A DNA stretch of 64,000 nt from Spizellomyces punctatus DAOM BR117 (taxonomy: Eukaryota). The DNA lies in NCBI GenBank assembly GCA_000182565.2, contig KQ257455.1; one strand, written 5' to 3'. The notes beneath the pieces were generated by a model. That model did not search any database. It was not told where the DNA came from and was given only the letters and a program-made list of their open reading frames with translations. This document shows positions 1 to 64,000 of this stretch, piece after piece. The position numbers and the translations under genes are program-made. The stretch's first letter is position 1; every line of letters begins with the position of its first letter.

Positions 1-1157
1 TAAATTACAATGTGATAAAATGACAAAATATCCTAGTGCAGGGACAAGTTACAGGCAACTGCAGAATGGTCCAGTCATTAAATGGCCGTTGGACCCATCT
101 TATTGTTTATCTTCATTATGATGATCCAATAATTGTGGCTACAGGTACTGACATTTGTACTTCCCCAACTCTGAGAACTGACCTACGTATCCATTGATAC
201 TACATAATTTATTCCATCACTTGATATAAACGATCCACACTGCCTTTAAAACAAAACACCATTCCATTCTTTCTTGCATTTGCCTTTCTGTAAAATCGCC
301 GACTATTCCTCTCCGTGAGATGTGTGATCTCTTACTTTACCCATCCTGGCGGTAAATGACTGACGGAGGAGAAAGAGTGCCGTATAGAGCTGTATCTCCA
401 CTAGGGAAGCAGTGGAACCCAGCTTCTGGTTTCCGGTCGTTCAAGGCACATTTATGGAATAGATATACATCAGGCGCAGATTACACTGAGCAATCCTTAA
501 GGATTGACGATATGTAAAAGAGGATTTCCTACTTGTAGCAGGCAAATCGGACAAAGAGAACGCGAAGGGTTACTTGAAGACAGGGAAGCAGAAAGAGCAA
601 TTTTTGAGATACTTGCACTGCTCGAGCATATTAATGCTCTGGTGGAACTATCGGTGGAGAATATACTTGTGTAAGGAATCTGTCCAGCAATTAGACATTA
701 GTCGCTAAATACACTGAACTTATTTCCTGATAACGAGAGCACCAGTAGTCATCCCGTTGCTGCTGTGGAAGAAGTCCACACCCATTGAAGTTGTACTAAC
801 AGCGGCTTGAATTGTGCCGATCTGCTCCAATTACGAGTATATTCTGACTGAGGTTATGAGATATCTCAGCATCATCCAATGTCACCAGGGAACCACTGGT
901 GGTATCTCGGAATAGTCTCTGGTCGCAACGAGACCTGATCGGGCGCTTACGTTATAACGTTGTGCTGTGCCACTACCCAAGATCGTCGTGTTTGTCCCGA
1001 AGAGATCTTGAACTTTGATGTGACAAGAAGAATCCTCCACTCACTAACGTGTGGATAACTTTAATACACTCTCACACATCTTATCCTACCACTCGGAGAG
1101 TCGCGTTTGTGTTTGGTCCGGCATATCGCTGGTTGGTACCAGAGAGGAACGATATCG

Positions 1158-2025
1158 ATGAGCAGCAAGTCTAGGAGCTTTCAAGCTGCCGTTGGATTTG
1201 GCGTCGTTTCGAGCACTCCAGGTGAGCTTTTCGGGTTTTCTCCTCTTTTGGCATGTCTGTACAAGTATGCGGTCATTTGGAAAAAAGAGATCGGGTCAAG
1301 TGCCGAATGAGGGTGTTTGTTGGTCATGCATGCACTGGACAATGCGACACCGCATTTCTAACGATACTGGTAACCTAGACCGCCAAACGTCACGCCTCCC
1401 CAAAATAGTCCTTGACGAAGCCGCCCGTCGAAAAGCACAGGAGCGACATTTAGAAGAACTTCAGCAAGACAATTATGCAGCCGATATCCCAGATACCGCC
1501 GAACTAGAGATAGTATCATCCGCAAGAAAGAAACGGGTTTTGGAAGATGAGGACCCGTCTGGTATGTTGTTGCATTAGGCACACATTCAGAAGGCTAGCA
1601 TTAATATGGGTCATCGCAGCCCGAACATCCATGAACAAGCGTCAGAAACGGGCATCCGTAAAGCGAATCCTTCTCCAAAAGAAAAATCTGGCAACCCTGA
1701 TACAGGAATCTGTGAGTGGTTTCTCGTTATTGACCTAAAGTTTTCAGCCAGTAACGCCAATTCTGGATAGAATATTGAAAGTATGCCGCCTGAAGTACCT
1801 ACCTACCTAACAGCAGCAGCAGCACCATCCCGCTTTCCTCCCCGTAAATTCTGCTCTGTGTGTGGATATTTCTCGCAGTATAATTGCATACGATGCGGCA
1901 TGCGATATTGCTCAATAACCTGCAGAGACACGCATAATGAGACTCGGTAGGTTTTGTTTCAAGTTTAACCTTTGATTTGATGCTCATTCGGTTTCCGCGC
2001 CAGATGTCTCAAGTACACGGCATAA
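1158..2025 (+). CDS. VPS71: SWR1/SRCAP complex HIT zinc-finger subunit (Vps71/Swc6/ZNHIT1), multi-exon
   Basis: Spliced model: MSSKSR...RHLEELQQDNY...PTYLTAAAAPSRFPPRKFCSVCGYFSQYNCIRCGMRYCSITCRDTHNETR|CLKYTA*. Typical zf-HIT C-terminus; GT-AG introns. Confidence 0.92.
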
Positions 2026-2223
2026 GCTGCGGCGTGCTTTTGACCAGCCACTTGTTGAAAGCCATCAATCACTTGCTCGCTGTATTCTCCAAAACTTTTT
2101 ATTTGCTGTGTAAATATTCCTAATTTAGATATCGCTAGACTGTACATGTATCGTTTGTTCAACACCAAAGAGACACCAATCGGGCCTGCAGGCCAGGCAT
2201 ATACACCTTTACGCATTCATCTT

Positions 2224-5200
2224 TTAACTTTCGTTACCCAAAATATTAATTTGCCATCTCGAAGGACTAGGGGGCGGTTCGCCAAACAAATACTCGCCGC
2301 AGTAGTTTGGATCGACGAACGGTATGCTGCGAGAAGCCAGCCTCATGAGGACAGCTTGTTTGCGAAGCGTTGATGGTTCCTGATCTGTGATGACGTAGGT
2401 CAAATCCTGTTCAAAAGGTATATGAGGATACATGTTTGCAAATATGCCCTGTTGACAGAGCAGAGATCAAAGTCCTTACCTCCGTATTTACACCCCGAAA
2501 AGTCTTCGGGTTTGCAACAACCTTGGCTCCTCCAGCATTCAATAACCGCGTAAAACCGTCCTTTTTGCGGTTATCCACGAGCAGTAAGACTTTCCATCCC
2601 GTAAAACTTCCTGAATACGGATATCAGCGGAATCTTACACAATCAGCCCTAACTTGCTGACAAACCTTTTCGAATCCCATTAACCATCTCCGCGTTCTGC
2701 AGCTTTAGTCGCCATCGACGTGGGGCACTGAATACATTCCTATCAACTGGATTGACAGCGGTAAAATTTTAGATACGGGTGCCAACCCAGTGTTTTTTCT
2801 GCGTCTGGACACTTACTGGGAGGAGTATCTGGGTCTGGAACCCATTCATAGTCGACCTCATCAAGAAACCGAGCGGCGGTCTTACATGCTTCTATGTAAG
2901 TTGGCCGTAGAACCCTTTTATGTCTTTTAGATTAACTGATGCGAGATAAGCACAAACAATTGATGTTGACATACCAGGCACCCGCAGCAATAGCTGCAAG
3001 CGGCTTTTCCGTTCTTGCTGGTTTGCTCACTATGGAGTCAAGTATTAAGTATTTCTTGAAAGAAAATTAACATGCCAGCACCGTTCATGAACGAACCAAT
3101 TAAATGCGTGCAATCTGGGTGCCAACAATCATATTCAAGCACGGTACCGCCTAATCGGCTTATTAATTGAGACATTCGGACCCGCTCCTCGCGGGGCAAT
3201 CCAGAGAGCAGGAACTTTCTAGCGGCAGGTTCAAGCACGCGGGTCGAAATGGACATGCGAGAGGATTTGCGCATGGATGGTGGGGTTACCGTTGTGGGCA
3301 CAGAAATTGTTCTCTCGCTTACGGAGGATATTCCCATGCTAGTGGTTCTGGCATAGCTTGGTTCTTTTATGCCGGAGGAGCACACTGAAACTGTGCGGTT
3401 TGGGGGAATCGGGGCTTCGCTTTCAGTCGTGAATCCATTTGCATCGAGCGTACTACCAGTAAACGAGGAGTTACGTCTCAATAACTCATTCACCTCGTGA
3501 ACATTTTTGAGTTGTTGTGGCATAATGCCGGTATCAGTTAACGTCGTAGTGCCGTTCCCCTCTAGCTCTGTCGATGGATCCTCATTATTGGAGAGTTTAG
3601 GACGCTTCCCATTCGTCTCAATCTGTTCAAGCAGCTTGCGTTTCTCTACTCGACTATCGGGATCATCGTACACAATCACCGCGGCTTCTTCTTGCTGTCT
3701 GTTGGCAATCTGAGTTTGAGTGAAGGGGTGCACGTCCACTCGTCCGACTTCTTTGGTGCTGTCTTCAGTAGGGATGTCGTCGGAGAAGATGGAAGATACC
3801 GTCACATCCCGCCGTAGCACGCTGTGACGAGGTCGCCGTCGTGTCTATGCAGGATTTTACGTGAATCAATATTCTCGGCACACAAATCACAACAAATTTG
3901 CCGATTACCATTTTCGCGTCCAAGAGCCTGTCGATGATTTCAACATATTTCTCAACACCTGGTAGCGGCGCGCTTTGATCATCTCCCACGTCGCACTGAT
4001 CGTCTCGTGAATCATCAGCATGTGGTGACTGTTGGTGTTGCCGCGCGTCTTCTTTCACATCATCCCGCTCAAGCTTTTCTTGCGGAGACGAGGACGCTGA
4101 TGTCTCGTTCGGATGCTGATCTTCTACCGTATCTGACATCCGCTGGCTGCTTGTTGGTGTAGATATGGATAATGCTCGATGGGGATTGTACGTATGGGGA
4201 TAATCCAACTCCTTGACACGCTGCCCAGTCTCATGGCACGCCACAAGCCAGGAGGGCGACACGATATACTTTCCGCGCTGCCGGGCAATCTTAAAGTCCC
4301 GGAACGCTTCATTGACGCGATTGCCTTGATGCATATAGTGGGTGCAAGTATCGCTGTAAGCCACGAGCATTTCCGCCCCCATTCGAGTTGCAATTGGGTA
4401 CAGCGCAGATCGTCTATGAACGACTCGGGGGCTGAGGCAGATTATTACTCCTTGAAGAAGGGTTGGTGGTGGTGCAGCATTTTTCTGCTCCACACACGAG
4501 CCAGATGAATCTATCGAATGGATCTGGCCAACGGACCCCTGTCGTGGCCCATTAGCTTGTCGAACAGCCTTCTCAAGGTTTTTCGTGAACGATACTTCCA
4601 ACGGCGACCCGCTCATTACATTGCGGCCAATGTCCCGCAGTTGCGCTTTCGGCGTAATCAAGGACGACAAGACCGCGTTGGTTTCAAATCTCGGTTGAAA
4701 AGCACCTGTTGCCGGAAACTCGCTCTCTTCGTCTAAATCTGACACTTTATCCTCGAAAGCCGTATTACGATCGAACAAATCTGATGCTTGGACGTTAATA
4801 ATCGTCCAATAGAAACCAGTCCGTTTTTCACAAACCAGATGCCTTTGGACGCCTTGTAACGTCGACGGTGTTTCCCACGCTTTCGCCCTCCAGAGGATGC
4901 ACTACATATCCCTGCAGATACTTATATAAGTTCGCCTTAAAACAGCTAATAGGACATACTGCTTACAGCCGCGGCGCATGTATATAACCAGTCCGCATCC
5001 ACAATTGGTATTCGCCAATCCTTCGCCCGTCGATATTTGGCATTATCTGTGCCCGGTTTACATAAAAGATGCGTGTTTTGTTTCGAAAATGTCTCCGTAA
5101 AGGTGGCACCTAAGAGATGCTGCAGAATAAGATGAGGCTAATTGAAAACATTTTAACATGGTACACCGTACCCATAATCGTTGTCAGCTTTCCTAAATGA

Positions 5201-7805
5201 GCACGCTCTACGCCCTCATATCCTGACACTCCAATTACGTATCTGTTAAAGCCTAGTTTATGATGAGACCCGATGCGGCTTTATTGGCTCTCACTCCATG
5301 TTGTTACCTACCTGGCAGCGGCATATCTTGTCGTAAAGGAGTGAATAGGATGTTTGCCTTCATATCATGCAACAAGCCATCCTGCGCGGTTACACCAGCT
5401 AAAGGTTAAGAAGCACTAATGAACGGTCCCTATAATCACCAGACAAATACCTCTATACATCTTTCCAACCAGAACTCAGTCACCAACCGTGATCGTAAGC
5501 CGACTTTTCCAGTAGATCTATGGATACTGACATTGTCAATGACTCTAGAAGGTAAATTAACGTACAACTAAAAGGCTTGAATTACCCGAGCAGTGGAACA
5601 ATCACTATGTGATCATCGGTAGACTCCGGAAGGCTAACTATAAAGCTCCCTCCTTGCCCTTCAACCAGCTGGCGTAGCATCTCACGCTAATAGCTCAGAC
5701 AATAGACGTGAGTCTGCCAGCGAACCTTTCAATTTTGCTTCGGCAATGCTTACCTCTTCTGAACCAAAGCCTGAGCAACTAAACCGTATTCCTGAGAAAA
5801 CACCTGGCAAAGAACAGCGTTATCCATAACCCTCGGGCTTAGGATCCTGGTAAAAGGCTAAAATACCGTTGTATGCTTGTGAGCCGGGCCTAGCGTAAAC
5901 AATAGTCAATTACCTGACTCATAAATTGAACGGTGGGTATGACAAAGACTCACCGTTCACAATGGATACCAGATGCTGCCAGTGATTGGTTGCTGATATT
6001 GCACTCAAGGTTCGGTCTGGACGTGTATCGTGGCGAAGAGATTGCTGTAGGATGACTTGTTGATAGTGATCCCTTACCGCGCCCTTCCAGCGGCGCTTGG
6101 TTCGCGATAACAGCAGATTCGTCACCATTGGGGGCTTCCCTCGCCTTTGTCAGCACTCGATGGGCCATACTACTGGTCTCCAGAGGGTCAGCAAATACGT
6201 CTTCCATCTGGAAACTCGACCTCGACCTTTTTTGTGCATCGCGCAACCGTGACTTTGGCTTCACCGTGTCAGCATTTAGGCCCGTAATATCGCGTTGTTC
6301 CGAAATACAGCGGGTCCGCCTCGCAGTGGATGCTTCAAATGGGTCTTCCCCCACATCAATCATGTAGGAGTCGGTGGGTAATGGCATCCGCTCGCGGTAG
6401 CAATCACGGAGCCACTGATACGATATAACAGGTATAAATCGCGCACTAGTCCGGATCATGCGGATGTCACTGGGCAAAGCAGGTAGTTTGTTATTATCAA
6501 TGGCCAGCCTCGACGCGATTCTAGCGGCTTACCCTTCAGAAGCAGTCCTCCCTGGAACTAGATAATGAGTAACAAACCCGTCAAACGCTTTAGGCATTGA
6601 CCCTCCTCCGGCTCGAATCATCTTTTTGATTTGCTGTAACTGCTGATCACTAAATCCTTCCCCAGGATAGATATTACATCGATCGAGATAGAGCAGAGCG
6701 CAATCCTGAGAGGTACTATCGTCATCTTCGAGAAGGGCCAATGACGTACTATCCACTTTGGCGTTCGGGTCTTTGACTTCAATAGGGTAGAGAATTTCAT
6801 CCGCGCATGCTGTTCAAGTCAACCAATCAGTGATATGGCCATAGTATGAAGCACAACCAGCAAGGTGTTCTCTACCATTCATGGCAATAGAATCATGCAA
6901 CCACTGAGCGTTTACAATGTTCAATTTCCATTTTATGGCCGCGTCATGCTTCCTACTGCCAGCACTGAGCAGAACTTGTCAGGTTACCAATATTATATGT
7001 CCACACAGAAAACGGGGCACATACCACGCGGCAATGAGATGCGTGCAGGTTGAAGTCAGCTGTCCTGAAAAGTCTCCACCGTTTTGCAACACGAGTTCTT
7101 TAATCGTTTGCACTTCCGCTGCAGGATATGTTAGACGAGGTCCTCTGGCCGTAATCCATACCGGATTCTCACATGGTTGAAAGTTTGTTACAGCAACACG
7201 TAATCCGGCAAAGGGTAATAACTCGTACTCTGCAATGTGCTGCTGAATGTCAATGAGTTGGCTCACAATGTTCGGATATCATAGATCTCGTCTCACTTTT
7301 AAAGGATCGAATCGCTCGTCGTTGCGATGAGAAAAGCAGAGGCGAATCCAGGCAGTTCGTACGATGGGTATGGAAAGCTTTGCAGCCATCTATGACAAGA
7401 ATTAGCCCATGCTATATCGTAACATGGCCACTTTCTGTCGATTATGTGAATACATACCCTGTATTTTTCTGCAAAAACCCAAAGTCAATGTGTGATATTT
7501 GAAACTTGCTTTTAATAACGATATGCTTCTGACAAACCTGATCTTACCGTATCGGCAAGTAGATAATTGACTTGGACATTCAGGCCTTGGCTGTAAGTAC
7601 CGCCCAGTTCCTCAACCATAGTTCTGATCTCCTGCTTTAGGTTCACGCACGAGGAAATTCAGCCTATGCAACGACCGGACAAGTGCAAGCAATTATCCTT
7701 GAGAAAGAATGACTGTACCTTCAACTCCCTATCCATACTGGAAGCACATATCACTGTGCCTTTCAACAGCATGTTGGACTGTCGGTTGTCGTCTGCGGTT
7801 AGCAT
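2224..7805 (-). CDS. TOPBP1: TOPBP1/Rad4/Cut5 family multi-BRCT replication-checkpoint scaffold, about 8 BRCT domains
   Basis: Repeated BRCT motifs ([40 protein letters not shown]...[10 protein letters not shown]...YPHTYNP, KFLLSGL...CTHLI), an ATR-activation-like motif [15 protein letters not shown], many introns including an 11-nt micro-exon (7458-7468). Confidence 0.9.
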
Positions 7806-7975
7806 GTAGGAATGAAACCTCTTTTGTGAAAGACCAGATTTTCAGTCAACTGTGACCCATTTACAGCACTGGCATGGCAATGGGTATCACAGTGCAGGCA
7901 TAGTATCATGACATTAGCGAGTGGAATTGTGTTGGCAAAATCGCACTTGGTAGAAGGAAGGAGCTCGTTGCATCA

Positions 7976-9703
7976 ATGCTCAAGCAACCTTCATCAAGCC
8001 AAATATGGACGGCTCGTCACGTGCTACTTCCCAAGCGCTCTTCCCTTGCACTTCTTCCTCCACCTCATGAACCTACTGGCGCTGAAAACCCATCATTCTA
8101 GTAGATAATTGGGGCTCATGTGGGTTGTTCAACGCGCTCAAGTGTTGGGATATCGACGGCTGGACTTCCGGTCTTGTCGAATAAATCCTATTTGGCAGCG
8201 CTTACCTCTAGGCTACGCGAAGCAAAGCCCTGTCCTTGCAGCAACGTCCGTGTTGGTGGGCTCCACTACCGTACCGCGCTTGATACTTACAAGGAGCGAA
8301 GCTCCCTCTTCGAATTCCCTTCAACCCCGCTTTCGGCCCCGGAGAGTACGTGGGCACTTATGGTTATACTATGGAGAGGATATTTCTGTAAACTCACAAG
8401 TGAGGTCGGCAGCTTATCATAGATCCTGACGTTTTTCGGATAAAGGGGACTATTATACCTGAAGTCCTCCCCGTCACGGGCTTTTTTGCCACCTACGCCT
8501 CAATCTTCACGTACCTGCACTATACAGTTGCTGGTCAATCGCTGGCAGTGGGATCACATCTGATTCCCATACTCAGCTTTGTTGTCGGGTTACTTTTGGC
8601 ATTCCGGACGGTAAGCTTGGTCGTAGTCCATTTGCCGTGTAACTCTTGAGTAATGTAAATCAGAACCTTGCATATGATAGGTGATCTTGCTCTCAGATGG
8701 AGTTTCACCGCACACGCAATATTGAATGACCAGGCATGCATAGGTTTTGGGAAGGAAGAAAGCTCTGGGCCAATTTTGTTGCGTTATCTCGCAACCTTGC
8801 CCGCCTGACTTGGGTAAGCAATCCATCGTCACATGTACTCCAGGACGGATCCCCGAATCAGGCTGCCATACAAGCAAAAGAAAGGCTCGTTCGACTGACG
8901 ATAGCGCTGGCAGTGTCTACAAAGCACCATCTTCGACATGAACCTGGTCCAAATTACCCCGATCTCGTGCACCTACTGCCCCCAGAGTTTGTGGAGCGAG
9001 TTGGGTCAGCCTCGACTGGGAAAACAAAACCTTTGATTGCAGGGACCATTGGCGCTCGAAACCTGCCCATGGAAATATCGCATCTGATGTCGTCCCAAAT
9101 GCTGGAGCTACGAGACAAGGTAGTATGTTTTCTCTTCCAGCAAGGGTTTGATCGTCTGACAAGGACGATCCTCTATAGGTTTACATTGACTCTAACCTGT
9201 ACGGTGCAATGGTTTTCATACTCAACGATTTGGTTCAAACAATCAGTAGCATGGAACGGGTGTCATCGACACCTATGCCTACTGCATACACAGTGCATTT
9301 GAAACAAGGTCTTGTATGACATGAATAGCTCTCGCTAGACTGGTAATGTCCTCATGCTTTGCGTCAAACTGCAGTTCTAGGGCTATACTGCCTAGCTCTT
9401 CCACCGCAACTGATAGGGCAGCTCGCGCTCTTTCAAGTTCCAGTCGTCAGTCTTGCTGCATTTGCACTGTTCGGTGTAGCGCGAATTGGCGATGAAATCG
9501 GTACATGTCACTTTCTGAAACCACATTGCTCTTGAGAGTTTCTTTTATAAACTCGTTGCTCTTGTTATTTCTTTTCAGAGGATCCTTTTGGTTACGATCC
9601 GAATGATCTCAAGCTAGACCAATTTTGTGAAGACTTGAAGCTCGAGCTTGAGGCCATGATGGAGGAACCGCCGCTCACTATAGAATCTCGGTCTACTACT
9701 TAA
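7976..9703 (+). CDS. Bestrophin-like (UPF0187/YneE family) anion channel, multi-exon; 5' start uncertain
   Basis: Spliced motifs VGLLLAFRT|NLAYDR|FWEGRKLW, ERVSSTPMPTAYTVHLKQ, LYCLALP, IGDEIEDPFGYDPNDL; 17-nt micro-exon at 8664-8680. Confidence 0.85.
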
Positions 9704-10972
9704 CCCTTTAAAGTTGTCCTGTCCATGAATGAAAATGTTGACAAATACCAAAAACATTTTGCCCTTTGGCCATGGACAATTTGTGTAGCTGATTTTCTTG
9801 GCAAGATCAGCGTCGTACCATGCAACGGCGCCGAGCTGCAAAATATCGACGTAATGTTGCTCTCCTACGGTTGCCCTATCGCTGTCTGCGCAAAATCAGC
9901 CGTTCCACACAGATGGTGCAATTCTAAATTCACGAAATCTTTTTGCCTTTACAACCGGATTTTTGATCAACCGCGCGGCGTTGTGTGCGCGCAGGTGTCA
10001 AAGTAACACCCTGTGAAAAGGGGAGGGTGCCAGCAAACTTCAACAGATACAGCAGCTCACCCGACTATTTTGTCACCTTCTTGGCGCAGACAGTCTGCGC
10101 ATAGGGGAAGCGCAGTCTCTGCGCTCGCCATATCGTCATGTAGTGTGCCATTGAGGAGACCACAGGTGTGATCACGGAGGAGCAGCATGGGACGATAACG
10201 GCTGCTGCATGTGCCAGTGATCTTGTTCTCTCATGACGGATCGTGCTCGGTTGAACCCCAAAAGGTCACAGCCGCACAGATCATGCAAAAAACCATAAAC
10301 TTTTTGACATGTCTGATTTACACACTGTTGCTATCAGTCCATCCATGAAAGTGTATTTGTCATCAGAAAAACTATCATGTGTGTTGCAAACATACGCAAT
10401 ACTGCGAATGCTCTTTGCAAAAGCTGTTTGTTTAGTGACAAGATGATAATCTTTTAAACAATTGTGTATTACAAATTCTTTATAAAAATCAAAATCTTTT
10501 TTGGTAGCAATAATTTCTGTAAGATGGCCGTCCACACAGGTGATTTAACTCTCTTGTTTTAGGGCGTATTTTGCGAGACAAGTCTCCTACTAGTAAAAAA
10601 ATCTTTCAAACGGTCGATGGGCCACCCAACAAAGCCATTGACCGCATTCTTCTTACGACAAGTTTAAGATTTTGGAAAAGTGATAAGACAAAATCATCAC
10701 AAGAAGGAGATTTTGACATCCGTCGCACTGCCAACTTTTCATCCCACGCATTTGACAAGTTTTTGTTATCTGCGCGTTCTCTCCTTGATCCGATCGGGGG
10801 ATTGATGGCAACCACTGTGTATCTTACTGTAGTGATCATGCAAACGAGTTAAACTGCACAGCAAAAGCACACAAGTGCCGTCCCCCCCGTCGTCCCAGAT
10901 CATGGAATAGGTCAAGGAGGGCAAAAGAGAGAGAAAGGGAAATGCCCGGCCAAAATAATAATCCCCCAGGTC

Positions 10973-10979
10973 TATAAAA
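10973..10979 (+). promoter_or_regulatory. TATA box of the subtilisin gene
   Basis: TATAAAA about 105 bp upstream of the ATG, followed by a pyrimidine-rich leader. Confidence 0.6.
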
Positions 10980-11083
10980 GCTGGCAACTGTTCCGCCCTT
11001 CCACTTTTGTTCCTCCAAGTTCCCCACAAGCACTAACTACCCAAAGCTACTACACTCTTTTTGTACCTCATTATACCCTCAAA

Positions 11084-12401
11084 ATGGTTCGCTTGACTTC
11101 CTTCCTCTGCCTCGTGTTGGCATCTGTTGCCTCGGCTTCCCCAGTGTTGCAAAAGCGTGCTGGTGGTAAGTTTTTTTTGGTTCAATTGCTTTAAGTCTAC
11201 TTGGTCGCTCATTCCCTTTTAATATATTCCAGATGTCATCCCCGGCCAGTACATTATTACCTTCAAGGAATCCAACAACTTTGCCCCCCGGAACGTTGAC
11301 GCTCTCATCAACGACATCCTCGGCTCAGTCAAGACTGACCTCCGTCGCGCAGAGTCGGCCGAACTCCTCCACAAGTACGACTTTGGTAGTGGCCAGCTCC
11401 AAGGTTTCGCTGCAAAGTTGGAAGCCGATGCTCTCACAAAGGTCCAGGCTCACCCCGAAGTTCAGGCCATTGAGCCCGACACCGTCGTCACGCTCGAGGC
11501 CACCCAGAGTGGCTTGGACAGGGGCTTGTGGGGTATTGATTCCCTCGACGGCCGCGTTGACGGCTCATACACCTACCCCGACAGCGCTGGCGCTGGTGTA
11601 GACGCCTACGTCATCGACACTGGTGTGACCGTCAACCACCCTGACCTTCGCGGCCGCGCAACCTGGGGTGCTTCCTTCACCGGTGAATCCGGACAGACCG
11701 ACGGAAACGGCCACGGTACCCACGTGGCTGGTACCATCGGTGGTAGCACCTACGGTGTTGCCAAAAAGGTCAACATCATTGGTGTCCGTGTCCTTGGTGC
11801 CGACGGAAGTGGCTCTAACTCCGGGGTTGTTGCGGGTATGAACTGGGTCGCTGACAGGGCGAGATCGACTGGACGCAAGTCTGTTGCCAACATGTCCCTT
11901 GGTGGTAGCAAATCTTCGGCCACCGACAACGCTGCCCGTGCTTTGATCAACGCCAACGTTGCATTGGCCGTTGCTGCCGGTAACTCTGCAAAGGACTCGT
12001 GCACTGGATCTCCCTCCAACGTCAAGGAAGCTTTCACCGTCGCCGCCTCGGATGTGAACAACAGGTTTGCCTCCTTCTCCGAGTTTGGTCCCTGTGTTGG
12101 TAAGTGATCAAATGCGTGACAATGCACTACATGGCTTTTTAGGTGCTGACTGTTTTGCTCTCCATCAGACATTATCGCCCCCGGTGTTCAAATCAAGTCT
12201 GCATGGAACAACGGTGGCACCAACACCATCTCTGGTACCAGCATGGCCACTCCCCACGTTACCGGTGCTCTTGCCGTTGCCTACAGCCAGCGCTCCTTCT
12301 CCTCCCCCGCGGAAGCTTTCCAATTCATCCTCAGCAAGGCCAAGACCAACGCCATCTCTGGTGTTCCCTCTGGTACTCCCAACAAGTTCCTCCAGATCTA
12401 G
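11084..12401 (+). CDS. Secreted subtilisin/proteinase K-like S8 serine protease with I9 propeptide, 3 exons
   Basis: Signal peptide MVRLTSFLCLVLASVASA; catalytic motifs YVIDTG, GHGTHVAG, AAGN, SGTSMATP; strong codon bias. Confidence 0.95.
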
Positions 12402-13715
12402 ATTTCTAGAGTAGCGGTAGTTGCTTTGGGGTAGACATTTTACCTTTCCTTGACTAGCAGGCTCCAGTTAAGGATTAGACATTAGTATGATTCTATGCGT
12501 CTGTGGATATTGAGCAGACATCAATAAAATGTCTCGTGATAAACATTGGTTTGAATTGGAAGATCACTATTATGGGACAGTGCTCCTACCAGGTCATTAA
12601 CCTGTTGCCTCTAAAGGTTATAGGTGCGCATACGGAAAGACCCAAGTAGGTAAGCAAGGATGTGTCCGATTTGGTCAATTCTGATGACCAGTTTGTTCTT
12701 CAACTTTTCTCAGGGGTCCCAAAGCCTCCTGCTCATCCATACTACCGTCCTCGAACCCCTTTTACTGTCTCAGTTATCCTTTTTCATCACAAAGCGCTTT
12801 GCGATCTGTCGTTACACTCTGACGGTCGGAAAATGTATGGCGACGGCGACGTCCGTGCTTGGACAGACTCGTGATCGTCCACGTCCCGATCGCTTATGTA
12901 AGCAAACGTTGTCAATCACTACAGGATTACCATAAAACTGCCTGACTGAAAACCTGCGAATATATTTATTGCGTCGTGCCAAGCAGAGGCCCTTTGTTAA
13001 ACTTGGTAGATGCCCAGAGTCCCCGATGAGCCCTTTGCGCTCGCTATCTTACCACAGATCCCGATGTTGACATGGCTGTCGTCGCCATTAAGTTGCGATA
13101 AACTCAATGGTCCGAGCGCGCTCATGCCCTTCTTTGCAATTCGCATCGGCACAGTCGTTGTCAACCCAGCAGACCGCGACGAAGTAATCAGGAAGTTGTA
13201 GTCGAATTATAAAGGAAATGAATTAACAATTTTGGACACAAGGAGCTATGAAATCGCTCGTTTGCATCAGAGGGATTTTCCTGAAGAAAAGCGAGTGCCG
13301 TTGAAAGATGTTTGGGCAAAACTGAATACCCTACATCCAAGGGGACCATCCCGAAAAAGCATTATTCTAGTGACCTTTTGAGATCCCTACGGTTCAAAGT
13401 ACGTGCCTAGAGAGTGTGCCGCTTTCGCCGACCTCAAGCGAGCTGCTTTGACGATCTCAACCTGAAACTGAACAAGATTGACAGGAGGGCCTTTGATCAG
13501 TCTTCTTCTGGCTGAAGAAAGAGTCCGCTGTCTCTGCAAGGAGATGGATCGGAAGGGTACGCAAATAGCAGATTGGATGAATCCGAGCCAAATTCCCGTA
13601 TAAAGATGACGCCTGGGAGGACACTGAATGACATATGTAGGGCAATCCTTGTTGAGTATATTGTGACTCATTTTTTGACATGCAAGTGCTCTCCACAGCT
13701 GTGCTTTTCTCATTG

Positions 13716-14400
13716 TTAAGCTGTGGATTTCCTCAAGATTGGGACCTGCTGCTGGCAATGTGACCGAGACAGTGCAGCCAAGGTCGGCGCCCCTATTGCA
13801 TGATATTCCCATTGATTCCCAAAACGGCCGTCACTGTATTTGTATGATACTGACAGAGCTACCAGAGCTTCCACTGAAGTCATATGCATTTGCGCTGGGT
13901 TGACGCTCAATGTCCTAGTTTAGGGTATTGATCCCACTGCACGAGTTGGGTACCTCCGGTGCATCTACTTTACCTTGGCAATACTCCCTGTACGCTAGCT
14001 GTAAGAATGGGAACTGTCGTTGCACCCATGAAGGTCGTGAAGCTTGCTGAGGTTGCACCCGACAGTCATTCAAAGTACGAACAGACAGGACATTACATCT
14101 GAGTTGTTAACCCAATCCATAGACATACACATTGTTCGTGGAATGAGTACCCGCTGTAGGCGCGTGAATGGGCACCGCAGCGTATCCAACGTACGTTCCA
14201 GAAAATGCAAAGGTCAATGCTTGCACTGCACCGAGTAGTCCTCCAAAACAGTGGCAAAGCACCCGCGTATGTCCCCTCACAATTGCCTTGTCAATGGAAT
14301 AATCTTTTCCGAACCCTGGCTCCAAAAGATATTCGTATCGCCGAGTCATGTCCATCACCCCCATCCATACCACCATTATCTTTGATCCTGAAGAGATGGC
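13716..14400 (-). pseudogene. Decayed intron-containing gene, possibly class 3 lipase-like
   Basis: Fragments EPGFGKDY, RVLCHCFGGLLG (compare GHSLGG), TTFMG and QWEYHAIG in lipase-like order, with plausible splice sites; nucleophile motif not intact. Confidence 0.25.
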
Positions 14401-14902
14401 AAACCTCTGATGGGGACACCCTCGTGAGCATGGAGGCCAAGAAGACTCTTGGGTGGATGACCCTGATGAGGCTGACGAAGCCATCTTAAAGGCGACAAAG
14501 GCGTCCAAAGACGCGATCGATCAGGTATCATCTGCGGGGCATGTCCTCGACTGGTGTATGCAGCCAACTCGAAGAGTTGGATGTGCAGTAGAGGTCATTC
14601 AAACGGCACACTTCAAGAATGACATGTTTTTTCAAGCGACACCCAAGTCGGCTGCGAGTTGCATGGCAGTATGGAAGTAGACTGTATATTTGCCAAAAGG
14701 GCCTATGTGGCAATTACCTGTGCGTTTCGTTGTCCGTTGTCCAACGCAGTTCAGACGTCGAGTTGAGTGCTGCGCCTCGGAGGGTAACACGAGAGGTCCG
14801 CGCATCGCGTGACATTCAAGTTGGCAAAGTTGGCTTTTGTAAGTTGGTGCTTTCGACTTGCTAGTTTGCCCACCTAGAGTTGTCTTTTGCTTCAACATCA
14901 CA

Positions 14903-17337
14903 ATGCTTTGCACGCGCACCAGGCCCGCAGCCCGTTTCCTGCAGGTGAAGACATGCCTTGTGGACTTCTTTCTCGTCCTGCACACCTAACAATTCCTGTC
15001 TCAGTTGGCTAGCCGGACATGTACACTTGCCTCTGTGCGAGGAATGTCTCTTACAGCTACTGTGGAACGCACAAAGTCACAAAAGACACCGACTACACAA
15101 TTGTATGTCAACGGAGAGTTCTTTGAGTCACAGACGAAGCAGTGGTTTGAGTTGCGCAACCCAGTAAGTGCTCCACAAGCAAGCATAGTGCAAGAGTTAA
15201 GCGACTAATATGTTTTTCTTTATAGGCAACTCAGGAGCTCGTAACGTTGGTACCACAAGCGACGCCGGAGGAATTGAAGCATGCGTCCCGAACCGCTGAA
15301 GAGGCATTCAAGACATGGAAACAGAGCAGCGTATTGACTCGACAGCGGATCATGATGAATCTACAATTGCTCATAAGAGATAACATGGTGCGCTGATACT
15401 ATGGAACTTTAACTGTTGCAATATTGGATAATTGCTGAGCGCGAGCTTTTTATAGGATGAACTTGCGAAATCCATCACGACAGAACAAGGAAAGACATTT
15501 CCAGATGCCAAGGGTGATGTCCTGCGTGGTCTGCAAGTGTGAGTAAACTGCCATGCTGTTAAATCTCTGGACACTTGTTCCTCAACAGTCCGTGTCGCAG
15601 AGTTGAGAACGCGTGTGGTATCCCGTCGCTTCTGATGGGTGAGAAGCTTCCCGTTGCGCGAGACATGGACACGTTCACCATCCGTGAACCATTGGGCGTG
15701 GTCGCTGGTATTGCCCCTTTCAATTTCCCCGCTATGATACCCTTGGTAGGTTGTCCGTCAGCCTCCTCCAGGTTTGTGAGCACCGAAAACCTTATGATTT
15801 CAACATTTTACAGTGGATGTTCCCTTTGGCCATCGCAACAGGCAACACATGCCTCATCAAGCCTTCGGAGCGGGATCCGGGTGCTATGATGATATTGGCA
15901 AAGCTCGCTGAAGAAGCTGGTGTACCTAAAGGTGTTCTCAACGTTGTGCATGGCGGTACGTCAAGAACATTTTAAAAGTTCAAGAACATTGCGTTCAAAG
16001 ATACTAATGTGATCCATATATAGGTGTCGATACTGTAAATTTCCTCTGTGATGACCCTGCAATTCGTGCCATCTCGTTTGTTGGCTCAGACAGAGCTGGA
16101 AAATACATTTTCTCACGCGGAACTGCCAACGGGAAACGGGTTCAAGCCAACCTTGGAGCAAAGAACCATGGTGTGATTATGCCAGATGCGAACAAAAACC
16201 ACACCTTGAATCAGCTTCTTGGAGCTGCTTTCGGAGCTGCTGGTCAGCGTTGCATGGCGTTATCTACTGTCGTGTTTGTGGGAAAAGCGAGGGAATGGTT
16301 GCCGGAGCTTGTGGAACGCGCCAAGACGTTGAAGGTTACTGGGGGATTTGAGGAGGGCGCTGATTTAGGGCCACTTATTACTCCCCAGGCTAAGGAACGC
16401 TGTGAAGAGCTGATTCAATCTGGTAACCAAGTAACATTTCATGATATATTGTGCAATCACTGAGGCGTATTGCTGCCATTTTACATAGGTATTGATGAAG
16501 GCGCTACATTGCTGCTGGACGGACGGAACCCTCAGGTTGAGATCACGTTCTTGGTTGTGCCCGATGGCATGTGCGCTTACTGTTCTTTAGGTTCCTGAGA
16601 AGTACAAGGCCGGAAACTTCGTTGGTCCAACCATATTAGGAGATGTAAAACCGACAATGCGATGCTACACCGAAGAGATCTTTGGTCCAGTCTGTATTCG
16701 GGTCAAAGGCCGCACAGTTTGCATTCATTTGGCTTATATGTAGTTTCCAGGTTTTGGTATGCCTTTCAGCTGACACCTTGGATGATGCGATCAAGATGGT
16801 GAACAGAAACCCGTATGGTAAGGTGGTTGTGTTCTAATTTGGCCGCTCGCTTGTGACTAACCTTGTGATGCTCTATAGGCAATGGAACTGCTATTTTTAC
16901 CAATTCGGGCGCAATTGCTCGCAAGTTCACGGAGGAGATTGATGTTGGCCAAGTCGGGTAAGCCCTTGACATCCAGTATTTGGTATCAAGGCTTCACTAA
17001 CATTATTGTAATACCCAGTGTGAATGTCCCCATCCCTGTCCCGCTGCCTATGTTCTCGTAAGTTTTGCACAGTCAAGTTACAATTATGCGTCAAGATTCT
17101 TATCTTGGCTCAATGTATTACCAGGTTCACCGGGAGTCGCGGAAGCATTCAGGGAGACCTCAACTTTTACGGAAAAAGCGGCATTCAGGTAGAGTATCTG
17201 TCACATAACGCTGAGATAACTTTGATATTCACTATCATTTGTAGTTTTACACTTCGACGAAGACAGTTACGCAACTCTGGAGACACGAAGATGCCACTGA
17301 GCTGGAGGCAGCTGTCAACATGCCTACCCATCACTAA
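14903..17337 (+). CDS. ALDH6A1: Mitochondrial methylmalonate-semialdehyde dehydrogenase (CoA-acylating), many introns
   Basis: [49 protein letters not shown] motifs. Confidence 0.95.
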
Positions 17338-17872
17338 AATGATCAGACAGCAGTATGTGTAGTGTTGCTTGCCATAGATAGCTAGTGAGACAGTATATGA
17401 CATAGGGCATGTGAGGTAACGGAAGCAATACATCCACTAGTAGCATGGCATTATCAGGACTGTGATTGCCCGCGGGGCAGAGAAATGTTTGCTAGCTGCT
17501 TTAAGAAGTTTTCAGCCTGCTCTTTCCCAGACGGTATGCTCAAAACAGGTATGTTCGGCCTCTCGGTGGTTTCGTCACCGAAGTGCATCTGCGTTAAGGT
17601 TTAGGCCAACTGAACACAATACAGTCTGGTCTTGGAACGTGCCTTTCCGTCGTCTGGAACCATCTCGCCGCTACATACGGAGTTGTTATTTTCAGGGAGT
17701 TTTGCTGCTCGGGGGGCTTGCGAGGGAGTTTCCATTGTTCCAACTTACAATTGTTGCCAATGTGCCGTTTCCAGTATCGTCGCGTGTATCCGTCCGAGAC
17801 TTCCGGACACAGACGAGCATTTTCCTTGGACTTGCAGAATCGTCAAAGAAATGAATTTCAAGATCCTACCTA

Positions 17873-20800
17873 ATGTTGGCACGATCCCCAACCCCTCCTC
17901 TACATCCCCATTATGCCTCTGAACAACTCCTAGAGATCCTGGGCTCTAGACACTCCCATCCAGAATCAATTTCAACAAAGCTTCACCCGTTGATTGTGGT
18001 CTGTCTCTATTCGGCCTTTATGTACTTTTGACCCGCCACTGAAATGCACTGGATATGTAGCCTTGTCTCGAAGAATTCCGTCAAACGCCGTCCCTACTTC
18101 GTTTGCCAGCATTCTGGCAGCCTTTCGGGTCTGACTCTGAACAGCGAAATGCTTGCGCGGCATACAATTTCGTATCTGAGTTGGTGAACGTTTTACGGGT
18201 TTCGGGCAGTGAAAAGGAATTGTATTTGAGAACAAATGAGATATTGGAACTACTAGGTGGATTTCAATGCTGTTCTGTCTTCCGAGATTGCTAGAGCCTT
18301 ATGTTTATCTGCTTGTCGCGACCGTGTTTCTTAGCGAAGGATTCGTTATGGCGAGAACTTATTGCTGTATTTCAAGTGCCGCTCATGGAGATCTTGGCCC
18401 TTGATCTCACGAAATGCACTGACAAGCTTCCAAAGGTGCCTTTTACGAGTGCGCGGTGACCCATGCAGCCCATTATAATTTGGTACATTCGTCGTAGCTT
18501 GTTACTCTTCTGAGTATCATTACATATAAAAGCGAGGTGAAATGCACTGCACCGGACTTTGTTGAAATCCTTTGTGATAAGATGTGAGTAAAGGTGGGTT
18601 GAATGGGACTTGGGCCACCAGTGGGATCAGAGTTACATGAGTTATATCGTTGCCAGCATGACCATTGAGACCCTCAACTCGGAGATACTGGGATTATTTT
18701 CCAACCTTTGCGAGTCCGAGGCGTTCCGGAATACCCTCTTATCCGTATCAGTACTACCACGAATATTGCGGCGATTGGTGAAGATGCTGAGCGACGAGGT
18801 TAGCTTGATACGTTTTATGGCTTCCTTGCATAAAACTTATCTAGTTTTGTGACGTAGAACTTGATTCTCGTGATTTACAGCCTCCAGATTCTCGTGCAAC
18901 TTGTTGGATGCACCAGTATTATCCAAAATCTATTTAACGATGCAAATGTTCAAGAAGCATGGAAATTGGTTGTTACTATATTGAGCAAGCAGAATTCCCA
19001 AGAATCGTGCCACGAGGCTGCTATCGACTTGCTAGAATTCATGTTCCGGCAAGAGAAGTTGGTGGGAACTTTGAAAAGGTATGTTCTGGAAACTTGATTG
19101 GCAGGAGGGCTGTATTTTGACGAATTTTAGATATGTGTCAGATACGCAGGTCATACGCAAATTACTGCTGTCTTTGTCGAAAGATGAAGCACTTTTGTCC
19201 CAAGTATGGTAACCTCCAGAGAAATACCGAATTACTCTTTGCATCTCATTAATGCTGGATGTCGTATAAGATGTGCCGTTTTGCGGCGGTGATGATGGAG
19301 AATTGCAAATATAGTCACCAGCTACTAGCAGTAGTACTAGAGTCCGATGCAGTACCGAAGGCGTTGGAGGGCATTGCCCAATATTGTCTTGAGCCGAAAG
19401 AGAAGCTGGTTCGTGGCCGTAACGGGCAACATGATCGGGGAATGCAAATCCGCTCCAGCACCGTCAACGCATGTAGTTTTTTGCGAACCGTACTTATCGC
19501 GGTACTGTACCATAATAGCCTCCTTCATCCTTGGACGGACGCTGGACTAACTCATTCCTATAGCTCGAGAATGAATCTGTAACGCAAGAAGAGTTTGATC
19601 GACTTGCCGACCAGTTTATCCCATCAATACCCCTGTTGCTTGATTGCCTTGCGTCGGCTTTGGAAACCGTCAAGGAAGATCAAATGAACGTCGAACCTGA
19701 GAATCATGAATCAGCCCAGCGGTTGACACAAAAAGAATTGCTAGAACTTGCCCAAACGATTGATGATATCCTTTTGTTATTGATTTTGCTTTCTTTCGAG
19801 TATATAGCTTTTGCAAGTGCCTTGACTCTTCACACTTTTGATTACATTCCCCCGGTTCGATCTAGACGAGGCGGATATGGAAGCAGTTGATACTGAACGG
19901 TGGATATCTATTGCCTTGGAAATTGCCGTGGCGTATCTATGGAGCAATATGAAGAGTGGGGATGCATGTGCTGCTGTTTTTACTCTCGTTACTCACTTGG
20001 GAGAGACCAAGAAAGTGCCGTATGCGCTGGAGGTGAGATGAAAATCAGGAGCCACTTGCTGATGAAGCCGCAATGACCATATCCTTAGTTTCTGTCAAGC
20101 GATGAGGTTGCCAAAACGCTAGCGACAATAATGCGTGAATCTTCCTGCTGTTCTACAATTGAGCGTATCCTGGCTCTGGTCGCACGAACAACTCATTGCC
20201 AACAAATGTCAGTAAGGTTGTTGTAAAGTTGAATCTATTCGGCTGCTAACTTTGACCGCAGGCTAGGTCGTTCTCTGGCTCGACTGAATATATCGAGAGC
20301 AGCTGAAGACTGGCAAGAGAAGGATATCGTAAATAATGCGAATAATGTAGACACAAATCTTGGTCGAGTTACTGCTTGTTCAAAACCAAAGAAAAGATTC
20401 GAGTTAAAAGAAGTGGACGAGACGTTGGCAACCTTGGAAAAGCTGGTAACCTCTTTCAGCCGTATTCAAAACAACGGCGATTGTCCTTAAGACATGGCAA
20501 TTTCAGGAAGAGGAGCTTGCTATCACACGAGAGAACATGCGCAAAGAGATGGAGCTCAAAGATGCGATTTCTCAGCGGAAGATCTCTGTCCACTCGAACA
20601 AATCAGAATTCCTGAAGGTGAGTTAATGGATTGAGACAACCTAGTTCAATTTCTCACAGCTTGGTGGTATCCATAGGCAGAACTGGATCGGTTAACTGTA
20701 TGGTGGTTGGGTGGAGTTTGACTCCCACGTTTAGCATCTTATAAGAGTCTCCTATTCTAGGAATGTTTGGACCAGAAGACATCTGCTCTTGAACAAAGCG

Positions 20801-21572
20801 AAATAGCAAATGCAGATATGACCCAGAAGGTGAGCAAAGTGCCTTAGATGGCTCCAAATATGGAACTTACTGAACACCGATGTTAATTTGACCACTAGGT
20901 AGCGGATTTGCAGAGGTCACTTTCAGAAGCAAGACACGAGAGTAGCAGAATCAAGGGAGAGCTTATCCAAATGACGGAAGAAACAAATAGATACAAGAAA
21001 AAGAATCATGAGACTGAGCAAGCATTGGCATGTTGTCGAGAGAAGTAAGTTATTCACCAGCATACGTTCACGCGCACATGAAGCGCCTTTATTCAGAACC
21101 TTTTCTATAGACTTCGAGAGGTGACGGATGAAGCTGCATCTGCCACAGAGAATATCCACCGCCTCGAACATGAGAAGGATGCACAGGGAAAAGCGCATAA
21201 GGCCCGGCAAAAGGAATTGCAGCTGGAGATACAAGATTTAACCCATCAACTAAAGGAATTGCAGGCAGAGGTACGGCCTAGTGAATCCTCTAGACATGTA
21301 GTAGCTCATCTCTAATCATAATCCTGGTATAGAGAGCTTTATTCCAACAAACCACGGTCGCTCAAAAGGCACGGATTTCCACCCTGGAGGAAAAGGTGAA
21401 AGAGCTGCAACTTGAGCTCGGAGACCAGGAACGTGAGCATGATGAAATCGTGATGAAATTGGCACAAAGTTTAAATAGCCTTAATTTGCGGAAACGAAAA
21501 GGCGTGGTTGCGGTTGGGGGAAAGATGAAGGATGAAGTTGATGAAGAGCTGTCCAGTGGGCAGGAGCCTTGA
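17873..21572 (+). CDS. CIP2A: CIP2A (KIAA1524)-like protein: N-terminal ARM repeats plus C-terminal coiled coil
   Basis: Spliced segment LLSIITYK...ILGLFSNLC...LVKMLSDE|NLILVIYSLQILVQL...LFNDANVQEAWKLVVTIL...AIDLLEFMFRQEKLVGTLKRY is colinear with recalled human CIP2A (LLQKLTYN...CLGLLANLC...LTVVVFALSILSSL...LFHARNI...[21 protein letters not shown]); long E/K-rich coiled-coil tail. Confidence 0.78.
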
Positions 21573-21728
21573 ATAAACCAATGGTTGCAATGTGCAATTT
21601 ATCTCTTTTTGGAAGAATGGCGGTGTCATTTCGCGCTGGTCATTAAACCGAGCAAGTTCGGTCCAAAGTGAGATTTCCCACTTCAACTACTTTTCGTCTT
21701 TTCATCTGTGCATTATCTATTATTCGCC

Positions 21729-22218
21729 ATGTCGCAACCATCGGGCAAAACCGCACAAGTGCAGGACCAAGTGAATGAGGTCGTCGGCATTATGCAAGGT
21801 GAAAACTCGCACAACTGGCGAAGAACTTCTCAAGGCGGTGGCTGACTCAATTCCTACAGATAATATCAATAAGGTCATGCAAAGAGGCGAGCAACTTGAC
21901 ACCCTACAGGACAAGACAGGTATGTCCTGCCAATATGGCTGTGGCATATAGCAGCGGACTGACTCTATATCTTTGTGCAGAGGACCTTCAAAACTCCTCG
22001 CTACAATTCAAGCGAGGAGCAAACAGGGTCCGAAAACAAATGTGGTGGAAGGATATGAAGATGAAGCTTATCCTTGGAGGGGTCATTGCAGCTGTTTTGA
22101 TTATTATTATTGGTGCGTCTGCAAGACAGTATTCGATTACTGAGAAGGAGCAGAAGGAGAACTGACATTTCCTTTTTCCTTGTCGTCAGTCTCGGTTATT
22201 TCTAGCACGAAGAAGTAG
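21729..22218 (+). CDS. SNC1: Synaptobrevin/VAMP R-SNARE (Snc1/2-like), 4 exons
   Basis: QVNEVVGIMQDNINKVMQRGEQL...FKRGANRVRKQMWWKDMKMK followed by a TM helix. Confidence 0.95.
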
Positions 22219-22586
22219 ACTAAGAAATTGTTTACTGCTCTTGAAAGTATGGCGGCATCTTGATACCACGGCGCTTATCGACCCAGGCGTATGCGCCCCC
22301 ATCGGCTATTTTTTTGGATGGAGTCTATAATGTAGTTTGAATAGGCGCCTTTCGAAGTTTGTATTTTTACTTATTAATTATTGACTGTAACTCACACATC
22401 ATTACCATGCTGAAAAAAAAAGAGAGCGTTATGGTGTTGGTGCAAAATGGTTCAAAGATGCACTTCAGCTCAATCCAGTATTGAGGCATTGATCGTTAAA
22501 GTTCCCTTGTTGCCATGGCAATATCAAATGGTGCTTTTACGTTGTTCGTTCTCCGTCCACATTCCTACGCACACTGGGTACGCATC

Positions 22587-24146
22587 ATGTCACCGGCAAA
22601 GACAGGCGCATCCCCTCCTGCTCCGACCACCTTTCTCGATGGTGCGGCTTACACTGTCACCCAAACAGAGGATTCTTTGACGATTACATTGCCAGTTCCC
22701 GACGAATATGACCCTAAACGCCGTGAGGGAGATGTGGTTGAGATACAAGAAAATACCCTCTTAGTTAAGGTTCAAGGAGAGGAGACTCCTCGACTCTCTG
22801 GCTGGCTTTTTCATCCCATCAACAAGTTTGACTCGGTGTATGACCTCCAAAGAGACGCAAGAACGGACTTGCGTCTCTTGAACCTAAACCTCACCAAAGC
22901 TGGTCCTTCCGACTCATTCATGCCTGCACCAACATACCCTGTCCTTTTTTCATCTGGTCTCAACACCCCTGCACCCATGCCGAAAGATGCAGCTTTGGAC
23001 GATATGGACCCTCACTCGTTGTTCCTTCTGGCGGACTGGATGCTCAAAAGACTAGCAAAGCCCGACCGTGCTTTGGCATGGTACAGTAAAGCCGCAGAAC
23101 GTGGCAGCATCATGGCGTGCTTGAAATTGGGAGCATGGTTTGAACTGGGTAAAGATGCGCACAAGGATATACCTGTGGAACGCGATCGTGCAAAGGCTTT
23201 CGAATACCACCTGCGTGCGGCCGATCTGGGACACCCGGAGGCCTGCTTAATTGTGAGCGAATGGTTTGCGCCGATGAGTCAGGATATGCTGATAAAGCTG
23301 CGACCTGGAGAAGAGGAGACTCAAAATTTGGGCGTGCAAACCCAGGAAAAGGATTTTGCCAAAGCGGTTAGCTATCTGGATCGGTTACGAGATATTGTCA
23401 TCCAGCACCGGGCGACACAAGCTCCCTCGACTCGTGAGCTAATGGGATTGGCAATGTGGCGTGCTGGTGTCTTGTACGCCGAAGGCGGGAACGGTCTTCC
23501 TTCCTCTGCGGAAGGTATTTCCCAGTCGTTTGCTTATTTCTCTACAGCCGCACTGGACTACCGTCACCCGCGAGCTATGTGGTCTCTAGCTCTATACTAT
23601 ATAAATGGATTCGGCTGCGATCAAAACATCCCTCAAGGCGTCGAGCTGCTTAAAGAAGCTTTGGCCGCTGACCCAAAACTGGATCTCCCCCCGCAATTTC
23701 AGGGGCTCGATGGCATTGGCCTGGATATCTTAGTCGGAGTGGAGAAGGAAGCGAGAACGGTGAATGGTGTCGAGCCGGGCAAAATCTTGGATGTGGAGAG
23801 TCTTGTCAACGCTGCTCGACGTGTGGTTGAAAAGGCGGGAGGCAAGGAAAAAGTGGAGGACACTGTAGAAAAGGCTTTGAAAGAGTTGGAACTTTCCGTT
23901 GTCAAGGTTAACATGATGGAAGAACCCGCTGGCACAAAGGCAGAAGCAAAGGTAGAGGAAAAAATTCATGTAGAAAAGTCTGCTAAACTGAAGAAAAGAA
24001 GAGTATCAAAAGCGAAAGCGAAAGCCAAGTCCAGAACGCGGAACACTGGGTGGTCTGGTATGGAGATTGCTGTGGGAGTGGGTATTGTCGCAGCTGTGGG
24101 GGCTGGGCTGTGGATCTGGATGCGGAGCTCAAAAGTCAAAGCTTGA
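22587..24146 (+). CDS. Intronless protein: CS/p23-like domain, SEL1 repeats and C-terminal tail anchor (alternative start 22515)
   Basis: YTVTQTEDSLTITLPVP (CS-like); ALAWYSKAAERG, KAFEYHLRAADLGHPEA, AMWSLALYYINGFGC (SEL1); C-terminal hydrophobic helix plus basic tail. Confidence 0.8.
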   Translation: MSPAKTGASPPAPTTFLDGAAYTVTQTEDSLTITLPVPDEYDPKRREGDVVEIQENTLLVKVQGEETPRLSGWLFHPINKFDSVYDLQRDARTDLRLLNLNLTKAGPSDSFMPAPTYPVLFSSGLNTPAPMPKDAALDDMDPHSLFLLADWMLKRLAKPDRALAWYSKAAERGSIMACLKLGAWFELGKDAHKDIPVERDRAKAFEYHLRAADLGHPEACLIVSEWFAPMSQDMLIKLRPGEEETQNLGVQTQEKDFAKAVSYLDRLRDIVIQHRATQAPSTRELMGLAMWRAGVLYAEGGNGLPSSAEGISQSFAYFSTAALDYRHPRAMWSLALYYINGFGCDQNIPQGVELLKEALAADPKLDLPPQFQGLDGIGLDILVGVEKEARTVNGVEPGKILDVESLVNAARRVVEKAGGKEKVEDTVEKALKELELSVVKVNMMEEPAGTKAEAKVEEKIHVEKSAKLKKRRVSKAKAKAKSRTRNTGWSGMEIAVGVGIVAAVGAGLWIWMRSSKVKA

Positions 24147-24623
24147 GCCATCCCGAACCTTTCCTTTCGCACACTTGTATACACATTATTTATTCATGTC
24201 AGCATTTTTTGCATGTTCCAATATCATTAAAACTTTTTGGATCGAGGGTCAATGTTTGTTAAAACACATGCAAAAGCAACAGCGTCGCTGAGTTTACTAT
24301 TAATAGAAACAGCCCGTTGAAAGGAAAGGAGACCGTAGCGGCCATCAACATTGCCTAATGCTTTTCCTTGCTGCTATCGACGTTGACTGACTGCGAGAAA
24401 CGGCACATGAAGTCAAGGGGAAGCGGTTCATCAAATGACAAAATGGTGATACAGCACACAAGTCGTGGAATCTGCTAGGTAGATAGAGGCGTTCTTTCTT
24501 TGGCTATCTTTTTACATAAAGCATCTCACCTCGCTCACCACCCTCCCTCGTCCATATCCACCGTACTTCAAAGCCCAAAATTAACCTTCAACCCACAACT
24601 CTCCTGACAGAAACGTATCCATC

Positions 24624-25325
24624 ATGCGTCTAACAACAGCTCTAACTGCGCTCTTCAGTCTCTTATCGGCAACAACAGCACTGGCCCAACTTCAGGTCCC
24701 TAACTGTCTTCCAACTGATGTCGAGTGCTTTATGACAAAGGCCCAATACACCGTCCTCGGTACGATCACCTCTAACAATGCAAACTCGACAGACCCAGGT
24801 GCATCTCCCGCAAACTACAATGCAACGATGCTGATTCAGTGTGTGTACGCGTCCTTTGGGAACAACAAGGGAACTGGAGCGAATATGGCGAATAATCAAT
24901 TGACGGTAACGGGCTTTGGATTCCCGAACCCGAATTGTCCTCCAAACACTGGTGCCCAAGCCATAGTGAACTCGTCCTCTATCTACTTTATCTACGTTGC
25001 GACGAGCGTGCCTCAGGGTGGTATGCCAATCTACACCGTTTTCAACCCTTGTGGAGGTGGGATCCCTTTCAGTGACGAGAATTTGAACAAGCTGGGAGCC
25101 ATTGTTGCCAAGAACCCGCAGAATGCGATTCCCCCGGCAAACCAAGGAAATCCAGCAAAGTGCACTCTCCCGACTCCCACACCGGTCTCGACCATAGCGC
25201 CGACAGCAACAGGGTCTAACAAGCCATTGGAGTTGCCTTCGAATGCTGTTGTAATTCCTCAGTGGACTGTGTTAAGTGTTGTTGGCGCGATCTTTGTTAC
25301 TGTTCTTACTGTGGTCTTGGCCTAA
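24624..25325 (+). CDS. Secreted, probably GPI-anchored Cys-containing surface protein with an NtA (agrin N-terminal)/TIMP-like domain
   Basis: Signal peptide, six Cys, P/T-rich stalk, hydrophobic C-terminus; AQYTVLGTI...YNATM...NQLTVTGFG-P--C...IYFI pattern. ORF is solid, domain call is from memory. Confidence 0.7.
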   Translation: MRLTTALTALFSLLSATTALAQLQVPNCLPTDVECFMTKAQYTVLGTITSNNANSTDPGASPANYNATMLIQCVYASFGNNKGTGANMANNQLTVTGFGFPNPNCPPNTGAQAIVNSSSIYFIYVATSVPQGGMPIYTVFNPCGGGIPFSDENLNKLGAIVAKNPQNAIPPANQGNPAKCTLPTPTPVSTIAPTATGSNKPLELPSNAVVIPQWTVLSVVGAIFVTVLTVVLA

Positions 25326-25454
25326 ATGTACATTGTCTCTTACTGTCTTGTAATTTTACCTTATATATAGTCTATTAACATCCATAGTATAAATGTTTTG
25401 ATCGTTTATTTGCAAAGTATTACGTGGTCGAAAATGCAAGGTGGCAGGCGAAGC

Positions 25455-26577
<1,123 letters not shown>

Positions 26578-26763
26578 TGTCGTGCGTCGAAAGTCGCTTG
26601 GGTACTGCGACGATCTCAAAAGGTCTTCATTATGGCTGTTGCCATGGTATCTGATATCACATATCGTATATATTCCAAGGGCACCTCAAAAAACCACCGA
26701 GATATCAACATCTTTCTTTCCCAATAATGTACACCCCAAGGACCAGCCATGAAAAGAAACTAG

Positions 26764-28695
26764 CTACTTTTTCTGTGTTATGATTTTCCTCAAATCTGCA
26801 ATATTTTGAAGTACCTACGATTGTATGGTAATCTGAATTTTAGACCGCGTCGTATAATTGACACCGCAGGCGCTTCTTACCACTGTGTAATTATCGCCGT
26901 TCTGCAAGTCGGTCGCTGAAAAATTGTATTGCTTCGCTACCCCCGTGGCCTCTGCGGCCTTCAAATAGTTGTTTATATTCTCAAGCCGTGCGAAGGCGAA
27001 TTTTCCAGTGTTGATTTTCAACGAAGAATCAGGACGCACCGCGTTCATCAACCTGTTGGCAAATGGTAAACATGGGGGACAAACATAAACCAGTAGCGAA
27101 ATCATTGTCAGCGATTTGTAGTTGAAACATACCGGCATAGTAATTGGCCGTCCTTCAATAATTCCTTGAGGTCTGCAGGGTTGGTAGGACTAGACTCTCC
27201 GATGGTCTTGAAAATCCAATCCTTCAGCTCTTTCTCATCAACATCACCCAACTCAAGCCCAGTCTCCTGCGACTGGGTCCTACTCAGACGTCCGGGTTTC
27301 AACTGTCCAGCCATCATACCAGGATTCAATCCCATCAAAGGGTTAATCCCACCCATTCCTGCAATCTTCTTCTTGAACTCCACAGCAGGATCTTCAGCGG
27401 GCTTTTCTTCAACCATTTCTGGAGAGGTAGACTGGGGCAACCCCAACTATTTAGAGACGCTAACGGGTGGTTGATAGAGTAGATGTCGCTCACCAGTACA
27501 TCTTGGTCCAGGTTCTTTGTAGTTCCCTCTGAAGCAGAGGACTAGCGTAGAGAGCGATGAGGAAAAGATAATATAGCAATGTAAATCGTAAACCACATCC
27601 CCCCACCTGACTTTTCGTACTTGTCCGTGTTCGAGGAGAGGGTCGTGCTTTCGTTGCCTGTACCAGAGCTTGACGTGAGAAGATCTGATAAAAGGACTTC
27701 TCAAGAAAGTATTCGTACGTGCTCGAGCTTTCTCCCCGAATTTGCCAAGACTGGAAGTGGCCCCCCTTTTGCCGCCTTTAGACTTTCCAGTTCTGAAGTT
27801 AATTCCGCGACTCTTTGACGTAGTTTCTCAATTTCACTCAGATCCTCTTCAGCAACGCTCTCTCGCTTTTGATCGCCTTCCGAGCGGCTTGACGCGATCT
27901 TCTTCATAACATCTTCTGCTGACTTTCCATCCGCTACCAATGGTACGCCCTGCGCCAATTCTTCGGTGACTGCAGAGGTATCGTCGGCAACCGAGCGAAT
28001 TGCAGACCCAATATTTTCCAGCTGCTCGGTCGCACATCGGGAAGTCTCAGCGGCAATGATCAGTTCATTTTCGGTCACTGCCGACTCCGCCATAAATTCC
28101 ATATTGGCAATCCGTTCTTGAAGCTGACCAATTTGTGCATCTGTTGCATAGAATTGCAAAGGGTCAGGGCGTTCCCATTCTGTTTTGAATTCAGATATCT
28201 TCAATGTTACGAACCCTTCGCCTTGACCGCTTCTGTCAACTGCACTACTTTTGATTGCAATCTTGTCAGAACGTCATCTGGTGGCAATGGTTTGCCATGG
28301 ACGATGCAGATTATTGAGTTCCGATTCCGGGTTTGCCAAGCACATCGGAGAGTACAAGTCTCCGAATCGCACAGCTCCAGCTTCCCGCCCCCTTCAGTAC
28401 CTATGTCCTCGGTAGCCCGTCGTCTCAAAATATCAGCGGAAGGTGATATATCCATAGATTCGCTGGAAAAAGGAGAAAACAGAGAAGGCTGTCATGTTGA
28501 GCCTTTAGCTGTATTAAGCAGGTGGCAAGTCAATTGAACGCACCTCAGCGCAGCCTCCGGCGGTTGTAGGGGCGAATACTATGTTTAATACAAAGTTAGA
28601 TGAGGGCATTTCCATGAAGGTTTCAGTCTGTTGCTGCTCACCACCCAACCCCCGGTGGGTGCAACTGCAGGGTCGGCCTTCTCAGTCATTGTCAT
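26764..28695 (-). CDS. Coiled-coil protein with a C-terminal calponin-homology domain
   Basis: EKELKDWI...LKDGQLLC|RLMNAV...ARLENINNYLKAA...FSATDL is a calponin/transgelin-type CH domain; upstream exons are coiled-coil. Internal exon boundaries partly uncertain. Confidence 0.75.
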
Positions 28696-28928
28696 CGCCG
28701 TTCCTTGCACACGGTGAACGGCGGGCAGCATCCGCGTTCTGGTTGTTCCCCGCTACGAGTCACCGTGCCCCACGGCTTCTAAATGTAGACAAATGATGTC
28801 TGCAGTAATACAAGCGCTTGCTTCTCCGAGGTGAAGGACGACTCTGTTCCTCAGATTTCCATTAACACTTACTGCATGGTGCAGCTCTCCATTCAACTGT
28901 AACCTGATCGTCGCACTGTATCTAAACC

Positions 28929-31321
28929 ATGGAGCAACCAAAAATACATAAGCGGATATATAACGATACTCCCCGCTCTCCGCCAAAGCGTCATTTGTAT
29001 GTTCCTGTCAGACATCCACCTTCTCCGTCGTCGGACTTGTTTGAGAAGTCTGGAGAGGACGCTGTTCATACTGTTGTGAAAGAGGATGATTCTGATTCGA
29101 CAAACTATAGTGTGCTGCTGCCGGTATCAGCGACGTTGCAACGAGACCAAACCCCCGACTCAACAGTCTCGGAACTTTTTGCAGACGGATCTCGTGGAAA
29201 CGCAGGTTCACGAGACCTTTCTACGGACAGAGCATCAAATCGTTGCGATAATTCCAGAGGTAGTCAAGTTTCTACCCCTAGTTCAGTAGACAAATTTAGA
29301 AGACGTAACCCCATATCGCCAGTAACGTCTGGATCGTCAACAGCGGGAGACTCACCAGAGCCAAATAAGCCAGAGCTAGGCCACGAGACGATATCCGGAT
29401 GCGATTCAGCACCAACTAGCGAAAAAGGCCGACCGTTGTCGAAGGAACATACTACGATGGCCCCCAAAATGTCATCCAAGCGAAAGCGCAGTTGTGACCT
29501 TTCTGCCGAGTCACCACGAAATGGATTCGTCCCAAAAGATGTAAATGTCGATGAGGGCAATCGTGCCAATGCAGTAAAAGGGCCTGAGGGTGCGGCGAAA
29601 ACTGCCAATAGAAAAACTCCTGCTACGACAAAACCAAAGATAAGACGAAGAAATGATCATCGTCACTTGTCGAAGAGGGCCATGGAGCCTTGTATCAGTG
29701 CTCTGGATGTTGTCAAAGAACATCTGAAACTTTACTCGTTGCGTGAGTATTTGTCTGTGGCAAACATTTGAAAATTGTTCAGAAAGATGCTAAAACCTGC
29801 CTGAAAGTCTCAGAATCAGGAACCCGCGTACGTGAAGAATCGGATATGGAGACCATTGAACTGCAGTACCCTGGGGAAAGTGCTTCTGAAATGTAGGCTA
29901 TCTGTGTTCTGTTGTTGGCATCTCAGACCGTTCTACTAACACTCTTTGGGCACCGTAGCTTCCCACTCGTCGTATCACGGAAAGCTTTAGAATACAATCC
30001 AATCAAAGACATCTATGCAACAACTCAGTTTATTATCGAAAATTGCCTGAAAGACGAACATGCAGCGCGTTTCGGTGATACACGGTCCGGCATACTTCGA
30101 AGTATACAAAAGGCATGTAATCGGAAAAACGCAGAAGACCTGAAGGCAGGAATAGCGGCTTGGAATGAGGAAATGAGCGCTCTCAAAAAGAAAAAGATCT
30201 TTGCAAGTTGTGAATTTACTGGGCCTGCCGCAAGTTATCCTATGATAGCACACATCCTAGAGCAAGCATATTCACGATCAGTAGCACCCAGCTCAAGTTT
30301 ATTAAATAATTACGAAGGTATATAAGAGACGTGCGCTTCACCCTGAACCATTTCTAAGCTTTCGTTTCGTTATGTCTTAACCTTTTAGGGTTCTCAAATA
30401 ACGTTTACGGTGAAGTAAAGCATAATTTTGTAAATACCATTATCAAGGAGGCCAACATACAACCAAACCATGTATTTGTGGATATGGTACGTTTCGTTGT
30501 TGTCAGAATTGTTATCAGATGGTGCTGATACTGCTGACGCTGTCACCTTAATCTTAGGGCAGTGGTATCGGAAATGTTGTGCTACAAGTGGCAGCACAAT
30601 GCCTATGCGATTCATATGGAATAGAAATAATGGAAACGCCGGCGAAGCTGGCAGCTAAGCAGAAGAAAGAATTTGTATCCCGCATGAGGTTCGGTTTCAT
30701 CGCACTTGTTCTCGGCGGTGCTATGCATCAGTCTAATGGTGACTTTTTATTTGCTGAACAGATATTACGCAAAGCCTTGTGGCAGAATCACGTTGAAACA
30801 CACTGACTTCCTTGAAGACAATGAGATGCACGAAGTCATCAAGAAGGCCGATGTCATCTTTGTCAATAAGTCGGTACCTCTACTGTTGTATAACCGGTTT
30901 GTGAGACTATCCTTAACCAAGTTCCTCAGCTATGCCTTCAGTGCCGAGTTGAATCAAATGATCCTAGCCAAGTTTTTGGACTTGAAAGAAAATGCAATTG
31001 TAAGTAACCTTCCCGCATGCTACTGGTATCGTTACATTTAATTAGAGGCTGATCGAATCTCGTACGCAGGTCATTGCGCTTCGTAGTTTTGTTCCTGTTG
31101 ATCGCCCAACAGCGCGAAGTGCTCGACGAAGCAATGCCATTGAATCCATTTTTAGAGTGAAAGAGGTAGGTCACGTTCAGCCGCAACTATCCGAACGCGT
31201 TGATAACTTACGAGGCTCTTAGCATTACTTTGGTCGGGATAATGTGTCATGGATGAACGAAGGAGGACAGTACTATATCCACACTGTCGACCGTCGACAA
31301 CTCGCTAAATTATCAAGATGA
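28929..31321 (+). CDS. DOT1: Histone H3K79 methyltransferase Dot1
   Basis: NNVYGE, FVDM|GSGIGNVVLQVAA, YGIEIM, ADVIFVN|NYAF and VSW motifs across exons. Confidence 0.93.
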
Positions 31322-31750
31322 TTCATACAGTGAAATATCCGTTTTTGTAGATGATTTCTGTTCCGCCCTTACTGTGTCGTGTAATTATGAAGGAAATGTA
31401 GTGTACAGTAACTAGAAAGCATTCAATGCCAGATCCCCTAAGCAATTAATGTCGCCATGCAGTGACATTGTAGCGTTGAAAGAACGTTTCAACCACATGC
31501 CCTGCTGAACTCCAGCCATGGAACGATTGAAACGTTCTTCATATTTTCTTCCACAGTCGGAAGTTTCGTTAAATGCCTGAAATTCATGGTCCTTCTAATC
31601 GCTCATCCAAAGTCGCACTTTCCTCCAAAGTGGAGGACGCTAGCTATCCTGACTTGGATGTCAGTATGTGGCGGATTCAATAGGATCGAAGGCTCGAAAT
31701 TAGTGTGCAGGAGCAAACGTGGTGCACAAGTCTGTCATATGAGTAGCGAG

Positions 31751-32198
31751 TCACTGCGGGTCATCGAAGCGATAGGTATTCTCCTACGAGCACAATATAT
31801 GTGAGCAAAATGCTTTAACAACTGATAGCAGTTTTCAATTCGTTTGCAATTACCTCAAGGATTTCGTCCAACTTCTCCTTCAGCCACTCCACTACCGAAG
31901 CATCTGCACAAATGTCATTATATTAGCTTCAGTTCTTGAACTCAAGATATCTCAGAGTTTACGCTTCCCATATACCGCACCTATGAAGAGATGAGTTTCG
32001 TCCAGTGACTCGAATATAAATCGAGATTCACCATTCTCCTCTCTTTTGTTATCGAGATCTATCACAATCTGTTTGACGGCAGGATCACTGTATGTTGAGA
32101 GAAAAATGTACAAGACGATGTTAAGGACAGAGTTTGGTGTTGTCTAGTAGAACATGCACTTGCCATTCCAGAAGAGCTCCTTTTGTTGCTCGGACCAT
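31751..32198 (-). CDS. TFB5: TFIIH subunit Tfb5/p8 (GTF2H5), 4 exons, absent from the ORF track
   Basis: MVRATKGALLEC|DPAVKQIVIDLD...FIFESLDETHLFI|DASVVEWLKEKLDEILE|ENTY; first intron (32088-32163) has a GC donor. Confidence 0.92.
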
Positions 32199-32844
32199 GG
32201 CGAAAATGGGATTTGCAAGCGTCGTTTGCAACGCGATCGATCAGCGGATTGACAACACATGAATAAATAGTATGATGTTATGGCATTGCATTCTAACGTC
32301 AGTTGGTTTATAATACAAGTTCAAACACTACTCGATGATTCTCTGGGTGGTTATATGGAACCCAAGAACTTCTTGTTGCTTTTGGTTAGTTCAACACCGT
32401 TCTGAAAAAGGCATAGTTTGCAATCAAAAGTCAAAGAATGACCCTTGGAAAGGCTATTGTTCTACGTTGTTCGTAAAGTCTCGCACTATGGTGTTGGCCG
32501 GAGGACTCACTCGCAGTCCATTCTCGTCAACGTAATATATTGTGGCAATGTTGTCGTCAATGCGCTGAATACGGCGCCCCAGAAACATCGAACTCGGGCA
32601 CATTCTGGTCCTTGAAGGAGTAGATCCCGTTACACGGCATCTGCATGACTGTTTATTATGTTACCCTGTTCTGTCTCTCCGTGTGTATAAGTAACCACCT
32701 TCGAATTGTGTTCGCAGAGTCGTCATTTCAAAGGTAGCGCGGTTCAGACGACCAGTTATAACTTGAATTCTTAGCCTCACACACTATCTGTCATGGTAAT
32801 TGATAGTCGACAAATCTATATACACTTGTAGAAGCCCATCTCTC

Positions 32845-34419
32845 TTATATATCGACTGTTTCTGCTGATAAGGGTGTTCCGCACCAATCCCAGGCCCGAC
32901 TCGCCAAAACGTTGTACGAAAAATGCTTGCGAACCAACCATGTACCCGCCGTGTAAAGATATCCATGATAGGAAAGCTGAGCTACACCGCGGTGCTATTT
33001 GAGATGAACAAACGTTATAAGGGGTAGCTCTCATGAACATACAGGGGGAAGCCACTTACCAAGCCGAAATACAAGTAGATTTGCGGCAGCACGGGACTTC
33101 TCTCCACCAACTTGATCTCGTCATCTTTTAATCCCTTCTCCCTGCCCTCAACCAATTTCACCACGTTTTCAATGGCAACTGCTGCATGTGCAAATGCCGA
33201 TATTCCGGTCTTAATATCCGGGAGATCCACCACATCTCCTCCCGCAAATACATTTGGGAATCGCGGATCGGCAATTTGAAGGCTTGGCTTCACCAGGACA
33301 TACTTGTTTTCCGGATTGATCGATGCGGGGGAGAGGGTGCTGAGGAGTGCGCTGTTGGGGATCATTCCCGTGCAAAGGATTTGGAGATCCGTCGTAATGG
33401 AGAGCCCGGCCCGTGTTTTAACGACAATTTCCTTGCCATCATCCTTGAAACCACCAGGGGGAATGATGACACGATCCCCAAGGATTTGCCGTACTCCGAG
33501 GTTCTTAAGGATGGAATATGCTCGCCGATGTAGACCAAACTTGTACGTCTGAAGATACCGCGCTCGAGAATGAACCAAGGTCACTTCCTTTTCCGGATAG
33601 TGTTCTTTGATCTCTGCTGCCAATTCCAGTCCTACTGCTCCTCCTCCTACGACGAGCACTTTGTCCGACCGTCCTATTCGGGCTTGGTATTCCTTTAACA
33701 CGGTCACACCCTCTTCCTTAGTGTTCTCATCACTCAAGCAACCTGGTCTTGGATGCTTTGCCCCAGCGCCGTACAACAAATACTCGTATGGAACTATTGT
33801 ACCGAACCCATCCACAGACCGGTCCAGTTCCACGTGGGTAGGGGTAATGGATGTTGCGCATGCTTGAATGACACGCCCTTCCTTGGCACTTTTGAATAAG
33901 TTATCATATGGAGCAAAAAGCTCTTTCTCGAAACCTGGTATCACAGAGGCGCGCGGGAATGCAAACATGTAATGCATGTGGGAATGTTTTTCTATGATGA
34001 TAAGGCGATAATTTTTCGGAAGGGGAAGAGAGTAGCGAACTTTCATTGCTGTTGCAATGCCTGTAATTTACAATGCAGGAGATCAATACTTGTGCCTTTA
34101 TTCGAACATGAAGTTTACACGTACCAAATATCGATCCCCCGATGATAACTATATTTTTATATTCCTCTGCTCCAATATCTACGGCCTGTGCGGTCTTGAT
34201 GACTTCCTGGCCCTTAAGAGGCAAGCCCTGGTGCTGCTTTCTTTCTCCCGCAAGGTGTGAAGCAATTTGATACAAGGTTGGCGCTAGTCCCTGTGATGAA
34301 ACTTCATGAAATACGGCCGAGCATGTGTCGAACGCATCGTTCATGGTGGGGCCCAGGAATGGCACCGAATGCAGTGCCTCGGTACAGCGTTGAAGTCTAG
34401 AGATGTTTGGGCCGAGCAT
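32845..34419 (-). CDS. AMID/AIFM2 (FSP1)-like FAD/NAD(P)H oxidoreductase, 3 exons
   Basis: NIVIIGGS, VLVVGGGAVGLELAAEIKEHYPEKEVTLVHSR, NVFAGGDV. Confidence 0.88.
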
Positions 34420-35739
34420 TGCGGAAGGAAGGAGGATTGTTTGGAGGCCATGGTGCGAAAACGTGGGTTTTATGTACGTTGAAAGTTGGAAGGAATGTCG
34501 TTCGGGCGCCAGGAAGCGTTGTTGAATGAACCCTATTGGTCGTTGTTACCGATGCTACAACCTTATTGTTGCATGGTAACGGATGGCACAGCAGTCGAGT
34601 CGGAAGACTAGCGCGCTGTTACTTGAGAGCATGAATGAAGACTGGGGAATTATTTGCATGATATGTTTTCCGATGAAAACAAAATTCTTAAAGCAGGTAA
34701 CTTTCATACCGTATATGAGCAGCCGTGGGCTGCTTCATCATGTGTAAGAAAATGCAAACGTCAATGTAGCGTGGCAGCTTATTGAATCAACATGAAAATG
34801 GGTCCATTTGCAGCCATCTGATGAGTGGAACCTACTCTTTCTTTCCTCTGTCCTTTTGTTCTTTATCTCTCGACTCTCAAGCGAAGAATCATGAGAAGAA
34901 TGGGGATCTGGTGCCGAGAACCTCGCCCTCCTACCATCCACCATCCCGGTGATACTAGTTACCCGGTTAGACCAACTGTAGTGTATCGCATGCGTAATAA
35001 GACCTGGTAGTAGCTTGCTTCATCCGTGGGTCATGCCCATCTAACCAGTCAAGCTTACGGGCATTGGGCATTTGATCGCATTGGCGTCTCTTATTTGTCG
35101 CCAGACTAAGCCACTGATCCGGACCAAATCATCTGGGGACAGTGGGGACGCTCCTGACGATTACCATCCTGCTTCTCAACGACGATGGTAATGGTCAGCA
35201 TCGAGGGTCAGAATCTGAAATAATTAATAATAAATATATGTCTTTTACACTCATGACGTCGTAACAGCTGTGCTCACTATCGAAGTTTCGAACGAGATGC
35301 CGAGATGCCTGCTTCTGGTGCTCCTTAGAAACCTTGACCGTACGTGGCTTCATTCGTCCTGGAAAATGAAAGCATACTGCTACCAAAGTGTGGAAAGTGT
35401 GAAGTGAAGTTTGAAAGCTTTCTGCAGCCAAAATCTGAAGAAGAGTGTGTCATATGATTGTTCGATTGTGAACAGTATTTTGACCATACCCATGGTTATA
35501 AGAGCCCAAGGCTCACATGTGCATCATTCCGATAAGAATGCTAGATAGAAAGCTCCCAAGAATCGGCGAATTGCAAGTTCCAGTATTGACCTCCACCTTT
35601 TTATATTTGTGGAGCCTGAAAGGACGAGCTTACACGATTGTGTTTAGTCACATGATCACGCCAACCAACCTCTCGAGTTTCAACGGTGGAGAACAGACTC
35701 GTCGTAAGAGCTGTCACTGACTGGAAAACGCCATCCACC

Positions 35740-37066
35740 ATGCTAGCATCAAACCCTCACGCTGAAGTCAATCTCCGTCGACTTCTGGCCAAGTTCGAAT
35801 CCAACTTGGCAACTTTCCAAAGTGACGGCGACTCCTCCGACAAGGGCCCGTTTGTGCTGGCCAAATACCAAGCAGTGAGTACTCAATGTCTCAGTTGTCT
35901 GAACGTGAACATTAACTTAACACACTTATTTGAGAATATATCGCATCTGCACCGCCTGTTGCGCACGATTGAGACTGACTCTGCAAGAAAATGTCAGGAT
36001 TCAGTACTGTCCGAGTATCGGCGTAGAGTGGAGCAGTTGGAAGATGTATTGGACCAAAGTCGACTGGTGGGTATTATGCATCTAACTATCGTGTTTTCCG
36101 CAGCTGTTGATCTGTTCTGATCTCTGATAGTTGTCATCGGTGGAGAAGACTGTATCATCTATACGAAAATTATCCTGCCTGCCTGATTCAGACCCTGATG
36201 CTGCGGAGCGAGTCAAAGCTGCTGATCGTATTCTGACATTGCAGAGAATGGCGGAGGAGGATTTAAGAGCGGAGTTATTGGAGGTCGGTGCTTTTGTCTC
36301 CAGATTTCTTCTGTGACTTCCCTCACATTGCTTGTAGTCAACACGTGAAGCGAGCGGGAGGGTATCGATTCTGGGGAATGAGCAACAGACGCTGGATGAG
36401 GCCAGGGAAGGTCTGCGTCACCTGCTTTGGTTGGGACTCATTGATTAGTCTGGCCGTGGCCCTCTGACCCATCTCGGTTTGCAGAGCTCCTGTCCACTCC
36501 TCAACGCGACCTTCGTAAACGAAAGTATGTTCACATGAACTTTGCTTTAATGTGCCCTTTCTCACAATTTCCCAGTCATAAATCGCATAGCGCATCTCCC
36601 GCTTCAGCTTTGGACACACCAGAAGACCTGACCTTACTCTTAGACCACGACAAAAAACTGCAAGAGCAGATGGCGGAAGATATGGCCCACATGGCTGCTC
36701 AATTGAAGCTAAATAGTCTGGCACTGAGGGATGGATTGAAGAAAGAGTCCAAGGTATCTTCCTTGGTTATTGCAGAGTACGATTACGACAGGTGCTGATG
36801 TTTGCTTGTCGTAGGTTTTGGACGAAGCACATCATCATCTCTCGACAAACGTGTTCCGACTACAAAGAGAAGGGCTTCGACTGGGGACGCTCAATATCAC
36901 AGCCAGATCTACCACTTGGATGGTGTGGCTGACGGTATTGTTCGTGTGTATCGCATTTGTCTTTACCTTTGTGGTCATGAGGCTCTTCAAACCGCGGGTA
37001 GAGAGTCCAGTTGTGGTTGCGCCAAAAGGTCCACATGTGGGTGAGGACGATGGGTGGTTGTGGTAG
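35740..37066 (+). CDS. USE1: ER Qc-SNARE Use1
   Basis: EVNLRRLL N-terminus; SNARE motif QEQMAEDMAHMAAQLKLNS...VLDEA; C-terminal TM. Confidence 0.85.
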
Positions 37067-37292
37067 ACAAGCCACGAGTGAAGGGGATGTACATATGATT
37101 TTTTCTTTAGGATATTAGGATGAGTTTTATTAGCCGTCCCGGGCAGGATAATTGTAGATTGCACAGCATTTGGTAAATAGAACTTTTTAAAAGCTAAAAG
37201 CGGATTAACTAAACTATCGAACATATCATGCACTATTTTCCATTCCGAGTTTTGACCTCTAAGCACACATGTGGCGCAGTAGGCGCCTGATC

Positions 37293-38867
37293 ATGTCGAC
37301 GATCGTCACTCTAGCTGGTGGTAAGGAGCATCTGCCAATTCAACACTGACAACACGAACTTGCGAGATATGGAGAATGGCTCAAACCTGGTGACGGGTGC
37401 AGCAGAGGCTCTTAAACGCCATACATGTTATGATCTACTACCGGTCAGCTACAAAATTATTGTACTTGACACATCTCTATTGGTGAAAAAAGCCTTGGCA
37501 GCTTTACTTCAACATGGTCAGTTCCCTCGTCTACGCACTCTGGACTATAATACCCAGAATACCTCACACAATACGTTTCATGCAGGAGTTCAGTCGGCTC
37601 CGCTCTGGGATTCTTCTGAGCAGCGGTTTGCCGGAATGTTGACTGGTGGGTAGTGGTCTGTAAAATGATACACTCGAACATGCACTGAAAACTTGGCCTT
37701 TTAATTTCGCCTTCAGTAACGGATTTTATCTACCTTATTCGATATTACTATAATCACACGTCCTACGAGTCTGCCATCGAAGAGATTGAACAGCTGCAAA
37801 TAGCCGGGCTCCGAGGTTTATCTTTTGGATTTCTCCCCGTACATGTTTGAGAAACTCATTGATTTGGGCTTTCAGATATCGAGCGAAAAATGGAAGTTCT
37901 ACGTCCTCGAAATATATCTATCCATCCAATGCAAACGTTGTACGAAGGTATGAAAATAATGGGTGCGGCCTGATGTGTGACACTACGGGATATTGATCGT
38001 TCGTTGCTTTAGCAAGTAAACTTCTATTAGATGATCATCTCCACCGCCTTCCGCTCGTTGATCGAAGTGGTGATCAGGAGACAGTGGTATCAGTAGTCAC
38101 CCAGTACAAGATTCTGAAATATCTTGCTGCGAATGTAAGGAGGTGAATACTAGGAAGGCGCATACGTGTGTGAGAACTTGGTGGTCAACACCGGTGCTCA
38201 CAAACCCCTCTGGCAGGCACCTGCCGTTACCAAACTAGATGTCACACTGAAAGATCTTGGCATCGGGACTTTTGAGAATCTTGCCACGGCGACAGCAACA
38301 ACACCACTCATTACAGTACTTAATCTGTTTATAGAACGAAAGATATCCGCCGTGCCCATTGTAGATGACGAAGGTAAGAACGTCTGAGACTGATTGGCCA
38401 AGTCATAGGGGCATTTAATCTGAGTTGTCTGCGCAGGAAATGTGCTGGATGTGTATGAGAAATATGATGTCCTGGTAGGAATCCATGTAGTGTAATGGGA
38501 TTGTCAGCGGAGCAATCCTTCTTGCAGAAGGTCTCACGGTCTTTCGGTTCCTCGAAAACAGATGCTGGCGCGGGAAGGGGCTTACTACGATCTAGAGATG
38601 CCCGTAAGCGAAGCATTAGTGAAGCGATCACCGGTAGGCTTCCGTCCCCATTGCTGCACATATATGTATCCTAAGATTGACGATCAATGCTTATTTCCGC
38701 CCCAGGATTTTGAGGGTATCCACACATGCACTCTATCAGACACATTAGGTCATGTTCTAGAGACCATTCGCCGAATGCCCGTACATCGATTTATTGTTGT
38801 TCAAGATAACAAGTTGAAAGGCGTTGTCTCACTCAGCGATCTATTGGGGTATTTGATTGAACACTGA
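37293..38867 (+). CDS. SNF4: AMPK/SNF1 gamma subunit with CBS domains (first exon uncertain; alternative ATG 37369)
   Basis: CYDLLPVSYKIIVLDTSLLVKKAL, SAPLWDS, FAGMLT, ISAVPIVD, GVVSLSDLL. Confidence 0.95.
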
Positions 38868-39029
38868 GAGAATACAGTTTGTTAAATATCCTTGTATATA
38901 ATGTGTGAATAATACATAATTGGACGTGCGACGTGCTGGGATGTGCGTGAATGGGATTAACGAGTGTTTCGATGTCACAGAGGGGACTCGTGCGCGCGGA
39001 TATGTGCGGCAAGTTTGGCTTGCTTCTCG

Positions 39030-39330
39030 TCATGTCGTCGCAGCAGGCTGAGATCCAGGGACATGCTGATCTCTTTCCAATTGTCTCCGCAGTTCTTCCT
39101 GCCGCTCCAATTCCCTCATATTTTCTTTTTTCTGGGCTCGCCGACCCTCATCTCGTTCAAGACCGATCCTTCGAGTCTTTAGGAATTTGGTGAGTATTTA
39201 AGCACAGTCCAACCCGTTCCTGCACATGACCTACATGAAACTCCAACTCTTGCATGTAATGAACTGCGCCAATAGTCCCCAAGGTCACCACACATGATAT
39301 ACCGAAAGTAATCTTGGATGCTCTTGACAT
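39030..39330 (-). CDS. PET117: Cytochrome c oxidase assembly factor Pet117, 2 exons
   Basis: MSRASKITFGISCVVTLGTIGAVHYMQ...|...GLERDEGRRAQKKKNMRELERQEELR. Confidence 0.88.
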
Positions 39331-39489
39331 TGTTATTTTTCCAGTTGAATTCAAAGTGATCTGCTGTGAAAGAATTGATTTCCGATCACGGGCGCGGGTT
39401 CAGGTTGGTGAGTCAACGTCAGCTTGCGTGAGGGCTTCTCTCCCATTCGTGCATACTGTGAACTTTCACACGGTAATCAACTAGACAAG

Positions 39490-40015
39490 ATGCATCCTCT
39501 TCCCCAATTACCGTCCGTTCTATCTTCATCCCGAACGTCTGCTCCCCAAAACACAGTCCCTATAGATCCCACCCTCATTGATGAAATTGAAAAGACTGCT
39601 GAGCAGGTATCAGCCGATGTCGTTCGGTTTCTCGGTAATTTGAAAACACGAATGGACGAGGTAGCCTAAGCAATGATGTTGCCGACTCGGCTCTTGAAAG
39701 TTGCGGTCTCAACTCTGACTGATGTAGATCACGTCATATACCCATGAATCTGTTGGCGTCAACCGACAAGCTGTAAATTCCCTTTCACATTCAATAGAAG
39801 AATCCATTGACCAAATGACAGGACTGATCAATGCTGTGGACGAATTAAGTCATGATATGACGGCCGTGCAGACGTTAGCCGGAGAAATGTGGGTGTTTAT
39901 CTCGTCACTTTGGGCAACGCGCGTCCGGACCTGATGATGCTTACTTCCAATATAAACCCCCAGCAAGACAATAAAAGATGCACTGGATCGAGTAGAGTCG
40001 ATTATTGGGAAGTAA
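39490..40015 (+). CDS. BORCS6: BLOC-1-related complex subunit 6 (lyspersin/DUF2365)-like, 3 exons
   Basis: PIDPTLIDEIEKTA...AVNSLSHSIEESIDQMTGLINAVDELSHDM...LAGEI|KTIKDALDRVE matches the recalled BORCS6 C-terminal domain pattern. Confidence 0.78.
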
Positions 40016-40058
40016 TGCTCGAATAGAGGCAAAATTGGAGAATACGGAAGGCTTATAA

Positions 40059-40950
40059 GCCTGTTGATTGAAAGCACTTGCTATCATTTTCTTTCCAAAG
40101 AATTGGGCAATCGGCGTGACCCACGTATAGAGCAAGGCAGGTCAGGCCGCAGCCGTACTCTTCGAAGAGGAAAAATGGAGTTGGGTTTTCAATAAATATA
40201 TCCAATCCGCACTCCGCGCACCTCAACCTGTTCTCCAAGTACGTTCGGGGCTCATGTCTCAGCGACCCAACCAGCTCGCAAGGGGATTGCTTGAAGCGCG
40301 AGCCATACCTGAACGCAAAGGGGCAAGCACGTAGCTTTAACGGGGGCCCATCCCAAGGGATTACCACCCGTTCCTTCTTGCTCGCAGTAGTACTCATCCC
40401 AAAGCTGACTGGTAAGCGCGAGTTACAAGTGCCCGTTATCCGCGCAAGACGGTCTAAGCCCACCCAACTTGCATAAGCCCTCCGGCACAGCGACCTAGGA
40501 TCCTCTTTATGTTGTAGTTTGCCACCCGCTGGATGACAAATCCAGTCAAAGAGGACCATAAAATACTGGATGGGGCCGGCCTTTCTGACAGATTATTCCC
40601 GAGGGTCAAATCCCGCCATAATTACCGTCAAAGCGGAGTCTCCACTGCGCAGATGTTCTCGAGCCTTTTGGGCGAGACAATGCACATTAAAGTCTCTACG
40701 CTTCGACACACACTTAGGGTTAGGTTCTCCCAGCGGATCTGCATTTTGGACGAGCCACATCACATGGAGGGCACACGATCCAGTTTGCAAATCTTTTGGT
40801 TGAAGGCCATGGTGGTCAGGCTGTTACGGGTGCACCAACTTGCGAGAGCAACAAAACCGCATATTATGAAAGGCTTATACAGGCTTAGCGGATCTTTTGT
40901 CGAGAACAGGGAGGCGGGATGAACATCCGGAAGTGGGGAAGAGATGAGGA
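40059..40950 (-). ncRNA. Candidate telomerase RNA (TR/TER); ends approximate
   Basis: Template CUAACCCUAA (40723-40714); boundary helix directly 5' of it; pseudoknot 40571-40499; 14-bp core-enclosing helix 40881-40868 with 40483-40470; long stem with a three-way junction 40272-40101; ANANNA (40094-40089) and ACA (40064-40062); upstream TATA. Confidence 0.85.
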
Positions 40951-40975
40951 AAACAGCCAGCGCGACCTGCCGTTG

Positions 40976-40983
40976 TTTTTATA
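40976..40983 (-). promoter_or_regulatory. TATA box of the candidate telomerase RNA
   Basis: TATAAAAA on the minus strand followed by a pyrimidine-rich stretch and no recognisable CDS. Confidence 0.65.
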
Positions 40984-41127
40984 GCGCGTAGAGCTACAAC
41001 CCTGGTGGCTGGCTGTTTCATTTAGGATCCCTGTGACGTAAACTGTTCAAAGTCAGCTCGTCCCCGTGGGAGGATGGGGGAGCATCTTTACACATCTGCA
41101 TCCGCCATCTTCTTTCTTCAAAGTACA

Positions 41128-41941
41128 ATGCCCTCCATTACGAAATACGTTTGGAGTATCTTGCTTGGTCATGTCGGCGAAAATGCGCATCCTCTGCATC
41201 CCGGTGGGTATCTAGTATGTTTTCTTGCCATTGGAGGCACGCACATTGACGCTGTTTGTATGATACATAGCGGTTGTGCATGTTCCAGCTACCCTGTACC
41301 CTGTCGCATTTGCCAGTGATGTTGTAGGGCTTTTTATGGACAGGTAAATATAAATATGTTTTCTGGATTCTTTTCAACTGATGATACAGTGCTGAGCTGG
41401 TCAACTCTACGTTGAAGCAGGTTTCCGCCTGTGCTCTCTTTTGTAACCTCTAGGGGCCTTTACGCATTTAGTTATTATGCAACGGCTGCTTCCCTCATCT
41501 CAACCATCCCAGCTGCATTGACTGGCTTTGCGGAGTTCTTCACCATCAATAAGGAGAGGAGCCCGGAGGCAAACCGGACCGCATATTGGCACGCAGGACT
41601 GAACATTAGTGCTGGTATGTAATGAGTGGTATCATGACTTGCGCGCACTTGGGCATTAAATGACTGGTATCCCATAACCAGTTGCGATTGCATTGTTCAA
41701 CTTCCTTACCAAGCGTCAAACGGTGGATTTTGCCCCTTACAAGTTCAACATCTTCCTGTCAGGTGTAGGACTGACGGGAGTCTTGTACAGCGTGTACCTG
41801 GGCGGAACGCTGGTATACAAACATGGTGTTGGAGTCAGAAGAATGGGGGAAGGAAAAAAGGCCAAGGTTATCGAAGGCAATCCAAACTACGACCTGGACT
41901 CTGAGTTGGGTGTGCCTCAAGTAGGGAAAGGTTGCTGTTGA
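41128..41941 (+). CDS. DUF2231-family membrane protein, multi-exon
   Basis: HPLHP|AVVHVP, PAALTGFAE, WHAGLN, YLGGTLVYKHGVGV. Confidence 0.85.
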
Positions 41942-42061
41942 CTTGAAAACAGGGCTTGAATCGTGCAGATTTCAATAGTCTCGCAAAACTATCCATTTTA
42001 CAATGTGCCCATGTGTAGTAGTTAAAAAAACAATTGACTGCAACTCCTCACCTACCAAATA

Positions 42062-42483
42062 GTGACCGTACACAGCCTGGCAGCACGGCTTTGTCAAGTC
42101 GACGCACTGTCCGATACGGCCGGACAGCAGTGCACGGACAGAGTCCGCGCTTTTGCGTGTCTTCGACTGCACCTTACCACTGCGGGTACTTTTCTGGAGG
42201 GACTGATGGTAGATGAAGGGTCCCGGGCTGTCGTGACCTATAACGAAGTAGAGACAATGCTGGTGAATATCGGTGGTCTAGCGCCCCCTGGCCAGTTTTA
42301 GAAGGTACCGCCCAACATTTGAGATACTTTTCGTCTTGTATCTCGCCCATTGCTGTTGCAAATCAATAAATTGGACATTATGGGCAAGTGGCAGCTCAGA
42401 ATACATAGTCTATTATAATGTGCTCAGAACTACGAGACACCACTGATCCTTCCTGTTCCAAATCGCATTACAAAGTGACGCGA
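42062..42483. repeat. Dispersed repeat copy 1: module A (42062-42139) directly joined to module B (42145-42483)
   Basis: A recurs at about 44066 and 45608; B recurs at 47439-47750 with long identical runs (e.g. cgactgcaccttaccactgcgggtacttttctggagggactgatggtagatgaa). Confidence 0.9.
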
Positions 42484-42523
42484 GTCGAACCTGAATTTTT
42501 GTTTAACACAGCTCCAACTCGCC

Positions 42524-43426
42524 ATGGGCAAACGGAAATCTCGCCCTCACCCCAGTAAAATATCAAAAAGCACAGCGCCTTCCCAACGCTTCCCCACTCT
42601 CTCCTCCCTCACCAGAACGGAGCTCCTTCTGCAAACTTTAAGAACGTCCCAGCCTTCCAATCCCGCACACCCATTCAAACTAAACCAACGGATTCTCCTC
42701 ATTGGCGAAGGCGACTTTTCGTATGCTCGTGCTCTCGCAACTTCCCTTGGCAAAGGCCAGAATATCATCGCAACATCCTTTGACACTAAGCCGGCGCTGA
42801 TACAAAAGTACCCGCATGTGCAGACCATACTGGGTGAACTGGTGTCTTCCGGTGTGACAATTCTTCATAACGTCGACGCAACCGCCCTCACTTCCAACAG
42901 CAGGTTGAGCGCTCTTACGGCACAAAACAAGTTTGATCGTATCGTTTTTCAGTTCCCGCATGTGGGAGGGAGTCAGCAGGCCGATGTTGAGCAAAACAGG
43001 GCCCTCTTATCAAACTTTTTCGCCCAGGCACAGCAATTGATGAATGCTAATGGTGAAATCCACGTAACGCTACGGGATACTCCTTTTTACCGACAGTGGA
43101 GCATTGAGGATCTGGCCTTGAAAGAAGGTTTGGCAATGAAACAGCGTGTTCCGTTCGAAGGGGAGCGGATGCAGGCGCTTGGCTATACACCTCAAAGGAC
43201 CCATCCGGCTGTTCGGGATGCTCCGACCCTTGAGAACGCCTTTGTGCACGTTTTCGAGATGCGGGCCGACAAGCCTGCTACAAAAAAGAAGGAAGATATT
43301 CCATCGCATGGGCTGGCAAGGAACATGAAAACAGCATCAGCGTCGACCATACCCAAAAAGTCGAGGGCCGGTGCCATTGGCAAAAAACCGAAACAGATGC
43401 GCGGAAAAAGGGGAACAAAGAGATGA
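42524..43426 (+). CDS. 25S rRNA uridine-N3 methyltransferase BMT5-like (DUF2431), intronless
   Basis: RILLIGEGDFSYARAL, IATSFD, ILHNVDAT, FDRIVFQFPHVG, GEIHVTL; basic termini. Confidence 0.9.
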   Translation: MGKRKSRPHPSKISKSTAPSQRFPTLSSLTRTELLLQTLRTSQPSNPAHPFKLNQRILLIGEGDFSYARALATSLGKGQNIIATSFDTKPALIQKYPHVQTILGELVSSGVTILHNVDATALTSNSRLSALTAQNKFDRIVFQFPHVGGSQQADVEQNRALLSNFFAQAQQLMNANGEIHVTLRDTPFYRQWSIEDLALKEGLAMKQRVPFEGERMQALGYTPQRTHPAVRDAPTLENAFVHVFEMRADKPATKKKEDIPSHGLARNMKTASASTIPKKSRAGAIGKKPKQMRGKRGTKR

Positions 43427-44065
43427 CAGGATCTGAATATGGCATCACAACAGGATATTTCCGCCAGACTATGCACTAGCTTTAAGGTAGGGAAGGACCC
43501 CAACGCGCCATTATTCTCGGCTTCATCGTCTGTTACCCTTTGCGAAACCAAAATTTGTCACAGTGTGGGCATCTCTTCTCGGGTCACCATGTCGGCGAAG
43601 TTGTTTCATCTAAAGTTAGAGCCCGTCAATGCCTCTGACACCTCAAATGTAGATATAACAGTGATGTATCATTATTTATACACGTCAATTGCTTCAACTC
43701 GCGTGATGTAGCAGAGTACGGCATTCTCGCGCGTAGTGATCGCCATATTTGCACTAGCTCTTACCGTAAGAAGTTTCAGGGCTAGCATTTCGTATGCCAC
43801 ACATTACGCATATAATGCGAATCTAAACCCTTGTTTCATGAATACAGGTTATACTTGATATATGGACACCTCTGTTCATGTACCACTCCTACACCGTTAA
43901 ACAATTGGCACCCCATTATGTAGGTTATATAGTGCATTAACTCAGTACATGCGCCCAGTCACCGCCCATATCTTCTCGCAATCTTGGTTACAGTGTGCCA
44001 TAAAAGGGTGTTCTTATTATTATTACGTTCGACCGCAGTCGAGTTTCTTTTGCACCTGCTAAATA

Positions 44066-44190
44066 GTAACCGTACACAGTCTGGTCAAGTCGAAGGACTA
44101 CAGTTCTGTCCGATAGGCCGGACAGCAACGACGCGCTTAGTGCACGGACCGGGCCAATCAGAGTGCACGCAAATTTCCTATAAAGTCACC
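44066..44190. repeat. Module A copy 2, with CCAAT and TATA-like sequence
   Basis: gtaaccgtacacag...ctgtccgataggccggacag...tagtgcacggaccgggccaatcag...cctataaag. Confidence 0.8.
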
Positions 44191-44369
44191 GTGTCGCCCC
44201 AGCTTTTCGCGCACTTCCACACTGCTCACAGGGCACCTCATCTGTTGCGACGGTACGAGGTGAAGTCCATTGCGATGGCCCCAAGTTAGGTCAATCCCAC
44301 CCCGGGTGTCTGCGGAGACCTGGGAGGATGTGCATTGCGATGCCGGCTTTGACCGAAGCGTAGAGCGAG

Positions 44370-44620
44370 CTCCACTTTTGCAGATGCGTTCTGCACTACT
44401 TTGCCGCAGATGCGTTCTGCTCCACTTTTGCAGATGCGTTCTGCTCTACTTTGCCGCAGATGCGTTCTGCACTACTTTTGCAGATGCGTTCTGCTCTACT
44501 TTGCCGCAGATGCGTTCTGCTCCACTTTTGCAGATGCGTTCTGCTCTACTTTGCCGCAGATGCGTTCTGCTCTACTTTTGCAGATGCGTTCTGCTCCACT
44601 TCTGCAGATGCGTTCTGCTG
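44370..44620. repeat. Minisatellite: 10 copies of GCAGATGCGTTCTGC in alternating 26/24-bp units (50-bp higher-order repeat)
   Basis: Core starts at 44380, 44406, 44430, 44456, 44480, 44506, 44530, 44556, 44580, 44604. Confidence 0.97.
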
Positions 44621-45607
44621 ATGTGTTCTGCTCCAATCGCAGCTGGTCTGCGCAGCGATTGCTCCCATTCGCGGAACGGGGATGAGGGATGTGAGGATCC
44701 GAGGTTTAGGTGGGATTGTCAGGGTGTGTTCAATTGATTCTGCAGCTGGTCTGCTTCAATTACGACGGCATATACTAACTGCTTGTGCTCCATTTCTTTT
44801 ACATAGTGATTGCCAGTTGACCGTTCGTGGAGTCGCCATGATTACCGGGCCCGCGTCCTTAACCGCAAGCACCTCTGTGATCGGTGAAAGCGGGTTGCAC
44901 TCGGAGTGTTTTGTGGATTTGTGGATCAGTTAGAGCATTTGCTTGGGGGGGGATGTCGCACGATACTAGTAGGAAAAGTTGGAAAACGGAGGATATCGGA
45001 CAATGTCGGTGGTAAATAGTTGCCACGATATATCAAAGTAGCTACATGATTTGATGAATGTATCTTGAGACGCAGGGAAACATTTATGGATGTGAGCCAA
45101 GCTGGAGAGCACGCATTATCTAATGGCCAGGCATGCGTAGGTTTTGGGAAGGAAGAAAGCTCTGAATAACTTGACGTGACAGATGCGTGATAGAGTCGGC
45201 CACCCCACTTTCCATATTCCTTAGCTTTTACAATGAAATCACGAAAAGTATAGGTATACTTACCTGAGTGGGTGAGAGATGCGCTACGACAAGCAAGTGA
45301 TGCACAGTGATGCAATGCCTCTATATACACGGAATGCGTGAAGGACTAAAATAAGTGTAAAAGATATGGCGCAATCAAAGACGTTTTACGGGATAAATGC
45401 ATGATATAGAATATAGAGAACTGCTTCCATAGGATATGAATAACAATAAGCTGCATCTTGTGTTTTATCCGGTCTTCTGTCGAGTGTGTTGCGCGCACGC
45501 ATTTCCACTAGTTTTGTTGCATTACCTCGGGCGCTCACAGTATTTCGCTTTCGGTATGTAATTAAGGCTTAACGGAGTTTCTTTCAAAAGCTCACCTCCT
45601 ACATAAT

Positions 45608-45710
45608 GACGGTAACAGCTGCCGACTGTCTTTGTGAAGTCGAAGGACTGTCCGATACTCTCGGACAGCTTAGTGCACGGACCGGGCCAATCAGATTGCT
45701 CGCACGTTAT
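45608..45710. repeat. Module A copy 3, followed by TATATAAAG at about 45755
   Basis: aagtcgaaggactgtccgatactctcggacagcttagtgcacggaccgggccaatcag is shared with copies 1 and 2. Confidence 0.8.
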
Positions 45711-45852
45711 CGGATTACGCGTGGCGCAGGAATGTACCCCTTGACGCGTTCGCCTATATAAAGGGGGTGTTCTACCCCATCGTCTTCCCCATCAACTTTC
45801 TCCTTTCGACATCTGCCGTCAACGTTCCCTCTTCTACATCCGCCGCAGAAGT

Positions 45853-46251
45853 ATGAAAGACATCGCCGAGCCTCTCATACCCCACAAGTACTTTACTGGG
45901 CAACACCCGCAAGTATGGAGCCCCCAACAGTTTTGGGCTAACGGCGGATCAAAGTTGGAACACCCCGCGAATGTCTATTACCGCTCATTGGAGCATATCA
46001 GGAATAATGAAGAAGGTTTTGCCGCCGAGCGGGCAGCTCAATTGCTGGACAAATATGATGTGAGTTATTTTGCTAGTTCTACTTGTCTGCATCTCAGTGG
46101 TAGTGGTGATGCCTGCGCGTATCTCTTCAACTTTCCTGTTTGCGCGCATTCGTAGCTGAGCTACGCGTCCGATGCCAAACAGCTTGGGACATTGGAAGCT
46201 AAGGAGCAGCACCGTTACAGGTGGACTTTTCGAAATCCTCCAGAGCGGTAA
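45853..46251 (+). pseudogene. Truncated gene of unknown family inside the repeat-bounded block
   Basis: TATA, ATG, protein-like first exon (KYFTGQHPQVWSPQQFW...YYRSLEHI...AAQLLDKYD), GT-AG intron, then an early stop. Confidence 0.4.
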
Positions 46252-46708
46252 CGCGATGCTGAACATGCGGCACAATGACAGTAGTCATATGTGATCCATG
46301 GGTGGAGCGGCTCATGCTATGACCCCCTCTACGCTGCTCCTCCAGCGCAGTCTTCACCATGATAGCCTCCCCTAACTCTTCCCCACGTGCCGCGATACTT
46401 TCGTTGGTGCACGGATTTGAAATCGGTGCGAAGAGGCGAAATCGGCGCGAGGGCTCGGTGTTCGGGGAACTACCACTGACGCGCAAGTGGATTTACATTA
46501 CTGACCCATCCGTCCTCAGTCTGTCATCTTTAGACTTAAGGGCCGGAAACATGGATGCATTTCGCGTTGTTGAATTGGCAGTTGAATCGACGAGCAAAGA
46601 CATATCCTGCTCCACCGGTCTACCAAACAGTATGCCAACCTCTTAATATCTGATAGTATCTCCGTCAAGGTACGTAACTAACAAGCCTGAAACGTCTATT
46701 GTGCCTCC

Positions 46709-47000
46709 GGAGATGAACGTGTTGTGTCCGTGGGAGAAGCGTCACGTCCACGGACACGACACGTTCATCTCCCACGTCTGGCATAGCTAGGGGTTTGGTC
46801 GTTCACGTCCGCGACGCGCCCTGTAAGGAGGCCGTCCGAGGGGTCTGTCGCGTCCACGGACACAACGCGTCCATCTTCCATGTCTGGCGCAGCAAGGGGT
46901 TTGGTCGTTCACGTCCGCGACGCGCCCTATGAGGAGGCCGTCCCAGGGGTTTGTTGCGTCCGCGTAGCAAGGGCGTTTGGTTGTTCACGTCCGCGGACAC
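46709..47000. repeat. 25-bp inverted repeat (46709-46733 / 46748-46772) merging into GC-rich tandem repeats of about 106 bp (about 2.4 copies)
   Basis: GGAGATGAACGTGTTGTGTCCGTGG ... CCACGGACACGACACGTTCATCTCC (one mismatch); units start at 46745 and 46851. Confidence 0.9.
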
Positions 47001-47438
47001 GCCGACGGGGTACGTGGTTTTCACTGGGCGAACATCACATTGCATGGCAGGCTTGATGTTGTCCCACCGTCATATCCTTCTTTTGTATCGTTAAGCGGCA
47101 TCCACCCGGTAAGTGTGCGATCAGAGAATGGATGGGTGAGAAATCCTCCGGCGAGAGGAACCACGAATGCAATAGTTGTCGCTTTTTCCCTTCGCACGTA
47201 CCTGCTGGAAGGTGCCATCTTACGACTTTGGGATAGCATCTTTCACTACAGAGGCGTTACCTCTTGCCCACGGAAATTACGCAAGATGTTGCGGAAAGGA
47301 TGTGCTTTGACGCATCTGACTAAACCTCTGAAGTTGCTACGACACCTGGGGCTTCTGACACAGCTAGGGGTCGATGACCGCCTTTGTTGGATTCGCCGTC
47401 GTTGCATTTTCCCGGTTGGTGTTGCAAGGTGATGAACC

Positions 47439-47750
47439 CGCGCTTTTGCGTGTCGTCGACTGCACCTTACCACTGCGGGTACTTTTCTGGAGGGACTGAT
47501 GGTAGATGAAAGATCCCTTTAGGGGTTGTCGGGACCTATGACAAAGTAGAGACAATGCTGGTGAATATGCATTTGAGATACTTTTTCGTCTTGTATCTCG
47601 CCCATTACTGTTGCAAATCAATAAATTAGTGATTGCTGAACATTATGGGCAACTGGCAACTCAGAATAGACACTATATTGTGCTCAGAAACAACTACGAG
47701 AAACCACTGATCCTTCTTTTGCTAAATCGCATTATTAACAGTCTGACGCG
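47439..47750. repeat. Module B copy 2, direct repeat of 42145-42483
   Basis: Colinear with copy 1 apart from small indels and lacking a roughly 45-bp insert. Confidence 0.9.
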
Positions 47751-47853
47751 TACACCTGGGCTTTGTCCGGATTCATCTTTGTACAATTGCACATTGCAGT
47801 TGCACTTGCTTCAGAAGGATAATCTACTGTAACACTGCAGCCAACTCAACACT

Positions 47854-48627
47854 ATGTCGGCCACAGCTATATCTACAGCCCGTGCTGCATCACTTCTTCG
47901 TGAATTCGGCAGCTGTGAGCTCGCAGATGCGCTCACAAAGTTATCCATCCCAGCACACATCCCCAACGTTGTCCTTCGTTCGCCAGATCCTTCCTCCTCA
48001 TCTTTCTCTTCAACTCGCATCTGCGGTCCCGCACATACAGTAGAGTTTGTTCCTGCAACAGATACCGTCTCACCTCGGCTTCCTTCCTCCATTCCCCACC
48101 ACGTTGATGTCGCACCGAAAGATTCCGTTATTGTTATCAAGGCTCCGCTAACCACACCTAATGCCGTATGGGGAGGGTTAATGTCTGCTAGGGCGTCCCA
48201 GTTGGGTTGCGTGGGGGTAGTTGTGGAGGGTCGCATTCGGGATTTGAGAGAACATTGGGGCTTGAATTTTCCCGTCTTCTCCTCGGGCACATCGACCTTG
48301 GGTGCATCACCTTACGTGCGTGTTACCAGTGTAGGTGAGCCAATAACATTAGGAACAGAGTGTGGATGGCCCGTAGTGGTGCGTAATGGCGACATGATTG
48401 TTGCGGATATTGATGGGGTTGTACGAGTCCCGTTGGATCGTGTAGAGGAGGTCGTTCAAGTCGCGCAGAAAGGGGTAGAGACTGATGCAAAGTGTATGAA
48501 GGATCTGCTGAATGGGAGGAGCATTGTAGATGCATTTGCGGAACATCGCGGAAAGAAAAAAGGTGTGTACTTCATTTCATTACAAGAGTCTCATCATGTA
48601 AACTAATGTCCTTTAGCAACATCCTAG
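47854..48627 (+). CDS. RraA-like / HMG aldolase-oxaloacetate decarboxylase family protein
   Basis: CELADAL, ICGPAHTV, NAVWGGLMS, GVVVEGRIRDLRE, GDMIVADIDGVV; short last exon after an intron. Confidence 0.9.
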
Positions 48628-49740
48628 GAACGAAACCCAAATTGTAGACGATTAGAGCGATGTGAGATGTCAATTGATTACCCATTTTATTAGAGAGCTT
48701 CAAAGGCGTACATAGAAACCGTACGAGACAACAGAAGGTGCTTTAAGTTTACAATGAGACGATCAACATTGCGACAGGACGAAGGTCCATTTATTATCAA
48801 TATATTGACCTATTTGGGAAGTGTATAGGCTGGTATTTGACCGTCCACCTTTTGCTTTTGTTTATTTACAATTCTATCCTGGTTCGTGAAGAGTGCGATC
48901 TTCATACATTAACGGGAGCCATTGCCTCAGTGGTCACATTGCTTAAAGGCAAGTGCAGGACCAAGATGAACAAGAGACGCGGTCCATACTTCCAATCCAC
49001 TCGCGACCGAACAATATCCTGTGTGCAGTTGTTCACCATGATGGGCAATATGTACCGGGCGGACATACGGCCGACTCCCTTGATCACGGTAATGTCAACC
49101 ACATATTCTGGACATAGCCAGATCGCACCATGTGAAACGTCTCTGAAGTTCGACTTGAGAGCGTCCCGCGCAACTCCCAGAATAACTGGTTCTAATCTCG
49201 GGGATGTACTCATAACCTTAGGCAGCACACATTCCTCTTAAAAGTTCCACCTAACTGGTGCGGCATAGAAGATTCATTGTCACATCTCAAGGGAGTTGCG
49301 TGCGATATCTGAAGCATCTGGGAGGAATAGTGGTGAAACAACTCAGGCATTTGACAAACCACTCTTGCCATCCGTGTATCGGCAATGCTTAATTAAGGAC
49401 CCCTCCATAAGGAAGAAACATAGGCATTGAAGATTTCCCTTGCCGCCAAGGACGTGAAAATGGGGGATTCGCATCGCTGCGATACAGTCGTGGTGGTCAT
49501 CGAAGATCATCAAACGTTACCAAACGCGTGGATCCGTTATCTCAGAGATTAGTGCTGCCATGGCAACAACAAGTGCGACCCATCAACCTGAGATGGTCCA
49601 ACCCAGACTGCCTTCTTCACAGCCACTACGGCCAAGTCATCTACTGCAACGCCTACGATACGACAAGTCTGCCATAAGAGCCTGCTCCTTCATACGTTGA
49701 ACGCACTTTATCCTGATACACGCGCGGTTTGGAGTCCTTG

Positions 49741-50909
49741 ATGGCGAGCACAGCATCTGAAGTGGATGCAGCAGCGGACAAGTTATCTCAACTTGGATTA
49801 GGCAACTCGAAAGGGAAAGAGACGGCGTCAGAAGGACGTTATGTCCTTGAAAACGGGAACGTCGACTTAGTGGTTAGTTGGAAGTGTGCAAAGGAATGGC
49901 ATTTTGCACTGAGGACTGACCAGCCAAGCTGACCTTCCTTGCTGCTCAATTCCCTGTAGACAACTGATCGCTCGACCTTAATACCAGCCGTCGATAGCCA
50001 AACCAGCACCAACGTGATTTTGAAGCGGATACCTAGTTCTGAAACCGCCAACCGCGAACTGAAGATTCTACATCGGCTCCAGAAAGCGAATGTTCCACAT
50101 GTTCTGACCCTCCTGGATTCATATGTGGAGAGGGAAACAGGGAATTCGGTTCTGGTCTTCCCCAGACTGAAGCGATTAGAGACGAGAAATATTGATTTGG
50201 TTGTGGTTGCTAGATATACCAGACAACTAGCAGAGGTAAGCCCGAAACGGTGCTGAAGATTCAACATGCCACTGGAGCTGATTTTCGTGTTTAGGCTCTG
50301 AATGGCATTCACAGCATCAAATTGGCCCACACCGAGATCTCAGCAGCCACCATTATGGCGGATGACGCCTCTTCCTTAGTCATGATATCATGGAGCAGGG
50401 CCCAATTTGCTGATACCTTGGCAGCAGACCCGTCCAACCCAATCACAACCAGCGCAGAAGCGGCTGCGGCGGCTGCCCGGCCACCACCATCATTCACGGC
50501 TCCCGACATTCATGCTGCCGGAGCGATCCTCGGGCAGTGGCTCGAACCCTATCTTCCAGGCTGCTCACTCAATTACCTTGGATCCCGTCTCGTGCGCCGC
50601 TCAACAACCACCTATATATCTCGAAAACTCTTGGATCGTCTAGATGCTCAACGAATGGGGCGGGAAGCTCCATGGCATGTTGCTGTATCCCATGCCGCTG
50701 ACTTGTTGAGTAAAATGCTAGAGCCAGATGAGGAAATTAGGATCACGGCTGAGGAAATGTTGAAACATCCATTTGTGGTAGCAGATGAGCAGGACTTTTT
50801 GGGAACGGATTATGAGGCCTACCGGAAGGAGCTTGCGTTGATTGGATTGCGGGGTGCATCAAGAATTTCTGCAACGGCAAGAGAGCCGAGAATTTTCATG
50901 AGAGGATGA
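49741..50909 (+). CDS. Protein-kinase-fold protein, predicted pseudokinase, 3 exons
   Basis: VILKRI (beta3 Lys), RELKIL (alphaC Glu), DLLSKMLEPDEEIRITAEEMLKHPF (subdomain XI); HRD and DFG degenerate. Confidence 0.8.
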
Positions 50910-51310
50910 TGGGATATGTAGACTTTTTGTGTATCGTTTGTTATGAGAAGGAAACTCTTTTGTCCATAAACCATTACGCACGTAACTAGCATTGCTTCAT
51001 GGTAAACCATTGCGCGCAAGTACGCCGTTTTTACCCCGGCCCGACATAGTGCACTGTCCCTGTGCGTTCACCTACTATGTCAATTGTGAACGTCAGTAAG
51101 GGCACGACCCTTCTGGTGATCGGCGAATTAATCATCATGGCTCTTCAAAGTTCGATCAGTCCCTTCCAAACACCCCAAATTTCTTAACAAAAGCAACGAA
51201 ATTCCTTTAGCCAAAAAAATCAAGGGTCCGTTACCCGGGGTATTTCCAATACCACGCCGGCACTCAAAAATTCCCCGGCTTTTGATCCCACCAACCTCCA
51301 CCCAAGAATT

Positions 51311-52233
51311 ATGTACAGTCCCGTCCTTCATCACACACATCGGCATGCCCCACCACCACCACCTCAGAATTGGTCCCATCGCCACTATAACCCACCCCAT
51401 CCCACGGCGTCTAAACTCTTGTCCAAAAAATGGGAAGACAAGAGCCGATCACTGCACATGAAAAAGATCAAAGAAGCCAAATCCACAATTGATAGTCGTC
51501 CACCTCGGGTATGGCCGCATTTGGAAGTGCGACTGAAGAGGGTTCAGGTTGAGCAAGGTGTGTGCAATCATTCGCCGCAACGCATCTCAAGCCTTTTGCT
51601 CTGTACTAAATCGTATTATTTACAGAAAGGCTACAGGAAATCGAACGGAACAACCACATTTTGCTTGACCGTATTGCCTTCCAGTTGGATAATCCATCCC
51701 AAGTGTCCGATTTGAAGAATTCCCAGCGAGTCTCATCCCACCGGGGAAGTGCAAATTCAGTGAACAGTAGTGGTAGCACGAGGTCACTGCATGCGCCTAA
51801 ACGCAAAAGGGATTTGAAAGCGATTGAGGTTCAAAACATGGTAGGGAATTGTTCAGCATTCATAAACGTTTGACATGTCTAATAATTGTGCATCCCCAAG
51901 ACCATTTTGCAACGGATCGAAGACCAGCCACCTACATATCCCCGCACAAAGTTCTTTGCATCCCGCTGCCAAAATCTGGAGTATCTACGCAATATTGCAC
52001 AATATCCTCAGACATACGAAAGGCTCCTAGAGGGACATGTGGGGAGGCATCGCAGGGAGAGCTCTTTGTGTGTGCATGAAGAGATTGTTTTGCCGCCTCC
52101 TGGTAAAACTAGCGGGCGACCACCAACGAGACCTAATCGAATGTCGGGCCCTTTGGAAGATTTAGTGATTGAGGATGTCGAGGATGGGGGAGCAGCTGAG
52201 AGGAAGAGGGAGGAGTTGCCAAAGATAGCGTGA
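51311..52233 (+). CDS. CFAP97/Hemingway-domain (CFAP97D-like) flagellar protein, 3 exons
   Basis: HMKKIKEAKSTIDSRPP...HLEVRLKRVQVEQ|ERLQEIERNNHILLDRI...IEVQNM|TILQRIE. Confidence 0.82.
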
Positions 52234-52937
52234 TTTCCTTTTTTCCATTATGTTTTTATTTCTCTAGGAAATCGGTGCTGAATAGGTTTCGAAGGGGATG
52301 ATATCATTATTTTGGCATTCGAAAGTCTGGAGGATTTGGCTAGCCCTTCATCCAGAATACAAAGATTGCTTATACCGCCGGACATGAATTTGTACATGAT
52401 TGCTAGGGAAGTGATAGCTGTCAAGAACTAAAGAATTTTAGTTTGTTCCCTGAGATCTTTAGATTTCATGGCAGGATGAGGCCTCCGAAAGCATGAAATC
52501 CTTGAAGAAACGGTCAAGCTAGCCAGAAGCAAGGCTATAAAGACGAAAGATTATTAGCTTATATGCGATGGTACTCAGTAGTGCATCCTCAAAGTGTTTG
52601 TTTGGTTGCAAAGTCCGCCCTACAAGCAAGTTAAAAGGAATAAAGTTATTTGAAGATCTGAGCTGCCAAGCAGACACGTGTAAATCGCTTTGACAGGGGC
52701 CAGAACACCCAGGGACTCAAGTGAACCATTCGAGATCCAACACCCATCCGACACCAATCTTGTGGTCTGGCAGACATTCCCTTTCTCCGTCGTTCTGAAA
52801 AGACAAAGATAGGAGTAATCGAACGCTCGCTCGTCGCCACGGCGGCGTGCGGCCGCGTCAGTCGTCGGTCGTATCCGTCGTCGACCAGAGCGGAGGGTGC
52901 GGGTGGTGCAGCACAAGACGGGTGGTGGGACGCTGAG

Positions 52938-53982
52938 ATGCTACTGTGTATTGTGTTTAGCTTGAGTGGTGTTATAGCCTGTTATTTGGAATGGACAGGG
53001 CGATTCAATGTAAGTAGGCAAAGTATGGATTCTTTGTGTGTGCCCGCATGTTCCTTGGTGCAAAGTAGACGAGGTCAAGGGCGTATCTTGTCATATTCCA
53101 AGCTTTTGCATGGACAGGCTTTATCTACGTCCGCTATGCCCTAATTTAACCAACTCTTTCCAACGCTAGGCGCCATATTCAAAGTTTCGTGCAAGGTGGT
53201 CATACACCACCGAACTGTCCTCTCGTATCGGCATGGCCATCGTATATGGCTCAGTCGTGATATGGGTCTCGATCTTGTACGGGTTATTTGGATCCTTCGA
53301 CCACCCCTACCACATCGTTACATACGCTTTCTATTTTGTCAATTACACCAAGCGAACGCTTGAATCCTTCTTTGTTCACCGGTATTCCAGTTCGATATCC
53401 AAGGAAGTCGTGGCATGTCTCACTGCCGCAAACCTTTTCGTTGCAACATGTTCCTGCTATTCCATTTTGTTTACGAAGAGTGTGGATGATAGTGATTGGG
53501 TGGTGCTGTTCTTTCCGGTACCGTTGATGATTTTTGGATTAGCAGGGAATTTCTATCATCATCTGCTGCTTGCAAGACTAAGACCGAAGCATGGTATGTC
53601 TTTGACATTTGTTAGTCCATTACGAGATCTTTGGGTTGATGCGATGTGCATAGGAAAATACAACGTCCATAGGCCTTATCGAATACCCCGAGGCGGACTA
53701 TTCTGGTACACCACATGTCCGCATTATTTTCTCGAGATTGTGGCATGGATAGGATTTGCGGCAACCGTACATCGTCCCACCGTGTACGGGCATGTCGTTT
53801 ACATCTGTCTGAAACTCATGGGTAGAGCTGTGCAGACGAGACTCTGGTTCGTATGCTTATATTTAAAATGGCCGTGATGGTGTACGTTATAGTGTCTAAA
53901 TTGTGGCTCTTTATAAAGGTATCTGCGAAATGTCAGTGGATACTCTCCTGACCGCACTGCGTTGATACCCTTTTTATTGTAA
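52938..53982 (+). CDS. Steroid 5-alpha-reductase/enoyl-reductase family membrane protein
   Basis: PYSKF, KRTLESFFVHRYS, GNFYHHLLLARLR, YRIPRGGLFWYTTCPHYFLEIVAW, RTALIPFLL. Confidence 0.9.
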
Positions 53983-54191
53983 CGCGGCATGACGGAGGGT
54001 ATCGGTGTAGATGTAGGGATATCGTTAGCATGGTAGATAGACTTGGGAGGTAATTTATCGTGGGCATCCCACTAATCCGACATTTCAAAATAAGTGGATC
54101 ATGTCTTTGCAAATTCCTTATTCACTTATGTTAATATTATATGTACAGAAGCTATATTTTGAAAGAAAGAAAAACGCAATCCAGTTGCACT

Positions 54192-55307
54192 CTAATTCAG
54201 GATGTCAATGTCAGATGATGGGTCGGTAGGAGATGCTGGGGGATGGCCAAAGCCAGGCGAAAGCTAAATGGAGGTGAAAAATGTCAACATACAAATAAAT
54301 ATAAGTGAAGCCCATTCTTGCTCCACAACCTTCTTCTTTTTCTTTGGCTTCTTGTCTCCTATTGAATCTCCATCTTCTGTCCTTCGTTTCTTCTTCTGAA
54401 TTTTGAACGAGGGTGAGTACTGACGCAAACATTGGGATTCTTTCTATCGAGAATGCGCCACCTTTTTGTCTCTGCCATCATCTCCAGCCTCTGTTTTGAT
54501 TGGCAGGGGTGGAGGTGCAGCTATCAAGCAGTCAAGTCAGAATTTCGATGGACTTTCTATGCCAACCAGCAAGCGTATTCACCTGCAAAGTTCAATTTGA
54601 GGGATATTCGTTTCTGAGGTTTGTCAGGTCCATGTTCCAATTTGACCTTGTCTAGGTGGCTATTCTGAGGTTGGACTTCCCGGCCAAGGAGGCTGGTATC
54701 AACCTGTAATTACTCATGTAAGGCTTTGACCCATGCGAAAGTAGTGGCTCAGAACAGTGGTAAAGACATACATTGGGTATCGGCCCTGGAGGGAAATTGA
54801 ATGCTGCTTTGAGAGCACTTCTATCAATGCGTTTCACTTCAACTGGTGGTAGAGGCTGGACAAAAAGGTCGCGGATGTATCGCCCTGGTCGGGTATCCGG
54901 CTTGCCTGTCAATGGCAAGATGGTTGAGAATTCTCTCTAAATCCTATGCAAGGTTGAAAAGTGGCTATACCCCGAAGGTGAGCAATGTACGGTGTATACG
55001 TTGCATCCAGGGATTGGACATTCACAGCGAGTCTGGGATTGTACGGTTTGGCGTGTTTCTCAAAAATATACTTTAGGCCGTATAGATCCAGAAGATCCTT
55101 GCTACCGTGCACGATGGGCGGTGGTGGTAGGTCTGTTTGCCCGGGATTTGCAGCGAGTGAGTGACTGGTTTACACCAACTTTCTGTAGATTGCCCAGCAA
55201 GCTGTTCTGGTTTCCCACTCTTCCTTTCAATCTAAATAAGATGAACATGTAGTTTTTCTCTCTTTACCTTCTGGTACCTCTTTGTAGAATGGATATGTCA
55301 CTGTCAT
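54192..55307 (-). CDS. MED19: Mediator subunit Med19/Rox3-like, multi-exon
   Basis: HGSKDLLDLYGL, YIAHLRG, AFNFPPGPIP and a Lys-rich tail. Confidence 0.72.
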
Positions 55308-55478
55308 TTCCCGAAAGATTGTCCAGAGCAACCCGTACCAATGCTTGAACATGGGTTTGATTTGGAATCCCTAAACTAAAGGTCAGGCTTAGGGCAGCCA
55401 GTGGCACAGTTTCAGTCCACGACAGACGGGATTTGGGGATTTTACACTCGCGAACGATCTCACCTCTCCCTCTACAAA

Positions 55479-56555
55479 ATGGCCTCGCCAGCAACGTCAG
55501 AAAAAGCAGGCGAGTCCTGGCAAACGGCCAAAGAGCTGTTCGCTGGTAGCGTGGGAGGTATCGTGCAAGTCTTGAGCGGTCAGGTATGAGTGGGTCATGA
55601 CGGTTATCTATGCTTTTGCGCACTGGCCGTGTTATGTTGACATGACCCTTCTTTTTCAGCCGTTCGATACGGTCAAGGTCCGCCTCCAGACACAACCTCG
55701 TGAGAACCCGCTTTACAGCGGCATTGGAGACTGTGTGAAGAAAATTGTCAAAAATGAAGGGTTCAGCGGGTTCTACAAGGGCACACTAACACCCCTCATT
55801 GGAGTAGGAGGGTGTGTCTCCATTCAATTCGGTGCACTTGAATATGTCAAGCGCTCCTTTACATCCTACAACCGATCCGCTGGCTCTGCAACGCCTGACC
55901 ATCTCTCCATGCCACAACTTTTCTTGGCTGGGGCCGCATCAGGTATCGCGAACTCGGTACTATCTGGACCAATTGAGCACGTGCGGACTCGTCTGCAGGT
56001 TCAAGGAAGCAGTACGTCTGGTGGGAAGCCGACATACAGCGGGCCACTCGATTTTGCGCGTAAAGTTGCCGGTGAACATGGTGTGAACGCGTTGTACAAG
56101 GGTCAGGCGGTGACGATGGTTCGAGAGTTTTTTGGATACGGTGCCTATTTCGCCACGTATGAATGGCTGATGCAAAGGACGATGAAAAGTGAGGGGAAGA
56201 GGAGGGATCAGATTGAAACCTGGAAGCAGTGCTTGTATGGTGCTATGGCAGGATATGCTTTATGGATTTCAGTATACCCGGTGGATGTGATCAAGTCCAA
56301 GATTCAGACGGATGGATTCGCCCTGTCGACACGGCAATACAAGGGGATGTTGGACTGTGCTAGGAAGACTCTCGCCCAAGACGGACTTGCCGGATTTTAC
56401 AGAGGTATCTTTTAATAATTTGAAAGTTGGAAATTATTGCAGCATGCTGATATATTACATTCCTAGGATTCTGGGCTTGCATGTTCCGTGCTGGACCCGT
56501 CAATGCTGCTACATTCGTTGCGTACGAGATTACCATGAATTTCATAGGTCGATAA
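55479..56555 (+). CDS. Mitochondrial carrier (Ymc1/Ymc2, carnitine/ornithine carrier clade), 3 exons
   Basis: Three PX[DE]XX[KR]X[RK] signatures: PFDTVKVRLQ, PIEHVRTRLQ, PVDVIKSKIQ. Confidence 0.95.
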
Positions 56556-57382
56556 GGCAAAGGCGATCGAAGAGTGTTTGTTCGTACTGTGGCGATTTAC
56601 ATGGGTTTACGGATGGCTAGACGCGTAGATCATGGTTAAAGAACATATCTAAATCAAGGGCCCAGTGTACTTAACATCCGTTATCTTTAAAAGTGAATAT
56701 CAAGAATAGATAAACTCTGATATAGATAAAGTAATAGCACTTTGTGACCAGCACATAATGGGAAGCTTTCATGTCGGGCATAATGGACTAAGCCAACTGT
56801 TCTGTTGCTATGACAACGTCACCTTATAAAAGGCCCTCTGCCGTTTTCTTTCTTGTCGATTTTTCGTTTACAGTTGATGACGATGGTGAACAAGGACAGT
56901 GCCTCTCAACAGATGAGCATGTCGTTTTTCTAGGAACATTGTCGTCTCTTGAAGGCACTTGTCTTTAGTTTGCGTCTCGTCTCGAACGTCCTCCTATATA
57001 TTGTAACACCCTCCATCCCCTACATGGAGCCCGAATGATGTGTAAACACTGCGTTATCTATCCAAATTCGTAATGCGGACAAAGAAAACAGAATACAGCT
57101 GACGGGTTCCTTCTCTATTCTCTTTCTACTCAAACCTCCGTGTCTGGTTGTTATGTTTGGTACCGAGCTTTGAGTAAGAAAGACCATTGATCTGGTGGGC
57201 ACTTTAAGTATGGCTCTCGCAACATTTTAGCATTGCATTGCCACGATTCCCAGTGCCCGAAAGTAAGACGTGAGGTCCCCTAGAGCAGCATCATGTTTCA
57301 ATCCTGGTTGCATGTGTAGAAGGGACCATATATTATCATCCGTCCTACAAACAGCCAACCTAGTTAAGTTGGGGAAGGTTTA

Positions 57383-57435
57383 GTTAACGTGAGGGTGGTA
57401 GCCTAACCCTCACCTTAACTTACCCACCCTCACCT
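57383..57435. repeat. Degenerate telomere-like hexamer tract forming a hairpin
   Basis: cctaaccctcaccttaacttacccaccctcaccttatccttacc; GTTAAcGTGAGGGT ... ACCCTCACcTTAAC inverted repeat. Confidence 0.5.
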
Positions 57436-57667
57436 TATCCTTACCGGTAACGAGAAAACGTTAGGCGGTATTTCAAGGTGCTGTGCGTACATTCAAGCAA
57501 TTTGGTCGACGGGGAAGGCAGCCGATTTGGCCAATCTAAGAGTCCAATTATTGCTCCACAGCATGTCTCATCGAAAAGCCCATACGTGGCTTTTAGAGTC
57601 TCGTGACCTGCTTCTGGAAGCATGTCGTTCAGTTGCTTGAATAAAGTTTTGCATCACCGCCGACGAC

Positions 57668-59242
57668 ATGGAAGTGAAGCGAACACCAGTTTCGTTCTCG
57701 TCTCTTCCGGCCGAATTGGCAGAGCAGATTGTCACTTCCTTGGAAGCTCGTGAGGACTGGGTTTCTGCTAGTCAGGTATGAATGTCACTCTCAGCTACAT
57801 GTGCAAGATGCCCACCAGTCTTATCGACGAACACAATCAGGTCTGCCGATTCTGGTACCGAGTGTTAGTACCAAAGATATGGCGATGCATAGCCCCGACT
57901 CAGTCGGACACAATACGACAAATCGTCATCAATGTGGCCCAACGCGGATTCGTCCTGTCACCGTTAATGAACTTTAGTTCTCTGTTTCACCTAATTCGCG
58001 AGATCGACTTGTCCCGAATGACAATATATAATGCAGAGGTATATTGTTGTACTGTTGGCACATGCAGGCTATTCTCTTTCAGTATATTAATCTCGTGTGC
58101 GTAACGCTTGGTCTGGTAGCCGAAACTAAACTTCGAAAAGCTCATCATGCACTGCCGAGAGCTAGAGTCACTAAACCTGACCAATTGCCTGTGGGTAAGC
58201 ACCTGTGACTCCCGTTTGCTCGTATCGAAGGTGGTGGCTCATGTCTATATTTCCCACGCAGGTTACGGATACGATCGTAATGCAGCTGATAAACTGCACG
58301 AAACTGAAGCGGCTGAATCTACACGGTTGTGGGCAGGTAACTGGAGACCCGATGGGACTCCTTTTGGAAAATCTTGATCATCTGGAAGAGCTTTCACTGG
58401 CACATTGTACCATGATGCGTAGTTTACACCCTGCGTTCGTTGTTTGTCGGGCGCCATTACGAGTCCTTAATCTCGGCGGTATTTTTGAGCTTTCAGACAT
58501 GAATGACGTTTTAGCGGCAATCTTTGATAAGTGTCATGCCACGCTAGAGAGTCTGGTTATTGACTGGAGTAAGTGGCAAACCAGATAGTGTTGAGACTCG
58601 TTTAGTCCTCACACCTTCTTGAATTCAGACAACACGCTGAATGAGAATCCATTTCGGCGTTTGAACACACTACCGACGATGAACCTCCGGGAGCTCAGCC
58701 TAATTCGCTGTCCTCGACTCAGTGGTGGTGCGCTTGCGCGTCTCGCGCCGCACAGCAGTAATTTGCTTAAGCTCTCCCTCAACGGAAGCTCCGGTCTGAC
58801 GGGGGCCAACATTGCAGGCTTTGTCCAAAGTACCCCTCACCTGACATCTCTTGACATAAGCTTTATCGAAGACATTACAGACGACGAGCTAGAGGACATT
58901 GCTACCGCATGTCCAAACCTCAAAGAAGTTAAAATGCTCGGAATCGGGACGGGTATCACGGATTGGACCCTCCTGAGTCTTAGCGCCCATACGACTGGCC
59001 TTCGCAAGCTCTACATGAGTATGAACATGAACATTACGCCGCAGGCTGTGTACAGTCTCGTGGTTGCTTGTCCTAACATAACGGTTCTGTCATTTCTGGG
59101 ATGTGGGCAAATCATGGGTAGTCGCATTCAGCAGCTAGCTTTAGAATTAGATCCTACCCTTTCACCAGAGAATGTTCATTTTGAAATGACAGAGTCTGTA
59201 AATTGGAGGACACGCATGATTGAAACCCTGGCGGCGGGATGA
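57668..59242 (+). CDS. F-box/leucine-rich-repeat protein
   Basis: FSSLPAELAEQIV...|VCRFWY (F-box); LESLNLTNC, LKRLNLHGC, LEELSLAHC, LTSLDISF (cysteine-containing LRRs). Confidence 0.9.
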
Positions 59243-59756
59243 GGTATACCGATATCGGTAGTGTAATTAGGTTGTTATAGACTGTGCATACTTGCATATT
59301 TCGAGATTCCCAAATTATATTAACTAGTCGCAGTATTACGAATCCTGTATGAACTATATGCCTCTAACACACCGGCGTAATTAGCCAGTATCACTCACTG
59401 TGCTTAACGCACGGTGTAGTGTTGGCGCGTCTTTTGCCTGTGTACCGTTTACCATCTGACCCTAGTTGCAAGTGGTGAAGGCCTCGCGAGACGGTTGAAA
59501 TTGTCAGCCCGATTACGGCTCCATCATTTGAATCAGTGCTGAAGGGTCACTGCACAACTCCAATGTGATGACCTGCCGATGGGCATTATCTGTGCAGGTA
59601 ACGTTGCTGTCTTCCAACCTTTTTCCAATGTCCATATCGTATTATACACGTGATTAATGGCGACACGCGGCAGATATGCTACTGGTTTTGTCCACCACAG
59701 GCAATGTGTCATGTCGGTAACGAGGGTGTCGTGCCGCACCCTCGTAGCGATCCACC

Positions 59757-60773
59757 ATGACTGTCAAAGAAGAGATCTCCTTGCGAACGGTAACGGCAGC
59801 TGCTGAACGGATACAAGGACATGCTCACAAGACTGCCGTCCTGACCTCGACTACCCTATCGTCGCTCTTTGGAAGAGATCCCTCAACTAATGCGCCACGC
59901 ACACTTCTCTTCAAATGCGAGAACTTTCAACGAGTCGGCGCTTTCAAGTTCCGCGGTGCGTTCAATGCGGTCTCACGGTTATGTCAGGAGACACCTGAAC
60001 TCGCTGCGAAAGGGATTGTCACGCATTCGTCAGGGAACCATGGGCAGGCGGTTGCGTTGGCAGCAAAATTGAATGGCATACCTGCATATGTAGTCATGCC
60101 GAGCAGCGCGCCACAAGTGAAGAAGGACGCCGTTAAAGGGTATGGAGCTACTGTTGTTGAATGCGTACCGACTTTGCAGGCGAGAGAGGACACAGCTGCC
60201 AAGGTTATCAACGAGACTGGAGCGACGTTTATCCATCCTTATAATCACCCGGATGTGATCAGTGGACAGGGGACTCTCGCACTGGAGTTTTTGAAGCAGG
60301 CTGAGGAATTGGGGCATCCTCTTGATGCATTGATTGTACCAGTGGGAGGTGGAGGAATGCTATCGGGGTGTATTACCGCCGCAAAGGCAATCAATCCGAA
60401 TATTCGCATTTTTGCTGCTGAACCATTGGGCGCAAATGACTGTGCCCAATCCTTTCAGTCCAAAACTTTTGTCCCGTCCGTTGCTCCCAAGTCTATTGCG
60501 GATGGCTTGCTGACGAGTTTGGGATCCCTGACATGGCCAATTATTCGAGACAATGTGGAAGACGTACGGACCGTAACGGAGGACAATATCATCAAGGCAA
60601 CGAGGCTGATATGGGAACGAATGAAGATTATTGTTGAACCTAGCGCAGCGGTACCGGCTGCTGTTGCGCTGTTTGATGAGGAGTTCAAGTCATTGGATGG
60701 ATTAAATAACGTGGGTATTGTATTTTCTGGAGGAAATGTCGACATGGAGAAGCTTCCATGGCTTCGATCATAG
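59757..60773 (+). CDS. PLP-dependent serine racemase/threonine dehydratase family enzyme, intronless
   Basis: FKCENFQRVGAFKFRGA, THSSGNHGQA, VPVGGGGM, IVEPS, SGGNVD. Confidence 0.95.
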   Translation: MTVKEEISLRTVTAAAERIQGHAHKTAVLTSTTLSSLFGRDPSTNAPRTLLFKCENFQRVGAFKFRGAFNAVSRLCQETPELAAKGIVTHSSGNHGQAVALAAKLNGIPAYVVMPSSAPQVKKDAVKGYGATVVECVPTLQAREDTAAKVINETGATFIHPYNHPDVISGQGTLALEFLKQAEELGHPLDALIVPVGGGGMLSGCITAAKAINPNIRIFAAEPLGANDCAQSFQSKTFVPSVAPKSIADGLLTSLGSLTWPIIRDNVEDVRTVTEDNIIKATRLIWERMKIIVEPSAAVPAAVALFDEEFKSLDGLNNVGIVFSGGNVDMEKLPWLRS

Positions 60774-60928
60774 ATCTTACACTCTAGATTGATTCAATAT
60801 ATGGCGAGACTAAGGCAGATTTGCGGTTTATGTTTGGCTTCTGCAATGGTTCCACATAAGACACTCTGCATGCGATTGTAGCAGGTAGTATCAAGCCCAG
60901 TAATTGTAAAACAGAGACCAGCTCAGTT

Positions 60929-61879
60929 TTAAGTCTCTGAAATACATTCCGAATTAATATTTAACGTCCTATCGCCTGCTGAATAGTCTGGAACCTCGTC
61001 TCTTTCCCATATTCCCGTTCGTCTTGCATCTCGGCCTACCGGTAGAGTAGTCCGTCCCTCTTTTTCTTCTGCCAGTTCAATGGCAGCTGCACGTCCCTTC
61101 AAGCCCTCGATCTGCTTATCGAATCCGTTTTCTCGCGCTTTTTGGACTCTAGCATCATAGAATTGCTGCAATGCCGCATCCTTGGCATCCATATGTTCCC
61201 GCAAATATCGTCGCATACGTTTCACATGCAGGAACACAATCACACCTGACAAAACAGCGACAAGTACAATGATGGAAGCCATCCGACCATTTGACATGTA
61301 CCGGGGGCCGGTATTGGATGCAACATTAGCGTAATAGTATGTAAAGTAATCATCGTCCGTTGATTGCCATCCACGCGGTGATTGCCAACGGTAGCCGCCA
61401 TATGGATCGAAATCAGTTCCTGGCCCGAATCCGCTTCTCGGCCTAGACGATGTCCCCGTTACATGCTCCGATGTAAACGAGCCTGTCGAATCCCACTCAT
61501 TTCGCCTCTTTTTATCACTCAAAATCTCATAGGCTTTGACTACACGAAGGAATTGTTCCTTTTCGACAGGATCTGCTCTCCGCGGCTCCTTTTTACGGTT
61601 ATGTGAACTACTTCCTAGATGTGAAGCAACTTGTCGATCGGGATGCAGGTCGAATACTCGCTTATAGTAAGCTTTTTTGATTTGCGCAAGTGTGGCAGTT
61701 TTGGGAACATCAAGCGTTTGATAGGGGCAAAAGCGTCCTGGTGTTGACGAGGAATGCGTTGTATATCGAACTTGGGGGATGAACGGTGTACACAGACTGA
61801 GGCATTTTCTCTTGGGTTGAGGCCTTGTCCAAATTCGGTGGGCCGCTTGTTTGCCGACGTATCTCTGGAGGCATTCCAT
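60929..61879 (-). CDS. J-domain (DnaJ) protein with TM helix, probably mitochondrial
   Basis: PYQTLDV...IKKAYY...LHPD...AYEILSD; basic N-terminal leader; hydrophobic segment. Confidence 0.88.
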   Translation of the reverse strand: MECLQRYVGKQAAHRIWTRPQPKRKCLSLCTPFIPQVRYTTHSSSTPGRFCPYQTLDVPKTATLAQIKKAYYKRVFDLHPDRQVASHLGSSSHNRKKEPRRADPVEKEQFLRVVKAYEILSDKKRRNEWDSTGSFTSEHVTGTSSRPRSGFGPGTDFDPYGGYRWQSPRGWQSTDDDYFTYYYANVASNTGPRYMSNGRMASIIVLVAVLSGVIVFLHVKRMRRYLREHMDAKDAALQQFYDARVQKARENGFDKQIEGLKGRAAAIELAEEKEGRTTLPVGRDARRTGIWERDEVPDYSAGDRTLNINSECISET

Positions 61880-62144
61880 TGTGGAGGGGGTGCAGAGGTG
61901 GAATTACCGCGCGGAGCAAACGTCAGCATGTCCGTCAACACTTCCAGGGCAACAAATAAACTGACACAGCCACCGAAATCAACTGCGATCAGTGATGATG
62001 ATATCCACAAAGGGACAACTGCTGTCATCACGGATTTTAAGGGCCATCACAGGCGTAGGTTCACAGTACAAGAAGCTCTTACCTTCGAATCTATTTATAC
62101 CAGTCACCTCAACTCTCTGGATTAGACTTTTTGTTTGAACGACA

Positions 62145-62816
62145 ATGGCTGCTGCATCAGCTCACACTGGGTCCGCGTTTGCGCGGTTTTGGAACCATCC
62201 CGCAGGTATGTCGTGTGCTTCTGAAATGACCGGATGATGCAATCCATTTTAGCTCGAGTGAGGCTGTTTGGAAAAGGAGATTGTTTTTATTGTGGCTAAA
62301 CCCAAGTTTTTGATTGCTTGCACAGGTCCGAAGACAATCCACTTCTGGGCACCTGCTATGAAATGGGTAAATATTCGTATTGCTGTTATATATGCGTTGC
62401 GCTTCAAGGATCTGACCAAAACCCACTTAGGGTCTCGTCATTGCTGGCTTGGGAGACTTGCAACGTCCTGCTGAAAAGCTTTCTGTGATGCAAACTGTGG
62501 CCCTTGCGGCGACAGGGGTTATCTGGTCCCGGTATTCGCTTGTTATTACACCCAAGAATTGGAGCTTATTCAGCGTCAACGTATTCGTCGGAGCCACTGG
62601 ATTGTATCAATTGTATCGAATCTACGAGTAAGTGTTTTTAATTTCTATATTCACTGCCAGGTGTGGATTGACAGTTTTGCCTCCCTGTGACATAGCTACA
62701 GGCAGTCGCTTAAAAACGCTCCGCTAACGACCCAGGCAAAAACAATCGCAAATGCGGCACAGGATACCGCTGCGCAAGCAAAGGACAAAGTTGAAAACGT
62801 CTTGAAGAATAAATAA
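62145..62816 (+). CDS. MPC2: Mitochondrial pyruvate carrier subunit 2, 4 exons
   Basis: FWNHPAGPKTIHFWAPAMKWGLVIAG...RPAEKLS...TGVIWSRYSLVITPKNWSLFSVN. Confidence 0.95.
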
Positions 62817-63017
62817 ATAAATAGATTTTGATTTTCATTTGGAGGACACCCGCTAGAGAAAGTGCCCTTCTGAGGGGGAACTTCATCATATAGATGTCGG
62901 GTTCATTGACCATTGTTAGCTGAGTCAGGCAATCCTGTCGCTTCCGTGGCTAGCGCAGGCTGATGAGCCAAATTTCTCTGGTTTTGTCTTTCGTAACCAT
63001 GAGTGGTCAATCCCTCT

Positions 63018-64000
63018 TCACATTCCTCCCATAGAAAGCCGTCGTGATGGTCTTCGAGGTGGGTTTACGACACGCTTCGTTTTTGCTCTGGCCTTGCGCA
63101 ATTCCGCCAACTGATAGGGAACCGGAAATGGATTGTTCCGCGATACAACCCTATTTTCACATTGGGATGAACACAATATACATGACAATGATGTTTGCTT
63201 TGCGCTTACACTAATTTTCTTGCCGGCAGCGTGTATCCTTTCATATATCCCTGTAGAGTTGTCCATTGAGATTTTTCGTAGACAGAGCAAGCGGAACTTG
63301 TACTGCCTTACCTGGGCGATCAGGGCCACCACAATGCTCTCGAGACTAGCCATGTTCATATCCTGCACACCGGCAAATACACAGGCACGTAGAAGCTGAG
63401 CATAATCAAGTTGGGTCATGGCAGCATCGGGTTTCCCTTCTCTTGACAGCAGTAACCTAGAAACCGTAGTGACATCAGCCGGCGGCCCACTTCGAAGACA
63501 CAGCCCAAGTGTACGTACACACTTCGAAACAGGTTTCTGTACATAATAATACGCGTTCGATGCTCCAAAATATACAAAACTCCCAAACTCGCAAAAAAGC
63601 TCGCATTCTTCTCCAATAATCGGTCGTACTCGGCGAGATGGCCTCTTTTGTAGGCCGCAATCAGTGGCCCAAACGATTGGTCCAGTTGAAACTTCTCGAG
63701 AAGGTAGGTGCGTGGGATCATCCCTCGAATCATTCTGGCGACCACAAGAAGAGAGAATATACGGCTGATGAATTCAAATATGGTCAGATTGGCATGCCAC
63801 GACTAGTTGCACAAATTACCCACCATCGATTTGCTCCTGCCCGTGCATGACAATGTTCCAATGCAAACGATAAATGTCGCTCTGCCTAAAAGTAACGACA
63901 TCAGAAACGAATATATCTAAAGAGGTGCCGTCTACCTACCGCGCGAAATTTATGATAATACAGTTTCAGTCGCCCAACCAGGAAATGGTATGTAACTCGT
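63018..64000 (-). CDS. PCI-domain protein (PCID2/Thp1/Csn12-like), 3' part; continues past the window edge
   Basis: AERHLSFALEHC, LIAAYKRGHL, MYRNLF, ESIVVALIAQ|GYMKGY, VVSRNNPFP. Confidence 0.85.

Follow-up and report, generated by a model that had tools for sequence, protein, structure and literature searches.

The 64,000-nucleotide stretch of Spizellomyces punctatus DAOM BR117 DNA analysed here (the window) carries a plus-strand gene of the CIP2A family, SPPG_03764, and, on the minus strand, a TOPBP1-type gene encoding multiple BRCT domains (Table 1). All 874 residues of the SPPG_03764 protein (P0001) were placed on the plus strand by exact splice mapping, in 18 exons separated by 17 introns (52-78 nt each), and comparison with the protein database returned 100% identity for exon 18888-19061. 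The interval that the initial annotation had assigned to a fungal CIP2A homologue therefore coincides with the annotated coding sequence, from start codon through stop codon. The novelty attached to that assignment was overstated: the UniRef name of SPPG_03764 is already that of a CIP2A N-terminal domain protein, and PF21044 is already listed for it in the precomputed Pfam annotation.

Table 1. Features of the CIP2A-family and TOPBP1-type genes, in window coordinates.
Feature	Position	Strand	Evidence
TOPBP1-type multi-BRCT gene	2224..7805 (approximate; read from ORF pieces)	-	Pfam BRCT families; PDB sequence matches
BRCT6-like domain, P0023 residues 145-222	4236..4469	-	Pfam BRCT, E 2e-6
Candidate CIP2A-binding motif, 10 residues, P0023 72-81, BRCT5-BRCT6 linker	4659..4688	-	Human residue spacing
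SPPG_03764 CDS, chytrid CIP2A-family gene	17873..21572	+	Exact mapping of P0001; exon identity
Armadillo-like CIP2A core, residues 1-588	17873..20332	+	Pfam PF21044; 5ufl_A; Foldseek; VIA-align
Most conserved block of the family, residues 201-260	18748..18986	+	Conservation scan of alignment A2; spans intron 18799-18857
Intron 9, AT-AC	19766..19835	+	U12-type donor ATATCCTTT; CCTTGAC box
Coiled-coil helix, residues 627-838	20507..21461	+	AlphaFold2 full-length model; heptad periodicity

Sixteen of the 17 introns are of the GT-AG type. The sole exception is intron 9, in which the A of the CCTTGAC box lies 11 nt upstream of the 3' splice site, and P0001 maps onto the genome only when this AT-AC intron is included. 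Minor introns have been reported for S. punctatus, according to the accessible part of one paper (PMC10639083). RNA run X7 contributed 98 reads at SPPG_03764, most of them within 21337-21598, and zero reads across 18455-20550, the interval containing the predicted AT-AC intron. In contigs from sequencing runs X1-X3, the order of the sequence follows that of the genome and no joints occur; these runs thus behave as DNA. An Rfam scan of the whole window gave no matches.

Several independent lines of sequence comparison connect the protein with CIP2A. The Pfam profile PF21044 (CIP2A_N) matches residues 143-464 on profile positions 103-408 of 544, with an E-value of 6e-10 and 38.8 bits, above the curated cut-off of 26.3, and a protein of the sister species Spizellomyces sp. 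'palustris' (P0002, on a 148 kb contig) scores 33.1 bits for the same family. In a phmmer comparison, residues 120-388 of human CIP2A (5ufl_A) paired with residues 141-412 of SPPG_03764 at E 7.9e-10, and human CIP2A (5ufl) was the sole PDB sequence match at E<=1. P0021, a canonical CIP2A that matches 5ufl at E 5e-146, aligned in BLASTP with residues 83-259 at 30% identity across its best 186 residues (E 1e-12). Outside residues 80-410, similarity to CIP2A by sequence is low.

The reciprocal search leads back to the same family. When residues 1-588 were compared by phmmer with 1.84 billion representatives, 21 matches were obtained at E<=1e-3, with the canonical CIP2A P0021 among them. Twenty of these were scanned against Pfam: 17 have PF21044 at E<=1e-3, with 15 at or above the curated cut-off, and the other three (P0005, P0012 and P0022) have no Pfam family. 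The only other families detected at E<=1e-3 in the scanned set were ATG16 (P0008) and HAUS1 (P0014), both under their own curated cut-offs. Homologue searches started from P0001 or from alignment A1 yielded only P0001 and P0002 among the matches listed.

The predicted fold gives a concordant picture. AlphaFold2 models residues 1-588 as a repeat domain made up entirely of helices (pLDDT 84.9, pTM 0.85), for which Foldseek returned human CIP2A at the head of its matches (5ufl_B, E 7e-12; 5ufl_A, E 2.5e-11; TM 0.58-0.66), the runner-up reaching E 8e-6 and TM 0.33-0.43. VIA-align placed model residues 14-580 on residues 5-560 of 5ufl_B (Z 20.6, rmsd 5.9, 477 of 511 residues aligned), compared with Z 17.4 and 283 aligned residues for its runner-up. 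In the Atlas, CIP2A is the best match whether features (0.92) or structure (TM 0.70) are compared. Armadillo and HEAT repeat proteins do give many middling structural matches (262 in Foldseek at E<=0.001 and 173 chains at Z>=8 in VIA-align), and the Atlas feature search lists a Uso1 cluster at rank 11; SPPG_03764 might accordingly be read as a generic armadillo and coiled-coil protein, for example a Uso1/p115-like one, that merely resembles CIP2A. By the tools used here that reading is very improbable, however: the Uso1 feature score of 0.87 lies below the 0.9 line, the Pfam scan of SPPG_03764 shows neither Uso1_p115_head (PF04869) nor any other ARM family at E<=0.1, the reciprocal search retrieves essentially only CIP2A_N proteins, and CIP2A ranks first by every method, its Foldseek E-value being six orders of magnitude better than the next. 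A best match to Uso1/p115, named in the initial annotation as a sign against its assignment, was looked for and not obtained; CIP2A took that place.

In the full-length AlphaFold2 model, residues 589-625 are disordered, residues 627-838 form a single uninterrupted helix, and the tail is again disordered. Per-block pLDDT in the helix ranges from 48 to 88 (76-88 across residues 641-790), and its 3.5-residue hydrophobic periodicity was equalled by only 3 of 5000 shuffles. Both parts of the armadillo and coiled-coil description in the initial annotation are thus borne out, and the colinearity with human CIP2A, put there at about 150 residues, proved wider in the phmmer, BLASTP, and structural alignments. 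Profile and pairwise comparisons agree with the reciprocal search and with the fold, and the homology of SPPG_03764 to CIP2A is almost certain; the architecture is shared as well, and the gene is best explained as the orthologue of animal CIP2A in this chytrid.

Comparison with human CIP2A (KIAA1524; 5UFL; PF21044) reveals proteins of similar length (874 residues in the chytrid, 905 in human) and similar plan. In both, an armadillo-like core (about 560-590 residues) precedes a C-terminal coiled coil, the human architecture being that described in the accessible text of PMC9288427; in the chytrid protein the core spans about 590 residues, and a disordered linker joins it to the coiled coil, which is about 210 residues long. 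The two differ in sequence: identity across the structural alignment is only 17-18%, and the Pfam match is confined to profile positions 103-408 of 544. Against the canonical CIP2A P0021, identity is 30% over the best 186 residues.

Conservation within the family peaks at residues 201-260, where L226, L232, F243, and N247 are invariant columns. This block aligns to approximately residues 190-249 of P0021, and residues 200-260 of the chytrid protein correspond to approximately 190-250 of human CIP2A. A review, in the portion of it that is accessible, predicts TOPBP1 binding by the CIP2A region 150-270/190-240 (PMC10566317), and the conservation peak falls on the stretch predicted there to contact TOPBP1. 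Other partners reported for human CIP2A, in sources accessible in part, are PP2A-B56, NEK2, and CEP192/PLK1, and these partnerships could equally well explain the conservation of the core.

The minus-strand gene is the putative counterpart of human TOPBP1. Of 25 minus-strand ORF pieces, 8 gave BRCT-type Pfam matches, among them a C-terminal match to PF23294 (BRCT_TopB1_SLF1) at E 2.8e-7. Residues 138-240 of P0023 match the human TOPBP1 structures 3jve_A (E 2.3e-18) and 3pd7_A (E 2.5e-17), which we take to be BRCT6, and the gene also matches human TOPBP1 in 3al2_A (E 1.1e-4), presumably BRCT7/8, and in 23fd_G (E 2.7e-5). A PDB sequence search also matched the gene to BRCT4/5 of human TOPBP1. 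The identification of this neighbour as a TOPBP1 gene, originally proposed together with that of CIP2A, therefore holds to the extent that the gene is of TOPBP1 type and carries counterparts of human BRCT6 and BRCT7/8. Its BRCT5-like piece also matches S. pombe Rad4(Cut5) at E 1.4e-6. Yeast Dpb11 and Rad4 proteins have four BRCT domains, whereas the chytrid gene has extra animal-type C-terminal BRCTs (BRCT6-8). To our knowledge, CIP2A is absent from model yeasts. The BRCT5-BRCT6 linker also differs from that of human TOPBP1, measuring about 125 residues by ORF reading versus about 160 (740-899), and neither the second human patch (774-798) nor the ATR-activating domain was identified in the chytrid TOPBP1-type ORF pieces by any tool. 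No relative turned up when metagenomes were scanned with P0023.

Within this linker lies a candidate CIP2A-docking motif. The residues of human TOPBP1 needed for CIP2A binding are F837, D838, V839, L843, and L846, according to the accessible parts of two reports (PMC10566317; bioRxiv 10.1101/2021.02.08.430060). The chytrid motif, F-[DE]-x4-L-x2-L, keeps the F, the acidic residue, the L at +6, and the L at +9; it reads FET (F72, E73, and T74 in P0023) where the human sequence reads FDV, with D replaced by E and V by T. It is situated 73 residues ahead of the Pfam start of BRCT6, compared with 64 in human (BRCT6 = 901-985). The likeness is one of spacing relative to the published human residues, in a single fungal TOPBP1. 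Depending on how loosely the pattern is drawn, the motif arose in 8, 56, or 177 of 20000 linker shuffles; because the pattern was partly fitted after sight of the sequence, the lowest of these counts flatters the match, and the range of 56-177 gives a fairer estimate.

The two genes diverge, pointing apart, and 10,068 bp separate the putative start codon of the TOPBP1-type gene at 7805 from that of SPPG_03764, in keeping with the 10 kb spacing to which attention had initially been drawn. For one named pair in the S. punctatus genome of approximately 24 Mb, the chance of such closeness is roughly 1 in 1000, and the human counterparts bind each other, so that the arrangement might be seen as conserved microsynteny, reflecting co-regulation or co-inheritance of partners. 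Against this, about four genes intervene (bestrophin, subtilase, unassigned minus-strand ORFs, and aldehyde dehydrogenase), and the pair was picked out post hoc from a very large scan. As the four intervening genes are unrelated to the pair and no promoter is shared, the linkage is most likely due to chance; a functional meaning, whether as microsynteny or otherwise, appears unlikely.

The explanation that we consider best, with a probability of about 0.5 as a whole, is that SPPG_03764 is a CIP2A orthologue that serves as a scaffold docking onto the TOPBP1 linker. Like human CIP2A, it would dimerise or oligomerise via its C-terminal half, and a conserved groove near residues 200-260 would bind the short hydrophobic-acidic motif that the chytrid TOPBP1 carries between BRCT5 and BRCT6. 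In mitosis, CIP2A and TOPBP1 might then assemble together where DNA is damaged or under-replicated. Taken by itself, the conservation of TOPBP1 binding in the chytrid protein has a chance that falls just short of even.

The principal alternative accepts the family assignment and would give the protein a job that does not involve TOPBP1, the TOPBP1 tie having arisen later, in animals. Candidates would be regulation of PP2A-B56 or service as a scaffold for mitotic kinases at the centrosome or at the centriole, a structure that chytrids retain. The profile, PDB, Foldseek, and VIA-align evidence for homology (PF21044 and 5ufl) serves this alternative as well as it serves the docking scaffold. Sources accessible in part describe CIP2A as inhibiting PP2A, partnering NEK2, and scaffolding CEP192/PLK1/Aurora A, and one CIP2A-related paper, in its accessible text, states that chytrids have canonical centrosomes. 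Moreover, as far as the accessible portion of PMC10566317 goes, conservation of the TOPBP1 sites for CIP2A is claimed for vertebrates only. On the other side, the BRCT5-BRCT6 linker and BRCT6 are both preserved in the chytrid TOPBP1, as is a motif with human spacing, and the conservation peak of the CIP2A family coincides with the predicted TOPBP1 surface. A role without TOPBP1 is thus a genuine possibility, with the odds tilted against it.

As regards age, the occurrence of a family member in a fungus indicates that the CIP2A gene family is most likely older than the divergence of animals and fungi, given vertical descent, which we assume. The initial annotation had extended this antiquity to the CIP2A-TOPBP1 module; the claim probably holds for the gene family, and the age of the interaction is a plausible proposal, for which the motif in the linker and the conservation peak on the predicted surface provide hints. 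More specifically, a mitotic DNA-tethering module may have been ancestral to animals and fungi, with both components kept in the chytrid (a CIP2A bearing the groove, and a long TOPBP1 of animal type that has BRCT6-8 and a putative docking motif where the human protein has its own) and with CIP2A and the C-terminal half of TOPBP1 lost in Dikarya; this scenario is offered tentatively, as somewhat short of probable.

The accessible parts of the reports on CIP2A-TOPBP1 concern human and other mammalian cells only (PMC10566317; PMC9288427; bioRxiv 10.1101/2021.02.08.430060), and a literature search found no paper describing CIP2A in a fungus. If the interaction is absent, SPPG_03764 simply joins the "animal-like" genes that chytrids keep and yeasts have lost, and automatic annotation had already flagged it. 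If the docking interaction is true, a fungal CIP2A together with an animal-type TOPBP1 would date the module before the animal-fungal split. S. punctatus is a transformable unicellular system, as reported in the accessible text of PMC7213984. Should the interaction hold, this tractable chytrid would allow the complex to be studied without MDC1-centred vertebrate signalling and would offer a simple model for a pathway that is currently being explored as a BRCA-mutant cancer target.

Every residue of the 874-aa protein SPPG_03764 (P0001) of the chytrid fungus Spizellomyces punctatus DAOM BR117 could be mapped exactly onto the plus strand, and the interval singled out in the initial annotation is therefore the annotated coding sequence. 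The exon at 18888-19061 is 100% identical to P0001, which UniRef labels as a 'CIP2A N-terminal' domain protein, with PF21044 (Pfam CIP2A_N) in its precomputed Pfam column; P0002 from Spizellomyces sp. 'palustris' (851 aa), the sister-species orthologue, shares 82% identity with it. In RNA run X7, sampled at about 6 in 100, 98 reads fell on the gene, mostly on its last exon (21337-21598), which provides weak evidence that SPPG_03764 is transcribed; these reads contain no joints and do not address the intron structure.

Features of the CIP2A-TOPBP1 neighbourhood in the window
Feature	Position	Strand	Basis and remarks
TOPBP1-type gene	~7805 (putative ATG) to 2224 (stop)	-	Pfam and PDB sequence matches; approximate extent
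Candidate CIP2A-docking motif, 10 residues	4688..4659	-	P0023 72-81, linker upstream of BRCT6
CDS of SPPG_03764	17873..21572	+	All P0001 residues mapped exactly; 18 exons, 17 introns of 52-78 nt
CIP2A gene, intron 9	19766-19835	+	AT-AC; U12-type donor ATATCCTTT; CCTTGAC branch-like box
Synaptobrevin	21803-22162	+	Pfam, E 2.9e-15; downstream of CIP2A
CS and Sel1-repeat protein, single 548-aa ORF	22500-24143	+	Pfam; downstream of CIP2A
Methyltransf_4 (TRM8-like) enzyme	25458-26111	-	Pfam, E 4e-47; downstream of CIP2A
DOT1 histone methyltransferase fragment	30688-31038	+	Pfam, E 2e-6; downstream of CIP2A

Four independent lines (profile, pairwise sequence, reciprocal search and fold) agree on CIP2A. 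PF21044 matched P0001 residues 143-464 (profile 103-408 of 544) with 38.8 bits and E 6e-10, exceeding its curated cut-off of 26.3; no other domain family in the Pfam scan reached its own cut-off. Among all PDB sequences, the core domain of human CIP2A (5ufl_A) was the sole match at E<=1 (E 7.9e-10, residues 141-412 on 120-388). The family is small: when residues 1-588 were compared by phmmer with 1.84 billion representative proteins, 21 matched at E<=1e-3, each a cluster at 50% identity. Twenty of these (P0003-P0022) were Pfam-scanned; 17 carried PF21044 at E<=1e-3, of which 15 reached the cut-off and two, P0003 and P0006, fell slightly short of it, and P0005, P0012 and P0022 carried no Pfam family. 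The only other families encountered were coiled-coil ATG16 and HAUS1, each under its own cut-off. PF21044 scores reached 414-555 bits in P0013, P0018 and P0021, the last of which, a canonical CIP2A, matched the whole core of human 5ufl (E 5e-146) and is 30% identical to P0001 across 186 aligned residues (E 1e-12).

An AlphaFold2 model of residues 1-588, for which a 22-row alignment served as input, had a pLDDT of 84.9 and a pTM of 0.85. With this model, Foldseek ranked 5ufl_B and 5ufl_A on top (E 7e-12 and 2.5e-11, TM 0.58-0.66), followed by a designed armadillo protein (E 8e-6, TM 0.33-0.43), and the Foldseek-independent VIA-align also returned 5ufl_B (Z 20.6, rmsd 5.9, 477/511 residues aligned) ahead of a runner-up at Z 17.4 with 283 residues aligned. 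In the ESM Atlas, the best match was CIP2A both on features (0.92, with 170 in common) and on structure (TM 0.70, 507 residues), a Uso1/p115 cluster appearing only at rank 11 (0.87). The initial annotation had proposed a CIP2A homologue, to be checked by profile or structure searches against the CIP2A N-terminal domain; CIP2A was best in the profile, sequence and fold searches, and neither Uso1/p115 nor another ARM family gave a better match. The homology is correct, yet it was already present in automatic annotation. In the full-length model, the helical repeats of the core end at residue 589 and are followed by a low-confidence segment (589-625), a single unbroken helix (627-838) and a disordered tail; the 3.5-residue hydrophobic periodicity of the helix was equalled in 3 of 5000 shuffles. 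Human CIP2A, a 905-aa protein whose armadillo domain (1-560) is combined with a coiled coil at the C-terminus (PMC9288427), has the same architecture.

Intron 9 is the only one of the 17 introns that is not GT-AG. The A of its CCTTGAC box lies 11 nt upstream of the 3' splice site, and minor introns have been reported in S. punctatus (PMC10639083). None of the X7 reads sampled (about 6 in 100 of the run) spanned this intron. P0002 diverges from P0001 exactly around it (P0001 residues ~425-465), with a dissimilar run right before RFDLDEADME, in what looks like a gene-prediction error that missed the minor intron.

With a 110-aa minimum, the window yields 83 ORFs, 65 of which were Pfam-scanned, the 18 overlapping others being omitted; a second scan covered 25 minus-strand ORF pieces from 1968 to 7972. 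BRCT-type matches at E<=0.05 were obtained in eight of these pieces, the translations of which read as at least seven distinct BRCT domains, and the C-terminal end of the gene carries PF23294 'TopBP1/SLF1 BRCT'. In PDB searches with translated pieces of the gene, P0023 (138-240) matched two chains of human TOPBP1, 3jve_A at E 2.3e-18 and 3pd7_A at E 2.5e-17, which we take to be BRCT6 (the search names the molecule only); P0024 (210-249) matched 3al2_A and related chains at about E 1e-4, presumably BRCT7/8; and matches of the piece at 4949-5137 included S. pombe Rad4 at E 1.4e-6 along with TOPBP1 chains, 3uen among them. These matches to human TOPBP1 identify the neighbour, at the sequence level, as a long, animal-type TOPBP1; the yeast proteins Dpb11 and Rad4 have only four BRCT domains, whereas the chytrid gene has BRCT6 and BRCT7/8 matches as well. 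A 25-residue stretch located between BRCT6 and BRCT7 (P0024 ~52-75; window 3041-3844, minus strand) seems to resemble the TOPBP1 ATR-activating domain around W1145, with Y replacing W.

The two genes are divergently oriented with start codons 10,068 bp apart, and the initial claim of a TOPBP1 gene 10 kb from CIP2A is borne out. The space between the two is occupied by genes for a bestrophin, a subtilase and an aldehyde dehydrogenase, together with minus-strand ORFs that gave no Pfam match; four of these ORFs (117-147 aa, 13390-15757, in the subtilase-aldehyde dehydrogenase interval), which had no Pfam match at E<=0.001, may be parts of an unassigned gene. If the genome is about 24 Mb, as we assume, such a distance would arise by chance roughly once in 1000 for one pre-named pair, which speaks for functional microsynteny; however, this pair was spotted post hoc in a very large scan, and four unrelated genes separate its members, making that explanation unlikely. 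On human chromosome 3q, CIP2A and TOPBP1 are separated by tens of megabases; this was given no weight. The linkage is probably due to chance.

In humans, the CIP2A armadillo domain targets the TOPBP1 stretch separating BRCT5 from BRCT6, within which residues 830-851 are enough for two-hybrid binding and 774-798 form a second contributing patch (PMC10566317; PMC9288427; bioRxiv 10.1101/2021.02.08.430060); F837, D838, V839, L843 and L846 are needed (PMC10566317; bioRxiv 10.1101/2021.02.08.430060). These sites are described as 'highly conserved in vertebrates', and AlphaFold-Multimer places the contact on CIP2A at 150-270, highlighting 190-240 (PMC10566317). The candidate chytrid motif comprises F, an acidic and a beta-branched residue, L at +6 and L at +9, a spacing equal to that of the five human residues, and starts 73 residues upstream of the Pfam BRCT6 start, compared with 64 for F837 in human TOPBP1, where BRCT6 spans 901-985 (bioRxiv 10.1101/2025.09.09.675108). 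In shuffles of the 108-residue linker, F[DE][VIT]x3Lx2L occurred in 8 of 20000, a pattern fitted post hoc to the match already seen; the fairer figures are 56 with the third position free and 177 with broad residue classes. On the CIP2A side, conservation among 20 non-Spizellomyces family members peaks at P0001 residues 201-260, aligning to about 190-249 in P0021, and the invariants L232, F243 and N247 and near-invariants L226 and L275 all fall within 226-275. This block could serve a different partner; as leads only, the block and the linker motif are consistent with TOPBP1 binding, and we place the probability that this binding is conserved in the chytrid at about 0.45, slightly below even.

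Among the candidates listed by word-indexed protein searches with P0001 or the alignment, the only relatives were the two Spizellomyces proteins, P0001 and P0002. In literature outside subscription journals, as far as its searchable text extends, CIP2A and chytrids were co-mentioned only in unrelated contexts, no fungal CIP2A appeared in the titles or abstract openings of the matches listed for CIP2A and fungi, and searches on CIP2A/TOPBP1 orthologs or evolution gave no statement on non-animal CIP2A. Assuming vertical descent, the CIP2A family, with members in a fungus and in animals, would have arisen before these two lineages diverged, and an ancient CIP2A-TOPBP1 module is plausible.

Follow-up and report, generated by a model that had tools for sequence, protein, structure and literature searches.

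A candidate telomerase RNA pseudoknot in the chytrid fungus Spizellomyces punctatus

On the minus strand of contig KQ257455.1 from Spizellomyces punctatus DAOM BR117, two stems interleave beside a run of uridines, raising the question of whether a chytrid genome here encodes the pseudoknot of a telomerase RNA. A preliminary description, made from the letters of the window (the whole 64,000-nucleotide stretch of DNA analysed here), had proposed a knot of this type at positions 40499-40571. With a probability of roughly 0.78, the element is the template-proximal telomerase RNA pseudoknot of a chytrid fungus (Spizellomycetales). It would belong to a candidate telomerase RNA gene of ~0.75 kb at 40165-40934 (minus strand), delineated from RNA contigs together with a template, the knot and a TATA box.

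Architecture and rarity of the candidate pseudoknot

Re-read from the window, the minus-strand letters of 40571-40499 match the preliminary description exactly, and the interleaving of a 7-bp stem 1 with a 10-bp stem 2 that it reported is present in the sequence. In strand order, the knot consists of AUCCAGU, AUUUUAU, GGUCCUCUUU, G and ACUGGAU, then a hairpin in which UUGUCAUCC and GGGUGGCAA flank AGC, and finally ACUACAACAU and AAAGAGGAUC. Stem 1 pairs 40571-40565 with 40546-40540, all seven pairs being Watson-Crick; its 5' arm, AUCCAGU (40565-40571, minus strand), is PK1/P2b-like, and its 3' arm is ACUGGAU (40540-40546, minus strand). Stem 2, which is PK2/P3-like, pairs 40557-40548 with 40508-40499 through ten pairs, one of them G.U. 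In nested folding, it extends to 11 bp via G40547.U40509, leaving zero unpaired bases at the junction, and its minus-strand arms are then GGUCCUCUUUG (40547-40557) and UAAAGAGGAUC (40499-40509). Loop 1, AUUUUAU (40558-40564, minus strand), is U-rich as described, with five U among its seven nucleotides, and judging from the literature it could lie along the major groove of stem 2 as the third strand of U.A-U triples. The UUU/AAA run claimed for the junction is likewise found there. The second loop carries an inserted hairpin of 9 bp with the loop AGC (40519-40539, minus strand), which is the counterpart of PK2.1 proposed here, and an A/C-rich single-stranded remainder, ACUACAACA (40510-40518, minus strand), composed of 5 A, 3 C and 1 U in agreement with the C/A-rich loop reported earlier. 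The three helices (stem 1, stem 2 and the inserted hairpin) have zero bases in common.

Interleaved stems are not unusual by themselves. Stems of at least 7 and at least 10 bp interleave at two loci in the window, compared with a mean of 0.37 in 30 dinucleotide shuffles, ten of which contain at least one such locus, and stems of at least 7 and at least 9 bp do so at four places in the window; the topology as such is within chance expectation. A knot with telomerase-specific features is rare by chance. A scan for knots with UUUU in loop 1 and, where stem 2 meets the junction, UUU/AAA, features taken from the literature but picked after the element had been seen, returned one locus in the window (40571-40499) and one locus in total from 200 dinucleotide shuffles.

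Putative template, predicted enclosing helices and transcript

The knot is preceded by a template-like run, CCUAACCCUAA (40714-40724, minus strand), which comprises 11 nt or 1.8 TTAGGG repeats and is the sole run of such length in the window. It lies 145 nt upstream of the knot on the same strand and has a mean probability of being unpaired of 0.64; no published report of the Spizellomyces telomere repeat was found in the literature. Further upstream, the minimum free energy structure contains a hairpin (40736-40793, minus strand) with an 8-bp stem, GAUUUGCA/UGCAGAUC, plus 4 bp, ending 11 nt before the template. This hairpin is a candidate template boundary element, an assignment that is uncertain.

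Nested folding also predicts long-range helices, all on the minus strand, around these elements. A terminal helix of 15 bp, predicted to pair 40902-40916 with 40219-40235 at probabilities of 0.94-1.0, brackets the whole RNA, and its duplex energy is below that of 247 of 247 controls of the same geometry; its longest uninterrupted run is 9 bp, which is equalled in 43% of shuffles. Core-enclosing helix 1 (12 bp) pairs 40870-40881 with 40470-40481, 18 nt past the knot, at probabilities of 0.81-0.94. It brackets template and knot, and in this single-sequence prediction none of the 247 controls was as stable. A second and weaker enclosing helix joins 40814-40824 to 40487-40495, 3 nt past the knot (0.62-0.73), and nested folding offers a rival local pairing of 40491-40495 with 40574-40578. 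The controls were sampled along the same strand with identical geometry, and only the rank of each duplex energy against them was used, as the absolute values look large. These energies replaced a crude test of helix length that permitted unlimited G.U pairs and was uninformative, chance helices averaging 9-10 bp and reaching at least 12 bp in 13% of shuffles.

Three studies provide RNA-library contigs at least 99% identical to the window, which together span 40185-40934: X3 covers 40185-40917 (733 nt), X11 covers 40577-40727 and 40733-40909, and X14 covers 40701-40934. Contigs of this kind do not reveal the strand or the true ends of a transcript, and DNA may be present in RNA libraries; stretches within 39000-41400 uncovered in RNA runs were excluded from the evidence. 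Template, knot and TATA box together suggest that the transcript comes from the minus strand, which would put the 5' end of the candidate RNA near 40934-40909 and its 3' end at or beyond 40185. All RNA contigs end within 40909-40934 without loose ends, whereas a DNA contig spanning the locus (X13) continues, and this shared stop is a weak hint of a 5' end. A TATA-like box, TATAAAAA (40976-40983, minus strand), lies ~42-49 nt upstream of the outermost base in any RNA-library contig and may serve as promoter. At the opposite end, an A-U5-C tract just beyond the RNA contig (40170-40176, minus strand) might, at a guess, be an Sm-like site or a T5 terminator. Inspection by eye for 3' signal-like motifs gave AUAAGC at 40056-40051, GUACGG at 40158-40153 with CUGAC ~8 nt later, and GUAAGC at 39946, GCUAACG at 39879-39873 and an AG near 39836, the pair 39946-39873 sitting 240 nt past the RNA contig; none of these motifs could be linked to the RNA end. 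Taken with the coding scores of the overlapping ORFs given below, the RNA contigs indicate that the candidate is expressed as a stable non-coding RNA.

Such an RNA could also be a different non-coding RNA or an untranslated region in which the template-like run and the knot coincide by accident. By chance alone, a window should hold 0.39 copies of a 9-mer like TAACCCTAA, and a whole genome many, and neither a CR4/5 domain nor an Rfam match backs the telomerase reading. Against this, a telomerase-type knot is expected by chance only ~0.005 times per 128 kb, and ~1.6e-5 times within 400 nt downstream of a given site on the same strand, and the enclosing helices, with no control as stable, bracket exactly the template and the knot. 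An accidental combination is therefore unlikely, and the telomerase RNA reading is retained.

The CR4/5 domain with P6.1 was sought by a hairpin search and by folding of the 3' domain, and none was established. Three P6.1-like hairpins were found where a rough estimate expects ~0.8 by chance, none of them convincing; the candidates include CCGU CUUGC GCGG (40440-40452, minus strand), with a 4-bp stem and a 5-nt NUNGN loop, and AUCC CUUG GGAU (40350-40361, minus strand), with a 4-nt loop. The 3' domain folds no better than expected (z = 0.03; 51 of 100 shuffles equally good). Rfam (release 15) gave zero matches at gathering score across the window, and telomerase families were absent from the matches at E <= 10 in 38000-43000 and in 40150-40950, so the element is filed under no Rfam family. 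The permissive matches that did appear (NPPA-AS1_3, nuoG, sR28, mir-2822 and Rothia-sucC) were all far under their cut-offs and were set aside as noise.

A pattern of the knot that tolerated transitions matched nothing in the window except the knot itself and had zero hits in viral and in metagenome contigs, and for relatives of a BMT5-like neighbour gene, none of 187 pattern matches in metagenome contigs was confirmed by tblastn. The locus lies in the interval from this BMT5-like gene to PET117. The best matches of the neighbouring protein are chytrid, with 97% identity to a protein of Spizellomyces sp. 'palustris' followed by 61-65% to those of other chytrids. Contig X13, which is DNA from another organism and ~92% identical, spans the locus, and the 40 substitutions listed out of 174 include zero changes in the knot.

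Alternative pairings and overlapping reading frames

Nested folding of 91-nt and 750-nt stretches predicts both stem 2, at pair probabilities of 0.77-1.0, and the inserted hairpin, at 0.98-1.0 and with an energy of -10.4 kcal/mol, and only 1 of 200 shuffles folds as well as the 91-nt stretch (z = -2.47). Stem 1 is never predicted in nested folding and has no independent support; its duplex energy is -8.1 kcal/mol, or -6.7 kcal/mol as a hairpin. It is not unusual to find a 7-bp complement within 30 nt, and the 3' arm of stem 1 could pair instead with AUCCAG within the inserted hairpin. The RNA may thus be a telomerase RNA whose knot has been misdrawn, with stem 2 and the inserted hairpin forming while stem 1 is a chance complement, the true one lying elsewhere or being absent. 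The arms of stem 1 nevertheless occupy the positions of the model, the 3' arm abutting stem 2 and the 5' arm lying on the far side of the U-rich loop, 7 nt upstream. Combined with stem 2, the alternative hairpin reaches -17.2 kcal/mol, which is 5.9 worse than the inserted hairpin combined with stem 2 (-23.1). In addition, the 5' arm is largely unpaired across the ensemble, and its mean probability of being unpaired (0.73 in nested folding) leaves it available for knot closure. A misdrawn knot is accordingly rather improbable, and from the sequence we infer that stem 1 forms and that U.A-U triples accompany it in a telomerase-type knot.

Two ORFs overlap the element, one of 168 aa on the same strand (40559-40053), whose AUG sits in the knot at loop 1/stem 2, and an antisense one of 129 aa. 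Neither had a significant Pfam match (best E 0.11, below cut-off) or, over the length ranges searched, a homologue among 5.8 billion clusters, a collection that includes the annotated proteins of the sister species. At -0.061 and -0.022 bits/codon, their coding scores differ from the +0.048 to +0.202 of 7 of 7 Pfam-supported ORFs, and both look non-coding. The stop codon of the plus-strand ORF (40920-40922) would moreover fall just where the RNA contigs end, with no room for a 3' UTR. On these grounds it is very improbable that the RNA is an mRNA of either ORF, and the structure a translational element or meaningless, even though both frames are open and one begins inside the knot.

Comparison with known telomerase RNAs

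In Qi et al. 2013 (PMC3592445), the knot of vertebrate and non-yeast fungal telomerase RNA is defined by 4-5 uridines in the upstream loop opposite U-A pairs of the second helix and by a variable downstream loop in which an extra helix is possible. All of these features are legible in the sequence, in a knot 145 nt 3' of CCUAACCCUAA, within predicted enclosing helices and in an expressed, apparently non-coding stretch, which supports the telomerase-type reading of the preliminary description. The strand order is identical to that of the vertebrate P2b/P3 knot (Theimer et al. 2005, as cited in PMC3592445 and PMC3603654), running in human and candidate alike from the 5' arm of stem 1 through the U-rich loop, the 5' arm of stem 2, the 3' arm of stem 1 and the A-rich loop to the 3' arm of stem 2. 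According to these citing papers, the vertebrate knot also has contiguous helices and a junction-end U-A run of stem 2 opposite 4-5 loop uridines, as in the candidate, and, like the candidate with its template-like run and predicted helices, it lies downstream of a CUAACCCUAA-type template within an enclosing helix. The discussion in PMC3592445 gives no conserved helix for the vertebrate downstream loop, whereas the candidate has its 9-bp hairpin there. The candidate shares no Rfam-detectable sequence similarity with vertebrate telomerase RNA, and no H/ACA-like 3' domain of the vertebrate type is evident in it by eye.

The PK1-PK2-PK2.1 arrangement of Neurospora crassa and other Pezizomycotina, as presented in PMC3592445, likewise combines two contiguous helices with a helix in the variable loop, PK2.1 being conserved in Neurospora and other Pezizomycotina. 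The preliminary description had taken the inserted hairpin to be lineage-specific; as PK2.1 is published for the same variable loop, this is established neither way, and the hairpin is likened to PK2.1 by position in the loop, not by alignment. The candidate further resembles this arrangement (PMC3592445) in its two predicted core-enclosing helices around template and knot and in a putative template for TTAGGG, which contains UAACCCUAA. The differences concern the host, a chytrid rather than an ascomycete, the RNA length of ~0.75 kb compared with 2049 nt in N. crassa (PMC3592445), and the 3' end, where the AUAAGU 5' splice site and nearby branch point of Pezizomycotina were not found by eye. 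By analogy, the candidate knot would work like the Pezizomycotina knot, yet outside that clade.

In Aspergillus CS3/CS4 (Kuprys et al. 2013, PMC3603654), U and A stretches can form 3-4 U-A.U triples with a possible C-G.U, and in a comparable register the candidate would form three U.A-U triples followed by a U opposite a C-G pair. The Aspergillus RNAs are 1.6-2.1 kb long, in contrast to ~0.75 kb for the candidate, and their template boundary helix lies ~2 nt from the template (PMC3603654), compared with 11 nt for the upstream hairpin of the candidate. Their 3' end combines an Sm-like site, AUAAGU and GCUAACU (PMC3603654), which were not found together in the candidate. Among budding yeasts, K. 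lactis and S. cerevisiae have a triple-helix pseudoknot downstream of the template, as the candidate would, and papers citing Shefer 2007 and Qiao & Cech 2008 describe the yeast knot as implicated in catalysis and TERT binding.

The basidiomycetes Ustilago and Malassezia offer a further parallel (PMC9564094, PMC12506658), having compact or mid-sized RNAs with a TTAGGG-type template, a U-A-rich P3 stem and U residues in loop 1, features that the candidate would share. Near the 3' end these reports place a putative Sm site of the AAUUUUU type, compared with CAUUUUUC at 40177-40170 in the candidate. The basidiomycete RNAs are apparently processed from an mRNA precursor of the upstream gene (PMC9564094, PMC12506658), whereas the candidate has a TATA-like box directly upstream. 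No upstream coding gene was seen on the candidate's strand within 1.5 kb.

Proposed function and meaning for fungal telomerase

Telomerase RNAs diverge fast, so each major lineage requires fresh discovery. Because chytrids diverged close to the base of the fungi, a telomerase RNA from one of them would reveal features inherited by both animals and Dikarya. Which features these are is currently an open question (PMC8480181, PMC4993307); the triple-helix knot with its contiguous helices, the enclosing helices and the variable-loop helix are candidates, as are a P6.1 domain and an Sm as opposed to an H/ACA type of 3' end. According to the Malassezia paper (2025, PMC12506658), telomerase RNAs of fungi are known in Ascomycota and, only recently, in some Ustilaginomycetes, and no description of a telomerase RNA from chytrids, other early-diverging fungi or any non-Dikarya fungus was found in the literature.

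In the proposed mechanism, an RNA of ~0.75 kb would be transcribed off the minus strand, starting ~45 nt downstream of the TATA-like box, with CCUAACCCUAA serving as the template for TTAGGG repeats. A loop closed by long-range helices would contain this template and, 145 nt beyond, the knot, in which stem 1 (7 bp) would be stacked end-to-end on stem 2 (11 bp). In the major groove of stem 2, the loop 1 uridines may run parallel to the purine strand, giving about three U.A-U triples on the U48-50/A06-08 pairs and perhaps an adjacent U.G-C. From the second loop, the A/C-rich strand would traverse the minor groove of stem 1 and the 9-bp hairpin would branch off. If it acts as its counterparts do in human, yeast and Neurospora telomerase, the triple helix may bind TERT and help keep the template-primer duplex at the active site.

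The knot itself is ordinary among telomerase RNAs, and the points of interest are its host lineage and the compact size of the RNA. Most likely, this is a well-known kind of RNA element that is new in occurring in a fungal lineage seemingly without a described telomerase RNA. The chances are about even that it represents the first telomerase RNA for Chytridiomycota and for any non-Dikarya fungus, being compact (~0.75 kb), with its own TATA promoter, a triple-helix knot whose helices are contiguous as in vertebrates, a pair of core-enclosing helices and, in the variable loop, a PK2.1-like helix. If this is true, the knot, the enclosing helices and the PK2.1-like helix would date to the base of the fungi or earlier, and the ancestral opisthokont telomerase RNA and its route of biogenesis would become directly testable in a genetically tractable chytrid.

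Architecture of the knot

The preliminary description of a telomerase-type H-pseudoknot on the minus strand (40571-40499) is identical, letter by letter, to the sequence in the window, and its pattern of stems, loops and hairpin is confirmed there. Stem 1 joins AUCCAGU (40571-40565) to ACUGGAU (40546-40540) through seven Watson-Crick pairs, and stem 2 joins GGUCCUCUUU (40557-40548) to AAAGAGGAUC (40508-40499) through ten pairs, one of which is G.U. Nested folding adds G40547.U40509 to stem 2, extending it to 11 bp and thereby leaving zero unpaired bases between the two stems. Loop 1, AUUUUAU, is U-rich as described (five of seven residues), while an inserted hairpin of 9 bp with the loop AGC (40539-40519) leaves a C/A-rich single-stranded remainder of the second loop, ACUACAACA, with five A and three C. 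The three helices share no base, so the stems are compatible on paper and not mutually exclusive.

Stem 1 contributes -8.1 kcal/mol when computed as a duplex, or -6.7 kcal/mol when computed as a hairpin. As AUCCAG is present twice, a competing pairing is possible between the 3' arm of stem 1 and the copy in the inserted hairpin (minus strand, region 40545-40529). The resulting hairpin, CUGGAU UUGUC AUCCAG, has an energy of -6.5 kcal/mol and takes the place of the inserted hairpin, yet this fold is disfavoured by 5.9 kcal/mol relative to the knot as drawn. Ensemble folding gives stem 2 and the inserted hairpin almost with certainty and leaves the 5' arm of stem 1, loop 1 and the template mostly unpaired (mean probabilities of being unpaired of 0.73, 0.77 and 0.64, respectively). 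If the triple helix forms, loop 1 and the purine strand of stem 2 would run in parallel, and U63, U62 and U61 (numbered by the last two digits of 405xx coordinates) would lie on A08-U48, A07-U49 and A06-U50, with U60 opposite G05-C51 in the inferred register.

According to Qi et al. 2013 (PMC3592445), vertebrate and non-yeast fungal knots have a junction without unpaired residues, a pair of core-enclosing helices frames the template and the knot, and the downstream loop of the knot is variable, with Neurospora uniquely displaying a conserved helix, PK2.1, at this position. Aspergillus knots contain three to four U-A.U triples and a possible C-G.U, as described by Kuprys et al. 2013 (PMC3603654). 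At the sequence level, the chytrid knot agrees with all these features. Since PK2.1 is a published counterpart of the inserted hairpin, the earlier suggestion that the hairpin is lineage-specific is premature.

Template-like run, predicted enclosing helices and transcript

The candidate telomerase RNA carries a template-like run, CCUAACCCUAA (40724-40714, minus strand), which is the sole 11-nt stretch in the CCCTAA register in the window and sits 145 nt 5' of the knot on the same strand. A second 9-mer in this register, CCTAACCCT (57402-57410, plus strand), lies in a short stretch that carries imperfect direct repeats (…CCCTCACCTTA…), and the feature scan of the window found no telomerase-type knot downstream of it. 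Single-sequence folding of 40934-40185 predicted a 12-bp core-enclosing helix between 40881-40870 and 40481-40470 (pair probabilities 0.81-0.94) and a second, weaker one between 40824-40814 and 40495-40487 (0.62-0.73), which would together close off a single loop containing the template and the knot. A predicted terminal helix of 15 bp in two segments (40916-40902 with 40235-40219) would join the two ends of the RNA; all three helices are on the minus strand. The duplex energy of the enclosing and terminal interactions was below that of all 247 same-geometry placements elsewhere on the strand (247/247), while a cruder helix-length test was uninformative. In the predicted fold, a hairpin upstream of the template stops 11 nt short of it. 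Two copies of the 9-nt sequence AGAUCCGCU lie in the 5' portion of the RNA, one near the 5' end (40897-40889, minus strand) and one directly upstream of the template (40742-40734).

At least 16 sequencing runs contain part of 39700-41100, and among the runs listed five are recorded as RNA. Four runs were compared with the locus, and their RNA-library contigs, which do not give the strand, were at least 99% identical to the window: a single 733-nt contig in X3 (40185-40917), two in X11 (40577-40727 and 40733-40909) and one in X14 (40701-40934). The RNA contigs from all three studies terminate at 40909-40934 without loose ends, and the ~92% identical DNA contig X13 from another organism runs past this point. 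This common stop is a weak hint of an end of the RNA; contigs give no exact ends. A TATA-like box read from the sequence, TATAAAAA (40983-40976, minus strand), may serve as promoter. An extra A behind 40589 (plus-strand coordinate) is present in all three other covering sources (RNA X3 and X11, DNA X13). The window thus lacks one base of the linker, 18 nt before the knot, which may reflect strain variation or an assembly error. In X13, 58 bases (41209-41268) upstream of the RNA gene are replaced by 66 other letters, a local break amid otherwise collinear sequence. Among the listed differences between X13 and the window, none falls in the knot.

At the other end, the X3 contig stops at 40185 and is followed by an A-U5-C tract (40176-40170, minus strand), which could be an Sm-like site or a terminator; for comparison, AAUUUUU is the corresponding Sm-like site of Ustilaginales and Malassezia (PMC12506658). 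Reading the 3' end by eye revealed no spliceosomal signals of the ascomycete telomerase RNA type. Intron-like signals (GUAAGC, GCUAACG 62 nt on, then AG) are seen at 39946-39836 on the minus strand, between the RNA contig end and PET117, and are not assigned to a gene model. They could belong to an intron in the 5' UTR of PET117 or serve the RNA as a distal processing signal.

Chance and coding potential

The interleaved topology by itself is not beyond chance. Ungapped interleaved stems of at least 7 and 9 bp occur at four places across the two strands of the window, and stems of at least 7 and 10 bp at two loci vs an average of 0.37 in dinucleotide shuffles, 10 of 30 of which contained at least one such locus. 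Rather, the rarity resides in the telomerase-specific details: a scan for UUUU in loop 1, UUU/AAA where stem 2 meets the junction and stems of at least 6 and 8 bp, using literature-derived criteria picked once the element had been seen, returned only the knot in the window vs one locus in total over 200 shuffles. Three further pairs of interleaved stems with comparable dimensions (20224-20307, plus; 51092-51042 and 32753-32697, minus) are presumably due to chance, and none was recovered by the scan for a U-rich loop with UUU/AAA.

Two ORFs overlap the locus, one of 168 aa whose start AUG lies inside the knot and an antisense one of 129 aa. Neither gave a significant Pfam match (best E 0.11, below the cut-off), and over the length ranges searched the protein collection contained no relative of either. 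In-frame codon scoring gave -0.061 and -0.022 bits per codon for the two, vs +0.048 to +0.202 across all seven ORFs of the window that have Pfam support. The neighbours of the candidate RNA gene are the gene for a BMT5-like methyltransferase (plus strand, 42479-43426) and, directly downstream, the intron-containing cytochrome c oxidase assembly gene PET117 (39330-39040, minus strand), whose exon 1 (39330-39235) matches PF15786 with an E of 3e-10.

A candidate telomerase RNA in a chytrid

Spizellomyces belongs to the order Spizellomycetales of the Chytridiomycota; a PLP-enzyme ORF in the window (59748-60773) is 97% identical to a Spizellomyces sp. 'palustris' protein, the next named matches being other chytrids at 61-65%. 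Known fungal telomerase RNAs come from Ascomycota and, recently, some Ustilaginomycetes, as stated in the 2025 Malassezia paper (PMC12506658), and the Ustilago and animal telomerase RNA papers do not mention chytrids. For Lichtheimia, a genome paper of 2014 proposed a short, ciliate-like candidate, reportedly without homologue in other basal fungi (PMC4133162). Full-text searches, with subscription journals mostly outside their coverage, found no description of a chytrid or Spizellomyces telomerase RNA among the papers listed, and searches by group name listed no paper containing the term for other early-diverging fungal groups; an earlier description may exist elsewhere. The Rfam families gave no match, viral and metagenome contigs yielded no orthologues of the knot, and a hairpin search with 3' domain folding established no CR4/5 domain.

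Taken with its context, the knot is probably a telomerase-type triple-helix pseudoknot (probability of roughly 0.78). What makes it interesting is the chytrid host, together with a compact core that is both vertebrate-like and Neurospora-like.

Follow-up and report, generated by a model that had tools for sequence, protein, structure and literature searches.

The Spizellomyces window (the whole 64-kb stretch of DNA that was analyzed) contains a gap between a BORCS6 gene and a gene encoding a DUF2231 protein, and this gap is the site of a minus-strand RNA. Assignment to Spizellomyces comes from one protein with 94% identity to S. sp. 'palustris'. Both neighboring genes were identified from weak single-exon Pfam matches (E values, 7.5e−6 for BORCS6 and 3.8e−5 for DUF2231), each under its curated cut-off. 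The BORCS6 gene carries a GT..AG intron at 39889-39963, supported by three reads from a stranded RNA-sequencing run (X12). An earlier reading made from the sequence alone (the sequence-only reading) had described the gap as having no recognizable protein, and this was borne out: none of the nine open reading frames (ORFs) in the gap, which range from 48 to 168 amino acids, had a Pfam match, and no homologue of the longest was found at an E value of ≤0.01 (51 candidates out of 5.8 billion proteins). The same reading had placed a TATA box on the minus strand at 40983-40976, and TATAAAAA was present there on direct inspection of the sequence. The features of the locus are collected in Table 1.

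In the raw reads of the stranded run X12, positions 40324-40939 were covered in the minus sense only (first mate on minus). Depth lay between 0.17 and 1.3 over this region and climbed to 3.78 in 40863-40939; minus-type reads ran from 40939 downward, and zero reads fell within 40940-41016. Two plus-strand neighbors in the same run gave reads in the plus sense only or mainly (first mate on plus). Read depth in X12 was low (∼1), and the ends assigned to the RNA are approximate. Contigs from three metatranscriptome runs belonging to two studies (X1, X2, and X5) were confined to 40185-40917. These comprised a 733-nt contig in X1 (40185-40917), a 555-nt contig in X2 (40346-40899), and two contigs in X5 (40577-40727 and 40733-40909). 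In all three of these runs, BORCS6, the promoter gap, and the DUF2231 gene had a depth of 0. The stranded reads, the bounded contigs, and the lack of coding signal identify a discrete non-coding RNA on the strand of the candidate template, extending from ∼40940 to 40185; a minus-strand transcript was what the sequence-only reading had called for. Its length had been put at ∼0.9 kb and has to be revised, as the RNA measures ∼0.75 kb by reads and contigs. Within the RNA there is no run of five U residues; the first one along the RNA strand is found at 40175-40171, immediately beyond the contig end. The chance of finding none in 760 nt was estimated at ∼0.6, and the absence therefore does not decide between Pol III and the Pol II type put forward in the sequence-only reading.

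Table 1. Features of the minus-strand RNA and its promoter, in order along the RNA (positions are those of the window; P denotes pair probability)
Feature	Positions	Strand	Basis or detail
TATA box TATAAAAA	40976-40983	−	Sequence; ∼37 nt upstream of highest-numbered covered bin
Transcribed non-coding RNA, ∼750 nt	40185-40940 (ends approximate)	−	Stranded reads and contigs
Terminal helix, 5′ strand (partner 40200-40235)	40902-40945	−	P 0.81-1.00; ∼28 bp
Core-enclosing helix, 5′ strand (partner 40456-40483)	40868-40896	−	P 0.75-0.88
Stem-loop ending at template 5′ edge, candidate template boundary element	40725-40804	−	Pair probabilities
Candidate template CCUAACCCUAA, 11 nt, 1.8 repeats of TTAGGG complement	40714-40724	−	Sequence
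Long stem-loop immediately 3′ of template	40627-40707	−	P 0.82-0.99
Pseudoknot stem 1, 5′ strand AUCCAGU	40565-40571	−	Pseudoknot search
Pseudoknot loop 1 AUUUUAU, U-rich, candidate triple-helix strand	40558-40564	−	Pseudoknot search
Pseudoknot stem 2, 5′ strand GGUCCUCUUUG	40547-40557	−	P 0.93
Pseudoknot stem 1, 3′ strand ACUGGAU, abutting stem 2 with zero unpaired bases between	40540-40546	−	
Pseudoknot loop 3, 30 nt: inserted hairpin (40539-40531 / 40527-40519), then A-rich CUACAACA	40510-40539	−	
Pseudoknot stem 2, 3′ strand UAAAGAGGAUC	40499-40509	−	Pair probabilities, pseudoknot search
Core-enclosing helix, 3′ strand (partner 40868-40896)	40456-40483	−	P 0.75-0.88
P6.1-like hairpin of doubtful significance, CCGU-CUUGC-GCGG, with 4-bp stem and NUNGN loop	40440-40452	−	P 0.80
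3′ domain: long irregular stem capped by predicted three-way junction	40248-40434	−	Minimum-energy fold
Terminal helix, 3′ strand (partner 40902-40945)	40200-40235	−	P 0.81-1.00

The candidate template CCUAACCCUAA was the sole such site in the window. The sequence-only reading had given the template as CUAACCCUAA at 40723-40714; that sequence is present, but the telomeric match is really 11 nt long and begins at 40724. The 10-mer CTAACCCTAA occurred at one site across both strands of the 64 kb (0.08 expected), and at least one copy was present in 8 of 100 shuffles. Because of this frequency in shuffles, the telomeric motif alone is weak evidence at genome scale; by arithmetic, dozens of chance telomeric matches of 10 to 11 nt are expected when a genome measures a few tens of megabases. 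In the ensemble fold, the first five bases of the candidate template had an unpaired probability of 0.85 to 0.92, and the remainder had values of 0.2 to 0.8. Telomeres of the (TTAGGG)n type are reported for Batrachochytrium chytrids in passages of PMC9926174 and PMC11797018.

A helix formed by GUUGCUCUCGC (40852-40842) and GCUGGGAGAAC (40734-40724) on the minus strand, the sequences being those originally given, had been put forward as the boundary of the template. Pairing between the two is possible by eye (10 bp with two bulges); its ensemble P was 0.04 to 0.05 and fell to ∼0 with the template held open. This helix was rejected as the favored pairing, given a P of ≤0.05; another hairpin is predicted to abut the template. 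The inner helix of that hairpin (40793-40786 / 40743-40736) had a P of 0.97. When the template was held single-stranded, the stem was predicted to gain CCA/UGG and UUC/GAA pairings (P, 0.65 to 1.0), abutting 40724.

A pseudoknot had been claimed without coordinates, and one of the H type could be located at 40571-40499, on the same strand as the candidate template and 143 nt 3′ of it. It has a 7-bp stem 1 and an 11-bp stem 2 with a UUU/AAA end. Its complementarity and U-rich loop 1 are those of a template-proximal telomerase pseudoknot, and the triple helix is predicted. The search criteria were modeled on vertebrate and fungal pseudoknots as described in parts of PMC3592445. With thresholds that were chosen after the candidate had been seen, 17 of 1000 dinucleotide shuffles contained a pseudoknot by loose criteria, and none contained an equally good one. 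Across both strands of the whole window, three sites passed the loose criteria, and the combination of a stem 1 of at least 6 bp with a stem 2 of at least 8 bp was found only at 40571-40499.

A helix closing the whole core had likewise been described without coordinates, and a duplex enclosing both the candidate template and the pseudoknot was identified (Table 1). Its energy of −33.3 kcal/mol was equaled by none of 3998 real 32-nt segments from the window, which places it beyond chance. The terminal helix had a duplex energy of −39.3 kcal/mol, equaled by 9 of 2000 shuffles and by 3 of 2558 real 50-nt segments, and one of these three may be its true partner. The long-range helices and the pseudoknot complementarity are non-random. 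Overall, the fold energy of the minus strand had a z score of −5.2 (0 of 20 shuffles as stable), against −1.07 for the plus strand; the core alone had a z score of −3.03, with 0 of 100 shuffles as stable. Compared with real sequence, the fold ranked 9th of 254 GC-corrected 761-nt windows (z score, −1.98) and is moderately unusual. Given this rank among real windows, thermodynamic stability does not by itself make a strong case.

Four strain variants were present in the contigs. A C-to-T change at 40349 is located in a bulge, a G-to-A change at 40748 leaves G-U in place of a G-C pair, a single base is absent at 40670 in a loop, and an additional A follows 40589 in a helix; they are too few to be informative on structure. 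The AU-rich sequence AUAUAUUUAUUG, which follows the terminal helix, may serve as a polyadenylation element; a degenerate Sm site is another possibility.

The three-way junction that the sequence-only reading had assigned to CR4/5 is predicted in the minimum-energy fold (40386-40297), where its closing helix (40386-40380 / 40303-40297) has a P of 0.56. The 3′ domain was no more stable than shuffled sequence (z score, −0.80; 42 of 200 shuffles were equally stable), and support for the junction does not exceed chance. This domain may be the equivalent of CR4/5. The P6.1-like hairpin was the only one in 861 nt, in which ∼1 is expected by chance (estimate). It does not lie in a P5/P6/P6.1 junction, and a search for such a junction, as known from vertebrates and filamentous fungi, found none. 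When the 3′ part of the RNA was examined by eye, nothing convincing was seen for H/ACA or a canonical Sm site, and the 3′ stability element proposed earlier could not be matched to any specific element.

No telomerase RNA matches were returned by Rfam at the gathering score across the whole window, nor was any telomerase RNA family found at an E value of ≤10 in the 2-kb region or the 761-nt transcript. The telomerase RNA families of Rfam comprise vertebrate, ciliate, Saccharomyces, and Ascomycota models. Weak Rfam matches to sR28, sR19, Rothia-sucC, and mir-2822 were far under their thresholds and were discarded. A metagenome scan for relatives using a degenerate template-plus-flank pattern returned seven loci (L001 to L007), all of them chance matches. 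Similarity was limited to the search pattern in all seven, and L006 also carried dense overlapping long ORFs typical of a high-GC prokaryote.

The telomerase RNA gene of this Spizellomyces chytrid probably lies between BORCS6 and the DUF2231 gene, where a minus-strand RNA of ∼750 nt is made, presumably from the TATA box. An unannotated telomerase RNA gene had been proposed from the sequence alone, and the proposal gains independent support from the discrete minus-strand RNA, the lack of coding signal, and the unusual pseudoknot and enclosing helix, but its boundary helix, size, CR4/5, and 3′ element were not borne out.

An unlikely alternative is that the transcript is a long non-coding RNA, structured but unrelated to telomerase RNA, either a stable RNA transcribed divergently from the DUF2231 promoter or an antisense to the BORCS6 3′ UTR, in which the 11-mer and the pseudoknot-like pairing arose by chance. 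The RNA starts ∼400 to 500 bp from the DUF2231 gene, which is on the opposite strand, and the BORCS6 3′ UTR overlaps with its 3′ end (∼40185-40246). Against this reading, a telomeric 10- to 11-mer is expected on the sense strand of a given 750-nt RNA with a probability of ∼0.001 to 0.004 (arithmetic), a telomerase-type pseudoknot with one of 0.017 by loose criteria and <0.001 by strict criteria, and here the template and pseudoknot also occur in canonical order inside one helix-enclosed domain. The missing canonical CR4/5, a metagenome scan without relatives, and a fold energy that ranks only 9th of 254 real windows are in keeping with an unrelated RNA. Yet the RNA was assembled in three metatranscriptome runs in which both neighbors had a depth of 0, and this argues against an unstable by-product.

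It is highly improbable that the transcript is protein coding, whether as an unannotated small gene or as the long UTR or an alternative exon of a neighbor. The gap does hold the 168-amino-acid ORF on the minus strand (40559-40053) and a 129-amino-acid ORF on the plus strand, but the former has several AUGs ahead of its start, which lies ∼380 nt into the RNA, and overruns the contig end at 40185 by ∼130 nt. Single minus-sense reads also occur further downstream (39554-40092). No splice joints linking the region to any neighbor were found in the RNA read data, and the gap ORFs are without Pfam matches and the longest without a homologue, as given above. Even less credible is DNA carry-over or noise, with the motif a short interstitial telomere-like DNA that has no RNA function: metatranscriptome libraries can contain DNA and depth in X12 was low, but DNA would have covered the flanks too and these were at depth 0 in X1, X2, and X5, the contig limits are bracketed by the TATA box and the terminal helix, and every X12 read over 40324-40939 has the same sense.

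As a telomerase RNA, the transcript could function as follows. The TATA-box promoter would drive a minus-strand non-coding RNA from roughly 40940 to 40185, whose 5′ and 3′ ends would pair as the terminal helix, and the second long helix inside it would enclose the catalytic core. Within the core, the predicted order is the template-abutting stem-loop, the 11-nt template CCUAACCCUAA, more stem-loops, and the H-type pseudoknot. TERT would bind this core, and the telomere 3′ end would align with CCUAA, the 3′ portion of the template. The 5′ part of the template would then be copied, adding GGTTAG per round, and the abutting helix would halt copying at the template 5′ edge. Telomerase requires pseudoknot base triples for catalysis, and in the Spizellomyces RNA the U-rich loop 1 may sit in the groove of stem 2 at its UUU/AAA end to form them.

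A canonical Sm site and a splice-site 3′ end are motifs of Pezizomycotina and Taphrinomycotina telomerase RNAs (TERs). Unlike these TERs, the chytrid RNA showed neither of the two, and no sequence or model similarity to them was detectable. The junction P6.1 of filamentous-fungal TERs (4-bp stem, NUNGN loop) was also not found in it. As described in parts of PMC3592445, TERs such as Neurospora crassa TER and S. pombe TER1 are long, TATA-driven RNAs in which a core-enclosing helix, a template-adjacent boundary helix (a candidate here), the template, and then the pseudoknot follow one another, and the same arrangement is seen in the chytrid RNA. The contiguous pseudoknot helices and the U-rich upstream loop are shared with fungal TERs in that account (PMC3592445), and the extra helix inserted in the downstream loop of the pseudoknot is like their PK2.1. 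The candidate template is of the TTAGGG type, like that of Neurospora TER, but at ∼0.75 kb the chytrid RNA is far shorter than N. crassa TER, whose numbering exceeds nucleotide 1850 in the portions of PMC3592445 that refer to it.

With vertebrate telomerase RNA, which has a CR2/CR3 pseudoknot, CR4/5, and an H/ACA 3′ domain, the chytrid RNA shares an 11-nt candidate template for the same repeat, the U-tract of loop 1, the UUU/AAA end of stem 2, the A-rich end of loop 3, and a long-range helix that closes the core. In contrast to the vertebrate RNA, it has no Rfam match at an E value of ≤10, no H/ACA-like two-hairpin 3′ domain with an ACA near the 3′ end could be seen by eye, and its 3′ end is instead base-paired to the 5′ end. 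The basidiomycete RNA Ustilago maydis ter1, as outlined in parts of PMC10035886, is a fungal telomerase RNA for TTAGGG-type repeats that was found through a template search combined with structure; unlike the chytrid RNA it comes from another phylum, and the two are likened by description only.

Divergence among telomerase RNAs is so rapid that separate discovery was needed in every major lineage. It seems fairly likely that the Spizellomyces RNA is the first fungal telomerase RNA identified from outside Dikarya, a compact chytrid RNA of ∼750 nt in which the template and triple-helix pseudoknot are vertebrate-like and the pairing of the 5′ and 3′ ends is yeast-like, and which may lack a canonical P6/P6.1 junction or carry a lone P6.1-like hairpin beside the core. 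In searches of Creative Commons PMC papers and bioRxiv, no description of a chytrid telomerase RNA was found, and an earlier identification is possible. The sole claim found for a non-Dikarya fungus, in the portion of PMC4133162 that concerns it, is an unconfirmed ciliate-like candidate in Lichtheimia. If the Spizellomyces gene is a true telomerase RNA gene, it would provide an outgroup for reconstructing the telomerase RNA of the animal-fungal common ancestor and could seed a model with which other zoosporic fungi can be searched for theirs. A chytrid telomerase RNA would reveal which features predate the animal-fungal split, among them the boundary helix, the triple-helix pseudoknot, P6.1, and the 3′-end pathway. 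Spizellomyces punctatus is genetically transformable (PMC7213984).

The chief new evidence is expression: the gap between the BORCS6 and DUF2231 genes, in which a sequence-only reading had placed an unannotated telomerase RNA gene of about 0.9 kb, yields a discrete RNA of ∼750 nt from the minus strand, as established by stranded raw RNA reads (X12) together with assembled contigs confined to the gap. Stranded RNA sequencing had been suggested as a check, and X12 reads over 40324-40939 were exclusively first-mate-on-minus, with first-mate-on-plus reads at the two plus-strand neighbors. Depth per bin ranged from 0.17 to 1.3 within this interval, reaching 3.78 in 40863-40939; depths were low because only ∼6% of the run was read. 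No reads of either sense fell in bin 40247-40323, bin 40170-40246 had a depth of 0.66 in the minus sense, and 40940-41016 had zero reads. The contigs, from three metatranscriptome runs of two studies (X1, X2, and X5), all lay within the gap, and BORCS6, the promoter region, and DUF2231 were at depth 0 in these runs, and the silent flanks serve as the control for DNA carry-over. The RNA 5′ end lies ∼37 to 60 nt downstream of a TATA box, present where it had been proposed, and reads and contigs make the RNA shorter than first thought. In all three runs, the contigs had an additional A following 40589 that the window lacks; it falls inside a predicted helix and reflects strain variation or a single-base assembly error. 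Strain differences in the contigs numbered four, too few for testing pairing. The terminal helix is followed by the AU-rich sequence AUAUAUUUAUUG, which resembles a polyadenylation element of fungi or, alternatively, a degenerate Sm site. The first U5 run on the RNA strand (40175-40171) occurs just past the contig end at 40185, with none within the RNA, and could be a Pol III terminator but could equally have arisen by chance.

Features of the candidate RNA and its transcripts (P, pair probability in the thermodynamic ensemble)
Feature	Position	Strand	Sequence or size	P
TATA box	40983-40976	minus	TATAAAAA	
X1 contig	40185-40917		733 nt	
X2 contig	40346-40899		555 nt	
X5 contigs	40577-40727 and 40733-40909			
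Terminal helix	first 44 nt / 40235-40200	minus		0.81-1.0
Core-enclosing helix	40896-40868 / 40483-40456	minus		0.75-0.88
Continuation of core-enclosing helix	40824-40814 / 40495-40487	minus		
Alternative stem-loop	40793-40786 / 40743-40736			0.97
Candidate template	40724-40714	minus	CCUAACCCUAA	
Pseudoknot stem 1, 5′ strand	40571-40565	minus	AUCCAGU	
Loop 1	40564-40558	minus	AUUUUAU	
Stem 2, 5′ strand	40557-40547	minus	GGUCCUCUUUG	
Stem 1, 3′ strand	40546-40540	minus	ACUGGAU	
Loop 3	40539-40510	minus	30 nt; inserted 9-bp hairpin; end, CUACAACA	
Stem 2, 3′ strand	40509-40499	minus	UAAAGAGGAUC	

The candidate template is a telomeric C-strand match one base longer than the previously recognized CUAACCCUAA (40723-40714). 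When one mismatch was allowed, TTAGGGTTAGGG matched solely at this site. The template 10-mer occurs once on both strands of the 64-kb window (expectation, 0.08; at least one occurrence in 8 of 100 shuffles), and by our own arithmetic dozens of chance 10-mer matches are expected in a genome of tens of megabases. The telomeric motif by itself proves little, and the weight must therefore rest on its context. Modeling suggests that the template is largely unpaired within the core, with an unpaired probability of 0.85 to 0.92 for CCUAA and a lower value for CCCUAA, for which local pairing with GGG is possible. Both sequences of the boundary helix in the sequence-only reading (GUUGCUCUCGC, 40852-40842, and GCUGGGAGAAC, 40734-40724) are present, but their pairing had a P of only 0.04 to 0.05, falling to ∼0 once the template was held open. 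An alternative stem-loop was robust, and when the template was kept single-stranded and stem 2 of the pseudoknot was imposed, it extended via CCA/UGG and UUC/GAA (P, 0.65 to 1.0) to stop directly at the template's 5′ base. From this constrained fold, a template-abutting helix with a different partner is predicted.

According to passages of Qi et al. (PMC3592445), the pseudoknots of vertebrates and of fungi other than yeasts have two contiguous helices, with four or five uridines in the upstream loop forming triples with the second helix and a variable downstream loop that may contain an extra helix. A search for this arrangement bore out the proposed pseudoknot at a single minus-strand site (40571-40499), with zero unpaired bases between stems 1 and 2. 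The site shares a strand and an enclosed domain with the template, lying 143 nt to its 3′ side. Under loose criteria (stem 1 of at least 5, stem 2 of at least 7, loop 1 of 4 to 10 nt with at least four U, and three U-A pairs close to the junction), a pseudoknot of any kind turned up in 17 of 1,000 dinucleotide shuffles; when stem 1 had to be at least 7 and stem 2 at least 10, the count fell to 0 of 1,000. Three sites were identified by the loose criteria on both strands of the window, and the candidate alone had stem 1 of at least 6 and stem 2 of at least 8. Since the thresholds were chosen after the candidate was seen, it is safer to rely on the figure from the loose criteria.

The minus strand of 40185-40945 folded with an energy of −274.4 kcal/mol (z relative to shuffles, −5.2; 0 of 20 as stable), and the plus strand gave a z of −1.07. 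Against real sequence the signal was more modest, the candidate ranking 9th of 254 same-length windows on both strands after G+C correction (z, −1.98). The anticipated core-enclosing helix was recovered, and its duplex energy (−33.3 kcal/mol) was matched by 0 of 3,998 real 32-nt segments drawn from the window; the 441-nt core inside it had a z of −3.03 when folded alone (0 of 100 shuffles as stable). The terminal duplex (−39.3 kcal/mol) was matched by 9 of 2,000 shuffles and by 3 of 2,558 real segments, three that may include the true partner.

Template and pseudoknot lie in canonical order inside the helix-enclosed core of a discrete, noncoding, TATA-driven RNA, and we consider it probable that this is a telomerase RNA. 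The main rival, an unrelated structured noncoding RNA carrying these motifs by chance, is unlikely: in a random 750-nt RNA, the probability of a sense telomeric 10- to 11-mer is ∼0.001 to 0.004 by our own arithmetic and that of a telomerase-type pseudoknot is 0.017 or less, each taken separately. The original claim keeps its discrete minus-strand transcript free of Pfam-matched ORFs, its pseudoknot, and its enclosing helix, and loses its boundary helix and its 0.9-kb length. The candidate would be a further telomerase RNA and not a new kind of system; its real interest for the telomerase field would be that it supplies an outgroup for Dikarya as well as a bridge toward animals.

The minimum-energy fold of the 3′ domain (40434-40248), a putative CR4/5 equivalent, is a long irregular stem topped by a three-way junction (closing helix P, 0.56). 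The domain was no more stable than shuffles (z, −0.80; 42 of 200 equally good). Scanning 861 nt for the P6.1 signature, given in a passage of PMC3592445 as a 4-bp stem with a 5-nt NUNGN loop, identified one hairpin (CCGU-CUUGC-GCGG, 40452-40440), with ∼1 expected by chance on our own estimate. It falls after the core and before the 3′ domain, outside any P5/P6/P6.1 junction. The 3′ stability element of the sequence-only reading was not confirmed in the 3′ part of the RNA.

A metagenome scan using a degenerate template-plus-flank pattern identified seven loci, all seven resembling the candidate in pattern alone. Two of these, L005 (9125-9147) and L006 (3174-3196), were identical to each other over a stretch surrounding a fortuitous template-pattern match, and L006 was rejected as a telomerase RNA because its long ORFs were densely packed and overlapping, as is typical for high-GC prokaryotes. 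Rfam gave zero matches to the window at gathering score, and the suggested comparison returned no telomerase family even at an E value of ≤10 with 2-kb and 761-nt queries. New telomerase RNA lineages usually lack an Rfam match. No description of a chytrid telomerase RNA was found in the Creative Commons PMC/bioRxiv literature; earlier identification elsewhere is possible. Passages of two papers report (TTAGGG)n telomeres within this organism's phylum (PMC9926174 and PMC11797018), a passage of another mentions an unconfirmed ciliate-like telomerase RNA candidate in Lichtheimia (PMC4133162), and a term search of a 2016 review (PMC4993307) returned neither chytrids nor basidiomycetes.

None of nine ORFs in or beside the gap (48 to 168 aa) had a Pfam match, and the longest (168 aa, minus strand) had no homologues at an E value of ≤0.01 among 5.8 billion proteins. 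The BORCS6 and DUF2231 matches, to exons left and right of the gap, respectively, were weak, single-exon, and under Pfam cutoffs. In BORCS6 (plus strand), a 75-nt GT..AG intron (39889-39963) was spanned by three spliced X12 reads, and the 3′ untranslated region extends to ∼40246, overlapping convergently with the last 40 to 60 nt of the minus-strand RNA. A 543-aa ORF of the window shared 94% identity with a protein of Spizellomyces sp. 'palustris', 53% with one of Phlyctochytrium arcticum, and 43% with one of Geranomyces variabilis, which assigns the window to a Spizellomyces chytrid. DUF2231 and the RNA gene diverge from a shared upstream region, which contains TTACGTCA (41030-41037, minus strand), a CRE/ATF-like site. 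An intronless 300-aa ORF at 42524-43426, 1.5 kb from the RNA gene, strongly matched the BMT5-like rRNA (uridine-N3) methyltransferase family (E value, 6.6e−49) and could serve as a synteny anchor.
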